The notes under the pieces were generated by a model that was not told the DNA's origin, ran no database searches, and saw only the letters and a program-made list of their open reading frames with translations. A stretch of DNA of 64,000 bases. Origin: a virus. Position 1 is the stretch's first letter. Every line of letters starts with the position of its first letter. The stretch is taken from positions 32,001 to 96,000 of IMG/VR virus record IMGVR_UViG_3300025133_000022; one strand, written 5' to 3'. Made by a program: the position numbers and the translations under genes. Shown here one piece after another: positions 1-64,000 of this stretch.

Positions 1-1
1 C

Positions 2-568
2 CCATTTCGCATGAGCATCGAAGACGTCTTCTCCATCAAAGGCAGAGGAACCGTCGTCACTGGATGTGTCGATCGCGGCAGTGTCAAAGTCGGAGACAAA
101 GTCGAAATCATCGGCTTTGGAGAAGAACGTGAAGTCGTGGTAACGGGCACGCAGGCATTCCGTAAGGACATCCCTGCTGCCGAAGCCGGCATGAATGTCG
201 GTCTACTTCTCCGTGGCGTCGCCAAGGACGAAATCAGTACTGGTCAAGTCATGGCGTTCCCCGGCTCCATCAAAAGCTATAAGAATTTCACTTGTGACTT
301 CTTGACACTAACAGCAGAAGAAGGTGGACGAGTTCATCCGTTCAAACCCGGCTACAAGCCCCAGTTCTTCTTCGGCACAACAAATGTCACCGGCACCATC
401 CAGACCATCGACAAAGATGGTGTTGAACAGCCGATCTGCACCCCAGGTGACCGCATCACCTGCAACGTAGAGCTGATGAAAGATGCAGGCATGGACGTAG
501 GTACTCGTTTTGCAGTTCGAGAAGGCAGCCGTACCATCGGTGCAGGTATGATCACCGCTGTCAAGTAA
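2..568 (+). CDS. tuf: Elongation factor Tu, domains II-III (5' part lies upstream of the window)
   Basis: PFRMSIEDVFSIKGRGTVVTG, AGMNVGLLLRG, GYKPQFFFGTTNVTG and RFAVREGSRTIGAG match EF-Tu motifs; the frame is open to the window edge. Confidence 0.93.
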   Translation, partial: PFRMSIEDVFSIKGRGTVVTGCVDRGSVKVGDKVEIIGFGEEREVVVTGTQAFRKDIPAAEAGMNVGLLLRGVAKDEISTGQVMAFPGSIKSYKNFTCDFLTLTAEEGGRVHPFKPGYKPQFFFGTTNVTGTIQTIDKDGVEQPICTPGDRITCNVELMKDAGMDVGTRFAVREGSRTIGAGMITAVK

Positions 569-583
569 ACTCCTTTGGAGTTA

Positions 584-610
584 GAGCCCCGCTTAGCGGG
601 GCTTCTTTTG
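584..610 (+). terminator. Intrinsic terminator after tuf
   Basis: GAGCCCCGC-TTA-GCGGGGCTTC hairpin followed by TTTT. Confidence 0.75.
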
Positions 611-792
611 TGAGCGGCATAACGCCGACAACCTAACATTTTCAGGCACAACCGAAAAAGCAGGTGTTGTGGCGACACCTGCCCTGGTGGTGAAACTAGT
701 CCGGAGTAACTCAAACAGAAGCTGCCACGCTTCAGCTCGAGCCAAATGGACCGGTGGATCCACCTAGGTACTCCCTTTGCCCAGAGTACACT

Positions 793-1515
793 ATGAACCT
801 CTCTCTCATCTGCAACGACAAGACTCTCCAAACAGTCACTCACCGCAGAACCACCTTCTTCGTCGTTGAAGAACACATGCGTGGAAAGCCCTTCGTGGCT
901 CGTGTCACCAACAAACATAATGGCCGCGTTGCCTTTTTTATGTCTATGGACGGTGTCTGTGTTCAGACCGGCAACACAGACTGGACTAACTACCGCCAAG
1001 ACTGTCGAGCCTACCTACTGGATCAACATCGCAGCCAAGATGTCAAAGGCATCCGCACCAGCCAACACACCGAAGGCGAATTCGTCTTCACTGAAGAAGC
1101 ACGCAGTTACGCAACTGCAATTGGAAGCAGCACCAACGCCAAAGGCAGTATTGGACTCATCAGCTGGAGCGAATACGTTGTTCCGAACAAGCCTTCATAC
1201 CTGACTCCACGTACCCGCATGAGTCAAGGGCTTGAAAGCATGGGCGGAGGGCTTGAAAGCATGGGCGGAAGGTTCGAATCTCTTCGCAGCACCGAAAAGG
1301 GTGTCGGTGTTGGCATGGGACGCGACGTGCAAAGCAACGTCCGCACTGCCGAATTCGAATGGGGTCACATGCTGAATCAAACAACCTACCGATACGCAAC
1401 TCGCGCTCAGCTGATAAGTTGGGGGATTCTATATCCCGAGATTCCTGCCGTCGATGCATTCCCCAAACCTGCTCAATACGCAGCTCGAGTGAATACAAAC
1501 CCCTACGAAGAGTAG
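793..1515 (+). CDS. Hypothetical protein with an internal GLESMGG tandem repeat
   Basis: Long ORF; probable ATG at 793; 21-bp repeat at about 1228-1269. Confidence 0.7.
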   Translation: MNLSLICNDKTLQTVTHRRTTFFVVEEHMRGKPFVARVTNKHNGRVAFFMSMDGVCVQTGNTDWTNYRQDCRAYLLDQHRSQDVKGIRTSQHTEGEFVFTEEARSYATAIGSSTNAKGSIGLISWSEYVVPNKPSYLTPRTRMSQGLESMGGGLESMGGRFESLRSTEKGVGVGMGRDVQSNVRTAEFEWGHMLNQTTYRYATRAQLISWGILYPEIPAVDAFPKPAQYAARVNTNPYEE

Positions 1516-1578
1516 ATTCTGCAAAACTAGGCGTGCGTAGCACGCCTTCTTAGTTGAGAGCTGCAACAGGAGCTCCCA

Positions 1579-1971
1579 ATGATAACAATTTTCCACTGGA
1601 AAGCCATTGGATATGATCCAACAAATCGATTCCCCAACGGCTTCCACATTTTGTTCGATTACGACGCACCCAAGTACATCGTAATTCTAACGCTTCAACA
1701 CCTTCTGGGATACATGCCCTACATAACGGATGCATTTCCGTTTAGTGATCTTCTTCCAGAAGCGACTCTTGACCAAGAAAGTCTAACTTGGAAACTGAAC
1801 AAATCATTATTTGTTCAATCTAAGCAAATGCAATCAAAAGTCATCCCAGCAGGAACCGTAGTAAAGCATCAACTTTGCCACGAATTGCTATTCTCCCCAA
1901 CAGAAAGAGAAAAATGGAACTCACAGCAAAAGGCGCCAGCGCCAACATCCCTCCCAACGTCGCCAGTCTGA
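1579..1971 (+). CDS. Hypothetical protein
   Basis: ORF preceded by AGGAG. Confidence 0.55.
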   Translation: MITIFHWKAIGYDPTNRFPNGFHILFDYDAPKYIVILTLQHLLGYMPYITDAFPFSDLLPEATLDQESLTWKLNKSLFVQSKQMQSKVIPAGTVVKHQLCHELLFSPTEREKWNSQQKAPAPTSLPTSPV

Positions 1972-2465
1972 ACATCTTCCTGAGTTGGCAGAAGCCAGTC
2001 GATTTCGACCTGCTGATCATCGGCCAGAGATCCGATGGCTCCCACCACGCCTTCTACTTCGGCAACAAAACCGGTACGGGTATTCAGCTCGGCGAAGATG
2101 CTGGTGTGGGTGACTCCGGAGACAGCAACAACGAAGAAGCCACCATCGATGCCAGCTTCTGGGACACCTACGAAAAAGCACTGGTCGGAATCATCGACTA
2201 TCCAAACGTCAGCGCCGGACAGAACGGACGGTTCGACACCGACACCCCGACAGTCATGGTCATGGGCATGGATGCTGGTGGCTCTCAGGTGGTTGACCAC
2301 CTGGCACGCCCAGATGGTGGAACACTCGATGGCAATGCCTATGCGGTGGCCAAGCTCACCCGCAGTGGCCCTGTCACCCGCTTCGAGGTCGTAAGCGAAG
2401 AAACCCTTCTGAAGGGTTTCGACGGTACAGCCATCGAAAACTGGGCCAGAGGCATTCTCGCCTAA
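1914..2465 (+). CDS. TerD/TerA-like stress protein
   Basis: LSWQKPVDFDL...FYFGNK...QLGEDAGVGD...NEEATI resembles the TerD fold; neighbours TerB-like and vWA genes. Confidence 0.6.
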   Translation: MELTAKGASANIPPNVASLNIFLSWQKPVDFDLLIIGQRSDGSHHAFYFGNKTGTGIQLGEDAGVGDSGDSNNEEATIDASFWDTYEKALVGIIDYPNVSAGQNGRFDTDTPTVMVMGMDAGGSQVVDHLARPDGGTLDGNAYAVAKLTRSGPVTRFEVVSEETLLKGFDGTAIENWARGILA

Positions 2466-2592
2466 AGCTACTAGTTTCAGTCGAAACACATAGCTCACAA
2501 ACCGGGGTGCGTAGCACCCCCTTTTCTTCGGGCTTGATTAAAGCCATTCGAATTAAATCTCCTACAACTTCCTCCAACAGTTGAGACTCACA

Positions 2593-3003
2593 ATGACAAT
2601 CGTGACCCTTCTCTCCCTCGTAAGTGCAACCTTGACCGCCTTGAGTGCCTCTGTCAAGGCCGATGGTGTCGTCGACGCCGACGAAGTCAACTCCCTCGAA
2701 AGCGAAATCTACGCCGACGGGTCTGTCGATGCTGAAGAAGTCGCTGTCCTCTTCGACATCGCCGACAACTGCACCTATGACTCCAACTTCGAGAACCTCG
2801 TCAGTCGCGCCGTGCGCGACTGGGCCTACGCCGATGGCTCTGTCGATGCCAGCGAAGCCACCCACCTCCGCTCCTTCATCGAAGCCGACGGTGAGTACTC
2901 GGATCTCGAGATCCGCATCCTCAACGAGATCTTGAACTCCGGAGCCAGCATGCCCGACGACTTCAAGAGCTGGGCCAGCGGCATCGTGAACCATCCTGAT
3001 TGA
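2593..3003 (+). CDS. TerB-like acidic protein
   Basis: Repeated ADG-x-VD-xx-E motifs typical of TerB-like metal-binding proteins. Confidence 0.6.
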   Translation: MTIVTLLSLVSATLTALSASVKADGVVDADEVNSLESEIYADGSVDAEEVAVLFDIADNCTYDSNFENLVSRAVRDWAYADGSVDASEATHLRSFIEADGEYSDLEIRILNEILNSGASMPDDFKSWASGIVNHPD

Positions 3004-3088
3004 TTTGTATCAAATCAAACCTGAAGCCCCTGCCACGGCAGGGGCTTCTTGTTGTGAATTCTTTCCAGCTTCAACCCCAAGGACCACT

Positions 3089-3871
3089 ATGAAACTTACA
3101 TCAAAGACAGCAAAAGATAAAAACATGAACCGCATGGTTCTACAAGCCAAAACCACTGCAGCCAAAAAAGGCTTATTCAATCGCAAAGCCCAAGTTTATC
3201 TTAGCATTGATACCAGTGGTAGCATGCGCGACCACTATCGTAGTGGACGCGTACAAGAAATCGTCGAGCGCATGCTGGCCATCGCCCTAAACTTTGATGA
3301 TGACAAAGAAATTCGTATCTTTGCCTTTGGTACACAGCCTGTTGACTGTGGCGTAGTCACCATGAAGAACTACCACGAGTGCGTGGTCTACAACCCCAGT
3401 CGTAGCGTCACCATCAACGGCACCAATATCCGTCTTACCGGCACCAACTACGCTCCAGTATTCGAAGCTGTACTTCAAGACGCCTTCGGCATCAACTGGG
3501 AAACACTCAACAACCCCAAAGGGCTTTTTGGCTTCGGCAAAACCAAGAGCAGTCGCCCTAGTGTCAAGAACCCCTTGGACAACCCGGTCTTTCACTTGTT
3601 CGTCACCGACGGCGAGTGCGCAGACCGAAACGCCTCTCTAGCCATTGTAGACAAGAGCAGTAAGCTGCCGATGTTCACTCAGTTTGCAGGCTTCGGAAGG
3701 GATTTCCACACCCTAAGTCAAATTGACAACATGCAAGGTCGCTATGTCGACAATGCTGGAGTCTTCACGGCCTCCAGCCTGAATATCACTGATCAACAAC
3801 TGTTTGACGGCATGTTAAACGAATTTCCCGACTGGCTTCGGGCTACCTCAAACAAAGGCTGGTACAAATGA
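3089..3871 (+). CDS. vWA domain protein (TerF-associated type)
   Basis: MIDAS motif SIDTSGSM, GTNYAPV, FVTDGE, QFAGFG, DNAGVF. Confidence 0.85.
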   Translation: MKLTSKTAKDKNMNRMVLQAKTTAAKKGLFNRKAQVYLSIDTSGSMRDHYRSGRVQEIVERMLAIALNFDDDKEIRIFAFGTQPVDCGVVTMKNYHECVVYNPSRSVTINGTNIRLTGTNYAPVFEAVLQDAFGINWETLNNPKGLFGFGKTKSSRPSVKNPLDNPVFHLFVTDGECADRNASLAIVDKSSKLPMFTQFAGFGRDFHTLSQIDNMQGRYVDNAGVFTASSLNITDQQLFDGMLNEFPDWLRATSNKGWYK

Positions 3872-4164
3872 ATACAGAAACCACAGAAGCTAAAGCTACT
3901 GTGGAGAAGGTGCCCGAGAAGAAAGCCGTCAAGAAGATACAATTCACCTTCGAAGATGGCACAGTCACCAGGCTGTGCTTTGATTACCAAGAGTGGTGGG
4001 TTGAAGATGGCGAAGGCGTCATCCTGGAGCCAGATGGTAAAAACGAGTTCTATAAGAACTCAGCCAACATCACAGGCTACTTAACTGAAATGGCTGGCTG
4101 GGGATACCTCATCCAGCCAATGTTCGGTCCTAAATTCATGCTAACGCCACCTGAAGCTCAGTAG
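3868..4164 (+). CDS. Hypothetical protein
   Basis: ORF with a 4-bp overlap with the vWA gene; terminator hairpin follows at 4168-4190. Confidence 0.6.
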   Translation: MNTETTEAKATVEKVPEKKAVKKIQFTFEDGTVTRLCFDYQEWWVEDGEGVILEPDGKNEFYKNSANITGYLTEMAGWGYLIQPMFGPKFMLTPPEAQ

Positions 4165-4194
4165 TTCAAGCCCGCCTAAGGCGGGCTTCTTAAT

Positions 4195-4312
4195 TGAGTC
4201 AGAAGAGAGCCCTAAGGTCCTATGGGCTATATCTCTAAGCTGCTGTAGTAGACATGTAATCACATGTCAGACACGATAAATAGCTGGCGTAGGCGCGATC
4301 CAGCCTGACTCA
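4195..4312 (+). ncRNA. Candidate ~118-nt structured RNA or leader upstream of the antiporter
   Basis: TGAGTCAG/CTGACTCA closing stem, three internal hairpins, followed by TCTTTTTT. Confidence 0.45.
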
Positions 4313-4345
4313 TCTTTTTTAAAACTTCCTTCTACTGAGGTTCAC

Positions 4346-5428
4346 TTGGAAGCACTCTATCCTCTATTTATGATTCTTATCGCTTGTGTCGGCATCATGT
4401 ATGCCTGCAACCTGTTCGAGCAAGCCTCTGACTACCTTGGCCGAAATATGGCCCCTGGTGTTAAAGGCGCGACCATAAATGCCATTGGCAGCTCTCTTCC
4501 AGAGCTGTTCACTACACTCATTCTGCTCTTCTTTTACAAAGACATGGATGGGTTTACTGGTGGAGTCGCGACAACTGCAGGCTCAGCAGTCTTTAACGCT
4601 GTTCTCATACCTGCAAGTGTAATTCTAGCCGTCACAGTCTGGAAAGCAACTACCAGCGATATCAAGATTAGTCGACCGGTCCTCCTGCGAGACGGCTTCT
4701 TCGTCATCGTAGCCGAGCTTGCCCTGATCTTCTTCCTGGGTGCAGCTGAACTAACTACCTGGATGGGTTTGGTCCTCATGAGCATCTACGGTGCGTACTT
4801 CACGTACTTGATGATACAAAACCTACACCACGAAGAAGAAAATGAGAAAGAAGACGAACACCTAGTAGCCCTGGGATTCTGGCAAGACCTTTGGACCGGC
4901 ACCACCGGCAAGGATGACATTGGCTTTGACAAAGGCCCCGATAGCAGTGCATTGCACGGGGACTTGCGTGCATGGATCTTCTTAAGCCTGGCTACCAGCG
5001 CAGTTGGTGCATTCTGTCACCTGCTGGCTCACGCCACCGTTAGTCTAGCTACTATCTGGGAAGTGCCGTTGTTTATCACAACAGTCGTCTTCGCAGCAGC
5101 AGCAACCAGCGTTCCAGACACAATCATCAGCATCAAGGATGCACTCAAGGGCGAGTACGAAGATGCTGTTGCCAATGCCATTGGCAGCAATATCTTTGAT
5201 GTCTGCTTTTCCCTAGGGTTGCCCCTGGCACTTTACACAATTGTCTACGGTCCTGTACACCTTCAAGGCGGAGCGGAAATACAAGTTCTCCGCTGGGTAA
5301 TGCTTGGTTTCACCCTGGTCGTCCTTGCCGTATTTCTCAAAGGTAAAGTTGGTAAAAAAGCTGGCTACACAATGCTTGGCATGTACTTCAGCTGGTTAAG
5401 CTATATCGCATACATTGCTTTTAGCTAA
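4346..5428 (+). CDS. Sodium:calcium antiporter (CaCA/YrbG family)
   Basis: Two alpha-repeats, AIGSSLPELFT and AAATSVPDTIIS...NAIGSNIFD; multiple TM helices; TTG start. Confidence 0.9.
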   Translation: MEALYPLFMILIACVGIMYACNLFEQASDYLGRNMAPGVKGATINAIGSSLPELFTTLILLFFYKDMDGFTGGVATTAGSAVFNAVLIPASVILAVTVWKATTSDIKISRPVLLRDGFFVIVAELALIFFLGAAELTTWMGLVLMSIYGAYFTYLMIQNLHHEEENEKEDEHLVALGFWQDLWTGTTGKDDIGFDKGPDSSALHGDLRAWIFLSLATSAVGAFCHLLAHATVSLATIWEVPLFITTVVFAAAATSVPDTIISIKDALKGEYEDAVANAIGSNIFDVCFSLGLPLALYTIVYGPVHLQGGAEIQVLRWVMLGFTLVVLAVFLKGKVGKKAGYTMLGMYFSWLSYIAYIAFS

Positions 5429-5486
5429 TATTAAAGTGGGACAATGCGTCCCACTTCTTAATTGAAACACAAACAGAAGAGAATTA

Positions 5487-5789
5487 ATGACTCCAGGAAC
5501 TATTATCCAGGCAAAGACTTTATACTTTTTAGTACTTTACCCTATTAAAAACAATATTAAAATACCATGCGTTGCATTGTCTACCGAACCTTATGATAGT
5601 GGTGTCATTGATATTGTCCTTTCTAATAAAGGGCAATATTATCTACTGCCAGCGGTTGCAATGATTAAAAAGACGACCCTAGAAGAAATGAAAACAATAG
5701 CAAATGCCGACCAAGATCAACTAAAAGCTATTGCACACTCTCCTTCGGTAGTTAGTCAAATACAATACATAATGAAACAAAATCAATAA
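5487..5789 (+). CDS. Hypothetical protein
   Basis: ORF track. Confidence 0.55.
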   Translation: MTPGTIIQAKTLYFLVLYPIKNNIKIPCVALSTEPYDSGVIDIVLSNKGQYYLLPAVAMIKKTTLEEMKTIANADQDQLKAIAHSPSVVSQIQYIMKQNQ

Positions 5790-5795
5790 GGAAAC

Positions 5796-6170
5796 ATGCT
5801 TTCTATTCTAGCCAAAATATTACTGCTCCCATTTGAAATACTATACTATTTCAAACCAGAACTAAGAAAAAGATTCGCACCAAAACCACATGAACTTATG
5901 GATGTAGACAACTCCCCCAATATGCATCCAAAAATTCAAGACGCATGCAAAACACTAGCCCTCGGTCTAATTTCTGGACCTGTTTCAAACCATGTAACAT
6001 TCCACCTGCTGCATGACGAAGGTCGTGATGTAGTAGTAGATGTTTATTTTGTAGACGGACTAAGTCCATCTCAAAAAATTGCACGTCTCGAAGCCCTGCT
6101 AGAAGAAGCTGGGGTGGAAAATCCTTTCCACTTTAGTAAAACAAGACTGGACAAACCTAACATGAGGTAA
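5796..6170 (+). CDS. Hypothetical protein
   Basis: ORF with AAGGA RBS. Confidence 0.6.
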   Translation: MLSILAKILLLPFEILYYFKPELRKRFAPKPHELMDVDNSPNMHPKIQDACKTLALGLISGPVSNHVTFHLLHDEGRDVVVDVYFVDGLSPSQKIARLEALLEEAGVENPFHFSKTRLDKPNMR

Positions 6171-6404
6171 TGCATGAAATTCTATTTTGGATATATTGTA
6201 GGTTGGGCAACAGCAATCTGTCTTTTCAGTCCTGGAGACTGGCCAAGTATTCTCGGTGCCATTCTTGGCTGCGGGGCTGGCAGTGCGATTTACCATAAGC
6301 TCAATCGCTAAGAACCACGCCATGGGGCGACGTAGTCGCCCCTGCGGCAAAGAGTTTAGTTACAGAGCGAATAGCTCACCCACCGCACACCCCCTAGATA
6401 CACA

Positions 6405-6755
6405 ATGAAACTTACATACGAAGGCGAAACCGTCACATTCGAAGACTGGACTCCAGAAGAGTCTCAGCTCGGAAAGATTCGTCTCATGCTAGAAGCAGGA
6501 GATATGGCAGAAGGCATCTGGGTTTGGATTCATCCTGACTACAGAGCCAAATACGACAATAACGACTCTTGCGGTGAACTCATTGTCTGCGCGTTAGCAA
6601 ACCAAAGCCTCCTAGGTATTCCCTGGGGGGCCTACGTGCTAGCTCGTACCAATGGGGAAAGCAGACCAGAGTGTTACGCAATGAGTCACGACGGCCTAGA
6701 AAGCCCTAGAGACTTTACTCTTTGCCCAAATCTGAAATACAAAGGCGAAAGATGA
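6405..6755 (+). CDS. Hypothetical protein
   Basis: ORF track. Confidence 0.6.
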   Translation: MKLTYEGETVTFEDWTPEESQLGKIRLMLEAGDMAEGIWVWIHPDYRAKYDNNDSCGELIVCALANQSLLGIPWGAYVLARTNGESRPECYAMSHDGLESPRDFTLCPNLKYKGER

Positions 6756-6789
6756 ACATACTCATCTGATGGCCTCACTGTAAACCTAT

Positions 6790-6873
6790 GCGAGTATGGC
6801 GGAATGGTATACGCATCCGGTTTAAAACCGGTAGGGGCTTGTCCTCGTGAGGGTTCGACTCCCTCTACTCGTA
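6790..6873 (+). tRNA. tRNA-Leu(TAA)
   Basis: Cloverleaf with long variable arm; loop ttTAAaa; GGTTCGA T-loop. Confidence 0.9.
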
Positions 6874-6878
6874 CTTTG

Positions 6879-7565
6879 TTAAAACCAAAGCTTATCTGTC
6901 CCTAAGACCAGAACACTATTACTAACAGGACTCATGCTGTGGTTTTCAGGATCGTCCATTGCAACAACCATACCTAGAACGCACCCCCTACTATCAAAAA
7001 CAGGGCCACCACTATTTCCAGGTAAGACTCTTGCGTCTATGTATATGAATCCATCAATATCATTAGTAATAGCTCCACAAGTAACTTCACCTATTCGTCC
7101 AAGTGGCGCACCAACAACACAAACAGAATCACCAACAACGGTATTGCTAGCAATTCTGCTTGGCCTAAGTCCCACAGGCAGCGCATCTACCTGCCAATAC
7201 GCCCAGTCGTGCCTAAGGCTCTCTCCAACAATTGGCCCAACTGCATTAAATCGATCTAAGGCAATGCAATTGTGCTCACTAGAGCACACTTCAAGTACTC
7301 CAGGTAAAGTCATCGTACCCAAAGCAACGTGCTGCGCAGTCACAATCTTGTAATGCCAACCATCCTTGACAACCCAAGCAGATCCAATTACTTGAGAAGG
7401 AAAAGCCAAATCTGGAAGCACACTAACGTCAGGTGTAAACTGAATATAGCCTGTTTGACTTACCAGTGCTGACACATGATCAACACGTCTTCCTGCTTGA
7501 GCATGACATGCTGCCAAAGCAAGAAACACCACACTTGCTATCACATTTGTAATTTTACTCCACAC
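6879..7565 (-). CDS. Trypsin-like serine protease, predicted lipoprotein
   Basis: TAQH (His), HDWA (Asp), GNSGGP (Ser); GTG start after GAGGAGG; signal peptide ending LAAC (lipobox). Confidence 0.85.
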   Translation of the reverse strand: MWSKITNVIASVVFLALAACHAQAGRRVDHVSALVSQTGYIQFTPDVSVLPDLAFPSQVIGSAWVVKDGWHYKIVTAQHVALGTMTLPGVLEVCSSEHNCIALDRFNAVGPIVGESLRHDWAYWQVDALPVGLRPSRIASNTVVGDSVCVVGAPLGRIGEVTCGAITNDIDGFIYIDARVLPGNSGGPVFDSRGCVLGMVVAMDDPENHSMSPVSNSVLVLGTDKLWF

Positions 7566-7597
7566 AAAACACCTCCTCAAATAGTGTAGCACAACAA

Positions 7598-7675
7598 TGC
7601 AACGTAGCTCAGCGGTAGAGCAGCTCGCGCACAACGCCTGGTTTGTCGGTGGTTCAAATCCACCCGTTGCAACCA
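7598..7675 (+). tRNA. Degenerate tRNA (possible CAC anticodon, unpaired anticodon stem)
   Basis: Good acceptor stem, D arm, T arm and encoded CCA; the anticodon arm does not pair. Confidence 0.55.
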
Positions 7676-7686
7676 CAGGAAAAGCA

Positions 7687-8370
7687 ATGCAAATCACTGG
7701 AAAATTAAAATTAGATCCACAGGTACTTGCCACCGGCAAAACCCGCATACGGATCATCAGACGCCATAGCCAGCAACTAGCTATCTGTGCTCGTGCATAT
7801 GTTCCTCACCTCGAAAACAGTACACGAAGAAAAGCAAATCAACTAGACCAATTACTGGTTGATGACCCAAATTACTGGATTCGCCGCAAAGGAAAAATCA
7901 GTGAAGCTCACAAACTAGAAAGCCTCTTAGAGCATGCTCGTGAGATTGCACAAACTCAAAACAACTATCCAGAAATTAAGAAAATCTTGCAAGACACTAT
8001 CAAACAGATAGACAGTAGTCTTGTCCTTACCAGACAAGATAAAGGATGGGCAATTCTTAATGTATCCAAAAGCACTATCCTTCCATATCTTAAAAGCATC
8101 AGAAACACTGGTGTTCGTATAAACACCAGTGTTTGGGGTCCACACATTTCCGTAATTCGCGGAGAGCTTAGCCATTGGGAAGCTTCTCAAATGCATATGC
8201 TAGACGGAATGAAATTTGAAGTTGAGATAGGCGACACTATTCGCAAAAACCGTTCAGGTTACCACTGGCTAACAGTAAAATCCCGCAGATTAGAAAATTT
8301 GCGCTCAGAGCTAGATCTGCCACCTAGACCAAGCCCACCATTTCATCTAACTATCGGCAAAGGATGCTAA
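7687..8370 (+). CDS. Putative 2H phosphoesterase domain protein
   Basis: Two Hx(S/T) motifs (PHISVIRG and FHLTIG) spaced as in the 2H superfamily. Confidence 0.6.
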   Translation: MQITGKLKLDPQVLATGKTRIRIIRRHSQQLAICARAYVPHLENSTRRKANQLDQLLVDDPNYWIRRKGKISEAHKLESLLEHAREIAQTQNNYPEIKKILQDTIKQIDSSLVLTRQDKGWAILNVSKSTILPYLKSIRNTGVRINTSVWGPHISVIRGELSHWEASQMHMLDGMKFEVEIGDTIRKNRSGYHWLTVKSRRLENLRSELDLPPRPSPPFHLTIGKGC

Positions 8371-8546
8371 ACAGCAAGTTGTTTTTACCAGGACTTGCAG
8401 GAACCCTAACAATGGCCACGATCAAGTGGCAAGTTCAAGGAACTATCCTGGAGTGTCCTGTACCTCTTCATTATGGCATCTACTTATGTCTGTTTGCTCT
8501 GCTTCTACCTGTCGCAGAGTGGATACTACAACAGGTACAAAAATGA
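8364..8546 (+). CDS. Small membrane protein
   Basis: Two hydrophobic segments; overlaps both neighbours. Confidence 0.45.
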   Translation: MLNSKLFLPGLAGTLTMATIKWQVQGTILECPVPLHYGIYLCLFALLLPVAEWILQQVQK

Positions 8547-9097
8547 GCACATACTTCACAAGCGACACCCACTTCGGCCACAGAGGTATCATGCGCTGGG
8601 CAAAGAGACCTTTTGCCAGCGTAGAAGAAATGGACAAAGAAATGATTCGTCGGTGGAATGAAACAGTAGGCACTAACGACACTGTTTATCACCTAGGCGA
8701 CTTTGGGTTCCACAGTACAGCTGAACAACTGGATCCAATCCTAGCACAATTAAATGGCAAAATTCATTTGATTCTCGGCAACCATGATCAAAATCCAAAC
8801 ATTGAAACATTTGCTCACTGGCGAATCACTAGCTTTAAAGAACTACTCAAAATAAGAGTAGGTGGACAAGACATTGTGCTTTGCCACTACCCATTACAAG
8901 AATGGGATGGAGCATTCAGAGGAACATGGCATCTCCATGGTCACTCCCATAATCAATGGCCAATAAGTTCCTGGAAGCAAATTGATGTTGGCACTGACGG
9001 TCACGCATTTCACCCATGGTCAATGCAAGAACTTCATATCGAAATGTCAAAACGCAAAATCATGACTTCAGAAATCTATCAATCTCAGCCAAGTTAG
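8543..9097 (+). CDS. Calcineurin-like metallophosphoesterase
   Basis: SDTHFGH, HLGDF, LGNHD, LCHYP, HLHGHSH motifs. Confidence 0.9.
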   Translation: MSTYFTSDTHFGHRGIMRWAKRPFASVEEMDKEMIRRWNETVGTNDTVYHLGDFGFHSTAEQLDPILAQLNGKIHLILGNHDQNPNIETFAHWRITSFKELLKIRVGGQDIVLCHYPLQEWDGAFRGTWHLHGHSHNQWPISSWKQIDVGTDGHAFHPWSMQELHIEMSKRKIMTSEIYQSQPS

Positions 9098-9165
9098 TTC
9101 AGTCTGGCCAGAGCACCTGGTTTGTAAGCAGGATGTCGTCGGTTCGAATCCGACACTTGGCTCCA
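9088..9165 (+). tRNA. tRNA-Thr(TGT)
   Basis: Cloverleaf; loop ttTGTaa; CCA encoded. Confidence 0.88.
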
Positions 9166-9279
9166 TTCTATTTGACCGTCGGTCAAAAACACCAGCAAAC
9201 TCAAGCAAATCTTGATAAGCTCTAAATGTTCTAGCATTAACACAGTAGATAGCGCAATAAAAATCCCTAAAGGAAAACT

Positions 9280-9588
9280 ATGTTTCACGTTACCCTTCAA
9301 GTTTCACCAAGAAAAAAAGATTCATATGGCTATTTTAGCAGTATAGAAGTAGCCACACATGTGGCCGAGAGCCTTACAGGCTATTCAAAAGACAACGATC
9401 CAGTTTGTGGCGTCGTGACTGAAGTGCCAATTGACACAAGCGCTTCAATCGCAGAATACAAAGAAAAGTCAACCAAAGCTGCAGAACTAACTGAACGCAA
9501 GCAGTGGGCGAATTTCTATGAGCAAATGACCAGTCAGCAAAAAGACCTCATGTCCAAATTTGCTCCAGCGTCCCTTCAAGATACCTAA
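9280..9588 (+). CDS. Hypothetical protein
   Basis: ORF with RBS. Confidence 0.6.
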   Translation: MFHVTLQVSPRKKDSYGYFSSIEVATHVAESLTGYSKDNDPVCGVVTEVPIDTSASIAEYKEKSTKAAELTERKQWANFYEQMTSQQKDLMSKFAPASLQDT

Positions 9589-9620
9589 ACTGAATATGCT
9601 GCTAACAGCAGCATGCTTAC

Positions 9621-9694
9621 GCTCCGGTAGCTCAGTTGGATAGAGCATCGGCCTTCTAAGCCGGCGGCCCTAGGTTCAAGTCCTAGTCGGAGCA
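9621..9694 (+). tRNA. tRNA-Arg(TCT)
   Basis: Cloverleaf; loop ctTCTaa. Confidence 0.92.
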
Positions 9695-9721
9695 CTACTC
9701 TCACAAAAAAAAGAGAAACTT

Positions 9722-10147
9722 ATGCCAATACTACTTGAGCGACCAAAACTAGTCATAGATGAAAACGGAAGGCCAATTTCAGAAAACGAAATGAAAAAAC
9801 GACAATGGAAAACCACAGTTGTTTGCGGCCAGCACAGCCTTGGCTGTGGTGCCAAATCAGAAATCGTTTTCAACGACATCTTCAAAAAAGTAATTCAAAA
9901 CCCTTCAATGACTCAAATCGGATATCATGCAAAATGCATGCATTGTCACCAAGATTTGGTAATTCCTCATAATGACACTCCTTGGCATTACGATGAAATT
10001 CCCGTGAAAACCAAATGGTTAAAAACCTATATGACGAGTCTAGTCGATACACTGCATGCAGAGTCCAACGACCGCCAACGCCTTAAAATAGATCTAATGA
10101 AAGACAATATCGATATTAAATATCTTAGAGAATACGACTGGTCATAA
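9722..10147 (+). CDS. Hypothetical protein, possible Zn-binding
   Basis: CGQHSLGCG and CMHC motifs. Confidence 0.55.
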   Translation: MPILLERPKLVIDENGRPISENEMKKRQWKTTVVCGQHSLGCGAKSEIVFNDIFKKVIQNPSMTQIGYHAKCMHCHQDLVIPHNDTPWHYDEIPVKTKWLKTYMTSLVDTLHAESNDRQRLKIDLMKDNIDIKYLREYDWS

Positions 10148-10151
10148 TTCC

Positions 10152-10181
10152 TTGACGCCAAATTCATAGCAGGGTTACCAT
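10152..10181 (+). promoter_or_regulatory. Possible sigma70-type promoter
   Basis: TTGACG-N18-TACCAT upstream of the gene at 10206. Confidence 0.35.
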
Positions 10182-10205
10182 CTTGCTAATGGGCGAGGTG
10201 TCAAA

Positions 10206-10694
10206 ATGACAAGTGAAAACACTCATAGAGATTTATGTAAATTAGCAACAGGTTGGTTAGTTAAGCAATCTTGGTGCGATATCGCGTGTTACGAACTTAA
10301 GGTAGGAAGAGGATTTGCTGATGCTATTGGACTCAGCAAACCCAGAGCACGTGTACATCGTATTACTATTATCGAATGCAAAAGAACTCGTTCAGATCTT
10401 TTGCAAGATCTGCGTGCCGGCAAATACCGCAAATATGAACAAAAATCTACCCACTGCTATCTAGCTGCTACTGCTGAAGCCTATGGTAATAAAACAAATA
10501 GTCAAATATTAGTAGATATGAAAAACAGAGGTGTTCCAGATCACTGGGGGCTTCTAAGGTTTGGACCAAGAAGTGAGATTATTTGCATTCGCTCAACAAA
10601 AGCACACAGACGCACTACAGCAACACAAGTCCGTGGACTTGTACGAAAAGTTGCCAGATCTCTATGTTATAGAGCAATTCAAGGAAAACTATGA
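10206..10694 (+). CDS. PD-(D/E)xK nuclease-fold protein (MmcB-like)
   Basis: ADAIG...IIECKRTRSDLLQD...KYRKY...CYLA pattern. Confidence 0.65.
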   Translation: MTSENTHRDLCKLATGWLVKQSWCDIACYELKVGRGFADAIGLSKPRARVHRITIIECKRTRSDLLQDLRAGKYRKYEQKSTHCYLAATAEAYGNKTNSQILVDMKNRGVPDHWGLLRFGPRSEIICIRSTKAHRRTTATQVRGLVRKVARSLCYRAIQGKL

Positions 10695-11041
10695 GCCTAC
10701 AAGAAACAACAGCAGCATGGACTAAACTCCAAGAACTTAAGATAAAGCATCTTCGAATATGGCAGCCTAAGAAAGATTCTATAAACATGACAGACATGAC
10801 TTCCATTCACAGTATGGCAAAAGCCTTAAACATACAAATGTCAAACGCCATGGATGTAGAAGAAATTCACGAAGCTGCCTATGCGCTCGCTACCAAAGTA
10901 GCCGCACTGCCCTTTAGTGAATTCACTACATGGAATCAAGGACAAGCAGAACGCTCTATGAGTACCGGCCAACTTATGAGTGAAATCAGCAGTTCCAAGC
11001 TAATGGCTATGGCAGGCATTTCAACTTCTGAGCATTTCTAA
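10691..11041 (+). CDS. Hypothetical protein
   Basis: Coupled ORF. Confidence 0.55.
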   Translation: MSLQETTAAWTKLQELKIKHLRIWQPKKDSINMTDMTSIHSMAKALNIQMSNAMDVEEIHEAAYALATKVAALPFSEFTTWNQGQAERSMSTGQLMSEISSSKLMAMAGISTSEHF

Positions 11042-11248
11042 TTGGACAATAAAGAAAGATACATCTTACAATTCGAAAGCCTTGGAATCTCTTGTCAATG
11101 TGGTTGGACTGGTAAAATAAAACATTTAAATCAAAAAATGTGGAGCTGGCTGTGTCCTAGCTGCAGTCTCATTCTTCTCGGTCAACATCATTACAAACCA
11201 CCAAAATCTTACTACAAAACTACGAAACTTCTATAAAAGGATTTCCAA

Positions 11249-12610
11249 ATGAGCTACCAAGGCATCATAACCACAGTCAAGCTGAAACCACATCCTAGTG
11301 CAGACAAATTACTTCTTGCAGAAGTGGCAGGACACCAGCTAGTCTGCGCCAAGAATGCATACGAAGACGGTGACATCGTCATTTTCTTCCCCGAAGGTGG
11401 CCAACTCAGCCACCCGCTCTGCTGGTACAATGACCTCTACCGAGAAAACAAAGGTGAAAACCGCACACCTAATGTCTATGGATACTTTAGTGAAAATCGT
11501 CGAGTACGCAGCATTAAATTACGTGGTGAAATCTCAGAAGGCTTCATGCTTCCACTCGAAGGCTTGGCTTTCGTTGGCTCAGCCAAACCCCCGAGCGAAC
11601 TCCTTCGTCCCGGCATGCTTATCAACGAACTGCTAGGCAACGAAATCTGCAGAAAATACGAAACCCGTGCAACGAAACAAGCCCGACAAAAAGCAAGTGG
11701 TAAAGCTCGTAAAGACATTAACAACTTTGCCAAGGTTGGACAAACCAGTAAATTCCGCTACGTGATGAACAGCATCCCTAAAGATGCCATCATAACCATA
11801 TCTGAAAAGATTCATGGTACCAGTGGCAGAACCGGTCTTGTTAAAATCAAAGAACGTGTTGACCTACCATACCCCTGGTGGAAGCGTGCTTTGTACTGGA
11901 CTCGAGGACTGTTGCCCAACTGGACTTACGATCCAAAATACGTACCCCACACCCATACGCGAGAATTCAAACACCTCAGTGGCAGTCGCCGTATGATTGT
12001 GGCTCAAGACGAACAAATCTGCAAAACTCGTCCAGATGGTACTCCAATTCCACTTGGTTACCGCAAAAAGATTCACAACGCACTAATCAGCTGCCTCCGC
12101 CCAGGAGAAAGCCTATATTACGAAATCGTAGTGTGTAACGATCAAGGTGTATCCGACTTCCGACAAAAAATCGGCAACAACAAAAGCGACACAGTTCTCA
12201 AAAGTCTTCGAAAGAAATACGATGAACAAATGAACTATAGTTATGGGGTTGCTCCAGGCAGTTACAACATCTGGATATATCGCATCACCATGCAAAACGA
12301 ACGAGGTGATGCGATTCGCCTAGGATGGAATCAAATGACCAAGCGTGCCGCAGAGCTTGGAATTAGTACCGTTCCAGTGCTTGATCAATTCATCTACGAT
12401 GGTGACGCAGAGGCTCTTAACAAACGTCTTGCTCTCATCAGTGATGGACCTAGCACTTTAGACAGCACACACATTCGAGAAGGTGTGTGTGTGCATATCG
12501 ACAGTCCTAAAATGCAAAACGTATTTAAGCGAAAGGGTTTTGCATTTTGTCACTTGGAAGGAATAGCCAAGAACGACGATGAGTACGTTGATCCAGAAGA
12601 CATTGCGTGA
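11249..12610 (+). CDS. RNA ligase, DRB0094/Rnl2-like, with N-terminal OB/tRNA-binding domain
   Basis: HPSADKL, FFPEG, RVRSIKLRGEISEG N-domain; motif I SEKIHGTS; YYEIV; REGVCV; FKRK. Confidence 0.88.
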   Translation: MSYQGIITTVKLKPHPSADKLLLAEVAGHQLVCAKNAYEDGDIVIFFPEGGQLSHPLCWYNDLYRENKGENRTPNVYGYFSENRRVRSIKLRGEISEGFMLPLEGLAFVGSAKPPSELLRPGMLINELLGNEICRKYETRATKQARQKASGKARKDINNFAKVGQTSKFRYVMNSIPKDAIITISEKIHGTSGRTGLVKIKERVDLPYPWWKRALYWTRGLLPNWTYDPKYVPHTHTREFKHLSGSRRMIVAQDEQICKTRPDGTPIPLGYRKKIHNALISCLRPGESLYYEIVVCNDQGVSDFRQKIGNNKSDTVLKSLRKKYDEQMNYSYGVAPGSYNIWIYRITMQNERGDAIRLGWNQMTKRAAELGISTVPVLDQFIYDGDAEALNKRLALISDGPSTLDSTHIREGVCVHIDSPKMQNVFKRKGFAFCHLEGIAKNDDEYVDPEDIA

Positions 12611-12652
12611 TACTATACCCCTATAGCGACTTTTGTCATATAGAGGGCATTA

Positions 12653-13213
12653 ATGCACACCGGAACAATAACTATTAGAGGAGTTGAATACTCCTCTATT
12701 ACCGAGGCTACCAAGGCCCACGGTATTAACAACCGCACGTACCACACAAGAATCAAGAGAGGGTGGTCACCAGAACAAGCACTTCAACTAGTGGCCCCAC
12801 CCAAGAAGTACTTCAGCGCATATAATCACTGGCTAGCACTTCAAGACGAACCCGTTAGAATCTGCAACGCCTGTGCTGAAGAGAAGCCTCTAGAAGACTT
12901 CTACAAGAAAAGCTCAAAGATCGGCTATGGTGCTCGATGTCGACCATGTGTAAGCAAACAAGTCCTCAGAAATTTACGAAAACGTGTCTACGGTTTAGAT
13001 CCAGACCAATGGAAAGCACTCTTTGAATCTCAAGACAGATGCTGTGCTATCTGCAAGACCAAGCACCCAGGCAAAGGAACTTGGCATACCGACCATTGCC
13101 ACAGCACAAATACAGTAAGAGGCATCCTGTGCAGAAATTGCAATGTAGGACTAGGCTTCTTTAAAGACAAGACCGAGCTGCTACAAGCAGCCATAGGATA
13201 TCTAGATGAATGA
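12653..13213 (+). CDS. Endonuclease VII-family HNH endonuclease (free-standing homing endonuclease-like)
   Basis: CCAIC...HTDHCH...VRGILCRNCNVGLG. Confidence 0.88.
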   Translation: MHTGTITIRGVEYSSITEATKAHGINNRTYHTRIKRGWSPEQALQLVAPPKKYFSAYNHWLALQDEPVRICNACAEEKPLEDFYKKSSKIGYGARCRPCVSKQVLRNLRKRVYGLDPDQWKALFESQDRCCAICKTKHPGKGTWHTDHCHSTNTVRGILCRNCNVGLGFFKDKTELLQAAIGYLDE

Positions 13214-13448
13214 GAAAGACATTGCAGCTTTACTTTCCGGTGGAATTCCTATTCTGTTGCTCATTCTTGCAGGACTCTTTGGAGGCGTGTTTATAACAGC
13301 TTTCAATTACTACATAGTTGGCTTAATCATAATAGCAGGCATCGCAATGCAAGTCTTGTACATATTGGAAAGCCCCTTAAGAATGGCTCTCATTTACAGT
13401 GCCTTTTATGGCATCTACTGGTTGCTTACCATTCCTGGCACAGCATAA
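13206..13448 (+). CDS. Small membrane protein
   Basis: Hydrophobic ORF. Confidence 0.55.
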   Translation: MNEKDIAALLSGGIPILLLILAGLFGGVFITAFNYYIVGLIIIAGIAMQVLYILESPLRMALIYSAFYGIYWLLTIPGTA

Positions 13449-13519
13449 ATAATAGAAACACAAATACAACTTAAAATATACTTGGTGGATGCCAAGCAAA
13501 CCCAATAAAGGATCCAACT

Positions 13520-13747
13520 ATGACACATGGCAAAGCAACAACGCTTTCGCAGTTAATAGATCAAAAGCGAAGAGAGTACGGATTAGACTGGGACGCCCAC
13601 AAGCAAGTATGCCGAAAAGCATGCATTAACTGGTCGATAGCAAACCAAAAGGCCATCCTGCACACTCCAGACATGGGTCGTGTAACCCTTGAGGGTTATA
13701 TTAAAGCTTATCATCAGCTTTATGTGAACCCAGAGGAAATATCATGA
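13520..13747 (+). CDS. Hypothetical protein
   Basis: ORF with AAGGA RBS. Confidence 0.55.
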   Translation: MTHGKATTLSQLIDQKRREYGLDWDAHKQVCRKACINWSIANQKAILHTPDMGRVTLEGYIKAYHQLYVNPEEIS

Positions 13748-14061
13748 ATAAGCAAATTGCAGCAACAGTCATTGGTGCGATTTCAGGTGCTATGTATTTT
13801 GCATTTGCAGTTCACATGCTGACAAATACCCTGTTGTGAAATATCCAGAACAAGTACAACGACTGATAGACCAATGTGTCGCCGCTCCTAAACAGAGCGA
13901 GCGACAGCAAGCTGTTGAAGCACTTATTGAGCTTCTTACAAAACCAAAAAATGACTTCTCGTGCATTTGTACCAAAAACGACCCTTGGTGTATTTGCTGG
14001 AGTAGATGAGCGGGGCGTAGCCCCGCTTTAGGTAAGAAAACTTAATAAGGAGCACAAGCCT

Positions 14062-14367
14062 ATGAATACTGTTCAACTTTACAGAACAATGCACGCAGCC
14101 CTACATAATAGTGAAGCAAAAACAGTACAAGTAGAAGAAAACACATATCAGGTTGAAACCACAAACAAAAGTATTCGTTACATACGATATAAAAATATCG
14201 TATTCGCACAACAAGATACAACTCAAATGGGTTACCTAGCCCATTTAGCAAAAAGTCAACCAATTTCTAGAATTATTCGCACAGGACAAAAGTGGGGTTG
14301 GATTTCAAACAAAGAAATCGCTGACCCACTCCTCGTGAGCAATGATGGCCAGGTGGCGCAACGGTGA
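14062..14367 (+). CDS. Hypothetical protein
   Basis: ORF with AAGGAG RBS. Confidence 0.6.
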   Translation: MNTVQLYRTMHAALHNSEAKTVQVEENTYQVETTNKSIRYIRYKNIVFAQQDTTQMGYLAHLAKSQPISRIIRTGQKWGWISNKEIADPLLVSNDGQVAQR

Positions 14368-14427
14368 CGCAGCAGGTTTAGGCCCTGTGATCTAATGATC
14401 TTGCGGGTTCGAATCCCGTCCTGGCCA
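14347..14427 (+). tRNA. tRNA-Leu(TAG)
   Basis: Type II cloverleaf; loop ttTAGgc. Confidence 0.88.
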
Positions 14428-14463
14428 CTATTTTTATTCTACAATCTTAATCCAAAGAAAAAA

Positions 14464-14793
14464 ATGAGCACACCTCCAATAGAAGAACTACTCCCAAAAA
14501 CCGAGTTTGAAAAGCCACGCGCTCCACTCGGTATGAGAAAGTTCACAATATATCGTCCTTCAGATGAAACCGGTGTCAGTGGAATAGGAATTGTCGCTCA
14601 AGGCATCTTGTTTGCTGATGGTACTGCCAGTGTGCAGTGGGTCTGCCCACCTGCTGCTGGAGATGTACAAACCAAAAAATGGGAAAGTTTCTTAGACGTA
14701 CATGTACGTCAACACCCAAAGAACCAAACCATCATTACTTGGGAAGACGGCAAGCAAGACATATACGAACCTGTTGCAGAATCTACAGAATAA
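14464..14793 (+). CDS. Hypothetical phage protein
   Basis: DETGVSGIGIVAQGILFADG-x-VQW resembles a motif I recall from other phage proteins. Confidence 0.6.
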   Translation: MSTPPIEELLPKTEFEKPRAPLGMRKFTIYRPSDETGVSGIGIVAQGILFADGTASVQWVCPPAAGDVQTKKWESFLDVHVRQHPKNQTIITWEDGKQDIYEPVAESTE

Positions 14794-14861
14794 CAAATAC
14801 CCCGACTGTAGGTACAACAAGATTCAATTACAAACACAAATCTTAAACCAAAGACCCAACC

Positions 14862-15767
14862 ATGAACCTTACTGAAAAAACGGCACCACCACGCACGCTG
14901 AACCCAAACGGCTGGTACATTCAAATGCACAACTATATTGGATGGGACTACAGCAAAAGAAACTTTTGTCCATTCTTTTGGAAAACTGCACTTGGATGCG
15001 CTCTCATCGGCTTCATCTTCGTCTGGCGTCTTAGCATTGCCATGCTTAAGATCGCAGCTCATGGCATCGGCTGGTGCTTAGGCGGCGTCCACAAGGCCGT
15101 TTGTTGGCTAATTCCACACAAACTTCTAAATTTCCTAGCACGCACTCTGACCAACACCATTAGCAAGCTGATAGATATTTATGAAATACAAGAGCTAAAA
15201 AGACTTGAACGTCTTTACGGCCATTACGATCAATTTGCTATGCTCATTGCATATCGTTTAGAAAACGCCAAAGATATCTCGCCCAATACACGATCAGCAT
15301 ATTACAAAACAATTACTGATCGTATCAAAATCACCAATGACGAAAACCAGACACACTGGACGCGATACCAGACAATTCCTGGAGGAAAATTACGAGTCAA
15401 ACCTGCATTAAAAATGACTGATGTCTGTTTATACAAAAATGACTACAAGCCCATTTCAGATGCAATAGCTACTCATAATGCCAAACATCAAGCAATTTTT
15501 GGTAGCATCTTGCTGTTCTCTATAGCCTGCGTGCTCTTGACTGTAATTTATGCTGTCATCGGGACTGGTGGAATGCTATCTGGCCTACTCTTTGTCAGTA
15601 AGTGGTTGCTAATAGTTGGTGGCGTTATCGCCACCATCGTTGCTACTGTTGCTGGAGCTCCTCTTGTATGGGGCTACTGGAAAGATGTAGTCATGCAAAA
15701 ATACTGCCCATCAATCATATGGGAAGAAGAAACTCAAGATAACAATTTACCAACAAAAGAGAAATAA
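14862..15767 (+). CDS. Membrane protein
   Basis: N- and C-terminal TM segments. Confidence 0.65.
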   Translation: MNLTEKTAPPRTLNPNGWYIQMHNYIGWDYSKRNFCPFFWKTALGCALIGFIFVWRLSIAMLKIAAHGIGWCLGGVHKAVCWLIPHKLLNFLARTLTNTISKLIDIYEIQELKRLERLYGHYDQFAMLIAYRLENAKDISPNTRSAYYKTITDRIKITNDENQTHWTRYQTIPGGKLRVKPALKMTDVCLYKNDYKPISDAIATHNAKHQAIFGSILLFSIACVLLTVIYAVIGTGGMLSGLLFVSKWLLIVGGVIATIVATVAGAPLVWGYWKDVVMQKYCPSIIWEEETQDNNLPTKEK

Positions 15768-15770
15768 ATA

Positions 15771-15956
15771 ATGAGCAACTCAAAAAATAAAGTCATTGTC
15801 AGTTCAGGCATTAGCACCGGAACCCTTGTAGCTGCAATAGCTAGCTACTTGCTTGGAAACAGCTTTGGCTGGATCATCTGGCACGGAATTATGGGATGGG
15901 CTTATGTCCTGTACCTGATAGCCGGGTGCGGTGGCGGCCTACCTGCACTTCCTTAA
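15771..15956 (+). CDS. Small membrane protein
   Basis: Hydrophobic ORF. Confidence 0.5.
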   Translation: MSNSKNKVIVSSGISTGTLVAAIASYLLGNSFGWIIWHGIMGWAYVLYLIAGCGGGLPALP

Positions 15957-15957
15957 A

Positions 15958-16350
15958 TCAAGGACATGCCAACAACAATCGCGCTTCGTTCAGAGTAAGG
16001 GGTTCGCGCCCCTGCTCCTCGTCGCACGATGCTACAAGTAGCGCTTCACCTGTAAGTCCATTCCAATCCACAAGAGCATCCCAGCAAACTCCATCATCTG
16101 AAGTAATTTCAATAATTACTCCATCAGTTTGAATTAATAGATTTTCATCTAAACAATATTCAGACAACACAACCCCATCTTCAAAAAGCATTTCTACCAT
16201 TCCGTCATCTCTAAAACGTCCACAAACACCTTCGTATGATTGAATAACAGCTGGAGCTTCTTCAACCTCCAGCCAGAGATTTATAAAATCATATTTGCCT
16301 GTAGAGTTCTCAGGGGTTACAATACATGCTACTAGTAGCCAAATCAACAT
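15958..16350 (-). CDS. Predicted acidic lipoprotein
   Basis: AGGAG RBS before ATG at 16350; MLIWLLVAC lipobox-like signal. Confidence 0.55.
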   Translation of the reverse strand: MLIWLLVACIVTPENSTGKYDFINLWLEVEEAPAVIQSYEGVCGRFRDDGMVEMLFEDGVVLSEYCLDENLLIQTDGVIIEITSDDGVCWDALVDWNGLTGEALLVASCDEEQGREPLTLNEARLLLACP

Positions 16351-16379
16351 TAGTTTCTCCTGTATCTTTGAAAACATAT

Positions 16380-16456
16380 GGCTGGATAGCTCAGTCTGGT
16401 AGAGCACGGGATTGAAAATCTCGGTGTCAGCGGTTCAAATCCGCTTCCGGTCGCCA
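16380..16456 (+). tRNA. tRNA-Phe(GAA)
   Basis: Cloverleaf; loop ttGAAaa; CCA encoded. Confidence 0.9.
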
Positions 16457-16457
16457 T

Positions 16458-16773
16458 AGAATGTTAGTAGGTAGGATTAATAGTATCCAGGGTTTTGTAC
16501 CCGTTTGCAACTCAAAGAGCTGCGGCTGGTGAAACACCCAGCTAGACTGTAGCATCTAAAGCTCTTGCAGACCCTTTCAAGAGTGGAACAAAGGTATTGA
16601 ACACGGAAATGTGGGAAAGGACCATTGTGTCCAGAACCATAATTCTTGCGCAAAAGAAGAAGTCTCACACTGGTTAAAAGACCAGCTAAACAAACTCCGC
16701 CGAGCTACAAGAGACAACTTTGCAGGCCGTGTAGATATACTGGGCCTTTGGTGTAACAACACGCTAATATTCT
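16458..16773 (+). ncRNA. Candidate ~315-nt structured ncRNA between two tRNAs
   Basis: 10-bp closing stem AGAATGTTAG/CTAATATTCT; nested stems (AAGAGCT/AGCTCTT, GCTGG-TGAAACAC-CCAGC, CTGGT/ACCAG); no credible ORF. Confidence 0.55.
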
Positions 16774-16780
16774 TCCTCCC

Positions 16781-16855
16781 GGCCGGTTAGCTCAGTGGGA
16801 GAGCGTCCCCTTTACACGGGGAGGGTCACAGGTTCGATCCCTGTACCGGCCACCA
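16781..16855 (+). tRNA. tRNA-Val(TAC)
   Basis: Cloverleaf; loop ttTACac; CCA encoded. Confidence 0.93.
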
Positions 16856-16866
16856 CAAGGAACATC

Positions 16867-17100
16867 ATGAAACGAAAACACTTGCTAACTCGAAAAGGGA
16901 TTTACTGCGGGGAAAAGGAAACTCCAGGCAACTGGACTACAAACACCTCCCTCGATCTCAATCAGCCAATTGTCGTTACCTGTTCTGAGTGCAGACTTCA
17001 CCTTCGGCAACGGCACAAAGACAAGGAAAACATGAAGAAAACCTTCACCTCCACCCTCATTGCCGTATTGTCATTCCTTTCAGGAACGTACATTAGTTAA
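16867..17100 (+). CDS. Hypothetical protein
   Basis: ATG after AGGA RBS. Confidence 0.45.
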   Translation: MKRKHLLTRKGIYCGEKETPGNWTTNTSLDLNQPIVVTCSECRLHLRQRHKDKENMKKTFTSTLIAVLSFLSGTYIS

Positions 17101-17102
17101 AC

Positions 17103-17221
17103 GAGAGTGGCGAAATTGGCAAACGCGACGATCGAGGAAAACCTAATGGTTTAGAGAACAACTTTCCAAACTCGCCTGAAGACTAACCATCCGATTATAG
17201 GTTCGAGTCCTGCCTCTCACA
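17103..17221 (+). ncRNA. tRNA-Leu/Ser-like RNA with the anticodon arm replaced by a branched insert
   Basis: D arm GGCGAAATTGGCAAACGC, T-loop GGTTCGAGTCC, GAGAG/CTCTC acceptor; ~60-nt central insert. Confidence 0.55.
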
Positions 17222-17237
17222 TACACAAAGGAAAACA

Positions 17238-17684
17238 ATGACTAAATTGCATTATTTCAACTTTAGTTGGGGGCATGTTGAAAGCAGTAGGATTGCTATG
17301 CTGCCAAGCTGGTACCACGCTGTGGGTTTCGACACCGTAGAGGCAGCTGCCGAAAGTTTTGCTCGCTGCTTGATGACACAGGTACCGCCAACTAAAATGT
17401 GCCCAATTCATGGCAAGCACAATAGCCACTTCTGCCCCGACTGTGGCACAGCGACCACTGTCGGACAATTAAGTGAAGATTGGCAATTCGCTTACGAATT
17501 CTTCAACAACCTATACGTCACAACAGCCAACGACTCACCCAGCAGTGACACTAACGACTGGGACAGAAACTGGTACGCTGAATGGGAAGTCATTGAAACT
17601 GCAGGCATGAAGCCAATTGTAGTAGAATGTTTCGACCGATACCTGGAGACAGGCGACCCAGAAGAACTAATTTGCGATGAATAG
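17238..17684 (+). CDS. Hypothetical protein with Zn-ribbon
   Basis: CPIH...CPDCG. Confidence 0.6.
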   Translation: MTKLHYFNFSWGHVESSRIAMLPSWYHAVGFDTVEAAAESFARCLMTQVPPTKMCPIHGKHNSHFCPDCGTATTVGQLSEDWQFAYEFFNNLYVTTANDSPSSDTNDWDRNWYAEWEVIETAGMKPIVVECFDRYLETGDPEELICDE

Positions 17685-17688
17685 AAAT

Positions 17689-17765
17689 GGGGTGTTGGTC
17701 TAGTCTGGTTAAGACGCCGGCCTGTCTCGCTGGTAACACGGGTTCAAATCCCGTACACCCCGCCA
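17689..17765 (+). tRNA. tRNA-Asp(GTC)
   Basis: Cloverleaf; loop ctGTCtc; CCA encoded. Confidence 0.92.
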
Positions 17766-17826
17766 CCCAAGGAGTCAAAAAAAATGGAAGAGCACTTTCG
17801 CTGAGCTACTTATAAAGGAGCCAGCA

Positions 17827-18045
17827 ATGCACACTAACCATAGACATACGCGGTTAAAGCGCAAAAAGCGCAACAAATATAAATACGATATGCGCAGCCT
17901 AAAACCACCCAAAGATTGGGCATATTTTAGAGCCGCAGAGCAAGAGTGCTTCAACCGAATCCTTCAGGAAGAAGATCCAGATGATATAATCTGGCCTACT
18001 AAGTTAAAGCATATTCCAATCTACAATCCACGTTCATATGATTAA
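17827..18045 (+). CDS. Hypothetical basic protein
   Basis: ORF with AGGAG RBS. Confidence 0.5.
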   Translation: MHTNHRHTRLKRKKRNKYKYDMRSLKPPKDWAYFRAAEQECFNRILQEEDPDDIIWPTKLKHIPIYNPRSYD

Positions 18046-18295
18046 TCTAGGCCGCTATAAGCGGCCTTTGCTTTACGAGAAACCAATGCAATGGAAAACC
18101 AAAAGAAAACTTAAATTAGGTGACACTAGACGACGCCATGTTTTTGCATGGCTTCCTACAGAACTTAATGACGGTACAAGCGTATGGCTAGAAAACTATA
18201 TGCTTGTAGAAGTCTGGTTTCTACACGAAACAGCACATGAAGCATTAGACTATGAGTTCTGGTCTGTAGCAAACAGACTACCAATAGACAACTAA
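18038..18295 (+). CDS. Hypothetical protein
   Basis: Coupled ORF. Confidence 0.5.
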   Translation: MINLGRYKRPLLYEKPMQWKTKRKLKLGDTRRRHVFAWLPTELNDGTSVWLENYMLVEVWFLHETAHEALDYEFWSVANRLPIDN

Positions 18296-18297
18296 CT

Positions 18298-19314
18298 ATG
18301 TTCGAGAAAACCTCAATGAATTCTAAACCAGCGTTACACTACTGGGAGCACGTCAAGATAGCTATAAGTCTTGACACAAACGTATTTAAACTCATTTTTA
18401 CTAAAAAAGATGCAGTTGCAGAAGCAGTGCTTTACCGCTATGGTTCTTTTGCCAAACGAACGGTAATCTGCACCAGTACCCAAAGCGGCTGTCCTATGGG
18501 TTGCCGATTCTGCGGAGCCGGTGAATACTTCAACCGAAGCCTGACGGCCGAAGAAATCTTCGAACAAACCACAGTTGCCATGCAGCTTGTAAAACTGTTA
18601 GAAAATATCAACAGTACTAACATCGACAGCATGCAAATCATGTTCATGTCCATGGGCGAACCTACACTCAACCAGAAAAACCTAGCCACTGCAATCAGGA
18701 AGCTACACTCTTGGTACCCTGAATCAGCACTGCTTATCAGCACCAGTGCACCCCGTGTTAGCTACGATGAAATTTTCAAAGTCTCAGCCGAGATTAATAA
18801 AGTTGGACTGCAATTCAGTGTACATGAAAGCACTGACGAAGCTCGCAACAAACTCATCCCTATCAAAGGCAAGCTGACTCTTCGAGAGATCAGCCACCTT
18901 GGCAACGCCTGGGCAATGACCACTGGCAGAACTCCGTTTTTCAACTACTGTGTTCATCCAACAAACAACAGTATCGAGGACGCTGAGCGACTCTGGAACC
19001 TCTTCAGTCCCATGGTCTGGCAGGCAACCATCTCTGTCATTTGCGAACGCACAGAAAGCGTCGCAGCAGCCAACATCCGGCAGCGCAAACTCGCAACGAA
19101 CTTCGAGAAACACTTAATGGAACGAGGCTTTAGTACTCGTACTTTCGACCCTGCAGGACAAGATGACATTGGTGGAGGTTGTGGACAGCTTTGGTTTGTC
19201 CAAAAATGGCTACGAGAACATCCAGAACATGCCAAAAAGACTTGTGGAACTGGCCTACCTCAAGTGCACACTCCCACAGTGAACCCAATTAACGAAAAAA
19301 CCACATTAGAATAA
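18298..19314 (+). CDS. rlmN: RlmN/Cfr-family radical SAM RNA methyltransferase
   Basis: STQSGCPMGCRFC (CxxxCxxC), FMSMGEP, FSVH, DDIGGGCGQL. Confidence 0.85.
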   Translation: MFEKTSMNSKPALHYWEHVKIAISLDTNVFKLIFTKKDAVAEAVLYRYGSFAKRTVICTSTQSGCPMGCRFCGAGEYFNRSLTAEEIFEQTTVAMQLVKLLENINSTNIDSMQIMFMSMGEPTLNQKNLATAIRKLHSWYPESALLISTSAPRVSYDEIFKVSAEINKVGLQFSVHESTDEARNKLIPIKGKLTLREISHLGNAWAMTTGRTPFFNYCVHPTNNSIEDAERLWNLFSPMVWQATISVICERTESVAAANIRQRKLATNFEKHLMERGFSTRTFDPAGQDDIGGGCGQLWFVQKWLREHPEHAKKTCGTGLPQVHTPTVNPINEKTTLE

Positions 19315-19391
19315 AACCCATGATTCAGAGCCCGGCATAGCCGGGCTTTTTAATTGAAACTTTATTAAAGCTTCTAAAAACGAGGTACTTT

Positions 19392-20096
19392 ATGTCAAAC
19401 CCAACTCAATGGGACGTAGGAGGCTACGTCCGCGATGAACTCCTAGGTATTCCTAGCAAAGATCGCGACATTATGGTTGACCTGCCAAGCTACGAAAAAC
19501 TAGAAGCATGGGCAGAACAACATCTAACAAAAATCTATGAACGACGTCCTGAAATGCTTATCTTGCGAGGACACGGCCCCCTGGGGCCAGTCGATTACAA
19601 CCTCCCGCGCAACGAATCAGCCTACAGTGACAGCAGAACTCCAAACTCAGTAACGGTAGGCACTTTCGAGCAAGATATGGCTCGCAGAGATTTTACTTGT
19701 AATGCTATTGCCAAAAACATTGCAACCGGTGAAATCATAGACCTCCATGGAGGAATGTTAGACATCAATATGCGACGACTACGAATGGTAGGAAGCGCTT
19801 ACGCACGCCTTGATGAAGACCACCTACGAATTGTTCGTGCAATTCGATTCTGCATCACCAAAGGTTTCACACCATATGGAGAATTAGAGAAAATTCTACT
19901 ACATGGTGAATATGCAGATAAACTAGAATCCCTACCTGTTGAACGCATTGCAAATGAAATGTGTAAAGCATTTCATTTCAATACTGCATCAACACTGCAC
20001 TTTCTTGCGTCAATTCATCCAAAATATACAGAAGCCATCTTCTCAAAAAGACTCTGGCTACTACCAACCTTAAAAAATCGCAAATCTGCGGGATAA
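19392..20096 (+). CDS. cca: CCA-adding enzyme / tRNA nucleotidyltransferase (short form)
   Basis: VGGYVRD...DRDI, DMARRDFTCNAIA, EDHLRIVRAIRF. Confidence 0.88.
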   Translation: MSNPTQWDVGGYVRDELLGIPSKDRDIMVDLPSYEKLEAWAEQHLTKIYERRPEMLILRGHGPLGPVDYNLPRNESAYSDSRTPNSVTVGTFEQDMARRDFTCNAIAKNIATGEIIDLHGGMLDINMRRLRMVGSAYARLDEDHLRIVRAIRFCITKGFTPYGELEKILLHGEYADKLESLPVERIANEMCKAFHFNTASTLHFLASIHPKYTEAIFSKRLWLLPTLKNRKSAG

Positions 20097-20100
20097 CCAT

Positions 20101-20691
20101 ATGGTATTTGACATAAAGAAACGCCTCAGAGCATTTCTACGAGATCCACCCGACACCACTCGTGAAGAACTTCCAGAATCAGAAACAGAATGGTATTCCG
20201 TCCTATCAGAAGAACAAAAAGAAGAAGAAAGAGAAACATGGACATTAAAAGAAATGTCCGTTCAGCTCATTGAAGAAGCTCGAGCAACTGTTTCTCTAAT
20301 GAGTAAATGGGTGCCTGACGAAAAAACACTTTCTGAAGTCGCAAAACTTCTTCCAGAAGACAAAAAAGAATTAATCAACTCTCCCGAATTGTCTGAATTA
20401 ATTACAGAAATTCAAGACAAATACGTTTCTCAACCATTCTTAACCAAATACTTTGAACGCTTGCACAGCTTTCAAGAAGATGTTGCTAATCTTGAAAAAG
20501 ATGACCACATTATGCACTACTTAGAAGTAAGCACAATGGCTAGTCAACTAGCTCAAATCATGGTGATTTCAACTCAAGCCCTAATTGCTAAAGCGTATGC
20601 TTTTAGACTTAAGGAACTTGAAAAAACTAAAGAACCAGCCGCAGAGCAACCCAATTGGACAACTTGGGGTGGAGTTACCGGTGAAGGATAA
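20101..20691 (+). CDS. Hypothetical protein
   Basis: ORF track. Confidence 0.6.
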   Translation: MVFDIKKRLRAFLRDPPDTTREELPESETEWYSVLSEEQKEEERETWTLKEMSVQLIEEARATVSLMSKWVPDEKTLSEVAKLLPEDKKELINSPELSELITEIQDKYVSQPFLTKYFERLHSFQEDVANLEKDDHIMHYLEVSTMASQLAQIMVISTQALIAKAYAFRLKELEKTKEPAAEQPNWTTWGGVTGEG

Positions 20692-20938
20692 ATTCTTACT
20701 CTGGCTAGAGCAATACATCCTAAATTCAGATTGGCTGTACTTCACTTCCGCATTCTACTGGGCGAGAAACAGAGAGCGAATTCGCCAAAAACAAGAATAT
20801 GAAGTACGCAAAGCTAAAGACAAAACCAAACTAGACAGCTCTGTCAAAACAATTCTCGATCACTACAACGAAACTGGCAAATCACCAAAAGTCATTATGG
20901 ACTATGGTACCAGACTAGAAGCATTCTACGAGGAATAA
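20681..20938 (+). CDS. Hypothetical protein
   Basis: GTG start overlapping the previous stop. Confidence 0.45.
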   Translation: MKDKFLLWLEQYILNSDWLYFTSAFYWARNRERIRQKQEYEVRKAKDKTKLDSSVKTILDHYNETGKSPKVIMDYGTRLEAFYEE

Positions 20939-20941
20939 GCA

Positions 20942-21760
20942 ATGAGCAGAACAATCTTCATCGGAGACGTACATGGATGTTTAAAAGAACTTCAAGAACT
21001 TATTTGTAAGATACACTTACATCAAAACGACCATCTTGTTTTCGTTGGAGATCTGATTCATAAAGGACCCGACAGTACAGGAGTTCTTGAATATGTTCTC
21101 AACTTAACGAAAACATATAAAGTTGATATCATTTGTGGAAATCATGAAGAAAAACATCTTCGCTGGCTAAAAACAGAAGCATCTTGTCTTAAAACAAACA
21201 CTAAGAACACAATGCTACACGTAGAAGAATACCCATCGGTCAACGTCTCAAGCGAAGTCAAAGAACTTCTAGAAAACACCTACATTGCAAAAAAATACAA
21301 TAACACTGTAGCTGTACATGCTGGCATCCCTAGCAATTTGCTAGAACTCAAATGCATAACACATGCCGAGTGGTCTGCAACTAGCGGCAAACAGAAACGC
21401 GCTCTTGCTCAAGTTATGAGAGTTCGATTCCTTGCTGGACCCAACAGAACTAGCACAAATAGCAAAGGCAAAACAAAGAAAGTACAAATGGGCAAAATGA
21501 TTGCCCTTGGTCAAGAAAAACCAGAAGACAACTACTGGGCTAACGTTTATGATGGACGCTTCGGAACAGTAGTTTTTGGACACAACCCATTTATGGAAAA
21601 CAAGCCAAGAATCTTTCCCTATGCCTTTGGGGTTGACCTAGGATGCGTGCACGGAGGCTACCTCTGTGCACTAATCAAGAAAAATAAAACCACTACACAC
21701 GTTGTAGTCAAAGCAAAACAAACCTATCAAAAAAGTCCATCTTGGATTTACAAAAACTAA
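20942..21760 (+). CDS. Ser/Thr phosphatase-type metallophosphoesterase (PrpA/ApaH/Pnkp-phosphatase-like)
   Basis: IGDVHGC, VGDLIHKGP, GNHE, VHAG, FGH, DLGCVHGG. Confidence 0.88.
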   Translation: MSRTIFIGDVHGCLKELQELICKIHLHQNDHLVFVGDLIHKGPDSTGVLEYVLNLTKTYKVDIICGNHEEKHLRWLKTEASCLKTNTKNTMLHVEEYPSVNVSSEVKELLENTYIAKKYNNTVAVHAGIPSNLLELKCITHAEWSATSGKQKRALAQVMRVRFLAGPNRTSTNSKGKTKKVQMGKMIALGQEKPEDNYWANVYDGRFGTVVFGHNPFMENKPRIFPYAFGVDLGCVHGGYLCALIKKNKTTTHVVVKAKQTYQKSPSWIYKN

Positions 21761-21770
21761 AGGAACCAAA

Positions 21771-22127
21771 ATGTTATTTTGTCATGCACTCGTTGCTTAC
21801 ATGTATAAAAATGACCCCACTGAACGCACAACCCGATGTACATTTGCGGTCCGGCAAGACGAAAACCAAACATACTCATATGCAACCGCGTGGGCCTCTC
21901 CGTCAGACAACTTCGCTAAGAGGATTGGCCGACAGATCGCCCACGCTCGCCTAATCAACAACTCCCCCGTTCATGTCAATAAAGTAACTACTGGCGCTGA
22001 AAATTATCGTGACATCCTGAAAACAGTCATGGCCGACGCTATGGACAAAGGGCCATCTCGATGGACTGTCACAGATATCACATTCTTCAAAACTACCAGT
22101 GATGCAATTCTCGCACAGACTCAATAA
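21771..22127 (+). CDS. Hypothetical protein
   Basis: ORF with RBS. Confidence 0.6.
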   Translation: MLFCHALVAYMYKNDPTERTTRCTFAVRQDENQTYSYATAWASPSDNFAKRIGRQIAHARLINNSPVHVNKVTTGAENYRDILKTVMADAMDKGPSRWTVTDITFFKTTSDAILAQTQ

Positions 22128-22188
22128 ATCAAATTCTAGAGACACACAAGCCGCCTTTAAGGCGGCTTCTTATTTGAAGGAGTGACTT

Positions 22189-22638
22189 ATGCCAACAGAA
22201 CACCATCAAGGCGACTTGCTTGCCAGCAACTGCACAGTCATAGCACATGGTTGCAATTGCTTTAACACAATGGGAGGAGGAATAGCACGTGTTATCAAAG
22301 CACGCTATCCCAAAGCCTACCAAGCCGATTGCGAAACCACAAGAGGTGACGCGAACAAGCTTGGCACCTACACTATGTGTTCGTACCCTGATCGCAGAAT
22401 CTTCAACCTGTATACACAATACAGGTTTGGAACAAACAAAATGCATCTTGATTATGAAGCACTTGTTAAGGCTCTCTTGCAATTGCGTTCGGCCTTAGAT
22501 AAACACGACCCCCACCATAATGAAATCGTAGGCTTCCCACGCATTGGTTGCGGATTAGCCGGTGGGAATTGGAAATACGTTGAAGAGCTTATCGAAACAG
22601 TATTCCCTAACAGAACGATACACATCTACACACTTTAG
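22189..22638 (+). CDS. Macro domain protein (ADP-ribose binding/hydrolase)
   Basis: QGDLL, AHGCNCFNTMGGGIA, NLYTQ, FPRIGCGLAGG. Confidence 0.9.
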   Translation: MPTEHHQGDLLASNCTVIAHGCNCFNTMGGGIARVIKARYPKAYQADCETTRGDANKLGTYTMCSYPDRRIFNLYTQYRFGTNKMHLDYEALVKALLQLRSALDKHDPHHNEIVGFPRIGCGLAGGNWKYVEELIETVFPNRTIHIYTL

Positions 22639-22645
22639 CGGACAC

Positions 22646-22861
22646 ATGGACAACGAAAAACCAAGACGCTCAAAAAAAGCCCAAAACCGCCGACGCGGTG
22701 GATCTAACCCAATCGCAATAGCTCATGGTAAACGCGGTGGGGCAGGAGGAGGTGCGCACCGCAACAAAGCAAAAAGCGCACAACGCAGTGAGCGTCACCA
22801 GAAACACAAAAGGTCTTGGTACGATGAATACCAAGACCTTGAAGATTACTCAGAAGAATAA
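22646..22861 (+). CDS. Small basic protein
   Basis: Arg/Lys/Gly-rich ORF. Confidence 0.45.
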   Translation: MDNEKPRRSKKAQNRRRGGSNPIAIAHGKRGGAGGGAHRNKAKSAQRSERHQKHKRSWYDEYQDLEDYSEE

Positions 22862-22864
22862 ATC

Positions 22865-23302
22865 TTATGCAAACGTCACAGCAATATAACCTGGGAAACC
22901 AGGAACATTGAGTGGACGAACCATAAGGTGAAATGTATCAGTTGATGTTTGTAAATCTTCTATATCAATAACTGCAACTCCAGAAGAGTTAGTAGTTACA
23001 ATTAAACGTGGCTGAGCAGTTGTACTAACCTCAACACCAGTGGTTGCTGCTAAGTGAGCGTTAGTCACTAAAGCATCAACACCAGTATCTGTTAAAAGAA
23101 CACATTCAAGAGTAATAGCTTCGTCAGCAGTTACATAATCATTAAGAGCCTCTTGAAAAGTAGTCATAGTGATTGTAACAGCAATCTTTTCAGATGCTTC
23201 TGAAGCAGCAACAAGCTGCGGAATATATCTACGCTGACGCAGAAAACGTTCTTGAACCCATCCATTGGCTGCACTTGCTGCAACAATCGAAGAACTAGGC
23301 AT
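22865..23302 (-). CDS. Hypothetical protein (opposite strand)
   Basis: AGGAGG RBS on the minus strand; beta-rich. Confidence 0.65.
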   Translation of the reverse strand: MPSSSIVAASAANGWVQERFLRQRRYIPQLVAASEASEKIAVTITMTTFQEALNDYVTADEAITLECVLLTDTGVDALVTNAHLAATTGVEVSTTAQPRLIVTTNSSGVAVIDIEDLQTSTDTFHLMVRPLNVPGFPGYIAVTFA

Positions 23303-23440
23303 ATTGACCTCCTATAGCTTACTAAGCTATCTAGTCTCTCATCAACCAATAGATGGACACCCATATGTGTCGGACTAGCCAACACCAGCATATCTAAACA
23401 ACAACAACACGTCAAGTGCAATCACAAAGGAAATGAAAAC

Positions 23441-25024
23441 ATGCCAAACCCAAACTTATTCCACACCAAAACATCCCAGCCACTAGCCACCAGCCACAAC
23501 AACGCAGGTGGTCGTGCTTACAAAACTTCCGATATGCATGCGCTTGCACAGCTAGCATGCACTGGTGTATTTAACAACACCTACTACACCAAAGCTGAAA
23601 ACCAACTCAAGCAAGCTCGCGCGCTCTGCAAAAAGGTAAGCCCAGCAACAGTTGCACGTATCGCTGTATACTCACGTCAACAAGGCATGATGAAAGACAT
23701 GCCTGTGCTCTTGCTTACCTACTTGTTTTCCATCGAAGACAAGAAATACTTCAATGCCGCATTCCCGTATGTCGTAAACAACATCGGACAGCTACGCAGC
23801 TTTGTGCAAATGGTTCGTAGTGGTGTTTGTGGTCGTCGCTCTCTTGGCTCTGCAGGCAAGCGCGCAATCGCAAACATGCTCAACACCATGACTCCTCGTC
23901 GAATCTTCTGGCAAGCCACTGGCAAAGGTATGAGTTTTGCAGATGTTCTCAAGCTTGCTCATGTAAGACCACAAAGTGCAGCACACGACAGCTTCTTTGC
24001 CTACATGTTAGGTAAAAGTGTTTCTGAAGACTTTGAGAAACTACCAGAAAACATCCAGCACTTCGAATTGTTCAAACGCAAAGAGTACAGCGAAGTACCA
24101 GATGTACCATTTCAACGCCTGACCAATCTAGATCTTAGTGTAATCCAGTGGGGTGAAGTCACGCGCAAAATGACTTGGAACCAGCTTCGTTTCAACCTAA
24201 ACAACCTCACTCGCAAAGGTGTGTTCAAGGACACTCAGCTGGTTCTCGAAGTAGCAACCAAACTTCGCAATCCCAAAGCAGTGCTTGGCAGCAAGGTTTT
24301 GCCATTCAGTCTATACAACACTGTCAAACATCTAGATGACAGTGTTCCACAAGCTCTAAAGAACGCTATGGTCGATGCACTGGAAATCAGCGGACAAAAC
24401 GCCCCTGTGCTTCAAGGCAACACCCTCGTTCTCGTCGACTCTAGTGGCTCTATGAACTCGCCAACAACTGGCTACCGTGCTGGCGCAACCACCACCATGC
24501 GTTGCGTCGAAGCAGCTGGATACTTTGCAGTCAGCATACTCAAAGCCAACCCAGACAGCACCACCATCCTGCCATTTGACGGCCGAGTTCATCCAGTGAA
24601 CTTAAATCCACGTGATAGCATGGCAACCTTAATCAAAAAACTCCCAACTGCAGGCGGAAGCACCAATATTGCTTGCGGTATTGAATGGGCACTACACACA
24701 AGTACAAAATTCAACCAAATCATCATTGTTTCTGACAATGAGAGCTGGGTGAACTCTGATCAATACATGTGGTACAGTCACAAAATCACTGCAACCAAGC
24801 AAGCTTTTGAAAGATACCGTCGTCACAAGAGCCCTGGCTGTAAAATGATTTGTATCAATATTCAGCCAAGCACTACAACAACGCAGGCACCCGATGACAA
24901 AAATACACTAAACGTAGGAGGACTCAGCGACGCAGTCTTCCGTGTTGCTAGCCAATTCCTCACCAGTCGTGGTAACGCGCACTGGGAAGATGTACTTAAC
25001 AAGATTCTTCCGAATCTCAAATAA
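23441..25024 (+). CDS. rsr: Ro60/Rsr TROVE-domain RNA-binding protein
   Basis: NNAGGRAY, LAQLACTG, MKDMP, LRFNLNNL, vWA C-terminus LVDSSGSM...GGSTN...VSDNESW. Confidence 0.92.
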   Translation: MPNPNLFHTKTSQPLATSHNNAGGRAYKTSDMHALAQLACTGVFNNTYYTKAENQLKQARALCKKVSPATVARIAVYSRQQGMMKDMPVLLLTYLFSIEDKKYFNAAFPYVVNNIGQLRSFVQMVRSGVCGRRSLGSAGKRAIANMLNTMTPRRIFWQATGKGMSFADVLKLAHVRPQSAAHDSFFAYMLGKSVSEDFEKLPENIQHFELFKRKEYSEVPDVPFQRLTNLDLSVIQWGEVTRKMTWNQLRFNLNNLTRKGVFKDTQLVLEVATKLRNPKAVLGSKVLPFSLYNTVKHLDDSVPQALKNAMVDALEISGQNAPVLQGNTLVLVDSSGSMNSPTTGYRAGATTTMRCVEAAGYFAVSILKANPDSTTILPFDGRVHPVNLNPRDSMATLIKKLPTAGGSTNIACGIEWALHTSTKFNQIIIVSDNESWVNSDQYMWYSHKITATKQAFERYRRHKSPGCKMICINIQPSTTTTQAPDDKNTLNVGGLSDAVFRVASQFLTSRGNAHWEDVLNKILPNLK

Positions 25025-25070
25025 CAAAGAGCCCACTCGTTGAGTGGGCTCTAATATTCAAACCACAAAA

Positions 25071-25637
25071 ATGAAAGTATACTTATTTTTATCAAATTCA
25101 CTGAAAGACGCACTTGCTGCACACGGAATTAGTCAAGAAGATTATCGCCCGGCATATGGCGGGGAAAGCGTTGGTTTAGACCTATATAATGCAGGAGACA
25201 GAATTATAATTCCACCTGTTGAAAAGCTACGCTACTTTGCACAACTAGAACTCAATCAGGAAATGGCAAAACCTGATACTTGGTCTGATATGCCAGAAAG
25301 CGCACGAAAAGCAATTTTCAAACGACTTGTTCCTACTGGGATAAGATCAGTAATTCCTACAGGTTATGCCGGTATCATCATGGAGCGTAGTTCTATAGTA
25401 AAGACACCCCTGAAGGTGCGAGCCGGAGTTATAGATCCTGGATATACTGGAGAAATCTTTATCAATATGATAAATGTTTCAAGTATACCGTTTGTACTTG
25501 AGCCAGGAGAAAAAACTCCATTTCAGCTTATTGTGCAAAAAGTAACAACCAATTACAACGTCGTAAGCGCACAAGAGTATTCAGAACTCATAAGCAAAAA
25601 CACTCGACAAGAAAAACGTATTGGTAGCTCCGACTAA
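25071..25637 (+). CDS. dut: dUTPase
   Basis: SVGLDLY, VPTG, IMERSS, GVIDPGYTGEI, QL, RIGSSD. Confidence 0.9.
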   Translation: MKVYLFLSNSLKDALAAHGISQEDYRPAYGGESVGLDLYNAGDRIIIPPVEKLRYFAQLELNQEMAKPDTWSDMPESARKAIFKRLVPTGIRSVIPTGYAGIIMERSSIVKTPLKVRAGVIDPGYTGEIFINMINVSSIPFVLEPGEKTPFQLIVQKVTTNYNVVSAQEYSELISKNTRQEKRIGSSD

Positions 25638-25644
25638 GGATAAT

Positions 25645-28600
25645 ATGAAAACTAGAAGTACAAGAGCATTTCGATTAAGCGAAAAATTTATCGAACCATA
25701 TAAAAACAAAAACGTACCATGGGGACCAATAGGATACGTCACGTATAAGCGTACATATCCACGTCGTCTTGACGACAACAACCCAAATGCAGGTACAGAA
25801 GAATGGCATCAAACATGCAGACGAGTGATCGAAGGCATGTTCACCATGCAAAAACGCCACTGCGTTCAAGCAGGTCTTCCTTGGAGCAATGCGAAAGCTC
25901 AACGCACAGCACAAATCGCATATGACAGATTGTTCAATCTAAAGTGGACACCTCCAGGTCGTGGGTTAACTCCATAGCCCACGCTAAAGAATGTAAATTG
26001 CTGGAAACTCCTTAGAGCCTCGGACACCACACGACTGCAAGTCGAAAGGTTTGACAAGAACGAGGATTGGACAATCAGCAGCCAAGGGAATTTAATGATC
26101 AACAACCAACTACTAAGGGAAATAGAAGAAGGAGTGATTTCTAGCAGACGCCAGCTCTACAAACGAGTAGGTAGAAGTAAGAAATTATTACAGTGGCTTA
26201 ATGACAACAACATCTTAGTCCCACAAAAATGGGATGCTGGTAGAGTTAAAGCTGAACTTCTACAACTTAAGAACAAGTTGGGCAGGCTACCAAAAGCTTG
26301 TGATAATGAAGCTCTAACGGCAAGAGCACAGAAATATTATGGCACATGGAATAATGCCCTAAGAGAAATCTTTGGAGTAGTGAATCAACGATGGCACAAT
26401 CACCTGTCAAACGATCAGCTCATTGAGCTGGTTAAACAACATGTAATCACTAACCAAAGACTACCACTTAGAGAAGAGTTTGATGGCAAATCACCGGCCT
26501 ATCCATATTTTGAAGTCTATCTAAATAGATTTAACATCAAAATATGGTCAGAAATCTACACTATAGTAGATCTCACAGGAATCAAATACTTTCCACACAA
26601 GAAACATGGCACAGGATACATTTACATGCATCAAGGCGTTGTTTACTTGTCGAAGCAAGAATACCTAATAGGCAAATATTTAGTAAAAAATAACATCAAA
26701 TTTAAGAAAGAAGTACCATATGGTAATTGTAAATATATCTTTGACTTCTATCTTCCAGAACTAGACTTGTACATTGAGTACTACGGGCTAGCAACTGAAG
26801 AATATAAAAAGAAAATAGAAAACAAAAGACTACATTATGGTGTAAGAAGCGTGCTTGAGATTTTCAAGCACGAGAACACGATCAAGAAATTAAATTCCAA
26901 GGTTCAGAGACTATAATCATTCCTCGTTGGTTTAATCACGAGAAGGTATAGTCCAGCGCATGGTGAAAGCTATGCGAAAGTCCCATCTGTATGGATGATG
27001 GGCACAGACTTCGTTCAAGAACGCACCGCAGCTGGTTTGTTTAACTGCGCGTTCAGGTCTACTAAGGACCTGGCTGCCAAAGGCGGCTATCTCTTCCAGT
27101 GGATGATGGATGCCCTCATGGTGGGTATTGGAGTAGGTTTCGACACCCTCGGTGTCGGCACCCTCAAAATCAAAGCTCCTGGTAGCAAGTTCCCTACCCC
27201 AGAGCAAGTTCCTGAGATGGAAAACACCTACCATCGCATCAATGGTGAGTGGACTTGTATCATTGCTGACAGCAGGGAAGGTTGGGTTGAAAGTGTGCGC
27301 GTTCTCCTGAACGCATTCTACTTTGGCTACGAGCTACCCAACTTCTGCTACGATAGTATTCGTCCAGCAGGTAGCCTCATCAAAGGCTTTGGCGGTGTTG
27401 CCAGTGGCTCTGGGCCCCTGGCTGACCTACATCAGTCACTCATTGCTATGTACTCTGAAGCCGTTGGTAAGTTGATTACTACCGAGAACATTGTAGATAC
27501 TCAGAACCTTATTGGTAGGTGTGTGGTTGCCGGCAACGTCAGGCGCTCCGCAGCTCTAGCAATGGGACAAGCAGGTGACAAGCACTTCCTGGTACTCAAG
27601 GACCCAACCCAGGTCCACGAGTGGGAAGCTGAGCTAGCTGTATCTCTTGAGCAATACCCTCCTCCCGTACCACTCGACACATCAGTTCTTGCTGGTGCAT
27701 TGGGAGCCGAGTACGCAGAGCAGACAGCTGAAGAAGCAACAAAGATCGCGCAGCTCCTGGCAGAATTCCAAGTAGCTTGGGATCGTCAAGCTGAACTCAA
27801 GGAACTCATCACTAACCACCCTCTACGTCATCACCGTTGGGGTAGTAACAACAGCGTTGATGTCAGTGGCGTCACAGACTTTACAGAATACGCTGAGCTC
27901 ACCGTAAAGAACGGAGAGCCTGGATATATCTTCTTGGAGAACGCACGCAGACACGGGCGTCTCAAGGACCCTGAGAGAGATGACGACCTACTCGTCATGG
28001 GATTCAACCCCTGCGTAGAACAGCAACTAGAAGATGCAGAGCTTTGCTGCCTGGTGGAAACCTATCCATGGTTGCACGAGAGCTACGAAGACTACCTCAT
28101 CACCCTCAAGATCGCTTACCTATACGCTAAAACAGTTACACTGGCTAAAACCCAGTGGCCTGAGACTAACGCTATCATGCTTAAGAATCGACGTATCGGA
28201 CTAAGTATGAGTGGGTTTGTCCAAGCTGCTTACCAGCGTAGCTTCACAGAGATGTATGAGTGGTGCGACAATGCCTACGACTATGTTCAAAAGCTAGACG
28301 GCACTTACAGTGACTGGTTGTGTGTTCCGCGTAGCAAGCGGACCACCTCTATTAAACCTTCCGGTACTGTTAGCAAGCTAAATGGTAGTTGGCCCGGCAT
28401 TCATCACCCTGAATCAGAACATTACATTCAACGAATCAGGTTCTCTGAAGACAACGACATGCTACCTGCTCTCATTGCCAATGGCTATCATGTAGAGGAC
28501 TGTGTTTACAGTCCTGGCACCAAGGTGGTTAGCTTCCCTGTTAAAGAAGAACACTTTGTTCGCGGCAAAAAGGAAGTAAGCATGTGGGAGCAGTTAGAAA

Positions 28601-28911
28601 TCGCTGCCCAAATGCAATACTACTGGGCAGACAACAGCGTCAGCGTAACGGTAACCTTTCAAGATCACGAAGCAGCAAGCATTCCTCATGCATTACAGCT
28701 ATACAGCAAGCGTCTAAAAGCAGTAAGTTTCCTCAAATACAAAGAAACAGGCTATGTGCAAGCTCCTTATGAGCCTATAAGTGAAGACACTTATAAACAG
28801 ATGATAGCCAAAGTGACTCCACTTCAACGCGTTAACGCATCCACTCAGGGCGTTGGTGAGCGTTTTTGCACTACGGATAGCTGTGAAATCGACTTTAGCA
28901 AACCTAACTAA
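25645..28911 (+). CDS. nrdJ: Class II (B12-dependent) ribonucleotide reductase, spliced: join(25645..25966,26990..28911)
   Basis: Splicing restores TPPGRG-L-WMMGT; LFNCAF, GNVRRSA, GFNPCVEQ, CCLVE, TSIKPSGT. Confidence 0.92.
25967..26989 (+). mobile_element. Group I intron in nrdJ
   Basis: P1 CGTGGGT/GCCCACG with U-G pair; core elements AAATTGCTGGAAA, AATCAGCAG, GTTCAGAGACT, AAGGTATAGTCC; terminal G. Confidence 0.9.
26095..26916 (+). CDS. Intron-encoded homing endonuclease (DNA-binding repeats plus Vsr/PD-(D/E)xK-like nuclease)
   Basis: YYGTWNNAL-type repeats; C-terminal SKQE...FDFYLP...IEYYG. Confidence 0.75.
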   Translation: MINNQLLREIEEGVISSRRQLYKRVGRSKKLLQWLNDNNILVPQKWDAGRVKAELLQLKNKLGRLPKACDNEALTARAQKYYGTWNNALREIFGVVNQRWHNHLSNDQLIELVKQHVITNQRLPLREEFDGKSPAYPYFEVYLNRFNIKIWSEIYTIVDLTGIKYFPHKKHGTGYIYMHQGVVYLSKQEYLIGKYLVKNNIKFKKEVPYGNCKYIFDFYLPELDLYIEYYGLATEEYKKKIENKRLHYGVRSVLEIFKHENTIKKLNSKVQRL

Positions 28912-28920
28912 GGAAAAACA

Positions 28921-29130
28921 ATGACAAGATTTAAAATCGGAGACACAGCAACAAGAACTATTGAGAACTCAGTCGGACATCCAATTGATGTACCTGTCGG
29001 AATTTACATACAAGACAATACTCTTGACACTCACCCAATCCTAGTCATGATGGATCCAATGACTATAACTGACGTACGCAAGTACACAGAAGAACTAGTC
29101 AAAACACTTAACGCAGCTGTACATAAGTGA
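28921..29130 (+). CDS. Hypothetical protein
   Basis: ORF with RBS. Confidence 0.55.
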   Translation: MTRFKIGDTATRTIENSVGHPIDVPVGIYIQDNTLDTHPILVMMDPMTITDVRKYTEELVKTLNAAVHK

Positions 29131-29199
29131 GGCGTAGCCTCACTTGTGGGGCGAGAACAGGTCCTCTTTCACTTTCATGGGTGGCGCGCAGCGCCACCT

Positions 29200-29771
29200 G
29201 TGGGGCGAGAGTAGGTTATAAGCTTGGTCTTGCTACTAGACGACCAACAAGTTGCAAATCTAGAGCTCCAAGCACTCTAAAATATAAATTTTCCATCATT
29301 CTAAGAATAGTGGAAGTAAAACTTTGAAAACAAATGTTTAAAAAGAAACAAAACTTTCAATTGTCTCTAGAAGACGTTATTGATTGAAAGTTCTATCTAT
29401 AACAATGTTTGTTGGAAAAATGCGGATACTGTAACTTAGAATGTCGTTTAGCTTCGGTGCGTTTAACACTAATTCAAAATCCCTAGGGACACTGAACGTG
29501 AAAGTCAAACCAATTGCTAAGAACTTTTTAAGCACAATAGCCTGACAACTTGAAAAGCAAGTTGACAGTCTGGAATAGACAGACGCTTATTTATAAGCAG
29601 CAGACGGGGCCCAGTAGGGCCCCGTCATATTTACAAAAATACAAATTACAATCAAATTATGTAGTCTTGTCTTGGAAGACCGAACAGCAGACATCGAATG
29701 TTGGTTCAACTCCAACAATATACTTAGTATGTCCCCAGATGGGAAGAGAGTTCGATTCTCTCGGACTACAT
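29200..29771 (+). ncRNA. Candidate large structured ncRNA region ending in a tRNA-like domain
   Basis: About 570 nt without a credible ORF; many hairpins; two T-loop motifs. Confidence 0.45.
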
Positions 29772-29863
29772 TAAAAAATTCCACGCGCGCGGAAACGAAA
29801 ATGTTCTTAATTCAATTCCGCGATATTGCAAAAGCTAATTCCAAAAAAACATAGGTACCAAAT

Positions 29864-30466
29864 ATGAAATACGAATGCTCATGCGGAGCTAACGGCTGTA
29901 AACTCTGGCGACTGTACAACATCTTCATGAGTAGTCAAAAACTATTCTGTGCGAGCTGTGCATTGGCAAACCAAAAGAAAAAAGGCCATATTGATCCCAG
30001 CGGAAAATATCAAAGCAAATATGGTCTTGTTGACCAAATTGGCAGTCTTATTCCAGCCGTCCCTATTGACCTTACCAAGCTTCAAGACATTCAGAGTTTC
30101 TGGGGGTACACCAGTGTACCTAGTAGTGGATGTGAGTGGTGGTCTTCCTTACCCTCCTATTTTCAAGAAGACACCGTATCCAAGGGTCAGTATGCTATTG
30201 TTCACAACTCTACTGGCAGTCGCTCTATTGCCTACAAGAACGCAGCTGGCAAAACCATAGTAACCATGAGGATCTGTTCAGAAGAGCAAATCAACAGCAT
30301 GTCTCATGGTAGCTTCAAAGGCTACCGTAGCAGAATCTTTGATTGGAGTGAAGCTGTGCATTCTTGCGGAACTCCAGAAGCAATTCGTACTATCGACTTT
30401 CTAATGAATGCATGCAAACGTTCAAAAACCTTACGTAGCAGAAACAACAACCCACCTCTATGTTGA
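29864..30466 (+). CDS. Hypothetical protein
   Basis: ORF track; Cys motifs. Confidence 0.6.
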   Translation: MKYECSCGANGCKLWRLYNIFMSSQKLFCASCALANQKKKGHIDPSGKYQSKYGLVDQIGSLIPAVPIDLTKLQDIQSFWGYTSVPSSGCEWWSSLPSYFQEDTVSKGQYAIVHNSTGSRSIAYKNAAGKTIVTMRICSEEQINSMSHGSFKGYRSRIFDWSEAVHSCGTPEAIRTIDFLMNACKRSKTLRSRNNNPPLC

Positions 30467-30479
30467 GTTAAAAACAAAA

Positions 30480-30788
30480 ATGAAACCTACTGTTAGCAAA
30501 GTCAAAAGAGAAAATCATATTCACCATGTTTCTCGCCAATGGTTAAACAATCCAAGTCACCATACTGTTGCTGCAGTACTCTTCTCTGCCACGTATTGGA
30601 TCAGGAGAGCTGGTCGGCCAGTTTTAGAGAATTTAGATCTTACAATTGCTGATTGCAGCAGAAAGATTACTTTAGAACTAAACCACGACACAGAAGAGGA
30701 AAGAACAAATAGCATACAGAAACTAAAGGTTTTGATAGCACATGCAGAACTTGCATTAACCTATCTTGAAACTGAAATCGAACCATAA
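30480..30788 (+). CDS. Hypothetical protein
   Basis: ORF track. Confidence 0.55.
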   Translation: MKPTVSKVKRENHIHHVSRQWLNNPSHHTVAAVLFSATYWIRRAGRPVLENLDLTIADCSRKITLELNHDTEEERTNSIQKLKVLIAHAELALTYLETEIEP

Positions 30789-30798
30789 AATCAGTTTT

Positions 30799-30891
30799 GG
30801 AGACGTGACCGAGTGGCCGAAGGTGCTTGATTGCTAATCAAGTGTGGGGTAAAACGCTCCACCGAGGGTTCGAATCCCTCCGTCTCCGCCA
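30799..30891 (+). tRNA. tRNA-Ser(GCT)
   Basis: Type II cloverleaf; loop ttGCTaa; CCA encoded. Confidence 0.93.
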
Positions 30892-30902
30892 AAAAGGAAG
30901 CT

Positions 30903-31595
30903 ATGAAAACATTCTTTAAAAAAAGATTCCGTAACCGCAACGACTGCAGATACGAACAGCTCGACCAAAATAGTTTACCTAAACATTTAAATGACGCAAA
31001 GCCAACAATCATTGCACATAGAAAAACATACTATGATTATTGGACCTACAATCGACTTGATCGTATTTCAACGTCAGAAAATATTAAAAAACTAATACAA
31101 CGCAGACGAGAATTACTAGCCGAAAATCATGCAGATACACATTGGGTAGAATTTTATGACAAAGTCATTGCACATGGGTGCAATGTAACTGGCAAAACTA
31201 TTAATCCATATAATGGAACTGTACAAATATCCACGGTATCTCCAAGCCAAAAACGAGACGGGTCTATTCTTTTCAGTAAGAACGACAAGCTTCCTGTAGT
31301 TGTAGATGACAAATGCATGACAGTCTGGTCAAGAGGGCAACGACATATGCTCTTTCGTAAAAGAATCATAAATATGATTGAAGAACTGCTAACAATAGCA
31401 GGCAAAGACAGACTGCCTCCATTACCACAAGAAACCAAACTCCCTATAGAAAAAATGGGAAGAGTCAATCTATGCGGCTTGACAATTCTATATACTGTTG
31501 ACAACCGCTTTGTCACAACCAGCAACTGCTATATCCACTGGTGGAAATTGTACTACATCAGTGAAACTAACGATATCGAATATGTCGAAATCTAA
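30903..31595 (+). CDS. Hypothetical protein
   Basis: ATG after AAGGA. Confidence 0.6.
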   Translation: MKTFFKKRFRNRNDCRYEQLDQNSLPKHLNDAKPTIIAHRKTYYDYWTYNRLDRISTSENIKKLIQRRRELLAENHADTHWVEFYDKVIAHGCNVTGKTINPYNGTVQISTVSPSQKRDGSILFSKNDKLPVVVDDKCMTVWSRGQRHMLFRKRIINMIEELLTIAGKDRLPPLPQETKLPIEKMGRVNLCGLTILYTVDNRFVTTSNCYIHWWKLYYISETNDIEYVEI

Positions 31596-31669
31596 AAAAC
31601 AATTATAACTGAGTGGAAAATTGTTCTAAACTCAGTTACATACACTAGTGCTCAAAAGCACTAGATCGA

Positions 31670-31742
31670 TGGGGATTAGCTCAATTGGCAGAGCATCGGT
31701 TTTTGATACCGTTGGTTCTGGGTTCGAGTCCCAGGTCCCCAA
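31670..31742 (+). tRNA. tRNA-Gln(TTG)
   Basis: Cloverleaf; loop ttTTGat. Confidence 0.9.
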
Positions 31743-31760
31743 TTTATTTAAGGATATCAT

Positions 31761-31991
31761 ATGCTTTATAGACAATTCGTACTGCAAGACAGCAACACCA
31801 GCACAACTTGCTGGTTGCCAGAAAAGAAAAAAGGTATCGTCCTAGAGCCAGGTGTGCGCATCACCTTAGAGGACGACAAGGAAAGCCGATGGTGGACCGT
31901 CCAGTCTGTAGGCTCAATTACCAAAACCAAAGCTGAAGTAAAAAACAAAGAAAAGCTTCAGCGCAAATACAAATCCACAACTGATATCTAA
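31761..31991 (+). CDS. Hypothetical protein
   Basis: ORF with RBS. Confidence 0.55.
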   Translation: MLYRQFVLQDSNTSTTCWLPEKKKGIVLEPGVRITLEDDKESRWWTVQSVGSITKTKAEVKNKEKLQRKYKSTTDI

Positions 31992-31999
31992 CCAACTAA

Positions 32000-32070
32000 T
32001 GGGATGTAGCTCAACGGTAGAGCACGCGGCTGTTAACCGCATGATGAGAGTTCGATTCTCTCCTTCCCAG
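32000..32070 (+). tRNA. tRNA-Asn(GTT)
   Basis: Cloverleaf; loop ctGTTaa. Confidence 0.9.
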
Positions 32071-32086
32071 TCAATAAAGAAACAAC

Positions 32087-32575
32087 ATGAATATTCAAAA
32101 TCAAAACATTAGCAACACAACATACCCTGAACTAAACCTGTCAGGTTCTCTGCTTTACGGCAACACAGCCACCCAAACCAATTGGCTAAGCTGTGCTCTT
32201 CACGGCACTAGATTCAAATGGTCTAAGCTTGACTACAGTACTTTTAGGCATTGCGTTGGGGCTGCTAAGCTGCAAAAAACAAGCTTGCGTGGCGCACTAC
32301 TCTACAAATGCAACATGACGGGCAGCAACTTTAAAAAAGCTGACTTAACTGGAGCCACACTTCGAGGTTCATTTGAGGGGTGCAACTTTAAGAACGCACG
32401 CCTACGCAAAGCAAATTTAGCAAACACATCACTGGCAGGCAGCTCTTTTAAGGGAGCTGACCTACGCAATGCAGATCTCAGTTACTGTGACCTAACAGGC
32501 TGTGACTTCAACAATGCCAATATCCAAAACATCAACCTAACCAACGCAGTATTAACTGGTGCAACAGGACTTTAA
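32087..32575 (+). CDS. Pentapeptide repeat protein
   Basis: Tandem A(D/N)LxxAxL repeats. Confidence 0.9.
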   Translation: MNIQNQNISNTTYPELNLSGSLLYGNTATQTNWLSCALHGTRFKWSKLDYSTFRHCVGAAKLQKTSLRGALLYKCNMTGSNFKKADLTGATLRGSFEGCNFKNARLRKANLANTSLAGSSFKGADLRNADLSYCDLTGCDFNNANIQNINLTNAVLTGATGL

Positions 32576-32751
32576 TTATGAAGTTCAGATGCAGTTCTTG
32601 CAAACATAGTAGAAGCAAGTATCCTTACCCTGGCAGCACTTGTGACTACTGCGGCGAATCAACATTCGAAAAGAACAATGGTACAAAATGGAAACGGTTA
32701 GATAAAAACCATTCTTAAGCAATTCAATTACCATTCACAAAGGAATCAAGA

Positions 32752-33123
32752 ATGAAAGTTGGAGATATAGTTTGCCCCAACGGACTATACAATAGTTCTG
32801 CTGCAGTACTCATCAGTAACATTCGCAGTGCCAAAGTAATGAAAGTGTTTCGTAACGGTAGCAACGGGTCAGATGGTATGGAAATCAAAATCCTAGAAGG
32901 AAATGGTTCCGCCAACCCCCACACTACTTCCATTACATTAGAAATGGGCTGGGGCCCTGGTAGAAGATTCAGAAATCCCCAGACTTTTAGTGCTGGAGGC
33001 ACAGTCAGGGTGTTTCAACGTCCATTTCGAATTATGTCAAAAGCAAACCCTGGCGCAATGGGATTACCCGATTGCGACTTACCCGCCATGGATGATATTA
33101 TGCTCATCATGGCACTCACCTAG
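32752..33123 (+). CDS. Hypothetical protein
   Basis: ORF with RBS. Confidence 0.55.
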   Translation: MKVGDIVCPNGLYNSSAAVLISNIRSAKVMKVFRNGSNGSDGMEIKILEGNGSANPHTTSITLEMGWGPGRRFRNPQTFSAGGTVRVFQRPFRIMSKANPGAMGLPDCDLPAMDDIMLIMALT

Positions 33124-33133
33124 GAAAAACAAC

Positions 33134-33427
33134 ATGTCTACCTCTATCCTTGAGCTCTGGTCCAAAACTCCACAAGAAAAAGCTAGCGCCGCTCTCACTC
33201 TCTCCTACAAGCGTCTCAAAGCCAATGCTGACGCCTATATGGTAGAAGCAGCACAAGAAAAACTAAACGCAGAAGCAGCACTATCAGCGGCACTACAAGG
33301 CAGCAAGACCACACCAGACTTTGCCTCAATTGTCAAAGCCAAACTGCGTTCAGCAGCAGCCGATCTCACATACTCCAAAGGTGCTGAAACTTACACCAAG
33401 TGTTTCAACACAGCACCTTCAGTATAG
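33134..33427 (+). CDS. Hypothetical helical protein
   Basis: ATG after AGGA. Confidence 0.55.
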   Translation: MSTSILELWSKTPQEKASAALTLSYKRLKANADAYMVEAAQEKLNAEAALSAALQGSKTTPDFASIVKAKLRSAAADLTYSKGAETYTKCFNTAPSV

Positions 33428-33459
33428 TGCTTCAGAGGAGCCACAAGCTCCTCTATTAT

Positions 33460-33530
33460 GGCCCGTTCGTCTAACGGAAGGACGCCAGGTTTTCATCCTG
33501 GAAATAGGGGTTCAATTCCCCTACGGGCTA
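33460..33530 (+). tRNA. tRNA-Glu(TTC)
   Basis: Cloverleaf; loop ttTTCat. Confidence 0.92.
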
Positions 33531-33562
33531 CTACAAAGAAGCAACCATGCTATGGAGCGGAA

Positions 33563-34357
33563 ATGAACACAATACACAGAGGCCTACGCGGTAAAAATGT
33601 TCTTGGCCTTAAGAGCCTGCTAAAAGAAGCGGGCCTTATTGTCACGCATAACAACATATTTGACCTACAAACTGAAGCAGGTGTCCGCACTGCACAAGAA
33701 AAATTAGGCCTAGAAAAAGATGGTATTGTCGGACCCAAGACATGGTCAGAATTGCTTGCCAAACCAAGACTTTTCAATAAACCTACCGATCCTATCGAAT
33801 GGGTTAAAGTTACTCCCTACTATCCTCAGAGAGATAATGAATATCATCCTGGCGGGACTTGCAATGTCACTAGCCTTGCTATGGTGCTTGCTTACCATGG
33901 GGTCATTCCCACAAAAGCGAATCAGCTTGAAGACGAGCTCTTCATTCGTCTTCAAAAAACAGACGCAATTGATGAATTCAACAAAAACTACCCATCTCTC
34001 AAAAAGATGGGATACAAACCAAGACATATCCACGGAATGCTCGGATGGCTTGCTCGTCAATATGGTTTCTCCTGGAAATACAGTGAAAAAACCTCACGTT
34101 CAGATCTAATTGATTTCGGAAAAACTACAGGGCCTATGATCATTAGTGGACGTTTTACAAGCAGCGGACATATTGTTACACTGGTAGGTATGACTCTCTT
34201 CAATGACTTGATTGTTCATGACCCGTGGGGAGACTGGAATAGCAACTATCGCAAACGCGATGGCAAATACAAAATCTACAATCGTGAAGCCATGGAAGAT
34301 GTGCTTAGCGGCCATAGCAAAGAGCTTAAAAGAGCTCATAGAATAACACCAGCTTGA
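33563..34357 (+). CDS. Peptidoglycan-binding domain plus C39-like peptidase (candidate endolysin)
   Basis: PG_binding_1 (DGIVGPKTW); YYPQRDN...TCNVTSLAMVL...GHIV...HDPWG catalytic pattern. Confidence 0.8.
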   Translation: MNTIHRGLRGKNVLGLKSLLKEAGLIVTHNNIFDLQTEAGVRTAQEKLGLEKDGIVGPKTWSELLAKPRLFNKPTDPIEWVKVTPYYPQRDNEYHPGGTCNVTSLAMVLAYHGVIPTKANQLEDELFIRLQKTDAIDEFNKNYPSLKKMGYKPRHIHGMLGWLARQYGFSWKYSEKTSRSDLIDFGKTTGPMIISGRFTSSGHIVTLVGMTLFNDLIVHDPWGDWNSNYRKRDGKYKIYNREAMEDVLSGHSKELKRAHRITPA

Positions 34358-34410
34358 AGGCAGCCGCAGGCTGCCTGCTAAAAGAGCTTGGTAACAATAG
34401 GAGTGACCAA

Positions 34411-34815
34411 ATGGAAACGGAATACACGTAGAGCCAAATCAGTTCATTCTTTGAGCGGTTAGAACAAGTAAGCAACGCACTTAACATCTGTGGAGACTAT
34501 GACTTCGAATTCACAGAATGGGAAAGCCAGTCTGGATTCATCACAGTCAGCTGGGAAGAACCAGCTTGTGGTAGCGGTTGTTGTGGCTATGACAGTCATG
34601 AAGGCCAAATACCAGTAGCACTGCTATTTGATCCCAACTGGGAAGCAACAATAGCTGCTGATAAGAAAGCAAAACTAGCTAAAGCAAAAGCTGACAAGCT
34701 TGCTAAAGAGCAAGCTGACAAGCTACAACAGCAACGAAAGGCCGAACAAGCCAAAGCCAACAGGCGTTTGACTTACCAACAATTAGCCAAAGAGTTCGGA
34801 GACACCAGTGTCTGA
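34411..34815 (+). pseudogene. ORF interrupted by an in-frame TAG at codon 7 (pseudogene or amber read-through gene)
   Basis: AGGAG RBS, ATG, six codons, TAG (34429-34431), then 127 open codons ending in a TGA that overlaps the next gene. Confidence 0.65.
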
Positions 34816-35155
34816 ACACTCTTACGATCCTAACTGGAAGCTACGTATCGTAGTAGATCAAACACTAAAGCCAGGCCAACAGATAGCACAAGCTCTTCAT
34901 GCAGCCATTGAGTTCTTGTTTGTATATCCTGAACAATCAAACACATGGCACTGTCTAAGCAACAGCGTAGTCGTCATGAACTGTGAGCCAGAAGAGCTAC
35001 CCAAGCTCTTAGATCGTTGTAAAAAGAAAAATGTGCAATACTCTACCTTCATGGAGCCTGACATGGATAACCGACTTACAGCAGTCTGCATAGAGCCAAC
35101 ACGAACAGGAAAGAAGTGCACCAGCAATTACAAGCTGGCCATGCGAGACATCTAA
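34808..35155 (+). CDS. Peptidyl-tRNA hydrolase, Pth2-like
   Basis: KLRIVV...GQQIAQALHA...FMEPD...LTAVCIEP...KL. Confidence 0.75.
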   Translation: MSEHSYDPNWKLRIVVDQTLKPGQQIAQALHAAIEFLFVYPEQSNTWHCLSNSVVVMNCEPEELPKLLDRCKKKNVQYSTFMEPDMDNRLTAVCIEPTRTGKKCTSNYKLAMRDI

Positions 35156-35187
35156 AGGCTCAGCGAGGGCTTGGACCTCGCGTTTAT

Positions 35188-35259
35188 GAGGAATTAGCTC
35201 AGCGGTAGAGCAGCAAATTCTAAACTTGTTTGTCGGGGGTTCGAATCCCCCATTCCTCA
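35188..35259 (+). tRNA. Amber suppressor tRNA (anticodon CTA)
   Basis: Canonical cloverleaf; GCAAA-ttCTAaa-CTTGT anticodon arm with an A31-C39 mismatch. Confidence 0.8.
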
Positions 35260-35365
35260 CTGCCGTAGGCGTGCGTAGCACGCCTTGTGGATTGAGCTCT
35301 TGACACACAAAAACAATCTGGTTATGTTGTCAGACTGTTCTTTGAAAACCACAATTGAAATGAAT

Positions 35366-35439
35366 CGGAGTGTAGCGCAGCCTGGTAGCGCATCTGCTTT
35401 GGGAGCAGAGGGTCGCAGGTTCAAATCCTGCCTCTCCGA
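35366..35439 (+). tRNA. tRNA-Pro(TGG)
   Basis: Cloverleaf; loop ttTGGga. Confidence 0.92.
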
Positions 35440-35458
35440 CCTTTTCTAAAGGAACAAA

Positions 35459-35755
35459 ATGGAATACAAAACAATCGAAACAGCATTGAGAAACGCAAGC
35501 GAAAGCGTGAACTTAGCTATCCAGCAGGTTCAGCTAGCGAAAATGAAAGATGAAGCAGTAAGCTGCCACATCCAAATTGCAAGATACTTCAAGATCCATG
35601 ACAACAAGCCAACAACCTACACAGAAATAGCGACTGCTATCGGTCGCCCGAAAAAGTACGTAGCCAACGTGCTTTCTGGTTACTACAAATTCCAGAAGAC
35701 TCAGTGGGGAAAAGGCTGGAAGATGAGAAAATCTTGTCTTAAGCAAGTCCTTTAA
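35459..35755 (+). CDS. Hypothetical protein, possible winged-helix DNA binding
   Basis: TYTEIATAIGRPKKYVANVL resembles an HTH. Confidence 0.5.
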   Translation: MEYKTIETALRNASESVNLAIQQVQLAKMKDEAVSCHIQIARYFKIHDNKPTTYTEIATAIGRPKKYVANVLSGYYKFQKTQWGKGWKMRKSCLKQVL

Positions 35756-35792
35756 GTAAAAGCAATTAGTTAACGAAGAAATCGTTAACCAC

Positions 35793-35923
35793 GACTGAAT
35801 GCCTGAGCAGATTACATCGCCTTCCACGCGGGTAACACAGGTTCAAATCCTGTACTCGGCTTTATGCCGAGTTCGTCTAGCGGCTAAGACACCTCAAACT
35901 AATCTCTTGTATCCTTGTCAGTC
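35793..35923 (+). ncRNA. Scaffold element 1: circularly permuted tRNA-Gly(TCC)
   Basis: 3' half 35819-35861 precedes 5' half 35866-35894; joining gives CCTGC-ctTCCac-GCGGG; outer stem GACTGA/TCAGTC. Confidence 0.85.
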
Positions 35924-35966
35924 ACCTTCACGCCCATGATTCTGAGGCTGTAAATATCAGACGCAC

Positions 35967-36041
35967 GGCTATGTGGCTCAGTTTGGTTAGAGCAGGGGCT
36001 TCATACGCCCAAGGCCACAGGTTCAAATCCTGTCATAGCCA
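35967..36041 (+). tRNA. tRNA-Met/Ile2(CAT)
   Basis: Cloverleaf; loop ttCATac. Confidence 0.85.
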
Positions 36042-36056
36042 TTTCACACTATTTAA

Positions 36057-36132
36057 TGCGGAGTAGACTGGAGTTTGGTCCCAGCACGGTCTCATAAGCC
36101 GTATGACGTAGGTTCGAATCCTACTTCCGCCT
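36057..36132 (+). tRNA. tRNA-Met(CAT), possibly initiator-like
   Basis: Cloverleaf; loop ctCATaa; 1:72 mismatch. Confidence 0.82.
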
Positions 36133-36146
36133 CTTTAGAGAATGCA

Positions 36147-36452
36147 ATGTTTGATATAATAATTCCTTTCCTCATGGGCATCGTTCTTGTCGGTGCTATG
36201 ATGGAAAGAACTCTTACAGTCATTCAAGGAAACATTTCACGAACTGCTGTACTTAGCATTCTTATCAGTTCTGTGTATTGGTTTAACATCCAATATGTAG
36301 CGAGTGGAAATGTAGCTGCTTATATTAGTTTCAGTATAGGAACTCTTATAGTTACCTGTTGGCAAAGCTGGCGAGAAAAACAACGCTATGCTGGACAACC
36401 GGGGAAAAGCAGAAGAATGACTGACAAACTTAAAAATATTAAGAAAGAATGA
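36147..36452 (+). CDS. Small membrane protein
   Basis: Three hydrophobic segments. Confidence 0.55.
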   Translation: MFDIIIPFLMGIVLVGAMMERTLTVIQGNISRTAVLSILISSVYWFNIQYVASGNVAAYISFSIGTLIVTCWQSWREKQRYAGQPGKSRRMTDKLKNIKKE

Positions 36453-36617
36453 ACAAGAGTTTTCATCGCAAAAATAACGGCCCTAAGGTACCTAGATCTG
36501 GGCAACCAGTCAGGGAAAAATGTGAATCCTTCATGGACAAAGCATTGTGGTGACGGCAGATAAGCTTCTTGAAGCCCTGTAACGACCGGCAGAAACTCTT
36601 ACCTCCTTGTCTTTCTT
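36441..36617 (+). ncRNA. Scaffold element 2: non-tRNA cargo
   Basis: AAGAAAGA-ATG...TCATCG...AAACTCTT-ACCTC-CTTG-TCTTTCTT. Confidence 0.65.
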
Positions 36618-36654
36618 ATGTATTTGAATACTTAGTATTTCCTATTTACTTTTT

Positions 36655-36730
36655 GTCCTTGTAGCTCAGTGTTTAGAGCGCCCGAACCTGAAAAGCAGGG
36701 AGGTCGTCGGTTAGAATCCAACCAAGGACA
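36655..36730 (+). tRNA. Degenerate tRNA-like gene
   Basis: Acceptor GTCCTTG/CAAGGAC and D arm intact; T-loop GTTAGAA and anticodon arm irregular. Confidence 0.5.
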
Positions 36731-36858
36731 ACAAATACATCTAAGTGCATCCAGACCTTACAGGCAACCCAAGGGTCAAGCCTGCAAGTGAAACTGTACA
36801 TTTGTGGGTACACAAACCCCGTGAGACCGTTCTCGACACGTTAAATCGGAGGACACAC

Positions 36859-37032
36859 GTTAGAATGCCAGAGAAAGATTACATCGTGCCAATTTACGAG
36901 CCGGTGGTTCAACTCCACAGCTAGAAAGCATGTACGCACGTGCAAAGGCGTACAAGGAGCGACGTTGGGTCGCTCATCGTGGATCGAAAGCCCACGATTC
37001 CTAAAAAATCATCTTCTCACCTCTTGTCTAAC
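36859..37032 (+). ncRNA. Scaffold element 3: T-loop hairpin plus multi-hairpin cargo
   Basis: GTTAGA-ATGCC...AGATTACATCG...CTTG-TCTAAC; GTGG-TTCAACT-CCAC hairpin. Confidence 0.75.
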
Positions 37033-37071
37033 ACCCTTACTCGCGTAGTTGAACCAGCTCGCTTGTACCAC

Positions 37072-37235
37072 GTACGAATGCCCAGTGAGGATTACATCGC
37101 CTTATAAGCGGGTGGTCGCAGGTTCGAGTCCTGTCTCTCCAACCATGGTCTTGACGGGCCTGGCTGTTAGCACAGCCGGAGAGTAGCTCAGTTGGTAGAG
37201 CACCTACAAACTGATCCCACAATTTCTTGTCGTAC
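37072..37235 (+). ncRNA. Scaffold element 4: circularly permuted tRNA with TAT anticodon
   Basis: 3' half 37099-37145 ends ACCA; hairpin linker; 5' half 37177-37205; joining gives CCTGC-ctTATaa-GCGGG. Confidence 0.85.
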
Positions 37236-37278
37236 ATTTTATCGAATTGAGCGTAGCTCAAACCCACCTCAATAACCA

Positions 37279-37409
37279 TAAACAAATGCCAAATAGATTA
37301 CATCGTCCCCGCCATATGGGGACGTGGTGTACAGGCGCACACCCTGAGTCCAATCAGGGAGGAATGGGTTCGATTCCCGTGTAATAATCTATTCACTTCT
37401 TTGTTGTTT
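37279..37409 (+). ncRNA. Scaffold element 5: tRNA permuted at the T-arm/acceptor junction (65/66)
   Basis: CGTCCCC-G-CCA (37304-37314) precedes GGGGACG...T-arm (37318-37380); anticodon loop aberrant (GTCCAA). Confidence 0.78.
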
Positions 37410-37605
37410 TATGTAGCAACTGCTCCCTAAAAGTACTACATTACCATCGTGGGATACGTCAGGTTAGTCCTGGAAGACTTGGTACGTTAAGCCAAGCGCG
37501 TTAAAGCACTTAAGTGCCTTGACTGGTTTTAATCAGGATACGTCCCCGCGTCTTCACTGTCGCAAGACAGCAACCCTTCAGGTGGGTACTGATTAAAATC
37601 ACCAC

Positions 37606-37740
37606 GATCGAATGCCAGAGTAGATTACATCGCTTTTGGAGCCGGTGGTTCCCGGTTCGAATCCGGGTCTCCCTACTATAGAGAGGTAGCTTAATCAGGT
37701 AGAGCACCGTTAAAACTAATCTCTCACTTCTTTGTCGATC
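37606..37740 (+). ncRNA. Scaffold element 6: circularly permuted tRNA-Gln(TTG)
   Basis: 3' half 37632-37675, 5' half 37680-37709; joining gives CCGGC-ttTTGga-GCCGG; outer stem GATCGA/TCGATC. Confidence 0.85.
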
Positions 37741-37935
37741 ACCTTTTTCATACAAAAAACAACCATACAGATGAGAAAATATGAGAAGTAGACAATACGC
37801 CAAAATCAAAAGACGAGTACGCTTGCGTCTCATCGACGGCATGGATCCAGAACGTGTCGAAGAATTAAAAAACGAAGAACTAGCTCGCCTTGAAGCAGGC
37901 GAACGACCCTACCGAGCACCATCTCGATAGAGTAT

Positions 37936-38024
37936 GGTAGGTGTAGCTCATTTGGAGACGCAAGTCGTAGAGCGCCGGGTTGTGATTCCGGAGGTAACGG
38001 GTTCAATCCCCGTCATCTACCCCA
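37936..38024 (+). tRNA. tRNA-His(GTG) with a hairpin insertion in the D-loop
   Basis: G-1, loop ttGTGat, CCA; D-loop contains GAC-GCAA-GTC. Confidence 0.82.
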
Positions 38025-38182
38025 AGAACTAGCTAGCCTAGAGAGCACCACAGTTGAGACAACTGTGGGTCAATGTTCTCGCCACGAACAATTTGCTAAA
38101 TAGTGAAGACAGAGAGCCATGAAAAGCGACGACCTGTTGTTCAGAGCCCGTGCCTACCAGGCAGCACGACCGGGCTCACCAT

Positions 38183-38352
38183 GTTGGAATGCCATGTAGA
38201 ATACACCGAATCAACGTAAACCCGGCGCCTTTTGGCTTTGTAGGTTCGAATCCTACCTCACCGACCAAAGCTCTTGAAATAAGAGTTAGGTGAGTGGTGA
38301 AATGGTAAACACTCCGGATGATTTTATCTTCATCTACACTTCCTTGTCCAAC
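38183..38352 (+). ncRNA. Scaffold element 7: circularly permuted tRNA-Tyr-like (GTA, type II)
   Basis: 3' half about 38215-38266 (GTAAA-CCCGG, variable arm, T arm, ACCA); hairpin linker; 5' half 38288-38319; outer stem GTTGGA/TCCAAC. Confidence 0.8.
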
Positions 38353-38436
38353 ACCCCACGGGAAAGCAACTCTTCGCGTAGAGTTGAGAGGAGCAGGCTC
38401 ACTGCAGTCGCGCCCAGTCGCGACCTTTCCCACCAC

Positions 38437-38567
38437 GACCGAATGCCCTAGATAACTACATCGTAAAACTTGAAATTTTAAGGTCTGGGTTCGAGTCCCA
38501 GTGGGTCCACTTTGGGCCTGTGGTGTAACGGTAGCATCAAACATGTTATCTAACTCTTTTGTCGGTC
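38437..38567 (+). ncRNA. Scaffold element 8: tRNA permuted near 26/27 (TGA loop, short variable region)
   Basis: TAAAA-ctTGAaa-TTTTA, T arm, TGGGTCC-A, linker CTTT, GGGCCTG plus D arm; outer stem GACCGA/TCGGTC. Confidence 0.78.
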
Positions 38568-38573
38568 ACCTTT

Positions 38574-38650
38574 GCGGGCATAGCTCACGCTGGTAGAGCA
38601 CCTCGTTGCCAACGAGGAGGTAGTGGGATCATCGCCCACTGTCCGCTCCA
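38574..38650 (+). tRNA. tRNA-Gly(GCC), atypical T-loop
   Basis: Loop ttGCCaa; UCCA end; T-loop ATCATCG. Confidence 0.82.
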
Positions 38651-38745
38651 AGGGTCTTGAAAACATCCCTACTCGTTAGGTAGCATCTTCCTGCTACATT
38701 CTGTCGTCTGCCAAGAGTCAGCGGCAGTCTTATATTGACTCTTAT

Positions 38746-38833
38746 GCGGGGTTAGCTCAGTCTGGCCAGAGCGCCGGCCTTCCAAGCCGGAGGCGAATAG
38801 TTTACACGGGTTCGAATCCCGTACCCCGCTCCA
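38746..38833 (+). tRNA. tRNA-Gly(TCC) with an extended variable region
   Basis: Loop ctTCCaa; UCCA end; ~15-nt variable segment. Confidence 0.82.
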
Positions 38834-38838
38834 TGCAC

Positions 38839-38913
38839 AAGAACGAGGGTTCCATTGAGAGGAATCGTGGGCGAATAGCCCACTAGATGGTTCGAATCCA
38901 TCCGTTCTTACCA
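38839..38913 (+). ncRNA. D-armless tRNA-Ser(TGA)-like RNA
   Basis: Acceptor AAGAACG/CGTTCTT-ACCA, TTCC-atTGAga-GGAA, variable arm GTGGGC/GCCCAC, T arm; no D arm. Confidence 0.6.
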
Positions 38914-39468
38914 CGCCCGTGAATACAATTACCACCTACCTGGATGCATCTTGTGTAGGCTGGACTGGGTAACTTCTCAACAACATTCATCTGGACCCAG
39001 GTGACCCTGCGGTTGAAAACATGGTTCGATCCCATGCACAGGCTCTGAAAAAGGCAGGATAGATAGCTGTACAATCTGCTATAACAAAAATATATACACC
39101 AAGTGGGGCGAGAAACCCACACCCATGCACATCGCCAATGTAGGGTCCGAGATCTGTCGAACCACTGACCTGACGGGAGTTAACCCTAATCAGACATGTA
39201 ATAACAGCAATCACCCATGTGCGGGTCATGCTAATGACGTTGGTGCCATCTCTAGGTATGCAGTAGCCCGGCCACCATCCCGGAACTGCAATGAGAAAGA
39301 ACACATCCTGAGGTTTGTGTATAATTAACCTCAACTTTATATGGCTTGTACTGTGGATACACATTCAAGCCAGTTCTTAAGCAGTCAATTAGATGACGTG
39401 CAGTGCGAGTACTCTTGCTGTGGTGACGACGGTCACAAACAAAATCTAACAAAAAGCTAAGAACAAAT

Positions 39469-39542
39469 GCGGGGGTAGTTTTCAACCGATAAAACATCGG
39501 CCTTCCAAGCCGAAGTCCCGAGTTCAAACCTCGGTGCCCGCT
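39469..39542 (+). tRNA. tRNA-Gly(TCC)
   Basis: Cloverleaf; loop ctTCCaa; U73. Confidence 0.82.
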
Positions 39543-39907
39543 CTTGTGTGATTAACTCATAGCCTACCGGCAAAACAAGACCTCGATCTTGTTCCAATAG
39601 AGCACCTGCGCAAAGGCAGGAGGTAGAGAGTTTAGGCGACTCTCATTGCACACCACGGGGAATAGCGCATCTGTGATGATCTATGAAGTAGCCAACAGAT
39701 CATTGGCGAAAAGTTGCATGCGCGCACACTGTCATAAATACTTCGAAGTAATGCGTCGACGGACAAGTGAACCAAGTACGGAGATAGCAATGCGTCTTAG
39801 CGCGTTGGATGTGGATCCAGAGGTACCCCGTGTGGGGTTCCCCAACCATTAAAGAATAATCATGGGTACAAACGAAAGTACCAGTGGCTTGAAGTAACAA
39901 TTACCAC

Positions 39908-39978
39908 GGGACCTTAGCTCAACGGTAGAGCAGTGGGCTTTTAACCTTCTGATCAGGGTTCGATTCCCTGAGGTCCCA
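39908..39978 (+). tRNA. tRNA-Lys(TTT)
   Basis: Cloverleaf; loop ctTTTaa. Confidence 0.88.
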
Positions 39979-40146
39979 TCAAGTTCAGGATGTAAGCAGT
40001 AGCGCTACAATACTTACTAGCACGACCAAGCGGTCCCAGAGGATACTCTGATCTGCAGCCTCGTGTAAACAGGGAGACACAATCTCCCTGCCTGAACACT
40101 TAAACTGCAGCCAACTGGCTGCATTCTTTTTAAGAAAGGAGGAATA

Positions 40147-40725
40147 ATGGGTGCAGATGGAGGATACCAATGGTTAGAAGTCACCAATAAATCAGCTCTT
40201 AAAGAGCTGGTCTGGATGCTCTGGCGCTACCAAAACAATAACTGCTGGGCTATCAAACATGCTAAAGAGCCAGAAGGCCTGCAAAACCCTGGAGTCAATT
40301 GGCTAGAAGGTGGTTATGGAACTGATTGTGACTACGACTTTAGAAGTCTCCTGGACTTCATTGACTACTGTATAGTAGAAGATGATCCAGTCTACTGCGG
40401 TACAGATCCACGACACCTTACGTTCGCTGAGCTAGAAGAAGACCTGCTAACTGACCCAGAATTTAATCTTTGGGCCTGGAAAGACTACGGTCTAAGCTGG
40501 AACCACTGGGACACCTGGTGGAAACAAAAACACTGGGGTCCAATCATGTACGGTATCGCCACCAAGCTGCGCGTTGAAAATCCCAATCCAACTGAGTATG
40601 CTCCCAATCCGTGGCCTGAAATCTACGTACCCAAGAACCTACGTAACACCACTGTCCAAGAGTGGGCACAACAAGTCAAAGCCCTTCTCCCCGGCGGACA
40701 CATCTATCAAGAAACATGGACGTAA
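40147..40725 (+). CDS. Hypothetical protein
   Basis: ORF with GGAGG RBS. Confidence 0.65.
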   Translation: MGADGGYQWLEVTNKSALKELVWMLWRYQNNNCWAIKHAKEPEGLQNPGVNWLEGGYGTDCDYDFRSLLDFIDYCIVEDDPVYCGTDPRHLTFAELEEDLLTDPEFNLWAWKDYGLSWNHWDTWWKQKHWGPIMYGIATKLRVENPNPTEYAPNPWPEIYVPKNLRNTTVQEWAQQVKALLPGGHIYQETWT

Positions 40726-40994
40726 CATGGATTAGCTGCAGCGACCACATGCCACCTCCTGCAAAATGGGTGCTAGTTACTGTTGACATTCCGTACAACA
40801 ACCAACCACCCTCTGTTGAGTTGGCTCAGTGGAACAATCATCAACAATGGAGAACAGCCAGCAGTGCGCTTTCTTTAGAACAAGTATCTCACTGGACTGA
40901 AATTCCAAAGCCAGCTGAAGGCTGGCTAGGTAACATCCTGGCAGCCAAACAACATTTTGATAAATACTCCAAAAGGCAAATATGGAAACAGTAA
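40716..40994 (+). CDS. DUF551-like phage protein
   Basis: WISCSDHMP...VLV...VSHWTEIPKP. Confidence 0.7.
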   Translation: MDVTWISCSDHMPPPAKWVLVTVDIPYNNQPPSVELAQWNNHQQWRTASSALSLEQVSHWTEIPKPAEGWLGNILAAKQHFDKYSKRQIWKQ

Positions 40995-41323
40995 AACAAG
41001 CATATTACGATTCGGCTATTCAAATTGCTAAAGAAGCAGTTTCAAATGCAAAGCAACATTTAAAACACACTGAAAAATATCTTGAAAAAGCTATTCAGCA
41101 TAAAAAAGATGCATGCAGTCACGAAAATACTAGCACCTCAGAAGGTGCTCCAGGCGGAATGGGAATTTATTACCAACATAAATGGTGTACGGTCTGCAAC
41201 TACAGGTGGCCATCCTTCTCTGAATGGGTAAGCCGAGGCATAGGTTATGCTAACCGCGAAAGCAAAGGCACCATGCTGTTTAAACCCGGCACTGCAAATA
41301 CAAACATCAGTAGCGGGAACTAG
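40982..41323 (+). CDS. Hypothetical protein
   Basis: Coupled ORF. Confidence 0.55.
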   Translation: METVKQAYYDSAIQIAKEAVSNAKQHLKHTEKYLEKAIQHKKDACSHENTSTSEGAPGGMGIYYQHKWCTVCNYRWPSFSEWVSRGIGYANRESKGTMLFKPGTANTNISSGN

Positions 41324-41334
41324 CTGACACGAGT

Positions 41335-41568
41335 ATGCAAAAGAAGGCTCAAGTAAACACCCAAACACCAAGCTACTTCCAAAGTTGCCCTGATTGCAAC
41401 TTCGAAATAGTCTGGGGTAAATACCTCTACTATGTACGAACAGGCCAATGCCTCTGGGCTTTCAGTTCCAGTGGAGGGCCATTCAGGCTCCTTTGCATGA
41501 ACTGTGCTTGCATGTTACAGGTAAGCTTTAACGGACCGGTAGCTCAGCTTGGTAGAGTGCCACCCTGA
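41335..41568 (+). CDS. Hypothetical Cys-rich protein
   Basis: CPDC...CMNCAC; overlaps a tRNA. Confidence 0.4.
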   Translation: MQKKAQVNTQTPSYFQSCPDCNFEIVWGKYLYYVRTGQCLWAFSSSGGPFRLLCMNCACMLQVSFNGPVAQLGRVPP

Positions 41569-41609
41569 TAAGGTAGAGGTCGTTGGTTCAAATCCAACTC
41601 GGTTCACCA
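41533..41609 (+). tRNA. tRNA-Ile(GAT)
   Basis: Cloverleaf; loop ctGATaa; CCA encoded. Confidence 0.92.
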
Positions 41610-41619
41610 TAGGAACAAT

Positions 41620-41850
41620 ATGCTACGACACGTTCAAGAAAGTCATGATATCAGCCCCTGCCCATCTAAAGGATGTGCAATCGAATTAAACTACACACCC
41701 CCTGGCAATGAATACGAACCCAACGCTACCGCAGTTTTGAAATTTAGACCAAGCGGTCAGGGAAAAACCAAACAAGAAGCCTTTCGAGCTTTGGCAACAG
41801 AGCTTGAAGAAATCGCAGCAGCATGCAGGAAATATGCACTTGAACAATAA
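41620..41850 (+). CDS. Hypothetical protein
   Basis: ORF with RBS. Confidence 0.55.
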   Translation: MLRHVQESHDISPCPSKGCAIELNYTPPGNEYEPNATAVLKFRPSGQGKTKQEAFRALATELEEIAAACRKYALEQ

Positions 41851-41896
41851 CGCCTAATCAGCTACTGTCTACTAGTCCGCCAGGACAGGAGGCAAT

Positions 41897-42139
41897 ATGT
41901 TTAAATTAATTGACATTGACACCAGATGTGTCGTAGCTGAGACCAGTACAAGTGCAGAAGCAAGAGCAGAAGCCATTAGGCTCATCAACGAACCAGAAGA
42001 ATTAACTCCGTACCACACTGAAAGCGACATTCTGACAATTACTTTATCAGAATATGGCAATCGCATTGTAGGCAAATACGGAAGCGAACTGACAGCACGT
42101 CAATTTTTGATCGTTGCAGACATGACACCAGTTCTTTAA
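41897..42139 (+). CDS. Hypothetical protein
   Basis: AGGAGG RBS. Confidence 0.6.
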   Translation: MFKLIDIDTRCVVAETSTSAEARAEAIRLINEPEELTPYHTESDILTITLSEYGNRIVGKYGSELTARQFLIVADMTPVL

Positions 42140-42211
42140 GTTTCTTTTCAAAAACACAAGCTCCCGCCATAAGGCGGGAGCTTAATTTCCCTTAATAAGA
42201 GCTAAAATAGT

Positions 42212-42826
42212 ATGAAAATCGTATTTATAACAGGAGCTGGTATTAGCACAGCCTCTGGACTCCCCACATACAGGGGGGCCAATGGACTCTACGGCAATGA
42301 GCCAATAGAAGACGGTTACAGAATTGATGAAATCCTAAGTAGAAAAATTGCAAACATAAGACCAGATTTATTTAATAAATATCATGGTCAAATTGAAAAA
42401 GCTATTGCATTAGTTGAACCCAACACTATGCACTATGCTATCGCTGCTCTTCAAGAGCAGCACGATGTACGTATTTACACTCAAAACATCGATGACTTAC
42501 ATGAACGTGCGGGCAGCAAGCATGTTGTTCATCTGCACGGTGGAGGAGCTGAAAAAGAACCAGTCATTCTGTTCGGAGACTACTTGGATCCACAGAAGCT
42601 AAAGTGGATGAAGGCAGCCTGCAAGGCTGCTGATATACTGGTGCTTGTGGGCAGCTCTGCTGCCTTCCACTACATCCAAAGACCTTTCAAGAAAGCCAAG
42701 TATGACCACCCACAGGTCTTTATTCTAGACCCTGATCCACAACATCCACTGGCTGACACGGGTGTACACAAGAAGAATCCAAGCGAATACGCAGACATCA
42801 TCAAAATTATTCCAGAACTATTCTGA
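42212..42826 (+). CDS. Sir2/CobB-family NAD-dependent deacylase lacking the Zn-ribbon
   Basis: TGAGISTASGLPTYRG, TQNIDDLHERAG, HLHG, VGSS. Confidence 0.88.
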   Translation: MKIVFITGAGISTASGLPTYRGANGLYGNEPIEDGYRIDEILSRKIANIRPDLFNKYHGQIEKAIALVEPNTMHYAIAALQEQHDVRIYTQNIDDLHERAGSKHVVHLHGGGAEKEPVILFGDYLDPQKLKWMKAACKAADILVLVGSSAAFHYIQRPFKKAKYDHPQVFILDPDPQHPLADTGVHKKNPSEYADIIKIIPELF

Positions 42827-42842
42827 TAATAATTCAACTTAC

Positions 42843-42914
42843 GGACCTGTAGCTCAGCGGTAGAGCATTCGTCTTATATGCGATAGGTCGGAGGTTCAAA
42901 TCCTCTCAGGTCTA
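42843..42914 (+). tRNA. tRNA-Ile(TAT)
   Basis: Cloverleaf; loop ctTATat. Confidence 0.85.
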
Positions 42915-42937
42915 CTAAATTAACAAGAGAAATAAAA

Positions 42938-43303
42938 ATGATTAAATCACAAACAGTAAAAATGATTAGCTGCAATGACCTAGATTGCATGGTGCAAGAA
43001 GTCTACGAACGTCCCTATTGTTTCCAACAACAAAATGGATGCAAACCCAGGGGGATAGAAAGAGTAACCATCCCCACACTTGGTGAAGACTATGAAAACG
43101 ATACCATTTCTGAAGAAGCCAACAGTATGGGGGTTTCATTCAATGCCTGGCTTAAGCGAGACCCAGAAAAAACCACTGGTTATGGCTCAGTAGGACGATG
43201 CTGGGAAAGGAATTTCTACCCACACTTAGACATGGTTTTGAACGATCTGCATAAACGAGGTCTCGTTGCTGCAGGAGAATACATCATCAACATCGATTGG
43301 TAA
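42938..43303 (+). CDS. Hypothetical protein
   Basis: ORF track. Confidence 0.6.
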   Translation: MIKSQTVKMISCNDLDCMVQEVYERPYCFQQQNGCKPRGIERVTIPTLGEDYENDTISEEANSMGVSFNAWLKRDPEKTTGYGSVGRCWERNFYPHLDMVLNDLHKRGLVAAGEYIINIDW

Positions 43304-43315
43304 CCATCAGTACAT

Positions 43316-43387
43316 GCACCGTTAGTTCAATGGATAGAATGCTCGGCTACGAACCGAAGGATAGGGGTTCAAGTCCCTTGCGGTGTA
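43316..43387 (+). tRNA. tRNA-Arg(ACG)
   Basis: Cloverleaf; loop ctACGaa. Confidence 0.9.
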
Positions 43388-43404
43388 CTATACAAGGAAA
43401 CAAT

Positions 43405-43962
43405 ATGCAGCCAATAACTCTTATTGTAGAAAACGAAGCAGCGTACCTGCATCTCATCGCCGATTGCTTTGAGCACGGTGCACACGAACCCAACCCATTT
43501 GTTAAGTCTCGAATAGACGAACTAGCTCTCAGCGATGTATTTGTCCGTCTGTCTGAAGATGCTTTGTATAACTATCTCGGATGCTACACTACTGATGTTC
43601 CTCCTGGAACTCTTGTCTATGAAAAAAACAACTATGAATCCTATCAAGAAGCAAGCATCACAGCCAAAGAATACGAAGTAAGAAAGCTTGTTCGAAAAAA
43701 CATGAAGCTGCACTATGAATGCACTCAGGTCCTCGTACCTAAGGCCGAGGACTACCCAATAGTTATTCACTGGCACTGGCTAGATGGCTGGGATAGATCT
43801 GGAAAAATCAAAGAAAGACACTTTATGTGGCATTCGTTATCCAACATCACTCGTATTAACAACAAAGACAATCCAATAAAATCAAGACACATGCAATGGG
43901 AAAGCCAATTCGGCGCCCTGTATGACAAGCTATCCAATACCACTGCAACACAATCTACGTGA
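43405..43962 (+). CDS. Hypothetical protein
   Basis: ATG after AAGGA. Confidence 0.6.
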   Translation: MQPITLIVENEAAYLHLIADCFEHGAHEPNPFVKSRIDELALSDVFVRLSEDALYNYLGCYTTDVPPGTLVYEKNNYESYQEASITAKEYEVRKLVRKNMKLHYECTQVLVPKAEDYPIVIHWHWLDGWDRSGKIKERHFMWHSLSNITRINNKDNPIKSRHMQWESQFGALYDKLSNTTATQST

Positions 43963-44089
43963 AGCACCCGTCTCAGCATAAAAATTCAAACCACAACAAC
44001 TTCATACTAAAGCCCCGCGTAGCGGGGCTTCTTTTGTGAGAGCATTGACGCTCGAAGCAAACTGCATTAGCAGGAGAATCAAAGACATT

Positions 44090-44440
44090 ATGAATAGTGT
44101 AAATATTATCGGCAACCTTGGTCAAGATCCAATGCTGCGACACGTCGCCAGTGGCAAACCTGTTTTAAATTTTCGCATAGCTGTTGATAAATCACGCACC
44201 AGTAAGCACACTACAATGAGTGACACCAGCTGGTTTGATGTCACTGTCTGGGGAGCCGCAGCTGAATACCATGCCAAGTACCTGACCAAGGGCAGTCGTG
44301 TGGCCCTACAGGGCGAGCTGAACCAACGCTCCTGGCAAGACCGCGACGGCAACAAGCGTAGTGCAACAGAAATCATTGCTCATCGAATCGAATGGGTAAA
44401 ACTAAAACCAAACACCAGCAGCGTAGAACAAACTCTTTAA
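44090..44440 (+). CDS. ssb: Single-stranded DNA-binding protein (OB fold, no acidic tail)
   Basis: MNSVNIIGNLGQDP, WFDVTVWG, YLTKGSRVALQGEL...WQDRDG. Confidence 0.9.
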   Translation: MNSVNIIGNLGQDPMLRHVASGKPVLNFRIAVDKSRTSKHTTMSDTSWFDVTVWGAAAEYHAKYLTKGSRVALQGELNQRSWQDRDGNKRSATEIIAHRIEWVKLKPNTSSVEQTL

Positions 44441-44476
44441 AAATCTGATATACTTACCTCTTGCTTGAGGTGAGAT

Positions 44477-44746
44477 ATGAAACCACTACAAAGAATGAGT
44501 CACGTTCTTCAAAACGCAACTATAAAATTTCTAGAAAATATTTTAAGTAAGAAGTTTTTAGTATTTATAACGGCGACAATACTAATGTCGCTTGGTTTGC
44601 TACCACCTGATCTCTGGGTGGCTGTAGCCTTGGCAGTGCTAGGCGTAGTGAGTGCAATTGATTACAAGCATGGAAGTAGATCTTTTGAGTCAACTTCAAC
44701 AGAAACTAACGACTCAACAGAAACCGAACCTACGCAAATCTTATAG
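44477..44746 (+). CDS. Small two-TM membrane protein (holin-like)
   Basis: SKKFLVF followed by two TM helices. Confidence 0.5.
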   Translation: MKPLQRMSHVLQNATIKFLENILSKKFLVFITATILMSLGLLPPDLWVAVALAVLGVVSAIDYKHGSRSFESTSTETNDSTETEPTQIL

Positions 44747-44797
44747 TCAAATAACCCTATTTGAAATGCCTAGATAATTATCTAAAGGTAAAAACCA

Positions 44798-45040
44798 ATG
44801 ACTCCTAAAGAAAGACAACAACTGCAAAACGCAAACCTACGTGAAAGAACAGCTACGGCAACAGCAAAAAGAGCAGGAAGAAAGAATCTAATTTTAAAAA
44901 CAAAGATTCAAAAGCTCGAAGAACAAATAGAACAACTACAGCAACAGTTAGAAGAAGCAAAGAAACCCAAACCAAAAAGCAGAACCAGAAGAAGCAAAAC
45001 CAAAACGATACCCGAGCTGACTAGTGCTGATTCCAAATAG
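44798..45040 (+). CDS. Hypothetical coiled-coil protein
   Basis: ORF track. Confidence 0.55.
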   Translation: MTPKERQQLQNANLRERTATATAKRAGRKNLILKTKIQKLEEQIEQLQQQLEEAKKPKPKSRTRRSKTKTIPELTSADSK

Positions 45041-45299
45041 TCTTCTAATCGTTCTGTCGATGCTAGGCACTATTGCCTTCTGCTGTGCAATCCTTTGGTC
45101 ACTGCCACAATTGTGGTACAGAATCAAATATGGGAAATTCAAACCTTCTTATGAAGAGCTTGAGCTACAGCACACAAAAGAAATACAAGAACTACACAAC
45201 GCGCACGTTGCGAAAGACCTCAAATTCGAAAGAGAAAGAAACGAAAGCCTCTCAACCGAACTGAAAAACACAATCAAAAAACTGGTCGATAAAATTTGA
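45024..45299 (+). CDS. Membrane-anchored coiled-coil protein
   Basis: N-terminal TM helix. Confidence 0.55.
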   Translation: MLIPNSLLIVLSMLGTIAFCCAILWSLPQLWYRIKYGKFKPSYEELELQHTKEIQELHNAHVAKDLKFERERNESLSTELKNTIKKLVDKI

Positions 45300-45313
45300 C
45301 CTAAGGAAAAACT

Positions 45314-45667
45314 ATGAATACCTACGAAATTCAACGTACCGTAACCACCACAAGAACCATCATCTCGCGCAAAACTTTCACTGAGACAGTTGAAAGCGAC
45401 AGCTTCTCTTCCGCAGCACTGGGAGCAGAAAGCGCTGCCATCTTTAGTAGTGATAGCCTCAGCGTCAAGACAGTCTCTGACTCCACGGAAGAGACCGAAG
45501 CAGTCATGGAAAGCATCAAGTTCGTTGGTGTGGCGAAAGCACCTGAAGTCGCGTCGGCTCCAGTTGATGATGGCAGCGGCCTGACCCCCGCACGCTATGA
45601 TTCTAGCCTCGCGCCAAGTGGAAAGGCATACTTCCCGATGCAGGTTGAACCAACTCCCAACACCTGA
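45314..45667 (+). CDS. Hypothetical protein
   Basis: ORF with RBS. Confidence 0.6.
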   Translation: MNTYEIQRTVTTTRTIISRKTFTETVESDSFSSAALGAESAAIFSSDSLSVKTVSDSTEETEAVMESIKFVGVAKAPEVASAPVDDGSGLTPARYDSSLAPSGKAYFPMQVEPTPNT

Positions 45668-45734
45668 TTTTTACAAAACCAACACCAAGAGCGCCCATTA
45701 GTGGGCGCTCTTCTATTTTTACACAGGAAAGTTA

Positions 45735-48376
45735 ATGAACCAGGTACCATTGTATATTATCAACTTGGACGACAGCGTCCCACTGCCTGGTGGTACGTTC
45801 GTATTAGATGTTCAAACAGAAAAACTGCATTTATTCAGCAGTGTCGAATCATACAACAAGCAATATGTTATTATTGGTATAGCTGATTGTCCAGACCCAA
45901 CAGAAATACTCGAAGACCCTACATCTGCCCTTGAGCCTTTGCTACAAGTAGGGGTCATGTGTCAAATCACAGAAACAGAAGCTGCAGACACCTTCACGGT
46001 ATATACTCTTCAGGTACTGCATCGAGTCTTGATTAGAAATATCAATAGAAACAAAAGTGAAGACGACCCATATACTCTTTGGGTTCAGCAAGAGCCTATA
46101 GCAGAAGAATTTCTCCCCGCAGAAGAAGAACTAAAGAGAGACATTCAAGATATGATTGGAATATTTCTCCGTAAAGAACAAATCTGGGCAGGTATGTCTG
46201 ATTCAACTATCAAGACACTGCGCTCAGATGAGCATCTTTTGAAAAAGATGCATCTTATGGCAGGGCACATGCTATCAGGTATTGAACGATTAGACTATTT
46301 GCAACAACTCAGCAATGTTGACAGATGGAATAAAGTACTAACTGTGGCTAGCAAAAAACTAAGCGCACAAGCGAGAGCACTACCTCCCCCCGTCTCTAAG
46401 AAAATAGACAAACCTAAAAAGAAAGGTAAGAAACTACTTACTTGGAGAGAACGAGTTGCAGAGAGCGACATGCCTGATGCCGTACGAGAGAAAGTACTAC
46501 GCGAAGTCAGCAAGTTGGAATCTACTCCAAAAAACAGTACCGAGTATGCTCAGACAGCCGACTACCTTCGATGGACTCTAAGCGTTCCATGGGGTAAAAC
46601 AAGCTACATACCAACAGACCTACGCAAACTCCACAGCAAACTAGACGAAACACACTACGGTTTAAGTGAAGTGAAAGAACACATGCTTGAAATCATGTGT
46701 GTCCAAGAGCTTCACGAAGGCTCCACGGGCTCTGTGCTTTGTTTTGTAGGCCCTCCCGGCACAGGCAAAACCACCATCGCAAAATCTATTGCAGACGTTT
46801 CAAATCGTCCACTTATTAGAATTGCCCTAGGTGGACTCAGCGATACTGCTGAATTTCGAGGTTAAGCAAAATGGCCTCGCGTGTTGGCAACAGCACGAAA
46901 ACAATTCCATTAATTGCTGGAACATCCTAATGACAAAGTCAAGGACAATCAGCAGCTAGATATTAGTGGTCACCACATGTTACATTAACTCTATAACCAC
47001 GGAGTTAACAATGAAATATCATGTAGGCGACACACTTGGTTCGTTTCTACTCATCAATAAAGATGGAGTAAAATGGACCGCAAAATGCACATGTGGAAAC
47101 ATTTGGTCAACAAGATTGATACGACTAAAAGGCCGTACCAACTGCCCCAAATGCTCACCGCCACGATCTTATAAGCAAAGACAACCAGGTGAAACAATTA
47201 ACAGCCACACCTTACTTGAACGATTACCATCTAGAAAATGGAAAACTCAATGTAAGTGTGGAGCAACTAGAATATGTTCACCAGCTGATCTTAAAAGATA
47301 CGATACATGTAAAGCCTGCTACGATCCTGAGAAAGTAGCAGGCCAACTCCGACTTCCTCCTAAAGAGAAAGAAACTAATTATCGTATCCGCTACTACAAA
47401 AAACATGCTAAAGAAAGAAACTACGATTGGGAATTGACAAAATTTCAAACCCAAACACTACTTCAAAGCATATGCAACTATTGTGGTAGCGAAAATGCTC
47501 AAGGCATTGACAGAGTAGACAACTCTCAAGGATATACAATTAGCAACTGTGTCAGTTGCTGCAATTTTTGCAATCATGCAAAGAAAAACTATCCTAAAGA
47601 AGAGTTTCTTAATCATATTAAGCGCATTTATGAATATCAGTTCAGAGACTATCCCGAAAGGGAGTACAGCCAAGCGGCTGGAAACATGGAACCCCCACGT
47701 GGGTGAAGATATAGTCCGATCTACATGGAAACATGTAGCAGCGAAAGCGAGTGTAGCCTAGCGAACTACGCTGAACACCATGCATAGACGTACATACGTA
47801 GCCAGCAGACCAGGACGACTCATCTCCGAACTAAAAGAGAAGGGCAGTATGGATCCACTCATCCTTTTAGATGAAGTTGATAAGCTTGCTCACTACAAGG
47901 GCGACCCAGCAGCAGCCCTATTAGAGATCTTAGATCCAGAACAAAACGATCATTTTGTAGACCACTACTTGGAAGTGCCAGTAAATCTAAGTAAAGCAAT
48001 GTTCATTTGCACAGCCAATTACGAAGAAAAAATTCCACAACCACTACTAGATCGTATGGAACTAATCAGGTTCCGAGCTTACGATGATGCTGAACGCGAC
48101 ATTATTACAAAACAATTTCTGCTGCCAAAAATCCAAGCTCAAGAAAACAATACAAATCTACCAGTAACCTTCGAAGATACAGCTTTAACTAGAATAGCTA
48201 AGATTCCACAAGTAAGAAAAATCGAGAAGATTTTAGCTAAGCTTGTTCGCCGAGGAGTTACCCAAGTCCATGTACATGGGAAGAAAGAATACGTCATTAC
48301 AAATGATGATGTATCAAAAATTAAACACAACTATGTGTCAAAATCCGATCGAAAAATAATTGGATTCAGGAAATAA
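45735..48376 (+). CDS. Lon-like AAA+ ATPase without protease domain, spliced: join(45735..46862,47783..48376)
   Basis: Lon N-domain, LDETHYGL, GPPGTGKT; splicing restores AEFRG-HRRTY; LLDEVDK, LLEILDPEQN. Confidence 0.88.
46863..47782 (+). mobile_element. Group I intron in the Lon-like gene
   Basis: P1 CGAGGT/GCCTCG; AATTGCTGGAA, AATCAGCAG, GTTCAGAGACT, AAGATATAGTCC; terminal G at 47782. Confidence 0.9.
47011..47706 (+). CDS. Intron-encoded HNH homing endonuclease
   Basis: CTCG/CKCG repeats; CNYCG...GIDRVDNSQGY...NCVSCCNFCNHAK. Confidence 0.85.
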   Translation: MKYHVGDTLGSFLLINKDGVKWTAKCTCGNIWSTRLIRLKGRTNCPKCSPPRSYKQRQPGETINSHTLLERLPSRKWKTQCKCGATRICSPADLKRYDTCKACYDPEKVAGQLRLPPKEKETNYRIRYYKKHAKERNYDWELTKFQTQTLLQSICNYCGSENAQGIDRVDNSQGYTISNCVSCCNFCNHAKKNYPKEEFLNHIKRIYEYQFRDYPEREYSQAAGNMEPPRG

Positions 48377-48381
48377 TTACA

Positions 48382-48579
48382 ATGACAACACAATTAGATA
48401 CAAGCACGATCCCAAACCGCATTTGGTTTGTCAACAGTGGGAATGATATTAAAGGTCAATGGCCTAGCAGAAGACTTGCTCGTGTTCAAAAACGTGAACT
48501 TATCGCAGCAGGAAACACTGCGAACATTAGTTTTAGTTTGGTAACAATTGAAAAACCAATCGTAGATTCACATTCCTAA
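48382..48579 (+). CDS. Hypothetical protein
   Basis: ORF track. Confidence 0.5.
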   Translation: MTTQLDTSTIPNRIWFVNSGNDIKGQWPSRRLARVQKRELIAAGNTANISFSLVTIEKPIVDSHS

Positions 48580-48635
48580 GCTGTGAGGAGGGGCGGCGTA
48601 GCCGCCCCTCTTGTTTGAGATAACAGGAGCTAGCA

Positions 48636-49298
48636 TTGCTCAAATACAATCCAGAAAATCGTGTAAAAGATATAATCAAAAACCAAATCCTCGACTTACC
48701 AGAACTACAACACCAACTATCTAAAAATGCCATCTCGTATCTTCGAGAAAGGGTGTTTTTAGGGCAGTGTCAACCATATACTCAAAGAACAAGTAGTGGA
48801 CGACTAACTAGTATGCAAATTCAAACTATTTGTAAATTAAATATCTTGTGTTATCAAGAAAGTTATTATCATCGAGGATTGATAAATGCCGCAACTAAAA
48901 ATAATAAACCAATAGATGTAATCGCATTACATGATTACATCTATGCTCAACTTACACTCATTGTAGCAAACCCAAGATCCGAAATTTCAAACGACTCTCA
49001 AGCTCTTTTGAGAGGTCTAAAATTAAGTAGACGAGCACAAATCGCCCTACTTAATCAAAGAAATGGCCTTTCTGAAATTCTCCAAAGAGAACAACAACTT
49101 CAGCTTGCTCAACTTGGCACGCTAATCCTTCCACCCGCCCTTCTCACCATTTTACGTGAACCAGTTCACTTTGTAGACACTACCGCTACTGCCCTTGGCA
49201 GACTTGCTGAGGTGGTGCTGCGCCAAGGAATCAAATGCCAGGTTTCCACAACGACCAACTCTTTCATTTCAGAGCTTTTAGCAAGCTGCGTCCATTAG
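48636..49298 (+). CDS. Hypothetical protein
   Basis: TTG start after AGGAG. Confidence 0.55.
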   Translation: MLKYNPENRVKDIIKNQILDLPELQHQLSKNAISYLRERVFLGQCQPYTQRTSSGRLTSMQIQTICKLNILCYQESYYHRGLINAATKNNKPIDVIALHDYIYAQLTLIVANPRSEISNDSQALLRGLKLSRRAQIALLNQRNGLSEILQREQQLQLAQLGTLILPPALLTILREPVHFVDTTATALGRLAEVVLRQGIKCQVSTTTNSFISELLASCVH

Positions 49299-51442
49299 CT
49301 TACTATGCATTGTCTAGTGCGTACTTTTGCTCCCAGATGCGTTCCAACAGGTCTGCCAGACCATCTCTAGAGTACATCTACAACTTAATCCAAGAAAGTG
49401 TTCTTGCTTTCGATATTGAATTTAATGGAAAATCAACCTTCCATACAAATTCAATAAGAAGACATCACACTACACCCAAACGCAATATGGGAATGCTTAA
49501 GGTACGCAGAACCAAGCAAGGCTATACAAGCTTACCAGAATCACTTTTGAAAAGCATGGGCTCTCCCTTGCATTTTCCGACCCTGCCACCAAGCTTGACT
49601 TTCACCCCAAATGAAAATTTTGAATTGATTCCATATCGCATACAGATGGAAGCAAAATGGGTAGATCGCAGAGGAATGATCAGTTGCTTAGGTAGTAATT
49701 TTCGCAAATGGGTTGCTAGCCAAGGCCCCAGAAGAACAATAACCTGCAGAGGATACCGACACACTTTAGAAGAAAGCAAAATACCAGAATACAGTATCAA
49801 CTACGTTCCAGGCAAAACTGTTTCTAAAGCCGGAAACTTCTTCCTCTACAGCCAGAACCTCAACATCTACAATCCATACACTAAAGAGTACGAAACTGTA
49901 CTGTGGGTGGGTCTGGCTAGTTGCATGAGCATACAATATCTTTATACTCATCCATACGCTACGAAAATCATGAAGAGTCTTCTGGAAGCTAAAAAGCTTA
50001 AGAAAACCATTACCCCTCTTAGTAGGTATAATGCAAAAACTCCAGAAGGCATACGTTGGAGTGCAGCTACTTGGGAAAAGATAGCAGGTCAAACTTTAGA
50101 CCAGTACCAGAAGCAAAGTCATTCAAAAATTCTCGAAACACTAATTTTAGTTGAAGAACTGTTTTCTACTCCAGAAGGCATCAAGCTTCAGCGCATGGAA
50201 GATCTTGCACAAATAAAAAAACAAGAACTTGACGAATTAGAAGCTCAGTTAGAAATTACCGAAAAACAACTTCTCAAAACACAAACAGCAATAATAACAG
50301 AACTGCAACGCGTTAGAGAATACCAACTGAGCCTTCAAAGAAACCGAGAGAAAATTCCCTCCCTTGTGAAAGAGAAAGAAAAACTCCACCCAGAAGTAAG
50401 TGCACGAAAAGCAATTTTCAGTAAGATTCAAACTGCAATAGAAAAGAAAAGAACAGCATTCGAGCTAAATAAACGAAACTTCTTACGCGCTGACAAATTT
50501 AAGAACTCTAGCTCCTATGCAGAAGGCCTAGCTAAGAGCGGACTGGTAATAGACGACTTGGTTTATAAGAACCAAGTCTCAGGCAGAATGAAAACCGCTA
50601 GTGATAACCCAGACATCACGGTACAGCGAGACTGGAAATTAATAAAAGCCTATATGCATACTACTCGTCCAATCAAGATGCATTTTGGTTTAGAGAATGA
50701 AAAACCAAGAGCTAGTGGACCTCATAGGTTAAAAGTATGGCTTGAAGAGGGTACACCCAAACTGAAAATTTCTCCATTGGTTGCCTGGGCGGCGCTAGGC
50801 TGGGACGAGACTACTTTCAAGATAACTCCTCATGCGGATAGCTGCTCCATAGATACAACACAGCCTGCTATGTCAATCTGTAATGACATCTTGGATCACA
50901 GCCCAACAGTTTGCATGGGAGAGCTCAGTGCAACTGCCAGCTGGGCGTTTCATGATAACAATCCTAAAATGCTGGCGTTAGCAATCCTAAGCTTTCTTCA
51001 AAGTGTTAACAAGAAAGACATCTGGGGGAAAACATATACTACGTTCCCTTTCTGGGAAGATGTACAAAAAAGCAAACTTCCCAACGATTACACACACTGG
51101 GTAGAAAATACTGTAATCAAACAATCAGAAGCGCCTAAGTATTATATATCCAAATGTAGTAATTACTTCTTCGAAGTAACTAAAGGATCTGATGGGTGTG
51201 ATTGTAGATGGGGGCGTCTGAGAAAAACAGACAATGGTCTTGTAGAAACAAGCAACAATAGCCACCTCAACTACATAAGAAGCGATTACAATACAACTTA
51301 TACTTTATTGTGCGCAAATGCGCAATGGGTATTATCTCCATTTGCTGCAATTCAACAGAAGCATGATGGAACTACACCTGGTTGGAACCCCATGTCCTAT
51401 GTGCCACCTCCAACTGATTCTTTAGCTACTCCTACTTCTTAA
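49235..51442 (+). CDS. Large protein with a coiled coil and a putative prokaryotic E2-like domain
   Basis: ITPH...VCMGEL...AILSFLQSVNKKDIWG resembles prokaryotic E2 domains; lies upstream of JAB, E1 and Ubl genes. Confidence 0.5.
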   Translation: MPGFHNDQLFHFRAFSKLRPLAYYALSSAYFCSQMRSNRSARPSLEYIYNLIQESVLAFDIEFNGKSTFHTNSIRRHHTTPKRNMGMLKVRRTKQGYTSLPESLLKSMGSPLHFPTLPPSLTFTPNENFELIPYRIQMEAKWVDRRGMISCLGSNFRKWVASQGPRRTITCRGYRHTLEESKIPEYSINYVPGKTVSKAGNFFLYSQNLNIYNPYTKEYETVLWVGLASCMSIQYLYTHPYATKIMKSLLEAKKLKKTITPLSRYNAKTPEGIRWSAATWEKIAGQTLDQYQKQSHSKILETLILVEELFSTPEGIKLQRMEDLAQIKKQELDELEAQLEITEKQLLKTQTAIITELQRVREYQLSLQRNREKIPSLVKEKEKLHPEVSARKAIFSKIQTAIEKKRTAFELNKRNFLRADKFKNSSSYAEGLAKSGLVIDDLVYKNQVSGRMKTASDNPDITVQRDWKLIKAYMHTTRPIKMHFGLENEKPRASGPHRLKVWLEEGTPKLKISPLVAWAALGWDETTFKITPHADSCSIDTTQPAMSICNDILDHSPTVCMGELSATASWAFHDNNPKMLALAILSFLQSVNKKDIWGKTYTTFPFWEDVQKSKLPNDYTHWVENTVIKQSEAPKYYISKCSNYFFEVTKGSDGCDCRWGRLRKTDNGLVETSNNSHLNYIRSDYNTTYTLLCANAQWVLSPFAAIQQKHDGTTPGWNPMSYVPPPTDSLATPTS

Positions 51443-51484
51443 AACCGAGGGGGGCGCGTAGCGCCCCTTCTTTCAAGAGCAGAT

Positions 51485-52723
51485 ATGAATAAAACACCTA
51501 AAAAAACCTTTGAAATCATACCATTTGGCATTACACCAGACGTGACTGTCTGTATTGATCATGCAAGCCTATTGCGTTACCGCTACTTGGTAGCACAAGT
51601 ATCACCAAACGAAGTTCAATGGTACGCAAAAGTAAAACGAACAGTTACACCAGCTAGCGAACGATCCCGTCAATATTCCAATTCACTATGGACATATCAT
51701 ATCACAGATATGTTCGTTCCCGAACAAAGCGTGAGCAAAGGTTCTGTTGATACTGACATCAAACAAAACCCAGCAGCAATGTATCGACTCATGAAAGAAA
51801 TCGAAGGACGCTATCCTGATGATAGCAGTGAGCTTGGATTCAATACAGAGAAAGCCAACGAAGACATACAGGCTATGCACGTCTGGTGTCATTCGCACCC
51901 GTTCACTCAATATCCTACTCCGAGTGGGCAAGACGACAAAATGTTTTCTGATTGGGTCTATGATAATCAAATAGCCCAAACAATAACCTCTCCGTTCGTA
52001 GCACTTATCTTCGGCTCTAGTGAAAACATTCACGCACGCATATATGACCCGCTTACTCCTGGCATCATGTATGAAAATGTTAAAGTCTCTATCACTGTTG
52101 ATAAAGACTTTGATACAACTTACATGGACAATGCAGTAGCAACCAAGATTGAAGAAAAGACTTTCAATTACGCCAGCGGCGGCACTTACATTCGCTGCTC
52201 TGATGGAGTTTATCGCACTTCTGAAGTAAAAAATGCCTTTGATAAAACCAATCAGAAAAAGCTAATCAGCAAGAAAAACAAATGCTTTTTTGATAAATAT
52301 TTTCCAACAGACTGGGAAACATTTGTTGCAGATTGCAATAGCAAGTACGACAACACCAAAGAAATAATGGAGCTGTGGAACTTCATGTGTCGCTGGCTGC
52401 CTACAAAATTAGAGCGAACGCTTTTCTGCTTAGCTCTTGTAGATACTTCTGAAAGCTTAGAAAAAATGGCACGAGCCAAACAAGAAGACTTATTCCACAT
52501 ATCAGATGAGGACGCTATACTCGTTCTTACAACACACTTCTCATCTGATTCTGTCTGTAGTAAACAACTTCGTTCTGCTTTGACCTTCTCTAAGCGATAC
52601 GCAAAACAAAACAGTGAAGAAGGCAGACTCCGTGCAGTACGCTTTCTTAAGAAGAGCCTAGACAAAATTATCCACAACTCTGCCAGCCCTTCAGGCTACG
52701 TCTTTTTAGAAGACTGCAATTAA
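51485..52723 (+). CDS. JAB/MPN-domain metallopeptidase
   Basis: NEVQW...WCHSHP...PSGQD (JAMM E/HxH/S/D). Confidence 0.75.
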   Translation: MNKTPKKTFEIIPFGITPDVTVCIDHASLLRYRYLVAQVSPNEVQWYAKVKRTVTPASERSRQYSNSLWTYHITDMFVPEQSVSKGSVDTDIKQNPAAMYRLMKEIEGRYPDDSSELGFNTEKANEDIQAMHVWCHSHPFTQYPTPSGQDDKMFSDWVYDNQIAQTITSPFVALIFGSSENIHARIYDPLTPGIMYENVKVSITVDKDFDTTYMDNAVATKIEEKTFNYASGGTYIRCSDGVYRTSEVKNAFDKTNQKKLISKKNKCFFDKYFPTDWETFVADCNSKYDNTKEIMELWNFMCRWLPTKLERTLFCLALVDTSESLEKMARAKQEDLFHISDEDAILVLTTHFSSDSVCSKQLRSALTFSKRYAKQNSEEGRLRAVRFLKKSLDKIIHNSASPSGYVFLEDCN

Positions 52724-52745
52724 CAAACACCAGCGAGAAATTACC

Positions 52746-53441
52746 ATGAGCACACGTGTATCATTCCAAAGACACAATGGCTTTGTAAGCCCAGAATGTC
52801 TTACTGATACTCTCAATATCATTGGAGTCGGCGCGACTGGCTCCAATGTAGCCCTAACAGCAGCTAAAATGGGGTTTACCAAATTTCGCATTTGGGATGA
52901 CGACATTGTTGAAGCTCATAATTTACCCAACCAGACATATGACCTCTGTCATGTTGGCATGCCAAAAGTAGAAGCACTTAAAACAGTGCTAAAACGCTTT
53001 AACCCCGAGATTGAAGTAGAAGTCAATCAGTGTTACTTCACCGCCAAAGAACATGGTGATGACCTGGAAGGCCCACTCATTCTCACCGTTGACACAATGA
53101 AAGCCCGCAAAGAAATCACAGACTGCTTTGAAGGCAACATTCTCATCGATACCGTAATCGAATCCCGTTTAGGATTCAATCATGGCACAATCAATATTAT
53201 AGATTGTACCAGTGCAAAAGATATAAAGGAATGGAAACATTCTTTATTCAGTGATGACGAAATACCCGAAGGTCCTTGTGGCTTTCGAATTTGTACCACC
53301 ATGGTTGGCATGGTTGCGAACTTTATGGTTCAGCAACTCTGCCAAAAATATGCTGCTCAGAAAACCAATGCAGCATGGAACCCAAAGAAAAAGACAGTGC
53401 TCGCCTTCAGTGACACTAGTCTAGACACCTATTCAACCTAA
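52746..53441 (+). CDS. ThiF/E1-like activating enzyme
   Basis: IIGVGATGS, WDDDIVEAHNLPNQ, PKVEAL, TVDTMKAR. Confidence 0.9.
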   Translation: MSTRVSFQRHNGFVSPECLTDTLNIIGVGATGSNVALTAAKMGFTKFRIWDDDIVEAHNLPNQTYDLCHVGMPKVEALKTVLKRFNPEIEVEVNQCYFTAKEHGDDLEGPLILTVDTMKARKEITDCFEGNILIDTVIESRLGFNHGTINIIDCTSAKDIKEWKHSLFSDDEIPEGPCGFRICTTMVGMVANFMVQQLCQKYAAQKTNAAWNPKKKTVLAFSDTSLDTYST

Positions 53442-53454
53442 GGAATTATCGCAC

Positions 53455-53682
53455 ATGCGCACAATCTCTCTCGTCACTCTTCCAGGCTCTGGCCGTAGCG
53501 TTCAGCAAATCGAACCCGGAACCACCCTTGCATCCTTCGCTGCCGCCAATGGCGTAACAAACCGTCAGCTCTGTCTGAACGGTGACACAATCCCAAGAGC
53601 CCAGTGGGAATCTGTCGACCTGTTTGCATATGAAGGCAGGGTAGAAGTGGCCGCACTGCTAGGCAGCAAGGGCAACAGCTGA
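53455..53682 (+). CDS. Ubiquitin-like (beta-grasp, ThiS/MoaD-type) protein
   Basis: 75 aa; beta-grasp pattern; C-terminus SKGNS; adjacent to the E1 gene. Confidence 0.7.
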   Translation: MRTISLVTLPGSGRSVQQIEPGTTLASFAAANGVTNRQLCLNGDTIPRAQWESVDLFAYEGRVEVAALLGSKGNS

Positions 53683-53737
53683 GTTTAGCAAACTCAAACA
53701 TCTGAATGGATCCTTAAGGGGATCCATTCTTATTTAT

Positions 53738-54121
53738 ATGACAATCAAAATTCAAGTCATTGGTCTTCCAGGTTCTGGGAAGACCACTTATATTCGCAAA
53801 TTCTTAGAACAACACCCTGATGTCCAATACCTAGACATTTGTAATTTTACCGGCAGATGTCGAGAACAAAAATTCAGAAGAGCTTTCAAGAATGCACAAG
53901 GGCCTATCATTGCCGAAAGCGCTTGTGGCATTTACAATGCAGGTTATATCATTAGGGTAAATACCCCAATTCAAACTACGTATCGCCAGCTGAAAGCTAG
54001 AGATGATAAAGCTGATCTAGAATATCTTTCTCTACTGAGTACACAAATAGTGCCTGCCCATTGTACACTGAGGCTGCCGGAAGATCTCCCCGGCCAATTG
54101 CAGACCATACTAAGGAGGTAA
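53738..54121 (+). CDS. P-loop kinase/ATPase
   Basis: IGLPGSGKTT. Confidence 0.75.
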   Translation: MTIKIQVIGLPGSGKTTYIRKFLEQHPDVQYLDICNFTGRCREQKFRRAFKNAQGPIIAESACGIYNAGYIIRVNTPIQTTYRQLKARDDKADLEYLSLLSTQIVPAHCTLRLPEDLPGQLQTILRR

Positions 54122-54126
54122 TAACT

Positions 54127-55014
54127 ATGTTACATATCAGGAATCTAGAAGTTCTACCAGAAATAGTAGACAGTGTTTACGCTTCTCCTACTGTGAAGCT
54201 TAAAGCAACCGGACCAATTAACAGTTACGCAATCCTACGAGACATATTCACTCCAAAGCACACTGCTTTAATTCAGCACCTAGGTGATGGCAAATGGGCA
54301 CGAGTCCGTGGATCCAGCGACCTGACAATCTCCGGTCTCCGTGGTCGAGACTCTCAACAAACAGCATGCATCAACAGTCTAGTACACGAAAAGATTTTAA
54401 TTAATACAATTATTGGTCAAGCTGGCACAGGCAAAACCACCATCGCTCTAGCTTATGCGCTTGACCGCTGGTTCAATGAAAACAAAAGAATTGTCCTAAG
54501 TAAACCAACCGCAATGGTTGGTGAAGGAAAAGCTTTTGGACCCGTGCCTGGAGACATGGCTGAAAAATACGCACCATATCTAGCAAGTTATGAAATTGCT
54601 ATGAAGCGACTACTAGGTTGCAACTCTCAAGGTCAACTTGAAGCCATGAAACGCAAAAAGCATCTAGAGTACGTACCTATTGAATTAGTACGCGGCAGTG
54701 AATTCGAAAACTGTACCTTCATTCTTGACGAAGCACAAAACCTTACATGGCATGAGATCAAAACCCTTATCAGTCGTATGGGTGAGGGCACAACGCTAAT
54801 TATTTTAGGAGATCTACGTCAAATTGATATTGTCGATCGTCGCGGATGCACCATACCAGCAAGCACTACGGGTCTATATAAACTAATTCACTCCCTCCCA
54901 TATCAGCAATCTGCGATAAGCAGCCAGATGGAATTGACTACACAATATCGCAGTCCTATTACTAAACTCATCGCCGACGTTGATGAGTGGCTTGCAAAAC
55001 CAAACAAAACCTAA
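54127..55014 (+). CDS. phoH: PhoH-family ATPase
   Basis: GQAGTGKT, RGSEFEN, ILDEAQN, SRMGEG, GDLRQID. Confidence 0.9.
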   Translation: MLHIRNLEVLPEIVDSVYASPTVKLKATGPINSYAILRDIFTPKHTALIQHLGDGKWARVRGSSDLTISGLRGRDSQQTACINSLVHEKILINTIIGQAGTGKTTIALAYALDRWFNENKRIVLSKPTAMVGEGKAFGPVPGDMAEKYAPYLASYEIAMKRLLGCNSQGQLEAMKRKKHLEYVPIELVRGSEFENCTFILDEAQNLTWHEIKTLISRMGEGTTLIILGDLRQIDIVDRRGCTIPASTTGLYKLIHSLPYQQSAISSQMELTTQYRSPITKLIADVDEWLAKPNKT

Positions 55015-55030
55015 AGTTTATCAAACAACT

Positions 55031-55279
55031 ATGAACAACAACGAACAAATCTCCAAAGAAATTATCAAGCAACTCTCGATGCTTTCTTTGGAGAACCAGG
55101 TTGAAATCCTGGCGAACGTGCTTATGTTTTTAGGTACTGACCACATGTCAGCTGAAGAAAACATTAACCCAAATAACATTGCAGAAATCATACTATTAGA
55201 CCGACGAAGCAATGGAGAAACAGTAGCCAATGCGCTGGCCCTTCAGGGCCTGACTATGATGTTGTGGCTACAGCAGTGA
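55031..55279 (+). CDS. Hypothetical protein
   Basis: ORF track. Confidence 0.55.
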   Translation: MNNNEQISKEIIKQLSMLSLENQVEILANVLMFLGTDHMSAEENINPNNIAEIILLDRRSNGETVANALALQGLTMMLWLQQ

Positions 55280-55303
55280 AAACCAAGTACAAAGAGGTAA
55301 CAT

Positions 55304-55753
55304 ATGAGAAGTGGACAGTTAAAAGTCTACAAGAACAGTGGGGCTGCGCAATTCAGCCTTATTGAATGTCGTCGTGACGATCGAGGATTCGTCATCAAAG
55401 AAGGAGCAGTTCTAGTAGAAGTTGCCAAGTGCAACGGAAAAGACAGTGATGGAAACATTCAAGCCAACTGGGGGGATAAAATCAGTTTTGCTATTAATAT
55501 AGCAGATATCTGCAACCTCATGGATGAATACAACGTACGAGCACACCGCTTGTTTCACAACTATAAAGGTACTGTCAAGTCCCTAGAATTTCGTCCCGGA
55601 GCCGGCAAATACGAAGGCACCTACATGCTTCAAGTTAATGAGGGCGGCAAAGATGGTAAAACTATCGTTGTTCCGTTAACTAATGGTGAATATAACATGA
55701 TCATGAGATTACTAGTCGGCTGTGCAGCTCCAAAGCTGCTCGGCTGGGAATAA
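55304..55753 (+). CDS. Possible Whirly/PC4-like ssDNA-binding protein
   Basis: VYK..GAAQFSL...GAVLVEVA...WGDKISFAI resembles the Whirly pattern. Confidence 0.45.
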   Translation: MRSGQLKVYKNSGAAQFSLIECRRDDRGFVIKEGAVLVEVAKCNGKDSDGNIQANWGDKISFAINIADICNLMDEYNVRAHRLFHNYKGTVKSLEFRPGAGKYEGTYMLQVNEGGKDGKTIVVPLTNGEYNMIMRLLVGCAAPKLLGWE

Positions 55754-55757
55754 TCTA

Positions 55758-56063
55758 GTGTTTAGGATTCATACAAACGGTAAAACCGTCAAGTTATCTT
55801 CTCTGCAATTAGCAGAAGCTCTAGTAGCTAGAAGTATCAATCCAAAAGTTTCAGACCGCACACAACAGACAATACCATCACTCGCAGAAGCAATGGCAAA
55901 AAGCATGGAAGCACAAGGTCTCCTCGGAGACAGTACACCCAGGCAGCTTCTTGCCCTTGGAATCGGAGTTGGATACTATCTAAATACGTTCTTTAGAAAG
56001 AACGAAGTAAAAATTCAGGAACAATTAAATGCAAATGAACGTCATTCTGATGGAAATAGCTAA
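55758..56063 (+). CDS. Hypothetical protein
   Basis: GTG start. Confidence 0.5.
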   Translation: MFRIHTNGKTVKLSSLQLAEALVARSINPKVSDRTQQTIPSLAEAMAKSMEAQGLLGDSTPRQLLALGIGVGYYLNTFFRKNEVKIQEQLNANERHSDGNS

Positions 56064-56217
56064 TCACCCTGTAGTCAAAGCAGCAGCAGTACGGCTTGCA
56101 GTAGAGTTAGCAGAAGGTGGTCTTGCAAAAACAATTGACCGCGCCATCGATAGAATGGCTTACAGCATTGCAAAAAAAATCATAGAAGAAAAGAAACAAA
56201 AAGGAAAACAGCTATGA
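56029..56217 (+). CDS. Hypothetical protein
   Basis: Coupled ORF. Confidence 0.45.
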   Translation: MQMNVILMEIANHPVVKAAAVRLAVELAEGGLAKTIDRAIDRMAYSIAKKIIEEKKQKGKQL

Positions 56218-56588
56218 GCCTACAATTCAACACAAAAATTACTATCTTAAAAAACCCACGCGGCTCACTCCGCGCATTCGCAACACTGATCGTGAACGAT
56301 GTAATTCACATCAATGGCTTTCGGATCCTAGAAGGTTCTAAAGGAACTTTTGTTTCCGCACCTCAGAAAAAGGGCAACAAGCCAGACCCAGAAACCGGAA
56401 AGGATGTTTACTACGATGAAGTTAGATTCGTAGAAGAAACCAAAGAAGACCAGTGGCGCGGCCCTGTGGCAGAACAAGCATTCCAAACAATTCTTGACGC
56501 ATACAATGTGCAAAGCGGTACTTCTGGCAGCACTGGTCGCCCAGAGCCTACCAACGAGCGTCCAAAAACTCGAGCCGTTCGCTGGTAA
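56214..56588 (+). CDS. spoVG: SpoVG-family nucleic-acid-binding protein
   Basis: LRAFATLIVND...INGFRILEGSKGTFVSAP. Confidence 0.85.
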   Translation: MSLQFNTKITILKNPRGSLRAFATLIVNDVIHINGFRILEGSKGTFVSAPQKKGNKPDPETGKDVYYDEVRFVEETKEDQWRGPVAEQAFQTILDAYNVQSGTSGSTGRPEPTNERPKTRAVRW

Positions 56589-56639
56589 GTAAACAAACCG
56601 GGAGCCCCAAGCTCCCGGTTTTATTGTCTGAGGTAACCA

Positions 56640-57197
56640 ATGTCAAACAACACTAATACCGATGCAGTACCTACCACATCTATCGAAGACATTATGGAAG
56701 AAGTCGTGTCTGGAGCCCAAGCGCATTCAGCTGCTACAGAAATCTTTATGGACTCATTCGTGTTCTACGGAAATACACTTAGCCACTGGCTAGACGAAAT
56801 GGCTGTGGCTATTCCAAAAGAAATTCATCCTGAAGATCTTCAAAGACTGTATCTGGATGTAGCTTATAAAATTCAACGAGCCAGCAATTTCTATACAATG
56901 GCTAGCGCAATCCATGGCGGATTGGTGGATGGTGGAAATATCAAGAAAAGCGATCTTGTAAAATCACTCGTAGATCAATTCTCAACCACTAAGAGAAAAA
57001 GACCTGCTGCCACCATTATTGAACGAATGGCTGACTCTTACATGAATGCAACTGTGCACACTCGCATTGCTGCCAAAATTGTGAAAGATTTCTGGCGCGA
57101 AAGAAAAGATGCGCTGATTGAAATACGAAAATGCTTAGAACAAGTGAGCATCAGTATCCATACAGAGATGAAATACCTCCACGCCAATCGGAATTAA
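56640..57197 (+). CDS. Hypothetical helical protein
   Basis: ORF with GAGG RBS. Confidence 0.6.
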   Translation: MSNNTNTDAVPTTSIEDIMEEVVSGAQAHSAATEIFMDSFVFYGNTLSHWLDEMAVAIPKEIHPEDLQRLYLDVAYKIQRASNFYTMASAIHGGLVDGGNIKKSDLVKSLVDQFSTTKRKRPAATIIERMADSYMNATVHTRIAAKIVKDFWRERKDALIEIRKCLEQVSISIHTEMKYLHANRN

Positions 57198-57200
57198 ACA

Positions 57201-57446
57201 ATGTTTAAAGACACAACAGTAGAACAAAACCAACGTTTAGCCGAAGCCATTCTTACAAGAATGTCTGAGGACGCAACTGAAGGAAACCTTGCTTGGTTAA
57301 CAGAAATCTTATCAGAAGCAATTGAAAGCAATCAAAATCAAGTGACAAACTTACTGTGTGCAGTGTTTAGCTTGGACTGCTATGATGAGCTAATTGAATG
57401 GTTTGATACTGTTCTTGAAGAGTCAGAACTTCAGGACGAATACTAA
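57201..57446 (+). CDS. Hypothetical protein
   Basis: ORF track. Confidence 0.55.
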   Translation: MFKDTTVEQNQRLAEAILTRMSEDATEGNLAWLTEILSEAIESNQNQVTNLLCAVFSLDCYDELIEWFDTVLEESELQDEY

Positions 57447-58012
57447 TGAAAAGTCACGAGGACCACAAAAGACTAATGCTAGCCATCCTACATCAAGCAA
57501 TGGATGACTATGTAAAAATGCAACACCCACGCTGTCGACGACGGAAATACGAAAAAGAAGCATTCTGGAGTGCTCGTGACCTGTTCTGGAACAAAAACCA
57601 TGAGCTAAACATCATAAGTGAAGAAGGGACTCCGGTCACACTTCAAACTTTAGCACTAGCAGCTTCAGGTAGAGGGAATGTAAATCTAAACAATTTACAT
57701 TCCCATCTTGTTAACGAGTCTATTAAATACTGGAAAGAAAAACACGTGAAAACAATAAGTATCCCAGAAGACGTTGTCATTGAAGGTCATGCCTATATGG
57801 TTGAACAAGCTGATAGCCCGCACATTGATTTTGATGCAAAAACCATTCAACTAGACAAGAAGAATCCTGCTGCGGAAAAACAATTTATGCAACTTGTAAT
57901 TGAGCTTAGTTGTCATCACAGAGAAATTCGCACAAGCGCAAAAGCAAGACGTGAGCTTAGCGAAGCAGTCTACGAACTGCTTCGCATGAATGATTGTTTT
58001 ACCGGAGATTAG
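57446..58012 (+). CDS. Hypothetical protein
   Basis: Coupled ORF. Confidence 0.6.
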   Translation: MKSHEDHKRLMLAILHQAMDDYVKMQHPRCRRRKYEKEAFWSARDLFWNKNHELNIISEEGTPVTLQTLALAASGRGNVNLNNLHSHLVNESIKYWKEKHVKTISIPEDVVIEGHAYMVEQADSPHIDFDAKTIQLDKKNPAAEKQFMQLVIELSCHHREIRTSAKARRELSEAVYELLRMNDCFTGD

Positions 58013-58017
58013 AAAGC

Positions 58018-58494
58018 TCAGTAATCCTTCCAGGTCTTAGCAACTCGACCTGCCATAGAAACAAATGTGGAGTTGGGCACAGACTCTATCAAAGAACTAG
58101 CGTTATGAATTTTCTTCGTTTGGTGAATGATTAATTCTGCACCAACTTGGTCAAGCGCATCTTGCTCTACAAGTTTCGCATCAACATAATCTGGTCCGCG
58201 AATAAACACCTGTGGTCGAAGTTGCAAAATAAGTGCAGAAGGGTCAGCTTCAGTAAAAACAACGACCTCATCTACAAATCGACAGCTATTGAGTACATAA
58301 GCACGGTTAATAAGAGGAACAGTTTTGTCTTTGCCATATTTCTTATGTAAATAAGAATCTGCATTAATACCTACGGTTACCCGTCCAAACCTACTAGCAA
58401 ACTCAAACAGCTCAACATGTCCGGCATGCATAACATTAAAAGTTCCTGTAACTAACACATGTGAGGCATGTAGCTTTTCGATTTCTTGAGGCAT
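58018..58494 (-). CDS. Cytidylyltransferase-like nucleotidyltransferase (RfaE/TagD family)
   Basis: TGTFNVMHAGH (HxGH), VGINAD, CRFVDEVVVF. Confidence 0.85.
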   Translation of the reverse strand: MPQEIEKLHASHVLVTGTFNVMHAGHVELFEFASRFGRVTVGINADSYLHKKYGKDKTVPLINRAYVLNSCRFVDEVVVFTEADPSALILQLRPQVFIRGPDYVDAKLVEQDALDQVGAELIIHQTKKIHNASSLIESVPNSTFVSMAGRVAKTWKDY

Positions 58495-58594
58495 AGTATT
58501 ATCTCCATGAAGCGCTATGAATCAAAGACCTTAGGTCAGCAACTCGCTAGACTTGCATATTAAGTCTAACACACAAAAACAATAGGAAACACCC

Positions 58595-59224
58595 ATGTTC
58601 TGTGCATTTATAACACTAGGTGTGATATGCGCTATTCTCTCAGCCGTAATATTCATAGAAATAGAGCACATACACACTCATTACAATGCCAAGATTAAAG
58701 CAATGACAACACAAGTCACAGAAGCTCAAATAATAGAAGCAGACTTGCAAAACAAAATCAAAAACCTTAACCTGCATTTCGAAGAGCAACAGCAAGCAAA
58801 CAAAATCTTGCAGTCAGAAGCTTACAAACGTGGCGATAAAAAAGGCAGACAAGACGCACTCAAGCGAAGCAAAAGCATAACTCACGGATTTGTTTCCGAA
58901 AACTTCGCTCCTCTTTTCAATCACCATGACTGGAACCCCAAAGATTTCAGGCACATGGGGGACCCTATCGACTACCTGGTGATACCTGGCATGAGCTTAG
59001 TTCACCAGGCAGGAGCACAAGCAAATGTTGAGGAAGTTGTCTTGCTGGACATCAAAACCGGCAACAGTCAACTTAATACCGTGCAACGACGTATTCGAGA
59101 TGCCGTTGTGAACGGCAGGGTGCGCTTTGCAACATACAACACAGACAAGGGCCAGCTACGATGCTGGCCACCTAGTCTGGAATCAGCACAATTAAAGCTA
59201 CCACTCAAAACAAATACAAAATGA
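58595..59224 (+). CDS. Holliday-junction-resolvase-like endonuclease with N-terminal TM/coiled coil
   Basis: SENFAP...FRHMGDPIDY...DIKTG...QRRIRDAV. Confidence 0.8.
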   Translation: MFCAFITLGVICAILSAVIFIEIEHIHTHYNAKIKAMTTQVTEAQIIEADLQNKIKNLNLHFEEQQQANKILQSEAYKRGDKKGRQDALKRSKSITHGFVSENFAPLFNHHDWNPKDFRHMGDPIDYLVIPGMSLVHQAGAQANVEEVVLLDIKTGNSQLNTVQRRIRDAVVNGRVRFATYNTDKGQLRCWPPSLESAQLKLPLKTNTK

Positions 59225-59985
59225 AATCAATTACAGCAGACACCTTTTATGAATGTCGCATTTGCGGTCGTGCCTACATGGAGTCAGGAATAGCAAGTTT
59301 CTGTCATCCAGACACTTTCGTCAAATCCGTTGACCCGTACTTAGTTATGGCAGCAATTAGACGTAAGCTCATCAAAGAGCCGACTTATACAGTCAAAGAC
59401 ATTGAAGACTTTCCTGACGAGTCACCAAGACGTTCAGATTTATACGACATGCAAGAACCAGGAAAAGCCAATCCTGGCAAGAACCTAGAGCCTGAGGAAA
59501 AGCATCCACACAACGAGACAGAAGACGGACCCTGCGAACTCACCGAATGGGGAGACCAAGTAGTCACCCACACTAGCGGAGCTAAACGTGCCAACGGAGA
59601 CAAGATCCGCTGGGACCTCATGCCTGTCGCACCTATGCGAGACACCGCGTTGATCTGGACCTTTGGTGCAAATAAATACGGTGACAGAAATTGGGAGCAA
59701 GGTTTCGACTGGTCGGGCCCCTACGCTAGTTTACAGCGACACCTACAAGCATGGTTCTCAGGAGAAGACTTCGACAAAGAGTCTGGCATGAGCCACCTGG
59801 CTCATGCCGCCTGCAACCTACAGATGCTACAGCAGTTTGAGTACACACACAAAGAGGGTGACAACCGCCCTCACAACAGCTGCCCACCGACTAGGAAATC
59901 AAATGCCGAAAGACAAGAGAATGAGTCCACTAAGGACAAAAATAAAAAAGAAAGACATCTTGAAAAAAAACCTACACGTTGGTGA
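59221..59985 (+). CDS. dATP/dGTP diphosphohydrolase domain protein
   Basis: KIRWDLMP...FGANKYGDRNWEQG...RHL...DKESGMSHLAHAACN. Confidence 0.85.
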   Translation: MKSITADTFYECRICGRAYMESGIASFCHPDTFVKSVDPYLVMAAIRRKLIKEPTYTVKDIEDFPDESPRRSDLYDMQEPGKANPGKNLEPEEKHPHNETEDGPCELTEWGDQVVTHTSGAKRANGDKIRWDLMPVAPMRDTALIWTFGANKYGDRNWEQGFDWSGPYASLQRHLQAWFSGEDFDKESGMSHLAHAACNLQMLQQFEYTHKEGDNRPHNSCPPTRKSNAERQENESTKDKNKKERHLEKKPTRW

Positions 59986-60253
59986 TGTGGTCGTCTGTAT
60001 CCCGAACCATGTGCGAACCAATGTTGCCGGTATCGGAATGATCTGTGGGGAAACTCTCCGCCACACTCGAGTGCTGAGAGTCAGTGGAGAAATCATCACA
60101 GGCAACAAACCCCTAAACACCAAAAGTATTGAAGACTGGAGTGGTGCAAACGCAAGCTTTGCACTTCATGCAGGTGGCTTCTACCTGCTTCGCGAACACG
60201 ACACCCAGTTGTGGGTGCAGCAACTTCGCAACTACATCAAAGAGCATACATGA
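59903..60253 (+). CDS. Hypothetical protein
   Basis: ATG after AGGA. Confidence 0.5.
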   Translation: MPKDKRMSPLRTKIKKKDILKKNLHVGDVVVCIPNHVRTNVAGIGMICGETLRHTRVLRVSGEIITGNKPLNTKSIEDWSGANASFALHAGGFYLLREHDTQLWVQQLRNYIKEHT

Positions 60254-60564
60254 AGCCATTAGGTACGTTTCTCAACATCAAGGACGTAGTCGGACAAGAA
60301 ATTTGTAGCGGAGACATCATCATTCACTTTGCTGGAAGAGGCAGGTTTTCTATAGGAGAAACCCTACATGTTGTCTGCGGCATCACCAAGAGCAATATGC
60401 CGAAAAGTATTTATGTTGGTTCTATTCCAATCAGAATCAACGAACTGTCAAACCCACTAACCGTTTCTGTAAAATCAAGAAGAACATCTTATGTACGAAT
60501 AGACAAACCTATTAATGCTTCTAGAATTACAGAAGCACGCAAATACATTCAGGAGAACACATGA
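60250..60564 (+). CDS. Hypothetical protein
   Basis: Coupled ORF. Confidence 0.5.
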   Translation: MKPLGTFLNIKDVVGQEICSGDIIIHFAGRGRFSIGETLHVVCGITKSNMPKSIYVGSIPIRINELSNPLTVSVKSRRTSYVRIDKPINASRITEARKYIQENT

Positions 60565-60824
60565 CGCCAAAAAAAGCATTAGCCACACTCGTAAGAGCAG
60601 CAATGAGTCAAAACCAATTGCTAGTAGGACCTGCTTTGCACCTGCAAAAAACTATAATCAAGGAGCTTGAAGCTCCCCAATTGCATAGCAGTCAGCTAAA
60701 AGCCATCAAGGCTGAGAACACGGACCTAACGCTACGTATCGCTGAACTAGAAGAGGAACTAGCTGAAGCACGCAAACCACGACGCAGAACAAGGAAGAAG
60801 AATGATGACACTGGAACCTCGTGA
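60561..60824 (+). CDS. Hypothetical coiled-coil protein
   Basis: Coupled ORF. Confidence 0.5.
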   Translation: MTPKKALATLVRAAMSQNQLLVGPALHLQKTIIKELEAPQLHSSQLKAIKAENTDLTLRIAELEEELAEARKPRRRTRKKNDDTGTS

Positions 60825-61422
60825 CATGACACTTGCCACATCAAACTATCCTGACAAAGGAAAGCCAGTGTGGTACATGCATCCAGAGCGAACACCGTTG
60901 GGGTTAGAAGATTTTCAAACCCCACTAAAAAACATCTGCAGGTACAACGGCAGTATTCGCTGGCATCTAATTCGTCATCTTGCACTTGGGGTTCTGTTGT
61001 GCCGAGTTCGATTTGGCACAGGTCATTTCGCCCGCAACATTGCGGGCTATTACGCTGCTCACGACCTACACGAATGCATTGTAGGTGACGTAGTCTCCGG
61101 AATGAAAAAATACCTAACAGGCTTTCGAGAAATCGAGAACGCCTGGGAAGTGCATACACATGAGCAAATTGAAATGCCACTAGACTTATCTCTTAGCAAG
61201 AAGGCAGTCCGAGAACTTGACTTGCTTGCTCTTGTTGTAGAGATGAAACGTCTGGAACATCCAGCAGCATACATTGCTGAACGGAACACCAAACTGACAC
61301 CTACAGAAACAGAGCTTGAATGCTTTGATAGTGTAGCTAAGCTCAGTGATGAAGACTGCTGGAAAATTATCACAGATGCAATTGAAACAGCGAGAGAAGA
61401 ACTACCATGGCAACAAAAATAG
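60802..61422 (+). CDS. HD-domain 5'-deoxynucleotidase (YfbR-like)
   Basis: CRYNG...RH...HDLHECIVGDV...D. Confidence 0.75.
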   Translation: MMTLEPRDMTLATSNYPDKGKPVWYMHPERTPLGLEDFQTPLKNICRYNGSIRWHLIRHLALGVLLCRVRFGTGHFARNIAGYYAAHDLHECIVGDVVSGMKKYLTGFREIENAWEVHTHEQIEMPLDLSLSKKAVRELDLLALVVEMKRLEHPAAYIAERNTKLTPTETELECFDSVAKLSDEDCWKIITDAIETAREELPWQQK

Positions 61423-62573
61423 AGATTGAGAACAAGACCGGACTAGCAGCACTAGATGCTATCATTAAGACAACCAGTAAGAAACGAGGAGTAGACCTTA
61501 GCGGCATCCGACTCGGAAGCATAAAACCGTTTAGCACTGGCAGCATGCAGCTTGATCTTGGACTTAAGATCGGAGGCATGCCAGAAGGACGAGTCATTGA
61601 AGTCTTCGGACAAGAGTCTACCCTGAAAACCAGCCTATGTCTCGCTGCACTCGCTCGGAAACAACAAGCTCGAATCGCAGCAGGAATTCATAAACGCGAC
61701 CTCATCCTAGACATCGAGCACTCACTGACCGACCCTTTTATTGAAGGTTTCGGTATCGATCTTGACCAGTGCATCATCTTGCAGCCAGGCTCTGCAGAGG
61801 AAGCATTACAGGTCAGTATCGACTACGTAAAATCAGGTGAAATCGACTGCGTACTCATCGACTCTGTTGATGCTATGCAGAATGAAAAACAACAGCGTCG
61901 TCAGATTGGCGAGAATGATGTTGGAGGCATTTCCAAAGACATGGCAAATGCCATGAGACAGATCAGCAAGCTAGCTGTTCAATATAGTACTACCTATCTG
62001 TTCATTAATCAAATCAAAATGAATCCAGGTGTAATGTTTGGCTCCCCAGAAACCACCCCAGGTGGCTCTGCACTACGTTTCTACGCGAGTCTACGAATCA
62101 AATGCATGAGTCGTAAAGCCTGTCCAGCTATTCCAAACGCTACCACTATGCGCATGCGGATTGTAAAAACAAAAATGGGAGGAGATTTCAATGAAATTAT
62201 TGAAGTTCCATTCGTTTTTGGAAAAGGTTTTGCTAAAGCTCTTGATATCGAAGCAGTAGCCAAAGAATTAAAGATATTACGTCACAGCGCAGGTCAAAGC
62301 AAGGTCCAGTGGGTACCAGATGCAGAGTTCGAACCACTCCTTCTCGACATTGAGAAAGGAAAAAGTGCAGGTCAGCAAGCCCTAATCAACACTCCGTGGC
62401 TGCTCGAACGTCTACGCCAAGCGTGCTTCTTGCATGCAAATGCAGACTGTGCACTTTCCCCAAAAGAAGTCCTAGCAATAGGACCCCCAATACTAACAGA
62501 AGCACAGCAGGAAATCATCACCAAGGCAGAAGCCTTGGTGGAGGAACTTGATGACACCTCAACAGAAGCTTGA
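61407..62573 (+). CDS. recA: RecA recombinase
   Basis: STGSMQLDLGL..GGMPEGRVIEVFGQESTLKT, IDSV, FINQI..NPGVMFGSPETTPGGSALRFYAS. Confidence 0.95.
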   Translation: MATKIEIENKTGLAALDAIIKTTSKKRGVDLSGIRLGSIKPFSTGSMQLDLGLKIGGMPEGRVIEVFGQESTLKTSLCLAALARKQQARIAAGIHKRDLILDIEHSLTDPFIEGFGIDLDQCIILQPGSAEEALQVSIDYVKSGEIDCVLIDSVDAMQNEKQQRRQIGENDVGGISKDMANAMRQISKLAVQYSTTYLFINQIKMNPGVMFGSPETTPGGSALRFYASLRIKCMSRKACPAIPNATTMRMRIVKTKMGGDFNEIIEVPFVFGKGFAKALDIEAVAKELKILRHSAGQSKVQWVPDAEFEPLLLDIEKGKSAGQQALINTPWLLERLRQACFLHANADCALSPKEVLAIGPPILTEAQQEIITKAEALVEELDDTSTEA

Positions 62574-62754
62574 GCACCTACAAGATATGCAATCTTTCCG
62601 AGCCTTGTTCATTCGGAACTTGGCTCGTGAACTTGCTTCATTTATACCAACCCAAACTGTCCAAGAAATAGTTGTGCAAGCATATGCTGAACTTCTGGAC
62701 AAACGACTACCGTCAGCTACCGAGGCATCTTATCCGAAGCCTGCAGAACAATAG
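62548..62754 (+). CDS. Hypothetical protein
   Basis: Coupled ORF. Confidence 0.5.
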   Translation: MMTPQQKLEHLQDMQSFRALFIRNLARELASFIPTQTVQEIVVQAYAELLDKRLPSATEASYPKPAEQ

Positions 62755-62783
62755 GATCAACTACTCAAGGAGGTAGATCCACC

Positions 62784-64000
62784 ATGAGAGAACAACTACA
62801 AACCAGAACAGAAGAGTCCCACGGAGAGCTTAGTAGCGCCCATTTCGGAATTAGCATATCTGATCAAGCTCACGTTATTGGCATTCTAAGAAACCGACTA
62901 TACTCTGATAAAATCATGGCCGTACTTCGTGAGTACGGCACTAATGCGTGGGATGCACACGTCGAAGCAGGTCTTAAAAACAAGCCTATCAAAATCACCT
63001 TGCCAAGCAGGTTCTTGCCAACTCTACGTATTAGAGACTTTGGTCCCGGTATTCCAGAGAAAAACATCTTCGATGTGTATTGCCAGTATGGCAACAGTAC
63101 TAAACGTGAAACAAATACTGCAGTAGGTATGCTCGGTATTGGATGTAAGTCCGGCTTTGCATATTCTGATACATTTACTATTGTCAGTTACCATGCTGGC
63201 ATGAAGAAAACCTATGTCGCATTTATTGACCCAACAAACCTTGGCAAAATGACCAAGCTTGCCGAAACAGAATGTGGCAGCGAAACTGGTGTTGAGATTC
63301 AGATCCAAACCCAAGCCAATGATGTTGACGCATTTCGTAACAAAGCTAGAAGTCTATTCAAGTATTTCAACCCAAGACCAGAAATCAACTGCATACTACC
63401 CATTCGAGAATACACTAACACAGGTACTGGGTGGGCGCTTCGCAGCAAGAACAACAACGATACAGATTCTGGTCCAATTGCGATTATGGGTAACATTGGC
63501 TACCCGATCAAACCCCAGCGCTTAGACAAGCTGCCAGAAAATCTAAAGTCCTTGCTCAATGTTAACATTGACATGCTGTTCCCTATAGGTGCCGTAAGTA
63601 TTGCAGCCAGCAGAGAAGATTTAGAGTACACAGACAAAACTCTGAACGCAATCAGAACCACCCTAGAAATGTGTTTGCGTGAGCTAGAGGTAAATGTAAA
63701 AGAATCTCTAAGTAAAGCAAAAACATTACACGAAGCAAGAAGTACTTTTGTTAAAACAGCAGGTAAAAAATATTCCTGGACCAACAGAAATGGACGACAA
63801 CAAAACTTATCTTGGATTGTCGCTATGGCACACAAAATGTGGAGATCACCAACCACCGGAATCGCATACGACTTAAGCAATAGTGTTTTCTCGCCTCTCC
63901 GTAATAATAAAAACTTACAAGTTCGTGCACTAATGCCAGGAGCCTATCAAACGATAGGTCTTACTTCCAGAGGCACAACCTTTGATCATGGTCAGAATAT
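62784..64000 (+). CDS. rIIA-like GHKL/HSP90-type ATPase protein (runs off the window; absent from the ORF track)
   Basis: LYSDKIMAVLREYGTNAWDAH, IRDFGPGI, GNSTKR, GMLGIGCKSGFAY; GGAGG RBS. Confidence 0.85.
   Translation, partial: MREQLQTRTEESHGELSSAHFGISISDQAHVIGILRNRLYSDKIMAVLREYGTNAWDAHVEAGLKNKPIKITLPSRFLPTLRIRDFGPGIPEKNIFDVYCQYGNSTKRETNTAVGMLGIGCKSGFAYSDTFTIVSYHAGMKKTYVAFIDPTNLGKMTKLAETECGSETGVEIQIQTQANDVDAFRNKARSLFKYFNPRPEINCILPIREYTNTGTGWALRSKNNNDTDSGPIAIMGNIGYPIKPQRLDKLPENLKSLLNVNIDMLFPIGAVSIAASREDLEYTDKTLNAIRTTLEMCLRELEVNVKESLSKAKTLHEARSTFVKTAGKKYSWTNRNGRQQNLSWIVAMAHKMWRSPTTGIAYDLSNSVFSPLRNNKNLQVRALMPGAYQTIGLTSRGTTFDHGQN

What the first reader, a model, noticed from the sequence alone, without database searches (positions are those of the whole stretch)
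48636..53682. Putative phage-encoded ubiquitin-like conjugation operon (E2-like, JAB, E1, Ubl)
Seen: consecutive genes for a 735-aa coiled-coil protein with a PH...VCMG...FLQSVN..D.WG segment (about 50820-51030), a JAMM-motif protein, a ThiF/E1 enzyme and a 75-aa beta-grasp protein ending KGNS. Established: bacterial E1-E2-Ubl-JAB operons conjugate Ubls, some in antiphage defence (Bil/Bub-type), and JAB proteases trim Ubl tails to expose a terminal Gly. Inference: JAB removes NS to expose ...KG, and the phage ubiquitylates its own or host proteins or counters host Ubl defence. No ThiG or molybdopterin synthase gene is adjacent, which argues against sulfur transfer.
Basis: partly seen in the sequence, partly recalled or inferred. 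Interest (0 to 1): 0.78.

Follow-up and report, generated by a model that had tools for sequence, protein, structure and literature searches.

The report
Phage-encoded ubiquitin-like tagging cassette
A 192-kb uncultured phage, and at least eleven related phage contigs, carry four adjacent genes that look like a complete ubiquitin-style protein-tagging kit, and some relatives encode the tag as head-to-tail repeats like eukaryotic polyubiquitin; it has not been described in the phage literature I could search.

Summary
Four tightly packed + strand genes (gaps 42, 22 and 13 nt), followed by a terminator-like hairpin, encode:
- a 735-aa protein ("BIG");
- a 412-aa protein with an intact, invariant JAMM motif;
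- a minimal 231-aa ThiF-type E1 with an invariant Cys;
- a 75-aa ThiS-like beta-grasp protein ending KGNS.

BIG-JAB-E1-Ubl keeps this order in all 12 loci examined (window, one metagenome contig, ten IMG/VR contigs of 24-161 kb).

New here:
- All 20 Ubl units end in invariant K-G-N.
- Relatives encode 2x and 3x tandem Ubl polyproteins and a Ubl-Ubl-domain fusion. This implies proteolytic maturation and stoichiometric use of the tag.
- The phage genome has no ThiG, MoaE, PP-loop, rhodanese or desulfurase gene.

Best reading (about 0.6): a phage ubiquitin-like conjugation system with unknown targets. Another first-stage note of this scan covers this same stretch; nothing similar was noted on other DNA.

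The parts
48636..49298 (+). 220-aa gene of unknown function directly upstream, overlapping the BIG start by 64 nt. It is a conserved neighbour; membership of the cassette is not established.
   Evidence: 39% identity to L003:6448-7053. No Pfam, PHROG, PADLOC or NCBIfam hit. Absent from the ten IMG/VR relatives, which carry other genes there. No profile similarity to them.
49235..51442 (+). BIG, 735 aa. It has an N-terminal alpha/beta domain of unknown fold, a central coiled coil, a diverged UBC/E2-like domain and a small C-terminal beta-rich tail.
   Evidence: The start MPGF... is shared with close homologues. There are 114 representative clusters by phmmer. No Pfam or PHROG family.
49235..50014 (+). 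BIG N-terminal domain (about residues 1-260). Its invariant Cys (VGLASCMS) is conserved only within the close subfamily.
   Evidence: AF2 model m82228d7040e2, pLDDT 83.5. No structural match: best Foldseek E 0.14, and VIA hits only on the helical end.
50120..50494 (+). BIG coiled-coil region (about residues 296-420).
   Evidence: A profile search against PDB returns only coiled-coil proteins over this stretch. The model shows long helices.
50507..51109 (+). BIG E2-like domain (residues 425-625). Pro532-His533 lie at 50828-50833 and the candidate catalytic Cys560 at 50912-50914.
51131..51361 (+). BIG C-terminal tail domain (residues 633-709), containing an RWGR motif. It may bind nucleic acid (lead only).
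51451..51467 (.). Perfect GC-rich 7-bp hairpin in the 42-nt gap between BIG and the JAB gene.
   Evidence: Function not tested.
51485..52723 (+). JAB/JAMM metalloprotease, 412 aa. The N-terminal JAB domain has Glu43 (51611-51613) and H136-x-H138...S147-x-x-D150 (51890-51934). The C-terminal helical domain is unassigned.
   Evidence: Prok-JAB E 0.0031, below cut-off. PADLOC JAB E 0.019. All five JAMM residues are invariant in 11 homologues. 36% identical to the L003 counterpart.
52746..53441 (+). Minimal E1 (ThiF-family adenylation domain, 231 aa). It has GxGxxGS at 52824-52844 and invariant Cys178 at 53277-53279. There is no rhodanese domain, CxxC zinc site, E2 fusion or peptide-clamp domain.
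   Evidence: Pfam ThiF E 3.9e-19. Below every NCBIfam equivalog cut-off. PADLOC Cap2 E1-E2 models match the Rossmann part only. Nearest PDB sequences are ThiF-type 9egb, ThiF, PaaA, UBA5, Cap2, MoeB, MccB and BubCD. Invariant residues.
53455..53682 (+). Ubl: a 75-aa ThiS-like beta-grasp protein. The invariant K-G-N lies at 53668-53676, followed by Ser and the stop codon.
   Evidence: Atlas model TM 0.74-0.77 to ThiS (PF02597) clusters; nearest clusters are viral. TIGR01683 ThiS E 0.016. K-G-N is invariant in 20 of 20 units.
53704..53740 (+). Terminator-like 11-bp hairpin followed by a T-rich run, 22 nt after the Ubl stop codon. Probable 3' end of the transcription unit.
   Evidence: consensus scan only.

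Best explanation
The cassette is a phage-encoded ubiquitin-like protein conjugation system. The proposed steps are below; only the first sentence of step 1 and the residue conservation in steps 2 and 3 are shown by sequence. The rest is inferred.

1. Maturation. The Ubl is made as a capped precursor: ...KG-N-S here, and ...KG-N, tandem 2x or 3x Ubl polyproteins, or Ubl-Ubl-X fusions in relatives. I infer that the adjacent JAMM metalloprotease matures it at the invariant K-G-N junction, most likely exposing ...Lys-Gly, and may also reverse conjugation.
2. Activation. The minimal ThiF-type E1 adenylates the Ubl C-terminus. It may hold the Ubl on its invariant Cys178.
3. Transfer. The Ubl passes to the invariant Cys560 of the UBC-like domain of the 735-aa protein.
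4. Targeting. The coiled coil, N-terminal domain and variable C-terminal tail of that protein then direct the Ubl onto target proteins.

The targets are unknown. The cassette lies among replication and DNA-metabolism genes, not virion genes. This points to intracellular targets during infection rather than tail assembly.
For: - E1 is established by HMM. Its nucleotide-binding and catalytic residues and Cys178 are invariant in 11 sequences.
- The JAMM residues are invariant in 11 homologues.
- The Ubl has a beta-grasp fold: TM 0.74-0.77 to ThiS clusters.
- Independently, ESM Atlas neighbours are viral Prok-E2_D clusters by features (score 0.85) and UQ_con clusters by structure (TM 0.40).
- P-H, C and G are invariant in 112 representatives. 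The His-to-Cys spacing shrinks to about 10 residues in minimal members. From memory, that matches the UBC HPN-to-Cys spacing.
- The order BIG-JAB-E1-Ubl is kept in 12 of 12 loci.
- Relatives carry poly-Ubl genes, extra Ubl genes and a Ubl-fusion gene, with every unit ending K-G-N. This implies proteolytic maturation and high, stoichiometric demand for the tag.
- ThiG, MoaE, PP-loop ATPase, rhodanese and cysteine desulfurase are all absent from a genome that CheckV rates 100% complete.
- Gaps of 42, 22 and 13 nt and a terminator-like hairpin after the Ubl gene fit one operon.
Against: - No sequence profile links BIG to any E2 family: Pfam, NCBIfam and PADLOC, PF14460 and PF14461 against the DNA, and PDB profile searches.
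- Foldseek finds nothing.
- I could not see the residue-level superposition, so I have not shown that Cys560 sits at the E2 catalytic position.
- The Atlas score (0.85) and TM (0.40) are in the 'lead only' range.
- The Ubl ends in a single Gly followed by an invariant Asn, not Gly-Gly.
- JAB + capped ThiS-like carrier + E1 also occurs in sulfur-transfer pathways (QbsCDE, CysO/Mec; from memory).
- The 12 loci belong to one phage clade with long shared synteny, so conserved adjacency is not independent evidence.
- No conjugate, thioester or target has been observed.
Confidence: 0.6

Rival explanations
1. E2-independent conjugation. The E1 alone activates the Ubl and transfers it to lysines, as archaeal UbaA does with SAMPs or TtuC with TtuB. 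The 735-aa protein would then be a substrate, scaffold or targeting factor rather than a thioester-forming E2, and its conserved His and Cys would serve another role.
For: - All sequence-level E2 tests failed.
- The E1 carries its own invariant Cys178.
- SAMP- and TtuB-type systems need only E1 + Ubl + JAMM (from memory; compare PMC2948915 and PMC4443979 found).
Against: - P-H...C-x-G is invariant across 112 divergent BIG representatives. That argues for catalysis, not scaffolding.
- Two independent methods (VIA on the AF2 model, and the Atlas pLM and its own model) point at the same E2 superfamily.
- BIG is strictly co-retained next to JAB, E1 and Ubl in 12 of 12 loci.
Confidence: 0.12
2. Sulfur-carrier system. 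The E1 adenylates the ThiS-like protein, a host sulfurtransferase converts it to a thiocarboxylate, and it donates sulfur to a cofactor, a tRNA or DNA base, or a small molecule. The JAB would only uncap the carrier, as QbsD does for QbsE or Mec for CysO.
For: - The Ubl's nearest named structural neighbours are ThiS and MoaD. There is also a weak ThiS HMM hit.
- The best E1 HMM hits are ThiF models.
- The phage carries at least 23 tRNA genes in this window, so tRNA thiolation is conceivable.
- JAB + capped carrier + E1 trios exist in sulfur pathways (Iyer 2006, PMC1779556; QbsCDE from memory).
Against: - No sulfur acceptor or donor enzyme is found anywhere in the genome: ThiG, MoaE, PP-loop ATPase, rhodanese and cysteine desulfurase all give no hit while the controls do.
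- The E1 has no rhodanese domain or CxxC zinc site.
- The terminus is KGN, not GG.
- Tandem poly-Ubl genes, up to six Ubl units per genome, and a Ubl-domain fusion suit a tag that is consumed, not a carrier that is recycled.
- The model leaves the conserved 735-aa protein unexplained.
Confidence: 0.13
3. Chemistry on the terminal Asn. The invariant Asn is the reactive residue, not a cap. As with MccB acting on MccA peptides (always ending in Asn), or Pup ending in Gln, the E1-family enzyme would adenylate the Asn carboxylate. That would give a succinimide or a nucleotidylated protein end, or a side-chain-linked product.
For: - Asn follows Gly in 20 of 20 Ubl units, and 11 of them stop exactly at Asn.
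- Tandem units are exactly 71 aa if the boundary is placed after Asn, the same length as the monomer gene product.
- MccB is among the E1's PDB relatives, E 1.9e-9.
- The MccA/MccB and Pup precedents are from memory.
Against: - The E1 lacks the N-terminal peptide-clamp domain of MccB. Its Rossmann fold starts at about residue 20 of 231.
- Similarity to MccB is weaker than to ThiF, UBA5 or Cap2.
- In this window Asn is followed by Ser, so it is not terminal without processing.
- An E2-like partner with an invariant Cys has no role in this chemistry.
- The tail length up to Gly resembles that of ubiquitin (from memory).
Confidence: 0.07

Closest known systems
Bil (bacterial ISG15-like) operons BilABCD; Iyer 2006 class 6d (Ubl, JAB, E1-like, E2-like)
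   Same: The same four functions are encoded as separate adjacent genes: Ubl, E2-like, JAB peptidase and E1. Protein conjugation by Bil has been demonstrated (PMC11601603 and PMC10557695, seen; PMC1779556).
   Different: - Bil is a bacterial anti-phage defence system. This cassette is in a lytic-type large phage, among replication genes.
- No sequence-profile link to the Prok-E2 families tested or to Pfam models in general.
- The E2-like protein here is 735-1097 aa, with extra N-terminal, coiled-coil and tail domains.
- The Ubl is a single ThiS-like domain ending KGN, and in relatives a cleavable-looking tandem array rather than a fixed two- or three-domain Ubl.
Bub (bacterial ubiquitination-like, formerly 6E/DUF6527) operons
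   Same: They encode E1, E2, Ubl and a maturation peptidase, and a peptidase cleaves a precursor to make the functional Ubl (PMC11601596). BubCD is among the E1's PDB relatives (E 8.8e-9).
   Different: Bub works through oxyester intermediates. Its E1 lacks a catalytic Cys and is fused to its peptidase, and it also has a Ser-His protease. Here the E1 and the E2-like domain both keep invariant Cys residues, and the peptidase is a separate JAMM enzyme.
Type II CBASS Cap2 (E2-E1 fusion) and Cap3 (JAB)
   Same: E1, E2 and JAB logic. PADLOC Cap2 models hit the E1 Rossmann region (E 5e-16), and Cap2 is among the PDB relatives.
   Different: In CBASS the conjugated moiety is the CD-NTase itself, there is no Ubl, and E2 and E1 are fused. 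Here there is a dedicated beta-grasp Ubl, E1 and the E2-like protein are separate genes, and no CD-NTase is adjacent.
Eukaryotic polyubiquitin and ubiquitin-fusion precursor genes
   Same: Relatives encode head-to-tail Ubl repeats (2x and 3x), each with the complete C-terminal motif, plus a Ubl-Ubl-X fusion whose X domain is also encoded alone. Monomer genes carry a one-residue cap after Gly. The comparison with UBI4's terminal Asn is from memory.
   Different: - The fold is closest to ThiS, not ubiquitin.
- There is one Gly, not Gly-Gly.
- The residue after Gly (Asn) is present after every unit and is invariant.
- The window's own phage has only a single-copy Ubl.
- Processing is inferred, not shown.
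Lambda/T1-type tail assembly TAPI (Ubl) and TAPK (JAB + NlpC/P60)
   Same: This is the only Ubl + JAB pairing in phages that I found described (PMC1779556).
   Different: That pair lies in the tail-assembly cluster and has no E1 or E2. This cassette lies among SSB, PhoH, Whirly-like and resolvase-like genes and includes E1 and an E2-like protein.
ThiS/MoaD-ThiF/MoeB sulfur carriers, including JAB-uncapped QbsE/QbsD and CysO/Mec
   Same: ThiS-like fold, ThiF-family E1, and a JAMM peptidase acting on the carrier's C-terminus (Qbs and Mec from memory).
   Different: There are no sulfur-pathway partners in the genome, no rhodanese domain, a KGN terminus, poly-Ubl genes, and an added E2-like protein.

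Membership tests
Prokaryotic E1-E2-JAB-Ubl conjugation operons (Bil type; Iyer 2006 class 6d) | ThiF/E1 adenylation domain with a nucleotide-binding loop and a conserved Cys | tested here: met
   Pfam ThiF E 3.9e-19. GxGxxGS, the DxDxVE..NLPNQ block, K74, D116, R121 and Cys178 are invariant in 11 sequences.
Prokaryotic E1-E2-JAB-Ubl conjugation operons (Bil type; Iyer 2006 class 6d) | JAMM/JAB metalloprotease with E...HxH...S..D | tested here: met
   E43, H136, H138, S147 and D150 are invariant in 11 homologues. The Prok-JAB HMM gives only E 0.0031, below the cut-off.
Prokaryotic E1-E2-JAB-Ubl conjugation operons (Bil type; Iyer 2006 class 6d) | Small beta-grasp Ubl with Gly at or near the C-terminus | tested here: met
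   Atlas model TM 0.74-0.77 to ThiS clusters. K-G-N is invariant in 20 units. The fold rests on predicted models only.
Prokaryotic E1-E2-JAB-Ubl conjugation operons (Bil type; Iyer 2006 class 6d) | UBC-fold E2 with a catalytic Cys | tested here: inconclusive
Prokaryotic E1-E2-JAB-Ubl conjugation operons (Bil type; Iyer 2006 class 6d) | Formation of Ubl-target isopeptide conjugates | not testable with these tools
   This needs co-expression or infection with western blot and mass spectrometry.
Pfam E2 families (UQ_con PF00179, Prok-E2_A to Prok-E2_E) | A significant match to the family HMM | tested here: not met
   No Pfam family for BIG or for 20 relatives, even at E up to 1. PF14461 and PF14460 against the phage DNA and four related records gave no match at E up to 1 and 10 respectively.
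Pfam E2 families (UQ_con PF00179, Prok-E2_A to Prok-E2_E) | Conserved His-Pro-x motif after the beta-meander, then the catalytic Cys before the crossover helix | tested here: inconclusive
   The family motif is hHPH[T] - 10 to 27 residues - C[LM]GE - helix ... SANS.D.WG. The order of secondary-structure elements in the model (helix, beta-meander, P-H, Cys, three helices) fits UBC. The canonical E2 pattern is recalled from memory.
ThiS/MoaD sulfur-carrier systems | Carrier ends in Gly-Gly | tested here: not met
   All 20 units end K-G-N.
ThiS/MoaD sulfur-carrier systems | A sulfur acceptor or donor partner is encoded with it (ThiG, MoaE, TtuA/NcsA-type PP-loop ATPase, rhodanese, cysteine desulfurase) | tested here: not met
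   No match for any of the five in the 192.5-kb genome, while the controls gave matches. Host enzymes could substitute, so the mechanism is weakened but not excluded.
Polyubiquitin-type precursor organisation | Head-to-tail repeats of the modifier, each with its full C-terminal motif | tested here: met
   Met in relatives only: L012/L013 have 3 units of 71 aa, L010 has 2 units, and L011 has 2 units plus a domain. The window's phage has one single-unit gene.
Polyubiquitin-type precursor organisation | Cleavage into monomers by the cognate peptidase | not testable with these tools
   This needs an in vitro JAB cleavage assay.
MccB/MccA-type peptide nucleotidylation | Substrate ends in Asn | tested here: inconclusive
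   Asn is invariant and is the last residue in 11 of 20 units. In this window it is followed by Ser.
MccB/MccA-type peptide nucleotidylation | The E1-like enzyme has an N-terminal peptide-clamp domain | tested here: not met
   The E1 is 231 aa and its Rossmann motif starts at residue 27. The MccB architecture is recalled from memory.

The most novel reading that the evidence does not exclude
Large uncultured phages carry their own ubiquitin-like economy. The tag would be made from polyubiquitin-style precursors, matured by a JAMM protease, and attached by a giant E2-like enzyme that may also serve as its own ligase. That enzyme's tail may dock it on nucleic acid at replication sites. Tagged host or phage proteins could be handed to the protease-less Lon-type AAA+ unfoldase encoded about 0.9 kb upstream and to the phage's two ClpP genes. 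That would be a viral analogue of the ubiquitin-proteasome or Pup-proteasome pathway.
Probability: 0.15. Interest if true: 0.92.

Novelty: new variant of a known kind. Interest (0 to 1): 0.78.

Why it matters
So far, the bacterial ubiquitin-like conjugation systems with a known role (type II CBASS, Bil) are host weapons against phages, and Bub is suspected to be one. A complete E1 / E2-like / JAB / Ubl cassette on the phage side would mean viruses of bacteria also use protein tagging, as eukaryotic viruses use ubiquitin.

It is conserved across a clade of 124-192 kb phages and is absent from 50,697 deposited phage genomes.

Tandem poly-Ubl and Ubl-fusion genes were thought of as a eukaryotic hallmark. 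Finding them here would show that this gene organisation arises wherever a tag is consumed in bulk.

The 735-aa family (114 clusters at 50% identity, no annotation) would be a new, very divergent branch of the E2 superfamily with an invariant His/Cys pair.

Every step is testable with four small genes in E. coli.

Tried and rejected
**Searches that found nothing**
- Sequence searches of BIG and its family against Pfam, PHROGs, PADLOC, NCBIfam and PDB gave only coiled-coil noise.
- Foldseek against PDB found nothing for either BIG model.
- The N-terminal domain had no VIA match beyond its helices.
- PF14461 and PF14460 were not found in the phage DNA or in four related records.
- A profile of the Ubl against PDB gave nothing. 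A profile of the JAB protein against PDB gave nothing relevant.
- blastn of the region, and tblastn of BIG and of a distant family member, against 50,697 phage records gave no match. The first IMG/VR scan also gave none.
- A Pfam scan of the BIG tails for WGR gave nothing.
- Literature searches found no description of a phage E1-E2-JAB-Ubl cassette. The jumbo-phage survey PMC7824862 does not mention JAB, ThiF or E1.

**Ideas rejected or left open**
- TAG recoding as an explanation for the gene boundaries: rejected.
- The 220-aa upstream gene as a homologue of the ~290-aa gene at that position in relatives: rejected (hhalign probability 0.2%).
- The Xanthomonas phage 70-aa protein as a Ubl homologue: not supported.
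- crAss001 Gp78 as a BIG homologue: not supported.
- A clan-CD (caspase-like) His-Cys protease reading of the BIG C-domain: considered, but no peptidase appears among the structural matches.

- One alignment was too large for the Pfam scan.
- One alignment was too diverse for a locus search.

Full report
**Setting**

The window is bases 32,001-96,000 of a single-contig virus record of 192,537 bases that CheckV rates 100% complete. It carries 23 predicted tRNA genes in the window alone.

The region around the finding is a run of + strand genes typical of a phage replication and DNA-metabolism module:
- SSB (44036-44440);
- a Lon-type N-domain plus AAA+ gene interrupted by an HNH-endonuclease ORF (45735-48376);
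- the genes of the finding;
- a small P-loop protein and PhoH;
- a Whirly-like protein and a SpoVG-like protein;
- a Holliday-junction-resolvase-like nuclease;
- a protein with the dATP/dGTP diphosphohydrolase N-domain.

Reading TAG as a sense codon does not alter the reading of the genes of interest, which end in TAA or TGA.

**The observation**

- BIG, the 735-aa product of 49235-51442, has a central region that matches only coiled-coil proteins. It has the PH...VCMG...LQSVN..D.WG segment at 50828-51031.
- The 412-aa product of 51485-52723 contains PNEVQW (Glu43) and HSHPFTQYPTPSGQD, a complete JAMM motif.
- The 231-aa product of 52746-53441 is a ThiF-family domain (E 3.9e-19).
- The 75-aa product of 53455-53682 ends GSKGNS.

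The gaps between the four genes are 42, 22 and 13 nt. An 11-bp hairpin followed by a T-rich run sits 22 nt after the last stop codon. This fits one transcription unit.

The finding's left end also covers a 220-aa gene (48636-49298). It is real but is shared only with the closest relative, so I do not count it as part of the cassette.

**Conservation**

BIG has five close homologues and 114 representative clusters at 50% identity in the 1.8-billion-protein library. No source names the few for which a name field was shown, and no Pfam domain is recorded for them. The most conserved stretch is residues 420-615.

One metagenome contig (L003) and ten IMG/VR contigs (L004-L013, from records of 24-161 kb) encode relatives. 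In all of them the order BIG, JAB, E1, Ubl is kept. E1 is the most conserved component (41-71% identity). BIG falls to about 21-27% identity in its E2-like domain.

The flanks are also largely syntenic: Lon-type AAA+ upstream, P-loop and PhoH downstream. These contigs are therefore one phage clade, and the conserved adjacency is not independent evidence from unrelated lineages.

No deposited phage genome (50,697 records) has BIG. The nearest E1s there are at most 35% identical.

**E1, JAB and Ubl**

*E1.* The E1 is a minimal adenylation domain. GxGxxGS, the DxDIVE..NLPNQ block, Lys74, Asp116, Arg121 and Cys178 are invariant. I saw no rhodanese domain, CxxC zinc site, E2 fusion or peptide-clamp domain. 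It scores below every NCBIfam equivalog cut-off. Its PDB relatives (a ThiF-type protein, ThiF, PaaA, UBA5, Cap2, TcdA, MoeB, MccB, BubCD) match only the Rossmann half. Sequence alone therefore does not say which chemistry it performs.

*JAB.* The HMM hit is weak (Prok-JAB E 0.0031; PADLOC JAB E 0.019). All five JAMM residues are nonetheless invariant in 11 homologues that are only 29-55% identical.

*Ubl.* No significant HMM hit was found (ThiS E 0.016). The ESM Atlas model (pLDDT 0.77) superposes on ThiS/MoaD clusters at TM 0.74-0.77. Its nearest clusters are viral 71-79-aa proteins.

**Is BIG an E2?**

*Against.* All sequence tests failed, and so did Foldseek.

*For.*
- The AlphaFold2 model of residues 415-735, built on 112 sequences, is confident over model residues 10-200.
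- The ESM Atlas gave viral clusters with Prok-E2_D as nearest neighbours by language-model features (score 0.85). It gave UQ_con clusters as nearest by its own, poorer, model (TM 0.40).
- The family motif is h-H-P-H-[T], then 10-27 variable residues, then C-[LM]-G-E and helices ending in S-A-N-S-x-D-x-W-G. Pro, His, Cys and Gly are invariant in all 112 sequences.
- The model's order of elements is helix, beta-meander, P-H, Cys, three helices. From memory, that is the UBC order, and members without the insert have an HPN-to-Cys-like spacing.

I therefore rate the E2 assignment as likely, about two in three, and not shown.

**Other parts of BIG**
- The N-terminal 260 residues model confidently (pLDDT 83.5) but match nothing.

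**The new evidence: precursor genes**

Searching the related loci with a Ubl profile showed that several phages have more than one Ubl gene:
- L012/L013 encode three exact 71-aa units head to tail (213 aa), next to a 71-aa monomer gene.
- L010 encodes a two-unit protein and a monomer with a 16-residue tail.
- L011 encodes two units fused to a roughly 90-aa domain. That domain is also encoded on its own next to the Ubl genes of L010 and L012.

Across 20 non-redundant units the last three residues, K-G-N, are invariant. What follows varies: a stop codon (11 units), Ser, Gln, three residues, a tail, another unit, or the fused domain.

This organisation resembles polyubiquitin and ubiquitin-fusion genes. 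It implies that a peptidase releases units at K-G-N and that the protein is needed in bulk. Both points fit a consumed tag better than a recycled sulfur carrier.

One point stays open. The invariant Asn is unusual for a disposable cap. If the boundary is placed after Asn, the tandem units are exactly monomer-sized. Whether the reactive end is Gly (after removal of Asn) or Asn itself is therefore unresolved.

**Rivals**

*Sulfur-carrier system.* It is weakened by the absence of ThiG, MoaE, PP-loop ATPase, rhodanese and cysteine desulfurase from the whole genome while the controls gave matches. The KGN end and the poly-Ubl genes also count against it. Host enzymes could still supply these functions, and JAB-uncapped carriers are known.

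*E2-independent conjugation (SAMP or TtuB style).* It remains possible because the E2 call is soft.

*MccB-like reaction on the terminal Asn.* The invariant Asn suggests it. The E1 lacks a clamp domain, however, and this model gives the E2-like partner no role.

I put the conjugation cascade with BIG as E2 at 0.6, E2-independent conjugation at 0.12, sulfur transfer at 0.13, and Asn chemistry at 0.07.

**Comparison with known systems**

The cassette works most like Bil operons (separate Ubl, E2, JAB and E1). It also resembles Bub (precursor cleavage by an operon peptidase) and type II CBASS (E1/E2/JAB logic) (PMC11601603, PMC11601596, PMC10557695, PMC1779556).

By sequence it is not a member of any of these. 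It also differs in several ways:
- it is phage-encoded;
- the E2-like protein is very large;
- the Ubl is ThiS-like and ends KGN;
- relatives carry tandem and fusion precursor genes.

The only phage Ubl/JAB pair I found described is the lambda/T1 tail-assembly TAPI/TAPK pair. It has no E1 or E2 and sits among tail genes. Searches of the held literature, including the jumbo-phage survey PMC7824862, found no description of this cassette. That library omits many subscription papers, so prior description cannot be excluded.

More distant JAB + ThiF pairs exist in crAss001 (Gp77 Prok-JAB E 4.9e-4, next to ThiF Gp76). In Xanthomonas and Erwinia jumbo phages a ThiF lies next to an 892-aa protein. hhalign aligns that protein's HPH...CLG segment to the BIG profile (probability 20%, E 0.0011). 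These offer culturable handles.

**Verdict**

I class it as a new variant of a known kind: a ubiquitin-like conjugation operon on the virus side, with polyubiquitin-style genes.

The most novel reading not excluded is a phage tagging-and-degradation pathway. It would couple the cassette to the adjacent protease-less Lon-type AAA+ protein (no Lon_C anywhere in the genome) and to the two ClpP genes about 35 kb away.

Noticed in passing
L012:10519-11160, L013:5302-5943, L010:10487-10966, L011:11922-12641: Tandem poly-Ubl genes (3x, 3x, 2x) and a Ubl-Ubl-X fusion in related phages. L012 carries several Ubl-related genes in a row: a 71-aa monomer, the 3x array and a weaker 68-aa relative that lacks the KGN end.
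   Followed up: yes
L012:9967-10266, L010:11203-11559, C-terminal part of L011:11922-12641: A roughly 90-100-aa 'X' domain (conserved YGH..YTG.IAEK ... FFGWA) is encoded next to the Ubl genes and once fused after two Ubl units. It has no Pfam hit, is absent from the window's genome, and is a candidate cargo or cofactor.
   Followed up: partly
L005:6358-6567, L006:6046-6294, L008:6011-6253, L009:5890-6150, L010:5332-5568, L011:4466-4690, L012:5232-5444: A 69-86-aa four-Cys protein (MKLxCLDxDxCG ... CxxC), probably a zinc ribbon, lies at or near the 5' side of BIG in seven IMG/VR loci (one gene away in L011). It is a conceivable RING-like partner. The window has none.
   Followed up: no
window 45735-48376: A Lon-type N-domain + AAA+ gene is split by an HNH-endonuclease ORF (46966-47706). 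The two halves match PHROG 15585 positions 251-393 and 394-576, so they abut exactly. There is no Lon protease domain anywhere in the genome. Relatives have the gene uninterrupted (530-605 aa).
   Followed up: partly
genome C1:120289-120807 and C1:125360-125767 (outside the window): Two ClpP-family genes (E 1.6e-28 and 4e-25). Together with the protease-less Lon-type AAA+ gene, they suggest phage-encoded proteolysis machinery.
   Followed up: partly
L004:5524-6237 (- strand) and its counterparts in L005, L006, L008 and L009: A Trypsin_2-type serine peptidase gene on the opposite strand lies between the Lon-type gene and BIG in relatives. It is absent at this position in the window.
   Followed up: no
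window 59221-59985: A 254-aa protein carries the dATP/dGTP diphosphohydrolase N-terminal domain (E 3.1e-28). Enzymes of this kind are used by phages that replace a DNA base, so the DNA of this phage may be modified.
   Followed up: no
window 35188-35260: ARAGORN calls a tRNA with anticodon CTA (a TAG reader). TAG still ends 29 of 168 long ORFs genome-wide, and recoding TAG did not merge the genes studied here.
   Followed up: partly
window 51451-51467: A perfect GC-rich palindrome (7-bp stem, 3-nt loop) lies in the 42-nt spacer between BIG and the JAB gene. It may be an RNA processing, stability or attenuation element.
   Followed up: no
L001 (crAss001 Gp76-Gp78) and L002 (Xanthomonas phage PhiXhv-15, 2238-6488): Cultured phages have distant ThiF-containing clusters in their replication regions. 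crAss001 pairs a Prok-JAB-like 'metalloprotease' with ThiF. The Xanthomonas and Erwinia jumbo phages pair ThiF with an 892-aa protein carrying an HPH...CLG motif.
   Followed up: partly
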